NCBI RefSeq assembly: GCF_006345805.1
Contig: NW_021833125.1
Span: forward strand, 1-29,287
Source of the DNA: Octopus sinensis
Lineage: Eukaryota
DNA: 29,287 nt
Direction: 5' to 3'
The notes beneath the pieces are model-generated. The model saw nothing but the letters and a program-made list of their open reading frames with translations, had not been told where the DNA came from and searched no databases. Made by a program: the position numbers and the translations under genes. How positions within the stretch are numbered: the stretch's first letter is position 1; every line of letters begins with the position of its first letter. Of this stretch, positions 1 through 29,287 are shown piece by piece.

Positions 1-245
<245 letters not shown>

Positions 246-923
246 ATGAATATATAAAGAAGGTAAAAAATTAAAAGACAAACTTGAGAACGCAAACAGG
301 AACCGAAAGAAAAACATTAAAATTTACTCGAAAAACATTTGAGAAATGCTATTAAAATTTAATAATATTTTTCAGTCGAAATTAAAATAAATTGCTAAAT
401 AAATTAGCGCCAAGCAATATCAAGATTGAGATCAGAGTAAAGAAATATGTAGAGAAATTAAATTCCTTATATTCAAAAAAATATACATATATGATTTTAT
501 TTTTCAGTTTGTTTATTATTATTATAATTTTTTTTTTTGGTCTCTTGTATTCGTTAAGTATATGAATTTATTCATTTCTAAAAAGCAAAAGGAGGAAGAA
601 AGAAGAGAAAAAAACCCCAGAAGATTTCATGATTCTGACATTGTCATGCAGGCAAAGTAATCAGATAGGACAAATGTAAATTGAATCGGTGTTTTTGTCA
701 GGAGCCCTATCGTTCCATCTTTTGTATTTAAATTAATTCTTTTCATAAGAACGACACAACTAAATGTTTTCCCTTTCTTCCGTCTGTCTGCGAGGAATCT
801 ATTGTTGTGGCACCAGCTGCTTGTTGTTCATCGTGTAGTTGATGTTATAACTATTATTCTTGTTATGTTTGCTGCTGTTGTTAATAGGGTCGTTGTAATT
901 GTTATGGTATTTTTTGTGGTAAA

Positions 924-1969
924 GGCGGCGAGCTGGCAGAAACGTTAGCACACCGGGCGAAATGCTTAGCATTATTTCGTCTGCCGCAACGTTCTGAGTT
1001 CAAATTCCGCCGAGGTCGACTTTGCCTTTAATAGCCCCTTGTGGGCAATAAAGAAATAGGTATTTCGTCTGCCGTTACGTTCTGAGTTCAAATTCTGCCG
1101 AGGTCGACTTTGCCTTTCATCCTTTCGGGGGTCGACTAAATAAGTACCAGTTACGCACTCGGGTCGATATAATCGACTTAATCTGTTTGTATGTCCTCTC
1201 TGTGTTTAGCCCCTTGTGGGTAGTAAAGAAATAGGTATTTCGTCTGCCGCTACGTTCTGAGTTCAAATTCCGCCGTGGTCGACTTTGCCTTTCGTCCTTT
1301 CGGGGTCGATTAAATAAGTACCAGTTACCCACTGGGGTCGATATAATCGACTTAATCCGTTTGTATGTTCTTGTTTGTCCTCTCTGTGTTTAGCCCCTCG
1401 TGGGTAGTAAAGAAATAGGTATTTCGTCTGCCGCTACGTTCTGAGTTCAAATTCCGCCGAGGTTGACTTTGCCTTTCATCCTTTTGGGGTCGATTAAATA
1501 AGTACCATTAACGCACTGGGGTCGATATAATCGACTTAATCCGTTTGTATATCATTGTTTGTCCTCTCTGTGTTTAGCCCCTTGTGGGTAGTAAAGAAAT
1601 AGGTATTTCGTCTGCCGCTACGTTCTGAGTTCAAATTCCGCCGAGGTTGACTTTGCCTTTCATCCTTTTGGGGTCGATTAAATAAGTACCATTAACGCAC
1701 TGGGGTCGATATAATCGACTTAATCCGTTTGTATATCATTGTTTGTCCTCTCTGTGTTTAGCCCCTTGTGGGTAGTAAAGAAATAGGTATTTCGTCTGCC
1801 GCTACGTTCTGAGTTCAAATTCCGCCGAGGTCGACTTTGCCTGTCATCCGTTCGGGGTCGATTAAATAAGTACCAGTTACGCACTGGCGCCTATATAATC
1901 GACTTAATCCGTTTGTCTGTCCTTGTTTGTCCTCTCTGTGTTTAGCCCCTTGTGGGTAGTAAAGAAATA
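924..1969 (+). mobile_element. SINE-B concatemer array 1: one tRNA-like head, an internally deleted first unit, then five 175-184 bp units
   Basis: Head ggcggcgagctggcagaaacgttagc (A-box-like) at 924. Units start with ggtatttcg at 1059, 1234, 1418, 1602, 1786; each has B-box-like gagttcaaattcc and ends agccccttgtgggtagtaaagaaata. TSD-like flanks ttttttgtggtaaa (910-923) and ttttttgtgggaaa (~1973-1986). Confidence 0.92.
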
Positions 1970-2039
1970 GCTTTTTTTGTGGGAAAATCGGTGTTATGCA
2001 TGTTGTGTTTGTAGTTATTGTTGTTATTAATTTTGTTGT

Positions 2040-2240
2040 TCAAGCCCTGGTACCACTGCGTTTTGGTCCCATGGACACGTGGTTTCTACTATATCACCAC
2101 CAACCTTGCAAGGGAATATGGCAAACGGAAACTGTATGGAAGCTCGACGTATATATCTATGTATATGTGTACGGTGTGATTGCGTGTGTTTGTTCACCAC
2201 GACTTGACAACCGGCGTTGCTTTGTTTACATCCACAGTAC
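2040..2240 (+). mobile_element. Degenerate SINE-A copy
   Basis: ggcaaacggaaactg..gaagc followed by a TA/TG tract and cttgacaaccgg, as in better-preserved SINE-A copies. Confidence 0.55.
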
Positions 2241-2254
2241 TTTATGGCCGCAAA

Positions 2255-2684
2255 GCGTGAGTGTGTGGTAAGAAGTTTGCTTCCCAGCAACATGGTTCCA
2301 GGTTCAGTCTAACTGCGTGGCACCTTGCGTGTGTACTTTTTACTAGAGCACCGGACCAAGCAATGCTTTGCGAGTGAATTTCGTAAAAGGAACCTGCGTG
2401 GAAGCCTGTAGTATGTATGTATATATATACACATATACATATATATGTGTGTGTGTATGTGTGTGTGCATGTGTACGGTGTGTTTGTGTCTGTTTTTTCA
2501 CCAGCGCTTGACGACCGGTGTTGCTTTGTTAACGTCCCTTTAACTTAGGGGTTTAGCAAATGAGACCGATAGAATAAAATAGCAGACACAAACACCGGGC
2601 TGGGTTTGTTCGACAAACACTCCTTCAAGGCCGTGCCCCAGCAGAGCCGCTGTCCAATGACTGAAACAAGTCAACGAAGAAAAG
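2255..2684 (+). mobile_element. SINE-A (tRNA-derived, internal microsatellite), diverged full-length copy
   Basis: gtggtaagaagtttgcttccc..ggttcagtc head, (TA)/(TG) middle, gagaccgatagaataa..caatgactgaaacaag tail; same layout as 8536-9041. Confidence 0.8.
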
Positions 2685-2713
2685 CAGTTTGAAGCACTAT
2701 CACAGTAGTTTGT

Positions 2714-2867
2714 AGGCACAAGGTGTGGCTATGTGGTAAGAAGTTTGCTTCCCAACTACATGGTTCCGGGTTCGATTCCACTGCGTGGTACCTTGGGCAA
2801 GTGTGTGTTCCACTATGGACTCGAGCCAGATAGACGGAAACTGAAAGAAGCCTGTCATGTCGTCGTA
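2714..2867 (+). mobile_element. SINE-A 5' half, interrupted by a SINE-B insertion
   Basis: ggctatgtggtaagaagtttgcttcccaac..ggttcgattcc..gacggaaactgaaagaagcc..gtcgta. Confidence 0.8.
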
Positions 2868-3078
2868 TATTTCTTTACTACCCACAAGGGGCTAAACACA
2901 GAGGGGACAAGCAAGGACAGACTAACGGATTACGTCGACCCCAGTGCGTAACTGGTACTTAATTTATCGACCCCGAAAAGATGAAAGGCAAAGTCGACCT
3001 CGGCGGAATTTGAACTCCGAACGTAACGGCTGACGAAATACAGCTACGCATTTCATCGAGCGTGCTAATGTTTCTACT
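2868..3078 (-). mobile_element. SINE-B monomer
   Basis: Reverse complement of an array unit plus part of the head (tatttctttactacccacaaggggctaaacac ... cgtgctaatgtttct). Confidence 0.88.
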
Positions 3079-3151
3079 GTGTGCGTGTGTGTGTGTGTGT
3101 GTGTGCGCGCCGTGTGTGTGTGTGTGTGTGTGTGGTATGTGTGTGTGTGTA

Positions 3152-3550
3152 TGCTTTACAATCCCATGGTTCCGCTGCGTGACAACTTGGGAAAGTGTTC
3201 TCTGTTAATAGCCTCGGGCCAACCAAGATCTTGTGAGTGGATATGATAGACGGAAACTGAGAGAAACTGAAAGAAACCGTATGTGTATATGTATATATCT
3301 ATGTGTGTGTGTGTGTGTGTCTTTATGTCTGTTTATGGCCCATCTCCGTCGCTTGACAACCGGTGTTGGTGTGTTTGCATTACCGTAATCTAGCGATTCG
3401 GCATAAAGAGACAGATAAAGTAAATATAAGACTCGAAAAATTTCTGAGGTCGATTCATTCGAGTAAAAGCTTCTCAAGACGGTGTTCCAGCAATGCTGCA
3501 GTCTAATCCCTGCCACAAGTAACAAAAATAATTTGTTTCAATGGACTGAA
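3152..3550 (+). mobile_element. SINE-A, diverged
   Basis: cttgggaaagtg..atagcctcgggcc..gacggaaactga, microsatellite, cgcttgacaaccggtgttggtgtg..ggtgttccagca. Confidence 0.75.
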
Positions 3551-3779
3551 CTCAGATTGAACCCTTCGCATTCTCAAAGCAAAAATCAATTACCCCATGA
3601 ATATCCAAATAAAAACCAACAAAAACTAAACCAAGAAACATATCTGCTGACCAACATACACCTTCAACCCAACTACATTCTTTCGTGAGTCCCCATGACC
3701 TGAAGATGACATACCTAAATATACACTCCTGATTACAAAGTTCTAAATGCATGAAGAAATTCTAATAGCACAACCCTAA

Positions 3780-4009
3780 ATTTAAACATTGACGTTGACA
3801 TACACTGATATGTGATACATACATACATACATGCATACATACATACATATACATATATTGATATACGTAGGCATGCGTATATACATATAAACAAAACTGT
3901 AGGTACATATATTCATAGAGACACTTGCGTGAGCTCACCGGCTCGCGCAGTGGAAAAGATCTTGTTTGTAAACACAGACACACAAATGCATATATGTGAG
4001 AGTGAATAC

Positions 4010-4043
<34 letters not shown>

Positions 4044-4263
4044 AGAGAGTGAAAGAGAAAGATTATGTGTGTATTAGTGTATATGGCTGTGTGATAAGAA
4101 GCTTGCTTCTCAACCACATGGTTCCGCGTTCAATCCCACTGCGTGGCATCTTGTGCAAGTGTTTTCTGCTATAGCCTCAGGCCGACCAGATCTTTGTGAG
4201 TGGATTTGGCACATAAAAACTGAGAGAATCACGTAGTACACACACACACACACACACACAAAC

Positions 4264-4305
<42 letters not shown>

Positions 4306-4935
4306 ATATATATATATATACGACGGGCTTCTTTCAGTTTCCTTCTGCCAAATCCACTCACAAAGATCTGGTCGGCCTGAGGCTATAGCAGAAAACACTT
4401 GCACAAGATGCCATGCAGTGGGCCTGAACCCGGAACCATGTGGTTGAGAAGCAAGCTTCTTATCACACAGCCATATACATTAATACACACATATCACACA
4501 CACTCTCTCTCTGTCTCTGTCTCTCTCTCCCTCTCTACGCTTTTGTGTCTGTGTTTACAAACAAGATCTTTCCCCTCTGTGAGTGCTTGTGAGTTCACGC
4601 AAGTGTCTTTGTGAATACATGTACCTATAGTTTCGTTTGTATGTATATACGAATGTCTATGTATATCAATGTATGTATGTATGTATGTATGTATGTATGT
4701 ATGTATGTATGTATGTATGTATGTATGTATGTATGTATGTATATACGAATGTCTATGTATATCATGTATGTAGTATGTATGTATGTTATGTATGTATGTA
4801 TGTATGTATGTACGTACGTACGTATGTATGTATGTATGTATGATGTATGTATGTATGTATGCGTATGTATTTATTTATGTTATTATGTATTCATGTATGT
4901 ATGTTATGTACACATATCCCACGTCAATGTGTGTT
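3780..4935. repeat. ~1.15 kb imperfect palindrome (arms ~3780-4240 and ~4320-4935) around a (CA)n(TATC)n(TA)n spacer; each arm holds a SINE-A 5' half plus non-SINE flank
   Basis: Arms share non-SINE sequence (gacacttgcgtga, aagatcttgtttgtaaacacagacac, acattgacgt) in inverted orientation. ORFs 3762-3983(-) and 4399-4614(+) both contain CLCLQTRSFP. Confidence 0.88.
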
Positions 4936-5199
4936 TATAAAATGTGTATATAAATCTTCGAAAACACGCTAGGAATGTCCAATCAAAAAGCAGAGAAAAT
5001 TTATGTGAAAGGTAATTGCAAGAGTTTATCAAACGTAACGACAGCTAGAGTGTTTGGGTTCGAATGAAAGATTAGGCAGTAGATGTTGATAGTGACAATG
5101 TGGTGGTGGGTGTAGTGATAGTGGTTGGGGTAGTGATGGTGGTGGTGATGGTGTTAGTGGTTTCTAGGGGTGGGTGAGTATTGGCGTTTCCTGATCCTA

Positions 5200-5670
5200 T
5201 ATTTTATCCAGGCATTGTGTATCTAGGTTTACGTTATCAATTATAGTATAGTCGTTAGTATTAGCGGTTCTACTATTTGTTGTTTTTGCTCTTGTTGTTG
5301 TTTAGCCCCAGGTCAGTCCTGATCTGGTAGGCTTATGATCAATGATTCTCCTGCTGTGATCATCCCATCTTTTACTGGGACGTAGTGTATCTAGGACTAC
5401 ATTGACTAATGTATAGTATTGTAATTGCTTTTTAGTAGCATACCTATTAAGAAAGATGATCCAGCCGTGACCATACCATCTTTTATTTAGCCATTGTGTA
5501 TCTAGGACTACATTACACAACATACTGTAGAGATGAGTAGTTGGTGTGTAGTCCCATGTCTGTCCTGAACTTGCAGGCCTATGATCAATGACGTTCCACT
5601 TATGACTATCCCTTCTTTTACTCAGATGCAGTGTATCTAGGACTACATTATCTACTGTACAGTATAGTAG
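5200..5670 (-). mobile_element. Retroposon family D 3' region with (AAC)n tail and ~4 diverged internal repeats
   Basis: On - strand ends ctggggctaaacaacaacaag. Motif gtgtatctagg(actacatt) starts at 5217, 5385, 5496, 5631. Confidence 0.6.
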
Positions 5671-5671
5671 T

Positions 5672-6010
5672 ACCATGCTGGGGCACCACCTTGCAGGTTT
5701 TAGCTGAACAAATCGACTCTGCTGTTGATTTTTAAATCTAATACTCATTCATACGTCTCTATCGTCGGCCCGCTAAATTACACGGACGTAAACAAACCCA
5801 CACTGGTTGTAACGCAATTGGAGAGGACAACACAAACACAATGACACCCACAAATACACACACACACATTTATAATTCAAGCTTCTACACAGTTTCCGTT
5901 TGCCAAATCCACTCATAAGGCGTTTGTCGACCCGGAGCTATAGGAGAAGACACTTGCTCCAGGTACCTTGCGAAAGGACTGAACCCGCTATCACACATTT
6001 AACCACACTA
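5672..6010 (-). mobile_element. SINE-A, diverged
   Basis: ccatgctggggcaccacc tail and cagtttccgtttgccaaatccactcataagg head, both in reverse orientation. Confidence 0.7.
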
Positions 6011-6029
6011 CCATATACTTATATGTCTT

Positions 6030-6210
6030 TTATCTGTTACTTGCTTCAGTCATTGGACTGCGGTCATGCTGGGGCATTGCCTTGGAGAGTTTAGCCGACC
6101 GAATCGATCCCAGTAATGCCAGGTACTTATCTTGTCAGCTCTTTTGCCGAACGGGAATGAAGACACACCAACATCGGTGTGGGTGGGGGACAAACACAAA
6201 TATAAAGACA

Positions 6211-6260
<50 letters not shown>

Positions 6261-6540
6261 TATAACTCTTTAACTCTTCAACTACTTCTAACTCCAGAGC
6301 TGCGGCCATACTGGGGCACCACCGCTAACAAAATGATGCGCCCGCAGATTACTTTCAAGGTGATCTCATAAATGTCTGATGCTTTACCAACTGAGCTACG
6401 ACAAGCTTCTTTCAGTTTCCATCTAGCAAATCCAATCACGAGACGTTCTATATTAGAAAACATTTGACCAAGGTGTCGTGTAGTAGGACTGAACCTGGAA
6501 TTATGTGGGTTGAAGATAGAGACCTTACCTATACAGCCAT
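6030..6540 (-). mobile_element. SINE-A fragments (tail 6030-6215, (CA)n, partial tail, head ~6400-6540)
   Basis: ttacttgcttcagtcattggactgcggtcatgctggggca; gcttctttcagtttccatctagcaaatcca. Confidence 0.7.
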
Positions 6541-6675
6541 GTAGCTCTTTGGAAAATGTGGTCTTGTGTTCAGGATGACGCTTGGATTGTCTTTGATGGA
6601 AGCCGTGTCGGACAAGAGCAGGATAGTCTCACTCCACGAAGAAGGGACGAGAAAACAACAACAACAACAACAGCA

Positions 6676-7087
6676 GGAGGCGCAATGGCCCAGTGGTTAG
6701 GGCAGCGGACTCGCGGTCGGAGGATCGCGGTTTCGATTCCCAGACCGGGCGTTGTGTGTGTTTATTGAGCGAAAACACCTAAAGCTCCACAAGGTTCCGG
6801 CAGGGGGTGGTGGCGACCCTTGTTGTACTCTTACGCTCCAACTTTCTCTCATTCTTTCTTCCTGTTTCTTGTCCCCGACTTCCTACACAACCGCTGAGCC
6901 TGGATGTGCATTCATCTATCCATCGATGCTCTCGGTGTCGGGGGTTGACCTGCTTTCTCTTCTGCGGCTCTTACGGACAGCAAAGGACCACGTTTCGGAC
7001 TCTTCCACTACAGACAATCCTGAGGCGCGATCTTGCGAGCTCTGGGACGAAGACCGCTTCACTCAACAAACAAACAAACAAACAAAC
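6676..7087 (+). mobile_element. SINE-C with tail type 1: tRNA-derived head, body, distinct tail ending in (CAAA)n
   Basis: ggaggcgcaatggcccagtggttagggcagcggactcgcgg..ggtttcgattccc (A/B-box-like). Head and body nearly identical to 26423 until ttcctgtttct. Confidence 0.85.
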
Positions 7088-7644
7088 AGAAACAACAACA
7101 AATAAAAAAAGTAATGGCAACAGCAACAAAAACAGTAAAAGAAATACAGCAACAATAACAACAACAACAACATCAACAAAACTAATTCTAAGAGCTAAAA
7201 CAACAATGGCAGCCATGGTAGTAACAACCGACCCATCCACCTCGCCTCACCTCAGCACGCCACCAGTCACGACACATTCCCCACCTACTCGATCACTAGC
7301 GCCACCACCACCATCACCAGCATTCCAGTGTTTCGCGCTTACCTCCCCCTGCATCAACCAACACCCGTTCCGTAAGTGATATATGATGCATTGTACGGTA
7401 TGCGGGGGGAGGGGGAGGATGGTTAAAGAGGTGAAGTTTGATGACGGCAAAGACAGAGAGAGACAGAGAGAGAGAGAGAGAAAGTGAGGGGGAGTATGCT
7501 ATAAGCAGAGAGAGGGAGAGGGGTAGGAAGAAATAGAAAGGAGGGAGGAGGGTGGTAGGAAGGGGGAAGGAGGGGGACGAGGAAAAAAACGAGGAAGGAC
7601 AGACGAAATAATGAAGATAGATGGGTAAATAGAGAACGCCGGTG

Positions 7645-8010
7645 TATGAGCGCATATGGGTATGTGTGTATCTATGTGTGTGTGTGTGTGTGTATCAGTG
7701 TGAATATGTGGATGTGTGTATATGCGGATGTGTGTATGGATATATGTGTATGTGTATGTACGGATGGGTATGTGTGTGTATATGAGTATATGTGTATCTG
7801 TGTATGTGTGTATGGCTGTATGTATGTGTATAGATATATGTGTGTGTATGTGTGTATATGGGTATGTGTGTATGTGTGTATGGATGTATGTGTGTATGGA
7901 TGTATGTGTATATATATGTATGCGTTTGTGGGTATATGTGTATGTATGTGTATGTACGTATGGGTATGTGTTTGTGTGTGTGATATGTGCGTATGTATAT
8001 GTGTGTGTAT
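7645..8010. repeat. Degenerate (TG)/(TATG) microsatellite
   Basis: Low-complexity tract. Confidence 0.9.
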
Positions 8011-8011
8011 G

Positions 8012-8234
8012 TTTCTCTTTTACTCTCTTTTACTTGTTTCAGTCATTTGACTGCTGCCATGCTGGAGCACCGCCTTTAATCGAGCAACTTGACCCCGGGA
8101 CTTATTCTTTTGTAAGCCCAGTACTTATTCTATCGGTCTCTTTTGCCGAACCGCTAAGTAACGGGAACATAAACACACCAGCATCGGTTGTCAAGCAATG
8201 CTAGGGGGACAACACAGACACACAAGCACACACA

Positions 8235-8285
<51 letters not shown>

Positions 8286-8484
8286 ATTACATATATATAT
8301 ATATACATATATACATATATACGACGGGCTTCTTTCAGTTTCCGTCTACCAAATCCACTCACAAGGCTTTGGTTGGCCTGAGGCTATAGTAGAAGACACT
8401 TGCCCAAGATGCCACGCATTGGGTCTGAACCCGGAACTATATGGTTCGTAAGCAAGCTACTTACCACACAGCCACTCCTGCGCC
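8012..8484 (-). mobile_element. SINE-A full-length with internal (TA)n
   Basis: On - strand: ggcgcaggagtggctgtgtggtaagtagcttgc head, gaagcccgtcg(TA)n middle, cagcatggcagcagtcaaatgactgaaacaagtaaaag tail. Confidence 0.9.
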
Positions 8485-8535
8485 ATGTATGTGTATATAC
8501 AAAAGTGAATGCACATGTATATATATATATATACA

Positions 8536-8707
8536 TGGTTGTGTGGTAAGTAGGTTGCTTACTGACCACATGGTTCCGGGTTCAGTCACACTGCGTTGCA
8601 CGTTCGGCAAGTGTCTTCTGCTATAGCCCCGGGCCGACCAAAGCCTCGTGAGTGGATTTGGTAGACGGAAACTGAAAGAAGCCCGTCGTATATATGTATA
8701 TATGTAT

Positions 8708-8742
<35 letters not shown>

Positions 8743-8759
8743 CAATATATATATATATT

Positions 8760-8821
<62 letters not shown>

Positions 8822-9041
8822 TGTGTGTGTGAGTGTATGTTTGTGAGTCTGTGTTTGTGCCCCCAACATCGCTTGACAACCGATGCTGGTGTGTTTACGT
8901 CGCCGTAACTTAGCGGTTCGGCAAAAAGAGACCGATAGAATAAGTAGTAGGCTTACAAAGAATAAGTACTGGGGTCGACCATTGGCGGTGCTCCAGCATG
9001 GCTGCAGTCAAATGACAGAAACAAATAAAAGAATAAAAGAA
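8536..9041 (+). mobile_element. SINE-A full-length with internal (TA)n(TG)n; head-to-head with the previous copy
   Basis: gtgtggtaagtagg..ggttcagtc head, gaagcccgtcgtatata, tail ending gaaacaaataaaagaataaaagaa. Confidence 0.9.
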
Positions 9042-9169
9042 TATATGTATATATGTATATATGTGTATATGTGTGCGTCGTTGTAAGAGAGATCAAGTTT
9101 CGAACGACCATCGCCTCCTTTACCACCGACACCAACAACAATAACAGCGAGAACTACGAACCAAAAAGG

Positions 9170-9330
9170 TAGGGCTCTACATAGCAGCTAGGCTCCATAG
9201 AAATAGCAGCTAAAGCCCCTTCAAATCACACCCTACTGTCTTATGCATGTACATATGTATGAGCCAATAAGGGATACCTCTAAATAGTAGCTAGACCTGG
9301 TAGAAATAGCAGCCAAGTAGCCTACATTTT
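9170..9330 (+). repeat. Degenerate family-D-like fragments
   Basis: tagaaatagcagc..caaatcacaccctactgtctt occurs twice here and resembles 10141-10180. Confidence 0.45.
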
Positions 9331-9439
9331 ATGCTCTCTCAGAAAAGGATGTCTTGCATGGTGAGAATCAAAGGGGATGTTCACTTTTGGAATGCTTTTG
9401 TACACAGTTCGGTTATATCAGTGTTGATCTAAACTAAAA

Positions 9440-9494
9440 CAAGGATACGACCACCACCAACATCATCGCCTTATCACTACAAGAACTACTACTA

Positions 9495-9535
<41 letters not shown>

Positions 9536-10095
9536 ACTACTATAACTACTACTAACAACACCAATACAACAAACACCACCATCAGCACCATTGCTAACAC
9601 CCGCCACCACCGCTACCATCAGTATATGAACCACCACCATCACATCCACCATAGCCATCATCCCGCGTGCCACTACCATCGTCATAACCATCGCACCCAC
9701 CTCCGCCGCCACCGCCGCTATCATCATCACCATCACCATCACCACCATGACTTCCACCGTTACCGTTTGATCACCACCACCACCACCGCCGCCGCCACCT
9801 CTACCACCACCACCTCTACCATAACCGCCATCACTACCATCACTGACATCACTACCATCGAAACCACCACCATCACCAAATACGCATCCGCACTACCGTC
9901 ACCACCAACACCATCATCACAACCACCATCATCACGGTCATGACCACCACTACCAAAAACAGCGCCCCACCATCACCACCACTACCACCGCCAACAACAC
10001 GGACACCACTGCCACCATCACAACCATCACCACTACATCACCACCACCACAACAACAACAACCAGTAACAACACCAAATCATTTTCTTCACCATC
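9440..10095. repeat. Compound (ACT)n(GCT)n(CAC/CAT/ACC)n trinucleotide low-complexity tract
   Basis: Explains the His/Thr-rich and Ser/Val-rich ORFs. Confidence 0.9.
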
Positions 10096-10119
10096 AGCCC
10101 TACCAAAATATCGCACAAT

Positions 10120-10300
10120 GTAGCATTTACATCGTCGTCCGACCTGCTAGAAATGGCAGCTAGGTCTCATCTTAATCACACAGAGAAATCATTTTGTGAA
10201 TACTGTCCTATATACACATAATCAAAAAACACAAACGTAATGAGATGGGCACGGATGGAGAGCCTGCTACTTGATCATGACCGATCTTGGACTAAAGAAC
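10120..10300 (+). mobile_element. Family D retroposon, diverged copy
   Basis: gacctgctagaaatggcagc..gatgggcacggatggagagcc..ggactaaagaacaa resembles the reverse complement of 5303-5370. Confidence 0.5.
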
Positions 10301-10560
10301 AATTACAACAGCTACCACCACCATCACTGCACCACCACCATCACTGCACCACCACCACCACGACCAACAACAACAATAACAACAACGACGACGACGACGA
10401 CGTGACCATCTCCTCTACCATCATCACTACCACCAGGCGCCCGTCACCTCACCGGTAGATTTATCTCCCCCTTCCTCTGCCATCCAGTTCCCGCTTGTCA
10501 CGATTTACCAATATCCATCATCCGGGTATTTACTGCATCCATCATCCTGGCATTTTCAAC

Positions 10561-10877
10561 CGTCCACCACTGATTTAGTTCCACGCATATAGAATGTATG
10601 TGTGTTTGCGTGTGTAGGTGTGTGTGTGTGTGTGTTCATGTGTATGCCTATCTGTATTTGTCATTGAGTGTAGGGATATATGTATATGTGTATATGCGTG
10701 TATGTACGTAAATCTGCATGAGATTATGTACGACCATGTGAGCATGTGTGCCAGGAATGAGTACGAACAATAAAAACACATGATAGACTGATCAAACGAA
10801 AGAATATATAAAGAAAAAAAATAACACTAAGCCTTCATCAACTGTCTCGCAAAGGTTTCTGGCAGTTTCGACGCCTT
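10561..10877. repeat. Module M, copy 1 (direct repeat of 13981-14244)
   Basis: gtccaccactgatttagttccacgcata ... caggaatgagtacgaacaataaaaacacatgatagactgatcaaacgaaag ... ctggcagtttcga shared between copies. Confidence 0.9.
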
Positions 10878-11042
10878 GGGACTGAACTGCGTATTTAGAA
10901 GCGTCAACAACTATTAGATACGGTTGTTAAGTAATTGATATATGGGAGACGAGACACAAAAGCAGAAATGACAAATACCGATGGAATAACTCAATATTTG
11001 TTTTGGAGCCAAATATACTTTTTATATTAGGAGTTAACTGAA

Positions 11043-11230
11043 GGCGGCGAGCAGGCGGAACCATTAGCTCCCCTGGCAAAATGCTTAACGGCTTGTGGTC
11101 CGCGTTGACGTTCTGAGTTCATATTACACTGGAGTCGACTTCGCCTTTCATCATCTCGAGGGTCGATAAAATAAGTACCATTTGGACATACAGAGTCAAT
11201 ATAGTCCTTCTCTTTTAGTGCCTTATAGTT
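11043..11230 (+). mobile_element. SINE-B-like, old diverged monomer
   Basis: ggcggcgagcaggcggaacc..acgttctgagttca..gtcgacttcgcctttcatc..gggtcgataaaataagtacc. Confidence 0.75.
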
Positions 11231-11449
11231 GAACACGCTCACCGGTAAACAACAACAGAGTCAACAGCTATTGGAAAGTTTGCCAGACGCAACGAAAACT
11301 TTAGAAAAATCAATAAGTAAATGAGTGGAAATTTTACAAGTGAGTGTGTTAAATAATAAATAATAATAAGAATGACTCTCCCCAGTCACAACAGAATATG
11401 CTTCAATACACGAACTCACATAAAGAATCTTGCAACCAATCCCAAAACG

Positions 11450-11525
<76 letters not shown>

Positions 11526-11544
11526 ATATAAAGTGCTTCATTAA

Positions 11545-11685
11545 AATTACCCTCACCAAATCCGCCTAGGAGGCTTTTGTGGGCCCCGAGGGTATAGTAA
11601 AAGACTGTTGTCCAAGTTGCTACGCAGTGGAACTTAACTCGAAAGCTTCTGACCTGGGAAGCAAACTTCTTACCACACGGCTGTT
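11545..11685 (-). mobile_element. SINE-A 5' half, degenerate
   Basis: ccaaatcc..ggaagcaaacttcttaccacacggct. Confidence 0.65.
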
Positions 11686-11802
11686 TCTCTAGTAGCTTTC
11701 CGCCTCATTTCCATCCAAGAGATTTTTAACCGAATGTATATTTTAAACTATTATTTAGAGGTGATTTCGCTTTGATATGTCATTATTTTTCGGTAGTTGC
11801 CC

Positions 11803-12100
11803 GTCAGTGGATCAGCACTAAGACAAGTGGAGGAATTTAAGTCTCTTGGGGACAAATTCGCGAGTGATTGGAGGCAGGAGGCTGAAGGATGAATTGGGTG
11901 TCAGAGTTGCAAGTCATACTCCAGTTCCAACATTCGATTCTTAGAAGAGATGTTGGATAAAAAAAATAAACCAAACTAGCTATCTTCAGTTCGGTTTTCG
12001 TGCCATTCTTCGCCTATTGGCATGAATGCTGGGCAATGGCTAAAACAGTATGATCGCGAATAGAAACGGCCGGAATGAGGTTTCTCTGAAGGGTGTCTAG
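11803..12100 (+). pseudogene. RTE-clade LINE ORF fragment (end of RT domain), part 1
   Basis: Hand translation gives GSALRQVEEFKSLG..KLAIFSSVFVPFFAYWHECWAMAKTV*SRIETAGMRFL*RVS, matching the RTE/Expander-type pattern QVEEFKYLG..KLSIYRSIYVPTLTYGHELW..SRIQAAEMSFLRRV; contains stops and frameshifts. Confidence 0.8.
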
Positions 12101-12378
12101 CACTACGTCAGTTATGACGATGAGTGTTCCAGTTGATTTGATCAATGGAACAGCCTGCTCGTGAAATTAACGTCCAAGTGGCTGAGTACTCCACAAACAA
12201 GTGTAACCTTAATGTAGTTCGCGAGGAGATTCAGCGTAACACACAATGTGACAAGGTTGGCCCTTTGAAAAACAGGTACAACTCATTTTTGCCAACTGGG
12301 TGGACTGGAACAACGTGAAATAAAGTGTCTTGCTCAAGGACACGATGAATACCCAAACTGCTAATCCATGCACCTTCA
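12100..12378 (-). mobile_element. SINE-E (CORE-like SINE), copy with internally deleted head
   Basis: - strand gtgtccttgagcaagacactttatttcacgttgttccagtccacccagttggcaaaaatgag resembles the MIR/CORE domain; tail shared with 26620-26801. Confidence 0.75.
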
Positions 12379-12391
12379 CTAATCACTGGTT

Positions 12392-12710
12392 CTCCGTCAG
12401 TTACGACGACGAGTGTTCCAGTTGATCCGATCAGGGAAACATTTTACTCGTGGAATTAATAAGCAAGTGGCTGTGCACTCCGTAGACTCGTGCACCTTTA
12501 ATGTAGTTCTCAGGGAAATTCCGTAAGATACATAGTGTGACAAGGCTGGCCCCTTATGAATTACAGGTACAACTCATTTTTGCCAGCTGAGTGGACTGGA
12601 GCAACGTGAAATAAGTGTCTTGCTCAAGGGCGCAATGTGCTGCCGTGTATAGAACTCACAACCTTACGATCGTTAACCGAATAGTCTAATCACTAAGTCA
12701 CGTGCCTTCA
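12392..12710 (-). mobile_element. SINE-E (CORE-like SINE), full-length
   Basis: - strand gaaggcacgtgacttagtgattagac..gtgagttctatac tRNA-like head, CORE-like cccttgagcaagacac.., tail ending gtcgtcgtaactgacggag. Confidence 0.8.
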
Positions 12711-12726
12711 TGAAGGGCCTGTTAAG

Positions 12727-13054
12727 CAGTGCTACTCAAAGTAGTGGTCCGCCGATCGGTGCCGGTCCGCCAGCCATCAGCTGCCGGTCCGTGGTGAGTT
12801 TCTAGAAAAGAAACAAACGATAACATAATTTCAGTAATTTCACCTTATGTACTGCAGTAAACAACTTACCAGCTTATGCAATATTGTATTATTTGTTTAC
12901 AAAATAAACATACGGTAGACAAAATCGTCAACTTTTATTATATTCATTATATATATTGTTCCTGGTATAATATTACTAAGAAATATTACTGGTCCCTGGC
13001 ACATTGGAAAAGAAAATTTCCGGTACGGCACATCAGATAGTTTGAGGAGCACTG
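12727..13054. mobile_element. hAT/Charlie-like MITE (328 bp)
   Basis: TIRs cagtgctactcaaa and tttgaggagcactg (13/14 complementary); right flank ttctagag fits the NTCTAGAN target of Charlie-type hATs; left flank match is weak. Confidence 0.7.
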
Positions 13055-13405
13055 TTCTAGAGTATCATTAGTCGACAGAGATCGCAGCTCGGAGATCTGT
13101 GTGTCACTCACGTCGAACCACTACTTTTCCGCTTTCACAGATCACAGCTCCTATAGAATGGACATGTGATTAGAATGTCTCAGAAAAGAATCGTAAGATG
13201 GATTCTTCAAGCTGATCCGACTGGCTGGAGACTAAGGGGCAGACCAAGAATAAGATGCTTGGACAATATCCATAGTCTCAGTTAGTCATACTTGGGAATC
13301 CAGTTGGAAGGTATAATGACCTTTGCTACTGATTGGATTCTATGAACGAGGTGCCAGGGACGAATATTCCAGGTGTGATAGGTGTGCGCCGCACAACCAT
13401 CGAAA
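13055..13405 (+). pseudogene. RTE-clade LINE C-terminus, part 2 (continues part 1 across the nested insertions)
   Basis: RVSLVDRDRSSEI..VEPLLFRFHRSQL..GHVIRMSQKRIVRWILQADPTGWRLRGRPRIRCLDNIH..CAAQP; the GHVxRM and RGRPRxRWxDxI motifs are typical of RTE ORFs. Confidence 0.85.
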
Positions 13406-13579
13406 ATGGCAAATTCATTATCAATATTAGCCTTACTCACTAATTTAATCATAAACCATAATGGAAAAGTTTTGTTATACCTCTGCTTCAAACTTGATGG
13501 CCTTGGGGTGGCAGCATACCCAATGCAACAACCACCAAATTCCACTGCAAAGGACTCTACCCCTACAACTAGTAAGAAA

Positions 13580-14481
13580 TCTAGGAGTAGCCAAGAACGA
13601 AATAGTTGGATAATATCCATGGCTTCAGTTGGCATACTTAGGAAACCAGCCAGAAAGTGTAATGATGGTGGTTGCTTCTGATAGGATCCTTGGTCGCTTC
13701 TGATAGGGACCTATGGTAGAGGTGCTTGAGGACTGCATTCCCAAGGCCAGTAGACGAACAAGAGCTGACGAAGAACATATTGGCTGGATAATATCCATTG
13801 ACTCAGTTGGTCAAACTTGTGAATCCAACCAGAAAGTGTAATGACCCAGCTTCTGGTAGAATCCCATGAAGGAAGTGCCTGAGGGCCGCATCCTCTTGAT
13901 TAGCAGAAGACCTGAGGTTGATCAAGTACAAGATGGCTGGATAACAACCATAGACTCGGTTGGTAACACTTGGGGTTTCAGTCCACCATTGATTTAGTTC
14001 CACGCATACGGAATGTATGTGTGTATGCCTGTCTGTATTTGTCATTGAGTGTAAGGATATATGTATATGTGTGTATGCGTGTATGTGCGTAAATCTGCAT
14101 GAGTTTATGCATGACCATGCGAGCATATGTTTCAGGAATGAGTACGAACAATAAAAACACATGATAGACTGATCAAACGAAAGAAAAAAAAAAACTAAGC
14201 CTTCATCAGCTGTCTCGCTAAGGCTTCTGGCAGTTTCGAGGCCAGTAGACGAGCAAGGGCTGACGAAGAACATATTGGCTGGTTAATATCCATTGACTCA
14301 GTTGGTCAAACTTGTGAATCCAACCAGAAAGTGTAATGACCACAGCTTCTGGTAGAATCCCATGAAGGAAGTTGCTTGAGGGCCGCATCCTCATGATTAG
14401 CAGAAGACCTGAGGTTGATCAAGAACGAGATGGTTGGACAATAACCATAGACTAAGGTGGTAACACTTGGGGTTTCAGCCG
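13580..14481 (+). repeat. Amplified RTE C-terminal module; includes ~237 bp direct repeats 13745-13981 and 14240-14481
   Basis: Anchor gg(a/t)(t/c)aa(t/c)a(t/a)ccat at 13608, 13786, 13939, 14281, 14436, homologous to the parent copy at 13261. Confidence 0.75.
13981..14244. repeat. Module M, copy 2
   Basis: Matches 10561-10877 but with a shorter TG tract. Confidence 0.9.
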
Positions 14482-14677
14482 AAACATGTAATGATGTTGC
14501 TTCTACTAGAAACATAGAGAGGGGGTTCTTGAGGACGATACCACGACGAACCACCCCAGGAATGGTGAGCGAAGAAGGTAGATGGATGGATACATGCATA
14601 TAGGGTTGTTCGTTTGTTTTCTGTATATGTCTACAACTTTTATCATTTGTCTTCCTTTGTTTCTCTATCTATAGACA

Positions 14678-14851
14678 TGTTGTGTGGACGCCCCCGGACA
14701 ATGAAGTAGGCTAACCCAATACGTAGATATAGAGGGAGAAGTCTAGACGTCGCTAGAGAGTAGCAGTGGACTAGAACAGAGTAGAGTAGCAGTCGTAGTA
14801 GAGTTGAGTAGAAGGCATCCGAACGTGCGACATAACAGTGGCGACGAGGAT
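14678..14851 (+). mobile_element. Putative short LTR (14678-14837) plus primer-binding site (14839-14851), Gypsy-like remnant
   Basis: Termini tgttgtg...cataaca, then g, then tggcgacgaggat, which is complementary to the 3' end of tRNA-Ser(GCT) as I recall it (..ATCCTCGTCGCCA). No gag/pol or second LTR seen. Confidence 0.55.
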
Positions 14852-14956
14852 TTCGTAGCTCACACAGCCACTGTGTAGTATTGCAATTATAACAAGACAT
14901 AAGCATGCCCGTTGCTAAGGGGGTGTACTGGACGGCACCGCTCCCTCAGTATTCAA

Positions 14957-15898
14957 GACGGCGAGCTGGCAGAATCGTTAGCACGTTGGGCGAAATGCTT
15001 AGCGGTATTTCGGCTGCCGTTACGTTGTGAGTTCAAATTCCGCCGTGGTCGACTTTGCCTTTCATCCTTTCGGGGTTGATAAATTAAGTACCAGTTATGC
15101 ACTGGGGTCGATGTAATTGACTTAATACCTATGTCTGTCCCCTCTATGTTTAGCCCCTTGTGGGTAATAAAGAAATAGGTATTTCTTCTGCCGTTATGTT
15201 CTGAGTTCAAATTCCGCCGAGGTCGACTTTGCCTTTCATCATTTCGGGGTCGATAAATTAAGTACCAGTTACGCACTGGGGTCGATGTAATCGACTTAAT
15301 ACCTATGTCTGTCCTTGTTTGTCCCCTCTGTGTTTAGCTCCTTGTGGGTAATAAATAAATAGGTATTTCGGCTGCCGTTACGTTGTGAGTTCAAATTCCG
15401 CCGTGTTCGACTTTGCCTTTCATCCTTTCGGGGTCGATAAATTAAGTACCAGTTACGCACTGGGGTCGATGTAATCGACTTAATACCTATGTCTGTCCCC
15501 TCTATGTTTAGCCCCTTGTGGGTAATAAAGAATAGGTATTTCTTCTGCCGTTATGTTCTGAGTTCAAATTCCGCCGAGGTCGACTTTGCCTTTCATCATT
15601 TCGGGGTCGATAATTAAGTACCAGTTACGCACTGGGGTCGATGTAATCGACTTAATACCTATGTCTGTCCTTGTTTGTCCCCTCTGTGTTTAGCTCCTTG
15701 TGGGTAATAAATAAATAGGTATTTCGGCTGCCGTTACGTTGTGAGTTCAAATTCCGCCGTGTTCGACTTTGCCTTTCATCCTTTCGGGGTCGATAAATTA
15801 AGTACCAGTTACGCACTGGGGTCGATGTAATCGACTTAATACCTATGTCTGTCCTTGTTTGTCTCCTCTGTGTTTAGCCCCTTGTGGGTAATAAAATA
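14957..15898 (+). mobile_element. SINE-B concatemer array 2: head plus five units in A-B-A-B-A order
   Basis: Units start at 15004, 15178, 15362, 15535, 15718; exact 9-bp TSD agtattcaa at 14948-14956 and 15899-15907. Confidence 0.93.
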
Positions 15899-16299
15899 AG
15901 TATTCAATGGTGCAGCCTCAGATTTACAGTGATACACTTATTTCGAAACTCCAATTTAGTATTAGTGTCCATATTCGGAAGCACCCCCAATGCATCGGTC
16001 TGGCAACGGGCCTGCAGAAGTGTACCGACTTTATTTCTCCATCTAGCATTATCGCCGCATCTGTATTTCTCCTTGCTCTCTATATTGCTCTCTGCATACG
16101 TATCCAACAACATACAAATAACATGTATGCACACGTATACATATAGATATGTGTGTGCGCACATGTGTGTGAGTGAGTGTGTGCGCGTGTATTGTGTGTG
16201 TGTTTGTGTGTGTGTCTGTGTGTGTGTGCATACGTGCGTGTGTGAGGCTGTATTACTTAAGGGTAAGATTATGGGTGTGAAAATACAGTACATTTACGC

Positions 16300-16507
16300 A
16301 TGAAAATATGTATATTTATATATATATATATATATACATATGTGTGTATATGTACACACACATATATATATATACATACATATATATATATACCCATAAT
16401 CTACATTCATATATATGTGTAATATACACACACACACATGAATATACATGCATACGTAGGTACATGCATACATATATCTACATGAAAATTATATGCATAT
16501 ACATACA

Positions 16508-16547
<40 letters not shown>

Positions 16548-16559
16548 TATATACACATA

Positions 16560-16608
<49 letters not shown>

Positions 16609-16730
16609 GTATATATATTACATATATATATATATATAAGTACAAATATATATATAGATATTTCCTCATATGCACATCCATTCTCTCATATACATTATTA
16701 TGTATATAAAAACATATGTGTATATGTGTA
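16300..16730. repeat. (TA)n-rich microsatellite complex
   Basis: Low complexity. Confidence 0.95.
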
Positions 16731-16959
16731 AGTCTACATAGAAATACACATACTCGCCCATATATAGAACCAATGCTAGATACGCAACACTTCCTCAATC
16801 GGGCCATGATGGTTCTCTGCCAAATCCATTCCGGAAGTGTCATTTCATATAAGAACATATCAATGTCTTCCGTGATGACGTCACAGTCTTGAAGTGCGCG
16901 TGGGTGGTCACGGCCTCCATGCTATAGTGTGCATATACATCTGCGTATATACCACTATA

Positions 16960-16982
16960 TCTCTGAATGCTGATATATATAC

Positions 16983-17018
<36 letters not shown>

Positions 17019-17243
17019 ATATATATGTCTGTGTGTTTGTGTACGTGTTTCTATTTGTACAATATGTGCAGATAATGTATCTGTCTTTCTCCTGTACAAT
17101 ATGGATCGCTTGGGATGTGTGTGTACGCATGCGTGTGCATGCGCTTATGTTTATTGGCACATATGCAACTCATCACCGTTAACTATGTCTGTGCATTTGG
17201 AAGTGCATCGTATGTATATATACATGTAGTTGTATTTGTATAC

Positions 17244-17288
<45 letters not shown>

Positions 17289-17299
17289 GTGTGTGTATT

Positions 17300-17370
<71 letters not shown>

Positions 17371-17514
17371 CTACAAACCACATACACATATGCGCACACA
17401 CGCATACACACACACGCGCGAGCGCGTGTATATATTCATATAGAGCAATAGATAGCTAGCTAGCTAGATAGATAGATGGACAGATGGATAGATAGATAGA
17501 TGGATAGATAGATT

Positions 17515-17579
<65 letters not shown>

Positions 17580-17585
17580 ACTGAG

Positions 17586-17639
<54 letters not shown>

Positions 17640-17640
17640 T
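16960..17640. repeat. (TA)n/(TG)n/(TATG)n tracts followed by a (GATA)n array (~17460-17640)
   Basis: Low complexity. Confidence 0.9.
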
Positions 17641-17744
17641 TATGTGTGGTTGTTGAAGGCAAAACTAGAAGAGAGAAGGTCAGGGGAAAAGGGAGACGAT
17701 ATAGAGAAAAAAAAATGATAAGTGGTGATGAAAGGAAAAACGGA

Positions 17745-18105
17745 ACTAGAAGATCGAAAACAGATTTGAAAAATGCAAAACATGAACACACGGAAAAAGA
17801 ACGGACGAAGAAAATGTGTAAGAGAGGAAAGAAAATGAAACAAAGAAAGATTGAATTTAGGAGAAAGAATTTTTAAGAGGAAAACTACAGAAAGCATACG
17901 ATTCTAAAATCAGTGGAGAGGAATGAATGTCACTCAAGCACGCAACAAACTCTTAAAAAACAAAATGGATGAAAAGTGTTCCAAAAATATGTAGGAGTAG
18001 GAAGGAATGGAAAAAAGTTTTTTATATTAAGAAAGAAACGAAGGACTCTTTGAGAAGGTAATGGAATGGTAAAACCATATCAAGGAACGAGGAAAACTTC
18101 TGGTT
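17745..18105. repeat. Three-copy block, copy 1 (core 17884-18105)
   Basis: aaaatcagtggagaggaatga..tcaaggaacgaggaaaacttctggtt shared with 20328-20548 and 23938-24160. Confidence 0.9.
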
Positions 18106-18159
18106 GTCACTGTTATATATACGTGTATTTTAATGCGTGTATATATGTATTTATGTGTG

Positions 18160-18280
<121 letters not shown>

Positions 18281-18348
18281 GTCTGCCTGTATGAATATAT
18301 GTATCTCTTTACCTATCTATCCCTTACTCAATATCTATGTATGTAAAA

Positions 18349-18745
18349 GGCGGCGAACTGGCAGAAACGTTAGCACGCCGGGCGAAATGCGGAGGCGTAT
18401 TTTGTCTGCCGTTACGTTCTGAGTTCAAATTCCGCCGAGATCGATTTTGCCTTTCATCCTTTCGGGGTCGATACTTTAAGTACCAGTTACGCACTGAGGT
18501 CGACGTAATCGACTTAATCCGTTTTCTCTCCTTGTTTGTCCCCTCTGTGTTTAGCCCCTTGTAGGTAGTAAAGAAATAGGTATTTCGTCTGCCGCTACGT
18601 TCTGAGTTCAAATTCCGACGAAGTCGACTTTGCCTTTCATCCTTTCGGTGTCGATAAATTAAGTGCCAGTTGCGTACTGGGGTCAATCTAATGGACTGGC
18701 CCCCTCTCCAAAAATTTCGGGCCTTGTGCTTAGAGTAGAAAGGAA
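18349..18745 (+). mobile_element. SINE-B chimeric dimer: head, unit with the LINE-like tail, then second unit with a different tail
   Basis: Junction aagaaata|ggtatttc at 18578/18579. Second unit ends gactggcccctctccaaaaatttcgggccttgtgcttagagtagaaagg. TSD-like atatctatgtatg at 18331-18343 and 18745-18757. Confidence 0.88.
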
Positions 18746-19055
18746 TATCTATGTATGCATTAATGTATATCTATATATATGTGTATGTTATGCATACATA
18801 CATGTATGTATATCATTATTCAGTTTATTTCAAGAGTTCTTGCCAATGGAGAAAGAACCGGTTTCTAACCTAGATCCATTGGAATTTCAACATCACCAAC
18901 AGGGTATTTTTGTTTGCATGTGTGTATATACGTATGTATGTATGTATGTATGTATGTATGTATGTATGTATGTATGTATGCATGTATGCATGTATGTATT
19001 ATGTATGTATGCATGTATCTATCTATCTGCCTGTCTTTATCTCTCTCTCTCCCCA

Positions 19056-19091
<36 letters not shown>

Positions 19092-19712
19092 AATCTACCT
19101 ACCGATCTGTCTACAACAGTTTTACCACACAGTATTTACACGCTATTATTTATAGCTTTATGTAATGTGAATCGAAACCCAATGTTCCAAAGCAGAATTT
19201 TGTTTGCGTGTGTACGTATGTGTATGAATATACTAGGATCCCCTTAACATGAATAACCCTTACTAGAATTCGAATCACAACGACAGACACACGCTACTAT
19301 ATCAATACACACCATAATATATACAAAAAAGCGACCGTAAACTAAGAAACCAGGAAACCTTTAAAAGATCCTACCCCACAATTTTACAACTTCAATGAAG
19401 GACAACTTAGAACAACCACACAAAACACGAAAGATGCACATTCTCCGGACACGGCAAACGGCACATCGTAGATACATAGGGAGGTAGAAATCCATTCTTG
19501 ATCGGGTATTTTTCTCGCTGTTAAGTACTCTGTGCATCTACCTACATCTTTATTTACATATACACACCTATATATAAACAGATGTATATTTGTGCGAATC
19601 ATTAATTTTTATCAAGAGTGAATTTAAAGTGCGAATTTATGTGCATGTATATATGCATAAGTTTACACACATACATCATGCACACGTATTAACTTATGCA
19701 TATGTATGTATG

Positions 19713-19771
<59 letters not shown>

Positions 19772-19796
19772 ATCTATAAGTATATATATATATACA

Positions 19797-19900
19797 TCTA
19801 TCTATCTATCTATCAATCTGTCGGTCTGTCTGTCTGTCTGTTTGCCTGTTTCTCTACCGATCTATTGCTCTATCTCTGTATGTATGTATGTATATGTTTG

Positions 19901-19974
<74 letters not shown>

Positions 19975-20030
19975 CATACAGAGATAGACCAATAGATCGG
20001 TAGAGAAACAGACAGACAGACCGACAGATT

Positions 20031-20048
<18 letters not shown>
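19797..20048. repeat. Short fold-back palindrome centred on (TA)n
   Basis: Left arm ..aatctgtcggtctgtc..tttctctaccgatctattgctctatctctgtatgta; right arm tacatacagagatagaccaatagatcggtagagaaacagacagacagaccgacagatt is its near-perfect reverse complement. Confidence 0.9.
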
Positions 20049-20061
<13 letters not shown>

Positions 20062-20184
20062 AGGGAGAGAGAGAGAGAATAAGAAGAAAGCAAGAAGCCT
20101 TATAAACAAGGAAGAGGAAATAGCTACAGAAAGTGAAAAATGAGATAATCGACAAAAATGAAGAGAAACCGACAGCCATAGCTC

Positions 20185-20548
20185 GTAGAAAAAGAGCTAA
20201 AGCAGATTTGAGAATTGCAGAAAATTTGAACAAAAAATAAGGGAAGAGGTGCAGAAAATATATGATAGAAAAGAATACTAATACATAAAAGAAGAAACCA
20301 GACGAAGGAGATAGAAATCAAAAGAAGACTACAGAAGGCAGACGACTGTAAAATCAGTGGAGAGGAATGAATGTCACTCGAGCACACAGTAGATGCTTGG
20401 AAAACAAAATGGATGAAATGTGTTACAAAAATATGTGGGGATACGAAGGAATGGGAAAATGTTTTTATATTATGAGAGAAAGGAAGGAATCTTTGAAAAG
20501 GTAATGGAATGGTAAAACCACATCAAGGAACGAGGAAAACTTCTGGTT
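20185..20548. repeat. Three-copy block, copy 2 (core 20328-20548)
   Basis: Homologous to copy 1; followed by (TATC)n at ~20575-20735. Confidence 0.9.
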
Positions 20549-20593
20549 TTATGTTTTATATGCGTGTATGTGTATCTATCTGTCTATCTATCA

Positions 20594-20651
<58 letters not shown>

Positions 20652-20663
20652 ATCTATGTATCT

Positions 20664-20731
<68 letters not shown>

Positions 20732-21059
20732 ATATCTACTATGTATCTATTCTATTCTATTCTATCTATTTATCTATGTCTATTTATCTGTCTGTGTATC
20801 TATACACACCCACACACATATATGGAAGGTTCCTGGATCTAGAACTTACATTGGATCGTGAAAATGTATGCCGGTTGTGTGAATGTACATGTATATATAA
20901 GTGTATGAATATGTCCGCATATGTACGGGCATATGCGGGCCTGTTTCGTACATGGCATATACTCGGATGTTCGGATTTCGAACCTAACTTGGTGTCCTTA
21001 ATATCAAAATACCTTGATTCAAATGAATGCTACAAATGATTAATATATGTGTGTGTATG

Positions 21060-21262
21060 TGCCTTTGTGTCTGTATCTGTGTTTAACAACTGGTGTTACT
21101 GTGTTTACGTCCCCGTAACTTAGAGATTATGCAAAAGAGACCAATGAAAGAAGTACTAGGGTTTCAAATTAAGTCCTGGGGTCGATTTGTTCGATTAAAA
21201 TCCTTCAAGGCGATGCCCCAACATGGCCGCAGTCCAATGACTTAAGCATGTAAAAGATAAAA
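21060..21262 (+). mobile_element. SINE-A 3' half
   Basis: gtgtttacgtccccgtaactt..caaaagagacc..gtcctggggtcgatttgttcga..ccaacatggccgcagtccaatgact. Confidence 0.8.
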
Positions 21263-21267
21263 GATAT

Positions 21268-22123
21268 GTGTGTTCAGTGCCCCCCCCCCCAAAGAAACCG
21301 GAGTTTTGCAATATTATTTTATTCATTTAGTTTTACATGTTTACACTTTTATCGCCTTCTCCATTAAAAACAAAGCATCAGTCCAGGCGCCTTTTCCCTT
21401 TTTTAACGCCTCTGTTGTTGTTTTTCTTCACCTCTTCCACATTTTCAAATTCCGTTGCACCAGCTTTCATCACCAGTGATGACCTTCGAAAAAACGTCCG
21501 GGTCGTCTTCCAACTGTTCTTTCAGTTCATGATACCCATTCAATCGTGACTGATTTTGATCTCCTGTGAGAAAGCGAGGCACGAATTTTGTTGCAACTTT
21601 TTTCATTCGTAATTCTTGGCTCAGAATTCGTTGGTAGGAGCTCAAGGACACACCAGTCATATCAACAAGTTTGTGATGGTTCTCCAAGATCGTTTCATGA
21701 ATTTTCATTGTTTTCATTCGTCCAGGAGGTTGACGGTCACCCTGAACAAAATAGGTCTTCAAGCGACAAGTGACCATTCCCAAAGCGTGAAAACTACTCG
21801 TAAACTTGTATTTTGATCACAGCATCATCCTTGGAAGCTGTTTGAAGCACGACAGCTGCATCGTCCGCCGTTTTCCCAGGTAGAAAACAGAATTTCATGG
21901 AAGCACGCTGTCCCTTCGTTTCAGCCATCGCAAAAATTGATGAGCATGGATGAAGCATAAAAAAAACAAAGACGCACCATGCAGTAGAACGACTTCAAGA
22001 GATGACGCCGTTCGGCAGACTGATGCCAGAGGGTCGCATCAAGTGGCTCCTAGCAGCGGAAGCCCGTACTATAACGGGCTTTTCCACAGAGAACATTTCC
22101 AGTTAGTTTTGGGTACCTCCTTG
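21268..22123 (-). mobile_element. Internally deleted mariner (Tc1/mariner) DNA transposon; transposase pseudogene ~21330-21928
   Basis: MAETKGQRASMKFCFLPGKTA..QVYE*FSRFGNGHLSLED..SG*PSTS (HTH region); RMKKVATKFVPRFLT..FSKVITGDESW (WVP-like motif and first catalytic Asp); then jumps to FENVEEVKK..NGEGDK. One end caaggaggtacccaaaactaactggaa is flanked by TA (22124-22125); the other end is degenerate. Confidence 0.88.
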
Positions 22124-22139
22124 TATATATATTTGTATG

Positions 22140-22476
<337 letters not shown>

Positions 22477-23521
22477 TGTTTCTTTATTAGCCACACAGGG
22501 CTGCACACAGATAGAACAAATTACAAGGTAGAGCTTTTCTTTTGAAGGTTAAAAAAAAAAAAAGGAAGGAGGAGTTTCGATCAAAAGGGATCGTAAAAGG
22601 AGAGAAAGAGGACAAAAAAAGGGGGGTTTAAAAAAAAGGGGGAGAGGAAAAAAAAATGATCAATAGGGATCGTTATCACAGAAATGTCAATATGAAGTGT
22701 AAAGGGGAGGACAGGTGAGGTTTACCCGTGGAAAGAAAAGCCTACGGAAAAGACCACGGTAACCTCGGTCAATGGAGTCACATGTTATATTTCTTTTTTT
22801 TTTTTTTTTGCAAATAAGCAACTCTCTGTTTTCAATTTCTGGGTTCATAGGATCATGCTCAAGGTGGCTTCGTCATTCATACGTGCCATTCTTGCTACAT
22901 TCACCCATCTTTTTTTAAAACATTCGCTAGACAAAACTTGCCTCTCTACTCTCACTTTCCTTTTCAAGTGGTACTTGAAGAAGTTGATGAGAGATTGACC
23001 AGAGAGGAAAGTGTTCGTCTCCAATCCTTTCAGACGCGTCCACCAGATACATTCTTTCGCCATAGCCACAAGGATGATGAAAATAGCTCTTCCTTCCCGT
23101 TTGAAGGAGGGAGGCGTGACAATATTGACGATAGACTCAGCTGATAAACCGACTCGTCCCACACGTGACAGCAGTTGTTCGACACAAGCCCACAGGTCGG
23201 AAATTGTTGGACACTGCACGAGTGCGTGCAGAACGGTTTCGTCGCTCTGACCGCATCTCGGGCAGGTCGGCCCCGTGTTTCTCGAGCCGTGTCTGTAGAG
23301 CTTGTCCCGAACGGGTAGCGCTTCTCGGTAGCACTGCCAGGCCAGGGATCTCTGGAAGTTGTCCATGGGCCCTGGCCCGAAAGTCGTCCTGAACAGGCGG
23401 GTCAGGTACTCCTCGTCGACGTCCAGGTTCGCCCCGAGCTCGTCGTAGTACCTTCCCTCCACTAAACCCCTATAGAATGCTTTGGTTGTGTTGAAGTCAC
23501 TCAAGGTCGACCCAGGACGGC
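22477..23521 (-). mobile_element. 5'-truncated L1/Tx1-type non-LTR retrotransposon (ORF2 C-terminus plus ~370 bp 3'UTR)
   Basis: Coding remnant followed by a pyrimidine-rich UTR ending ctaataaagaaaca|(TATC)n; GATA arrays on both sides. Confidence 0.88.
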
Positions 23522-23522
23522 T
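22845..23522 (-). pseudogene. ORF2 C-terminal fragment with zf-RVT zinc finger (225 codons, open)
   Basis: AWQCYREALPVRDKLYRHG..CPRCGQSDETVLHALVQC..LW (CX2C..H..C finger typical of L1/Tx1 ORF2). The upstream 'YLSI' part of the 303-aa ORF is translated microsatellite. Confidence 0.88.
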
Positions 23523-23593
23523 AGATAGATAGATAGAGATAGATAGATAAATAGATAAATAGATAATAGATAGATAGATAGATAGATAGATAG

Positions 23594-23666
<73 letters not shown>
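23522..23666. repeat. (GATA)n array at the LINE 5' junction
   Basis: Same strand and same GAGA interruptions as 22140-22476. Confidence 0.97.
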
Positions 23667-23668
<2 letters not shown>

Positions 23669-23804
23669 GGATGCGTGGATGGATTTGATAGAGAGACAGA
23701 GGAAGAATAAGAAAGCAGGAAGAAGACAAAAAACAAAGGAAATAGGAAGTACACATATAGACATATTTCTGAGATAGCAGACGACGTTAAAGCAAAAAAC
23801 AGCC

Positions 23805-24160
23805 GTGACTGGAAGATCGAAAGCAGATTTCAGAAAAAAGTAGAATATCTAAATAAAAAATGAAGTGGAAGAGGTCTAGAAAAATGAATGATAGAAAAAA
23901 ATTGAAGAAGTAAAGAATGATAAGTATCAAAAGGGTGACTACAGACGGCAGACGACTGTAAAATCAGTGGAGAGGAATGATTGTCACTCAAGCACACACG
24001 GTAGATGCTTGGAAAACAAAATGGATGAAAAGTGTTCCAAAAATATGTAGGAGTAGGAAGGAATGGAAAAAAGTTTTTATACTCAGAGAGAAATGAAGGA
24101 ATCTTTGAAAAGATAATGGTATGGTAAAACCACATCAAGGAACGAGGAAAACTTCTGGTT
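23805..24160. repeat. Three-copy block, copy 3 (core 23938-24160)
   Basis: Homologous to copy 1. Confidence 0.9.
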
Positions 24161-24614
24161 GTGCGTTCGATACTGTTATATACATATCTGAAAGTAGTAA
24201 CATATCCGATAAGATTGGTGTAAGATTTGGTAAATGTGAGTCGACGGAATGCGTAAAGACGAAGGTTTTGAGGGGAAGGAAAGGATAATGAGCCGGGGGC
24301 GGTGTTGGTTGGGGTAGTGGTGGTGGAGAAGATTTTGAGGTGAAGGAGGTGAGGTGTTTGGTGGAAGGGTGAGAGTGGGAGGAGAAAGAGGAGTAGGGGT
24401 GCCGTATATGGATATATACAAATGTATGTGTGTGTATATACGAATGTATAAATGTATATATATGTGTGTGGGTATATATAAATGTATATGTATGTGTGTG
24501 CATACAAAGATATATATACATAAATACCAATAGATATAAACATATACATATTCAGACGTTCATGTATAATTAAGTACATTCATATATATATCTATTCTTC
24601 TATCCTTCTATCTA

Positions 24615-24830
<216 letters not shown>

Positions 24831-25254
24831 GCATATATATATCAATGCACTTATACTTGTGTAATATATATATATAATAATCTCTCATTCTTTCCTACTC
24901 TCTCTCTCTCACTTGCTGTACATTCACAAACACTCTCAGATGTATGCACACAACTGTACGTATAAGCATATAAGCTTACATACATTCCGATATCTATACA
25001 CATATAGCTACAACATAAAACGCTCATACGCACATAAATACCTCAACACACACACACAAAACACACACAAAACTCACACGCACAAAATTCAAGATGGAAG
25101 GAAAGAAAGCGACGGCGGCCGAATGATTTCGATATTAAATTTAAAATCTGACGGTTATTTTAATTCCAGGTTTTATGAATACAATCTACACCTTCTGTTA
25201 TATACATCAGTTTTATTCAACTCAGAGGAGGTCTGAACACATTATTCCATTAAA

Positions 25255-25500
<246 letters not shown>

Positions 25501-25734
25501 CACTCACACACATGCACACACACCCACACGCACGCACACACAGAGACACACACATATCTCTATATATATGCAGGCGTGTACACAGCCGTATGTAAAAATA
25601 TATATTCTGATATTTATATGTATATACCTACATATAAAACACACTCTCATACATAGATACCTCATCATACAAACACACACACACGCACACACGCACACAC
25701 ACACGCACACACGCACACACAAACACACAAACAC

Positions 25735-25838
25735 AATCATCATCATCATTATCATCTTCATCATCATTATTATTATTATGATCATTTTTATCATTACTAT
25801 TATTTTTAGTAGTACTAGTAGTGGCGGTTGTGGTGATG

Positions 25839-25881
<43 letters not shown>

Positions 25882-25926
25882 CAGTAGTAGTTGTTGTAGT
25901 AAAAGTAGTAGTAGTAGTAGTAGTAA

Positions 25927-25966
<40 letters not shown>
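25735..25966. repeat. (CAT/TAT)n then (AGT)n microsatellites
   Basis: Tandem trinucleotides. Confidence 0.95.
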
Positions 25967-26374
25967 CTTATTGGAATTTCCCTTTTACTCAGAGAGCGTT
26001 TGACGTTATGGCTTGTCCAGATTGTCTCTGGGTGGCTTTTCTGACTCCCACCCCACGCTCCACAAATTAATCTCAAAAGATTTTTTTCCTCTTTTTTGTT
26101 TTCTATCCTACCGATATACCCGCGCATACACAAACACACAAACATACACGCATTTGTGTATACACACAGACACAAACACATAAATATACAGACACACACA
26201 TATTTATTAATGTGCAATGTTTTTATGTATAACTCTGCGTGTGTACAAACGTTTCATATGAAGCAACATTTTTCAGGGGCCAGACGAAGGTCCCTGAGGA
26301 ATGAGCAGTAGTTAGACATCAAATGATGTAAAGTATGTAAGGTTTAATGAGAAATAAAACATTTTTGCTCTACG

Positions 26375-27150
26375 TCTTTTCATCTTTTACTTGTTTGAGT
26401 TAGAGGACTTAGGCCATACTGTGGAGGCGCAATGGCCCAGTGGTTAGGGCAGCGGACTCGCGGTCATAGGATCGCGGTTTCGATTCCCAAACCGGGCGTT
26501 GTGAGTGTTTATTGAGCGAAAACACCTAAAAGCTCCACGAGGCTCCGGCAGGGAATGGTGGTGATCCCTGCTGTACTCTTTCACCACAACTTTCTCTCAC
26601 TCTTACTTCCTGTTTCTGTTGTACCTGTATTTCAAAGGGCCGGCCTTGTCACTCTCTGTGTCACGCTGAATATCCCCGAGAACTACGTTAAGGGTACACG
26701 TGTCTGTGGAGTGCTCAGCCACTTACACGTTAATTTCACGAGCAGGCTGTTCCGTTGATTCGGATCAACCGGAACTCTCATCGTCGTAACCGACGGAGTG
26801 CTTCCATCCATTAGCCCATATTGGAGCACCGCCTTGAAGTGTTTTGCCATAAAAAATGGCTGGTACTTATCCTATCAGTATATTTTTCCGAGCTGGTAAG
26901 TGATGCAGACACAAATAAACCAGTACCGGCTGTCAAGCGGTGAAGAGAAACATAGGTACAAACACACACACACGTATGCGCACGCACACACATACACACA
27001 CGCATATACATACATACATACAAATATATATGTATAAGCAACTTGCTTCCATGTAATTTTTGCCTAGCAAGGGCTGCGGTCGGTCCGTGGCTATACTAAA
27101 AGATACTTGTCCAAGGTACCGAGCAGTAGAACTGAACCCGAAACTATATC
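26375..27150 (-). mobile_element. Old SINE-A split by the SINE-C insertion
   Basis: ttttacttgtttgag..ggccatactg before and gagcaccgccttgaag..ggctgtcaagcgg after the insertion; head remnant at ~27040-27150. Confidence 0.6.
26423..26810 (+). mobile_element. SINE-C with tail type 2 (C head/body plus the tail used by SINE-E)
   Basis: tRNA-like head as at 6676; tail ..gctgttccgttgattcggatcaaccggaactctcatcgtcgtaaccgacggagtgc; TSD ttaggccatactg (26409-26421) / ttagcccatattg (26811-26823), 11/13 match. Confidence 0.88.
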
Positions 27151-27484
27151 GCTGGATAGTGATTCCCGCACCTATATTTCAAAATAGATCATGTTTCACC
27201 TATATTAGTATACCTAATAGATATATTATTCAGTTGTTGGTTAACTCCTACGTTTTACTATTTATTACTATGTAAATTTAGGAACTACGTTGTTAATTAA
27301 ATAGTTATCATTAAGGGGACAGTTAGTAGCTATTCTATAGTTGCAGTATAGCAACCAGTCTTTATCAAAGGTTTGTAGTTATTTTTAGTTGTAGTATTAG
27401 AATTATTTTCTTAGGCGTTGAAAAGACAGATTCCTGAGGGGACGTTGGAAAAGAAATTTATTATTATCGATCATGCTAATAGCG

Positions 27485-27665
27485 AAGTCGTAGAATCGTT
27501 GGCAGGCCGGACAGAGTGCTTAGCAGTATTTCGTCTGTTTTTACGTTCTGTGTTCGAATTCCGCTGATATCAACTGTGTCTTTAATCCTTTCAGTGTCAA
27601 TAAAGTATGTGCCAGTTGGGCACTGGGGTTAGTGCAAGCGTCTTCCCCTTCCCCTCAAAATTGTT
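27485..27665 (+). mobile_element. SINE-B-like, old monomer with the alternative tail
   Basis: gtagaatcgttggcaggccggac..cttagcagtatttcgtctg..acgttctgtgttcgaattcc..cccttcccctcaaaatt. Confidence 0.65.
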
Positions 27666-28151
27666 CCATATATGGTCAGTGACAATCTTCATAGTACCAG
27701 TTTGTTCAACATAGACATACTTATGATAAAATAATAATTATGAGCGACAGAAACAGTATGAATATCAAAAGGTAATATTTATCTCTACTTAAAAGTGGAT
27801 ATTGTGTTAGAACACACAATACTGTAATGGTTACCATGAGATAACCTCTCATAGGGACTTGTGGTGCATATAAGCACTCTTGTTTACATCGCTAGCGAGA
27901 GACAATCACCGCCATCGCTGCCAATGTAGGTAATGATGTCTAGTATTCTTATTACTCGAACCGCTGCTATTTTTGTACGCTTAGTTAGCTTTTCACTACT
28001 ACTTTCCTTGTGTAGTGCATGGATAGAACAAACTGCAGTCTGTATTTATTTTATGTGCGTGAAACCTTTGATATGCCGTTATGTTATGTTATATAGCTTT
28101 TTAAATTTAGAACACTTAATATATTACAAGAAAAGTTCCCCAGAAAGTTCC

Positions 28152-28480
28152 TGAGGGTAAACTGGCGGGATAGTGTCACAAATGAGGAGGTTCTAAGAAG
28201 TACAAGGTCACGACCACAGCAAGAAAATTAACTAGAGCACAGATTCTGCCTGGTTGGCCACATCAACCGTCTAGCCGGTCAACGGCACTCGAAAACAACC
28301 TTGATATGGGTACCACATAGAAAGAGTTGGTATGAAATCACTTGGCAGCAGACATTTCAAGATGGCCTGAAGACAAAACATATTAATAGGATGGATGTAC
28401 AAGAGTAACAACCTATTCGACTTTGTTTACTGCCAAATACGCCGGCATCACCGGAGAACCTAAAGCTAAAACCAACAGTT
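28152..28480 (+). pseudogene. RTE-clade LINE 3' fragment
   Basis: LRVNWRDSVTNEEVLRST..CLVGHINRL..LIWVP..TWQQTFQDGL, matching the RTE C-terminal W.D.VTNEEVL and GH..R motifs; one in-frame stop. Confidence 0.8.
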
Positions 28481-28833
28481 AGGGTATATAGAGCATTTTC
28501 CCCGCTAACCCATTTCATCTGGGCGCTTCAGTATAATAATCAGTAATATTGTTTAAAGATTTCTCGTTGGCTGATAGTTAGGAAATTCTAATTAAATTAA
28601 CAATAACTGATCATGGGTGGTTAGAACGCCTATGTATGTATTGCTGGTCTTCGTTAGTTTCAGGGAATGGGTAACGTAATCCTGTGACAAGTGATAATGT
28701 TACGTTCAGTAAAATTAGTTCTCTTCGTATTGCTATGAAAATTCAACCACACACATACATATATACATAGATACATGCATACTGACAAATAGACAGACAG
28801 GCAGACAGATAATCATATATATATATATATATA

Positions 28834-28937
28834 TGTTTCTTTATTAGCCACACAGGCAGGACAAATTACAAGGTAAAGCTTTTCTTTTGGAGATAAAAAG
28901 GGGGGTTGGTTTTCGATCAAAAGGGATCGTAAAAGGA
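28834..28937 (-). mobile_element. 3'-terminal fragment of the same L1/Tx1 family as 22477-23521
   Basis: tgtttctttattagccacacagg..acaaattacaaggta.agcttttctttt..ttcgatcaaaagggatcgtaaaagga matches 22477-22600 with deletions; flanked by (TA)n and degenerate GATA/GACA tracts. Confidence 0.85.
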
Positions 28938-29287
28938 AAGAAAGAAGAAAGCAAAAGCAAAAAAAAAGACAGATAGATTAGTAGACGGGTCGATAGACAG
29001 ACGGGTGGATAGATAGACAAACAGATAGAGAGAGTGGGAGAGAGAGAGAGAGAGAGAGAACGAGAGATGGATAGACAGGCAGTCAGACAGACAGATAGAC
29101 AGAAAGATAGCTAGATAGATAGATAGACAGACAAAAAAACACACACACACATAGATACACGGACAGACAGACAGGCAGACAGATATTCCAGATGAGACGC
29201 CCACACGGAAGACGTAAGTGACCCAGTTAGGTAGCTAAGTGGGGAAAACACGAAATATGCCCGAGGGCCCAAAACCTTTATAAAATT

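What the first reader, a model, noticed from the sequence alone, without database searches (positions are those of the whole stretch)
22477..22528. SINE-B shares its 3' tail with the L1/Tx1-type LINE: candidate LINE-SINE partner pair
LINE end (- strand): ccttgtaatttgttctatctgtgtgcagccctgtgtggctaataaagaaaca. SINE-B end: ccttgtttgtcccctctgtgtttagccccttgtgggtaataaagaaata. By hand, about 40 of 49 aligned nt match with one 3-nt gap, and both sequences end at the same point. Established: SINEs borrow LINE 3' tails to recruit LINE reverse transcriptase, best known for L2, CR1 and RTE partners. Inference: SINE-B is mobilised by this L1/Tx1 family. I do not know whether this pair has been described.
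Basis: partly seen in the sequence, partly recalled or inferred. Interest (0 to 1): 0.8.

Follow-up and report, generated by a model that had tools for sequence, protein, structure and literature searches.

The report
Octopus SINE borrows LINE tail
A short mobile element that is abundant in octopus DNA ends in the same ~45-base, hairpin-forming tail as an L1/Tx1-type LINE, which most likely lets it use that LINE's copying enzyme; this kind of parasitism is well known, but it has rarely been reported for L1-group LINEs.

Summary
The minus-strand sequence at 22477-22528 is the 3' end of a 5'-truncated LINE (ORF2 C-terminus with zf-RVT, then a 368-nt 3'UTR). Its last ~50 nt align with the 3' end of the tRNA-Arg-derived "SINE-B" at 40/50 identity, z about 10 against shuffles. 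The window comes from an octopod.

The same tail ends divergent copies of this LINE family in Octopus sinensis, Argonauta hians and an unnamed Logan sample. The rest of their 3'UTRs cannot be aligned. The O. sinensis LINE tail matches SINE-B better (38/42) than the window's own copy does. In Argonauta, at least two SINE families with different heads carry the tail.

The tail can fold into an ~11-bp stem-loop with a CUUGU loop. One stem pair is G-C in LINEs, C-G in SINE-B and A-U in two other copies.

The LINE has APE, RT and zf-RVT domains, and human L1 ORF2p is its closest solved structure. Published mollusc surveys call this group Tx1 or L1-Tx1. I could not run an RT phylogeny.

Best reading: a stringent-type LINE-SINE partner pair. 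It is a new member of a known kind, and mobilisation itself is untested. I found no paper describing it.

The parts
22477..22528 (-). LINE 3' tail, the finding itself. It contains the stem-loop (AGCC CUGUGU GGCU flanked by UCU.GUG / AAU.AGA) and the terminal AAUAAAGAAACA.
   Evidence: Covariance-model match at 22476-22526, 50 bits, E 1e-9. Fold.
22529..22844 (-). Remainder of the LINE 3'UTR. It is T/C-rich and low-complexity on the element strand, and it is not conserved between genera.
   Evidence: Only the last ~33 nt hit the Argonauta loci. UTR remainder 0.51 against 0.49 for shuffled sequences.
22845..23519 (-). 5'-truncated LINE ORF2 C-terminus: 224 codons plus stop, with the CCHC motif CPRCGQSDETVLHALVQC.
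   Evidence: Pfam zf-RVT E 2e-8. Homologues in O. bimaculoides, O. sinensis and Argonauta hians.
22140..22476 (.). (TAGA)n microsatellite, which reads (TATC)n on the element strand, directly after the LINE 3' end. A second (TAGA)n at 23522-23666 abuts the 5' truncation point.
28833..28957 (-). Second, shorter LINE 3' fragment with the same terminus. It has a 12-nt deletion in the 5' half of the stem-loop, is followed by (TA)n, and lies within (GACA/GATA)n.
   Evidence: Covariance-model match at 23 bits, E 0.003.
921..1970 (+). SINE-B array 1. It consists of the tRNA-like head (921-972), one internally deleted unit, then five 175-185-nt units, each ending in the shared tail. Tails lie at 1184-1234, 1368-1418, 1552-1602, 1736-1786 and 1920-1970. 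A 14-nt TSD flanks the whole array.
14955..15895 (+). SINE-B array 2: head plus five units, alternating between 174-nt and 184-nt variants. Tails lie at 15128-15178, 15312-15362, 15486-15531, 15668-15718 and 15852-15902. It is flanked by a 9-11-nt TSD. The head folds as tRNA-Arg (TCG).
18346..18733 (+). Composite element. It has a head plus one SINE-B unit (tail at 18529-18579), followed by a second unit (18579-18733) with a different but related tail, ...GGGC CUUGU GCUU AGAGUAGAAAGG. One 15-nt TSD flanks the whole element.
2868..3075 (-). Single SINE-B copy (head plus one 175-nt unit). The tail is at 2867-2917 and the 5' end abuts a (CA)n repeat.

Best explanation
The window is octopod DNA. 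The sequence at 22477-22528 is the conserved 3' terminal module of an L1-group LINE, called L1-Tx1 or Tx1 in mollusc TE surveys. The LINE has APE, RT and a C-terminal CCHC zinc knuckle.

SINE-B is a Pol III, tRNA-Arg-derived SINE that carries a copy of that module at its own 3' end.

Inferred mechanism: the LINE's ORF2 protein recognises the ~31-nt stem-loop (three short helices and a CUUGU loop) together with the A-rich terminus ...UAAUAAAGAAAU(A). It starts target-primed reverse transcription exactly at that terminus. SINE-B RNA presents the same module, so the enzyme copies it in trans.

Shown here: the homology and its colinearity to the terminus, the conservation of the tail across LINE subfamilies and two octopod families, the presence of the tail on several unrelated SINE heads, the TSDs around SINE-B, and the pairing pattern of the stem.

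Inferred, not shown: RNA recognition by ORF2p and actual trans-mobilisation.
For: (1) Homology. The window LINE tail matches SINE-B at 40/50 (z 8.5-10.5). The O. sinensis LINE tail matches at 38/42 (z 14.8) and the Argonauta LINE tail gives z 14.2.

(2) The tail is the most conserved nucleotide segment of the LINE. Across four copies that are 45-80% identical in protein, the last 45 nt score 0.76, against 0.54 for shuffled sequences. The rest of the 3'UTR scores 0.51 against 0.49, and the last 600 nt of the ORF score 0.68 against 0.60. BLAST of the window's 372-nt UTR against the Argonauta loci finds only its last 33 nt, at 88-91% identity.

(3) LINE identity. A near-complete relative in Argonauta (L002) has an ORF1 with a CCHC knuckle, then Exo_endo_phos, RVT_1 and zf-RVT domains. 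The best PDB matches are human L1 ORF2p, at E 5e-22 for the RT part and 8e-13 for the stretch from APE through the linker. A tree-based survey of molluscs, which includes O. sinensis, names Tx1 and no L1 among the clades quoted in the passages I read. Cephalopod annotations list L1-Tx1.

(4) Several SINE families with different heads carry the same tail. These are Octopus SINE-B, an Argonauta family with the same core but a different head, and a short tRNA SINE at L002 1060-1356. I counted about 25 tail-bearing copies in 25 kb of Argonauta DNA. This fits one LINE donor serving many SINEs.

(5) Structure. The same three-helix stem-loop is the minimum-energy fold of five tails folded independently. 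On 40 model matches, 86.7% of cells pair, against 43-50% when the 3' partners are slid by 1-3 columns. One pair is G-C (19 copies), C-G (10) or A-U (2). A hairpin with a CUUGU loop and a stem of 3 bp or more recurs near the 3' end of LINEs or SINEs in 6 sequences with different stem letters. Only 6% of CTTGT occurrences in shuffled sequences have such a stem.

(6) SINE-B is a retroposon. It has a tRNA-Arg-like head and TSDs of 14, 11 and 15 nt.

(7) AAUAAA is conserved in a Pol III SINE, which has no use for a poly(A) signal. This argues that the terminal A-rich block serves the reverse transcriptase.
Against: There is no experiment, so mobilisation is inferred from homology alone.

Only 7-8 LINE 3' ends could be read, and no genome-wide library was available. 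A second LINE clade with the same tail cannot be excluded.

The window's own LINE copies are the poorer matches. One has a CUGUGU loop and a 3-nt indel. The other lacks 12 nt of the stem.

The stem-loop is thermodynamically weak. RNAalifold gives -0.28 kcal/mol for the inner helix. Single-sequence folds have z-scores from -0.02 to -3.6.

Clear double-sided covariation rests mainly on one base pair. The C-G state is one event inherited by all SINE-B copies.

The structure was derived from these same sequences, which inflates the slide control.

Many Tx1-clade LINEs are target-specific. The window's LINE fragments sit in (TAGA)n/(GACA)n, but the SINE-B insertion sites share no such target. Placement in Tx1 was not tested by phylogeny.
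Confidence: 0.8

Rival explanations
1. The match is a chance resemblance between two A/T-rich, low-complexity ends.
For: The last 11 nt (TAATAAAGAAA) are A-rich. A 17-nt version of the motif occurs by chance in many unrelated metagenome contigs.
Against: The full 50-nt alignment scores z 8.5-14.8 against shuffles. The same 45-nt tail recurs at LINE termini in two other species and in one unnamed sample.
Confidence: 0.01
2. The tail in the LINE is secondary. Either a 5'-truncated SINE-B inserted at the end of the LINE UTR, or the LINE captured a SINE tail, so the direction is SINE to LINE and says nothing about the enzyme's specificity.
For: The direction of transfer cannot be read from a pairwise match. 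In Octopus, SINE-B copies greatly outnumber LINE copies.
Against: The tail sits exactly at the terminus of divergent LINE subfamilies (45-80% protein identity) in Octopodidae and Argonautidae. It carries LINE-specific stem letters (GCC/GGC) that are absent from all Octopus SINE-B copies. No SINE body lies upstream of it. Several unrelated SINE heads share it. Even if a SINE had been the donor, long-term retention at the LINE terminus would still imply that the LINE enzyme uses it.
Confidence: 0.05
3. The tail is shared, but SINE-B is or was copied by a different LINE. This could be another clade that carries the same or a closer tail, or an extinct subfamily. The L1/Tx1 family seen here would then be a bystander.
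For: Octopus genomes hold large RTE, Dong-R4 and CR1 populations, and an RTE element is the one reported as transcribed in the brain. None of their 3' ends could be examined here. The window's LINE copy matches SINE-B less well than an O. sinensis subfamily does.
Against: The best available match (38/42 to the terminus, with the same stem-loop) is within this LINE family. The pairing of this family with this tail holds in both Argonauta and Octopus.
Confidence: 0.1
4. The shared block is kept for another reason, such as a poly(A) signal, transcript stability or 3' processing, and not for recognition by reverse transcriptase.
For: The block contains a canonical AATAAA. The predicted fold is weak.
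Against: A Pol III SINE does not need AAUAAA. Elements end precisely 6-8 nt after it with no poly(A). The stem covaries. In tested LINE-SINE pairs such tails are the RT recognition site (eel UnaL2/UnaSINE1, cited).
Confidence: 0.04

Closest known systems
Stringent-type LINE-SINE pairs with a common 3' tail (for example eel UnaL2/UnaSINE1 of the L2 clade; Ohshima & Okada's 'common tail' pairs, described in PMC3747384 and PMC4824008)
   Same: A tRNA-derived SINE has a last ~50 nt homologous to the LINE's 3' end. The tail forms a stem-loop with a conserved loop and a variable stem. The elements end precisely, without a poly(A) tail.
   Different: The LINE here belongs to the L1 group, not to L2, CR1 or RTE. 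No 3' terminal short repeat is consistently present. Recognition has not been tested.
L1-clade stringent pairs: maize LINE1-1_ZM with ZmSINE2/ZmSINE3, and Chlamydomonas L1-1_CR with SINEX-3_CR (Ohshima 2012, PMC3472496)
   Same: An L1-clade LINE has a ~45-50-nt 3' end that is far more conserved than the rest of the element. It forms a hairpin with compensatory changes and is shared with SINEs.
   Different: Those pairs are from plants and algae and end in poly(A). This one is from an animal (cephalopod), lies on the Tx1 side of the L1 group, and has no poly(A). [quoted passage not shown]
Tx1-Mar LINEs and SINEU in crocodilians (Kojima 2015, PMC4494074)
   Same: A Tx1-clade LINE is proposed as the mobiliser of a SINE family.
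   Different: That partnership was inferred from a shared insertion target (a Mariner transposon) and shared 5' snRNA heads, and SINEU ends in poly(A). Here the link is a specific shared 3' tail, and no shared target is seen.
Human L1 with Alu (relaxed type)
   Same: An L1-group ORF2p (APE plus RT; closest solved structure) serves a Pol III SINE in trans.
   Different: L1 and Alu share only a poly(A) tail. Here a specific structured tail is shared and there is no poly(A).
Tandem SINE multimers in bivalves, TSD-(SINE)n-TSD in Scapharca broughtonii (PMC11481361)
   Same: A first unit has a complete tRNA head, followed by head-less repeats, and the whole array is flanked by one TSD (one search compared).
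   Different: Here every unit keeps the complete LINE-derived tail and begins at the same point inside the anticodon stem. Units of two variants are mixed within one array.

Membership tests
LINE-SINE partner pair with a common 3' tail (stringent type) | The SINE has an RNA polymerase III head derived from a small RNA | tested here: met
   ARAGORN folds 14978-15053 as tRNA-Arg (TCG). An A-box-like TGGCAGAA and a B box GAGTTCAAATTCC are visible.
LINE-SINE partner pair with a common 3' tail (stringent type) | The SINE 3' end is homologous to the LINE 3' end, colinear up to the terminus | tested here: met
   40/50 with the window LINE and 38/42 with the O. sinensis LINE, z 8.5-14.8. Similarity is confined to the last ~50 nt. 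The termini coincide within 1-3 nt.
LINE-SINE partner pair with a common 3' tail (stringent type) | The tail is conserved among LINE copies and subfamilies, more than the rest of the 3'UTR | tested here: met
   Tail 0.76, UTR remainder 0.51 (equal to shuffled), ORF 0.68. The tail is present in 7-8 LINE 3' ends from three or more sources. The sample is small.
LINE-SINE partner pair with a common 3' tail (stringent type) | The tail forms a conserved stem-loop supported by compensatory changes | tested here: inconclusive
   86.7-95% of cells pair, against 50% or less when slid. One pair occurs as G-C, C-G or A-U. The same fold is predicted for 5 sequences. However, the folding energy is weak, z-scores are mostly non-significant, and the structure was derived from the same data.
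LINE-SINE partner pair with a common 3' tail (stringent type) | SINE copies are flanked by target-site duplications | tested here: met
   TSDs of 14, 11 and 15 nt, each with one mismatch.
LINE-SINE partner pair with a common 3' tail (stringent type) | The LINE mobilises the SINE in trans and this depends on the tail | not testable with these tools
   This needs a retrotransposition assay.
L1 group / Tx1 clade of non-LTR retrotransposons | ORF2 has an N-terminal APE endonuclease, an RT domain and a C-terminal CCHC motif | tested here: met
   The Argonauta relative L002 has Exo_endo_phos (E 5e-11), RVT_1 (E 2e-18) and zf-RVT (E 6e-8). The window fragment retains only zf-RVT. Human L1 ORF2p is the best PDB match.
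L1 group / Tx1 clade of non-LTR retrotransposons | The RT domain groups with Tx1 references in a phylogeny (for example RTclass1) | not testable with these tools
   No named Tx1 or L1 clade references were obtainable, and database hits carry no clade names. Indirect support: a tree-based mollusc survey names Tx1 and no L1 among the clades quoted in the passages read. However, one homology-based O. vulgaris annotation lists both L1-Tx1 (56 Mb) and L1 (11 Mb).
L1 group / Tx1 clade of non-LTR retrotransposons | ORF1 is of the zinc-knuckle type and not the mammalian L1 type (Transposase_22) | tested here: met
   The 640-aa ORF1 in L002 contains CHRCGLPGHIRSGC and has no Pfam Transposase_22 hit. 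An RRM was not tested.
L1 group / Tx1 clade of non-LTR retrotransposons | Insertion preference for a specific repeat (true of many Tx1 members, not all) | tested here: inconclusive
   Both window fragments lie inside (TAGA)n/(GACA)n. The O. sinensis and Argonauta copies and the SINE-B insertions do not.
DeuSINE superfamily (RepeatMasker tRNA-Deu) | A central Deu domain follows the tRNA head | not tested
   No Deu reference sequence was available. From memory, the core ...CATCCTTTCGGGGTCGATAAATTAAGTACCAG... resembles it. tRNA-Deu is reported as a main octopus SINE type. The same core is present in the Argonauta SINEs.

The most novel reading that the evidence does not exclude
An animal L1-group (Tx1) LINE uses stringent recognition of its 3' end through a hairpin. 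It has kept the same ~45-nt recognition module since before Argonautidae and Octopodidae split. It is the enzyme source for much of the octopod-specific SINE expansion, which makes up about 12% of the O. vulgaris genome. The RTE element now studied in the octopus brain would then not be the driver. The tandem SINE multimers would be by-products of this enzyme switching from the tRNA-like head of one SINE RNA to the recognition tail of another.
Probability: 0.35. Interest if true: 0.65.

Novelty: new member of a known kind. Interest (0 to 1): 0.5.

Why it matters
SINEs are the largest transposon class in Octopus genomes, and their expansion is regarded as octopus-specific. The latest O. vulgaris annotation still leaves most SINEs unclassified and assigns its tRNA-Deu families no LINE partner. 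Naming the LINE whose enzyme copies them would turn a descriptive observation into a testable one.

For transposon biology, L1-group LINEs are the textbook 'relaxed' enzymes that need only poly(A). [quoted passage not shown] An animal Tx1-side example with a conserved hairpin would support the view that specific 3' end recognition is ancestral in the L1 group. It would also give a compact RNA element (~31 nt) for studying how an L1-like ORF2p picks its template.

Tried and rejected
(1) I scanned JGI metagenome contigs for the 17-nt tail core TTGTGGNTAATAAAGAAA. All 120 loci returned were chance matches in unrelated DNA, with no upstream similarity.

(2) Protein-guided scans of genome contigs and viral contigs with the LINE C-terminal alignment found no relatives.

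(3) I tried to classify the LINE from source-given names among 291 homologues. The hits are almost all unnamed ENA or JGI proteins, so L1 and Tx1 could not be separated.

(4) A full-text search for SINE-B sequence strings in papers gave 0 hits. Searches for an octopus Tx1-SINE partnership found TE surveys but no description of the pair.

(5) An Rfam scan of the window found only sub-threshold microsatellite matches to miRNA models.

(6) A Pfam scan of ten other window ORFs of at least 100 aa found nothing. The window therefore holds no RT domain for this LINE.

(7) Logan contigs for P0007 and P0009 were decayed LINE copies without readable 3' ends.

(8) I rejected target specificity for (TAGA)n as an explanation of the flanking microsatellites. 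It is not seen at other LINE copies or at SINE-B sites.

(9) I rejected the idea that the SINE-B arrays are simple post-insertion duplications of one monomer. Short and long unit variants are only 88% alike and are as close to units of the other array as to their own neighbours.

Full report
**What is in the window.** The window has 39% G+C and is dense with microsatellites.

On the minus strand, 22845-23519 encodes 224 residues ending in a stop codon, with a CCHC motif (CPRCGQSDETVLHALVQC). Pfam calls this zf-RVT, E 2e-8. Its homologues come from Octopus bimaculoides (97% over a short stretch), O. sinensis and Argonauta hians, so the window is octopod DNA.

The reading frame starts abruptly next to a (TAGA)n block at 23522-23666. 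This is therefore a 5'-truncated LINE, and no RT domain remains in the window.

A 368-nt 3'UTR follows the stop codon. It ends at 22477 with ...GGCTAATAAAGAAACA, followed by about 340 nt of (TATC)n on the element strand.

A second, shorter fragment of the same LINE 3' region lies at 28833-28957. It ends at the same nucleotides, and unrelated sequence follows. That fixes the LINE terminus.

**SINE-B.** ARAGORN folds 14978-15053 as tRNA-Arg with anticodon TCG. A conserved core follows, and the element ends ...CCCCTTGTGGGTAATAAAGAAATA.

It occurs at four places:
- 921-1970
- 14955-15895
- 18346-18733
- 2868-3075 (minus strand)

Three of these are flanked by target-site duplications of 14, 11 and 15 nt.

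**Checking the observation.** The SINE-B string is a consensus. No copy matches it exactly, and seven match within 2-3 mismatches.

A local alignment of the LINE tail with a SINE-B tail gives 40 matches in 50 columns with one 3-nt gap. The score is 27 against 9.1 +/- 1.7 in 2000 shuffles. The similarity is limited to the last ~50 nt and runs to the terminus in both elements.

**Is the tail a property of the LINE?** I fetched DNA around homologous proteins.

- In O. sinensis (L001; 45% protein identity to the window copy) the LINE ends 232 nt after its stop codon with ...TGTCCCCCTCTATGTTTGGGCCCTTGTGGCTAATAAAGAAAT.
- In Argonauta hians (L002), a near-complete element ends 222 nt after the stop with ...GTCCCCTCTATGTTTTTGCCCTTGTGGCTAATAAAAGAAATA.
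- L005 contains two more LINE 3' ends with the tail.
- A Logan contig (L136) ends ...GTTTAACCCTTGTGGTTTGAATAAA at the contig edge.

The O. sinensis tail matches SINE-B at 38/42 (z 14.8). That is better than the window's own LINE copy.

Across four copies, the last 45 nt score 0.76 (shuffled 0.54). The rest of the UTR scores 0.51 (shuffled 0.49), and the last 600 nt of the ORF score 0.68 (shuffled 0.60). BLAST of the window's 372-nt UTR against the Argonauta loci finds only its last 33 nt.

The tail is therefore the best-conserved nucleotide segment of this LINE across two octopod families, Octopodidae and Argonautidae.

It is not an inserted SINE fragment, for three reasons:
- No SINE body precedes it.
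- It always sits at the terminus.
- LINE tails carry GCC...GGC in the stem where every Octopus SINE-B carries CCC...GGG.

**More SINEs with the same tail.** Two Argonauta loci (25 kb in total) hold about 25 tail-bearing short elements. One family has the same core as SINE-B but a different head. Another is a short tRNA-derived element without that core (L002 1060-1356). All end ...GGCCCTTGTGGCTAATAGAGAAATCTAT. One tail on several heads is what a LINE donor predicts.

**Structure.** Five tails were folded on their own: SINE-B, two Octopus LINEs, the L136 LINE and an Argonauta SINE. All five gave the same minimum-energy shape. It has three short helices (UCU/AGA, UGUU/AAUA, GCCC/GGGU or GGCC/GGCU) closed by a CUUGU loop, and it spans about 31 nt, ending about 4 nt before the terminus.

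On 15 hand-chosen tails, 91-95% of cells pair, against at most 52% when the partners are slid. On 40 covariance-model matches the figures are 86.7% against at most 49.5%.

One pair is G-C in LINEs and Argonauta SINEs, C-G in all Octopus SINE-B copies and A-U in two other copies. Neighbouring pairs change G-U to A-U or G-C.

A CUUGU-loop hairpin with at least 3 bp and differing stem letters also appears near the 3' end of a cuttlefish LINE (L007) and in the second tail type at 18690-18733. Only 6% of CTTGT sites in shuffled sequences have such a stem.

Several points weigh against the structure:
- RNAalifold gives only -0.28 kcal/mol for the inner helix.
- Single-sequence z-scores are mostly not significant.
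- The C-G state is one inherited event.
- The structure was derived from these same sequences.

I rate the stem-loop as likely but not shown.

**What kind of LINE.** The Argonauta element has a 640-aa ORF1 with one CCHC knuckle and no Transposase_22 match. Its ORF2 has Exo_endo_phos, RVT_1 and zf-RVT.

Human L1 ORF2p is the best solved-structure match for both halves. R2 proteins come far behind.

Database names did not help with the clade. In the passages I read, a published tree-based classification of mollusc LINEs that includes O. sinensis names Tx1 and no L1. Cephalopod annotations list L1-Tx1. One homology-based O. vulgaris table lists both L1-Tx1 and a smaller L1 class.

'L1/Tx1-type' is therefore supported at the group level. 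Tx1 proper is probable but untested.

**Mechanism.** By analogy with tested stringent pairs (cited), the LINE's ORF2p would bind the stem-loop and begin reverse transcription at the A-rich terminus. SINE-B RNA offers the same module. AAUAAA is retained in a Pol III element, and both elements end precisely with no poly(A). Both facts fit a role in priming rather than in polyadenylation. This step is inference.

**Comparison with what is known.** Tail sharing is the classic Ohshima-Okada principle. In the L1 group it is rare. [quoted passage not shown]

Tx1-Mar has been proposed to mobilise crocodilian SINEU, but that rests on shared targets, and SINEU has poly(A) tails.

None of the octopus TE papers I could read pairs a SINE with a LINE. 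The 2026 O. vulgaris annotation leaves its tRNA-Deu families and most other SINEs without a partner. I could not consult Repbase or Dfam, where the resemblance may already be noted.

**Verdict.** It is a new member of a known kind and of moderate interest. It would gain interest if this LINE proves to be the main driver of the octopod SINE expansion.

Noticed in passing
window 921-1970 and 14955-15895: SINE-B forms head-to-tail multimers: one tRNA-like head followed by five units of 174-185 nt. Each unit starts at GGTATTTCG in the anticodon stem (about tRNA position 28) and ends at the SINE terminus. Each whole array has one TSD. Short and long unit variants are only 88% alike and are mixed within arrays. 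Some neighbouring units are 97-100% identical. This suggests mixed-origin multimers followed by later local duplication. One speculative idea is that the enzyme stalls next to G26 of the tRNA-like fold and switches to the tail of a second SINE RNA. Similar TSD-(SINE)n-TSD arrays are described in a bivalve.
   Followed up: partly
window 18579-18733: A second unit is joined to a SINE-B unit within one TSD. It carries a different tail...TTTCGGGCCTTGTGCTTAGAGTAGAAAGG. This tail keeps a 4-bp stem and the same CUUGU loop. It matches 24/26 nt of the 3'UTR of a LINE that is 43% identical (to the Argonauta query) in locus L008, from an ENA assembly of unknown organism (z 8). It may represent a second LINE-SINE tail pair within the same LINE group.
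   Followed up: partly
window 22140-22476, 23522-23666, 28760-28832, 28958-29183: Both LINE fragments are embedded in (TAGA)n/(GACA)n-type microsatellites. Some Tx1-clade LINEs are known to target microsatellites. LINE copies in the other loci and the SINE-B insertions are not in such repeats, so this may be coincidence in a microsatellite-rich region.
   Followed up: partly
window 17640-18107, about 20080-20548, 23667-24162: A ~500-nt repeat is present in three copies at 73-75% identity, read on the minus strand. Each copy is followed by a long (TCTA)n block. It is probably the 3' part of another retroelement with a microsatellite tail. It has no coding signal and no similarity to the shared tail.
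   Followed up: no
window 11041-11215 and 27492-27660: Two more SINE copies share the tRNA-like head and core with SINE-B at 75-77% identity, but their 3' ends differ and match none of the LINE 3'UTRs examined convincingly. The SINE core is thus combined with several different tails.
   Followed up: partly
L002 1060-1356 (Argonauta hians): A short (~150 nt) tRNA-derived SINE without the SINE-B core sits as two tandem copies. Each copy ends in the LINE tail.
   Followed up: no
protein P0015: An octopod LINE ORF2 fragment (60% identical to the Argonauta element) is deposited in NCBI as a 'zinc-binding domain-containing protein' of a Herbaspirillum MAG. This is most likely host DNA binned into a bacterial genome.
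   Followed up: no
window 2262-2677 / 8026-8470, 6676-6869 / 26423-26617, 12099-12282 / 26618-26802, 13744-13981 / 14239-14478: Several further interspersed or locally duplicated repeat families are present at 67-94% identity, some in inverted orientation. I did not characterise them.
   Followed up: no
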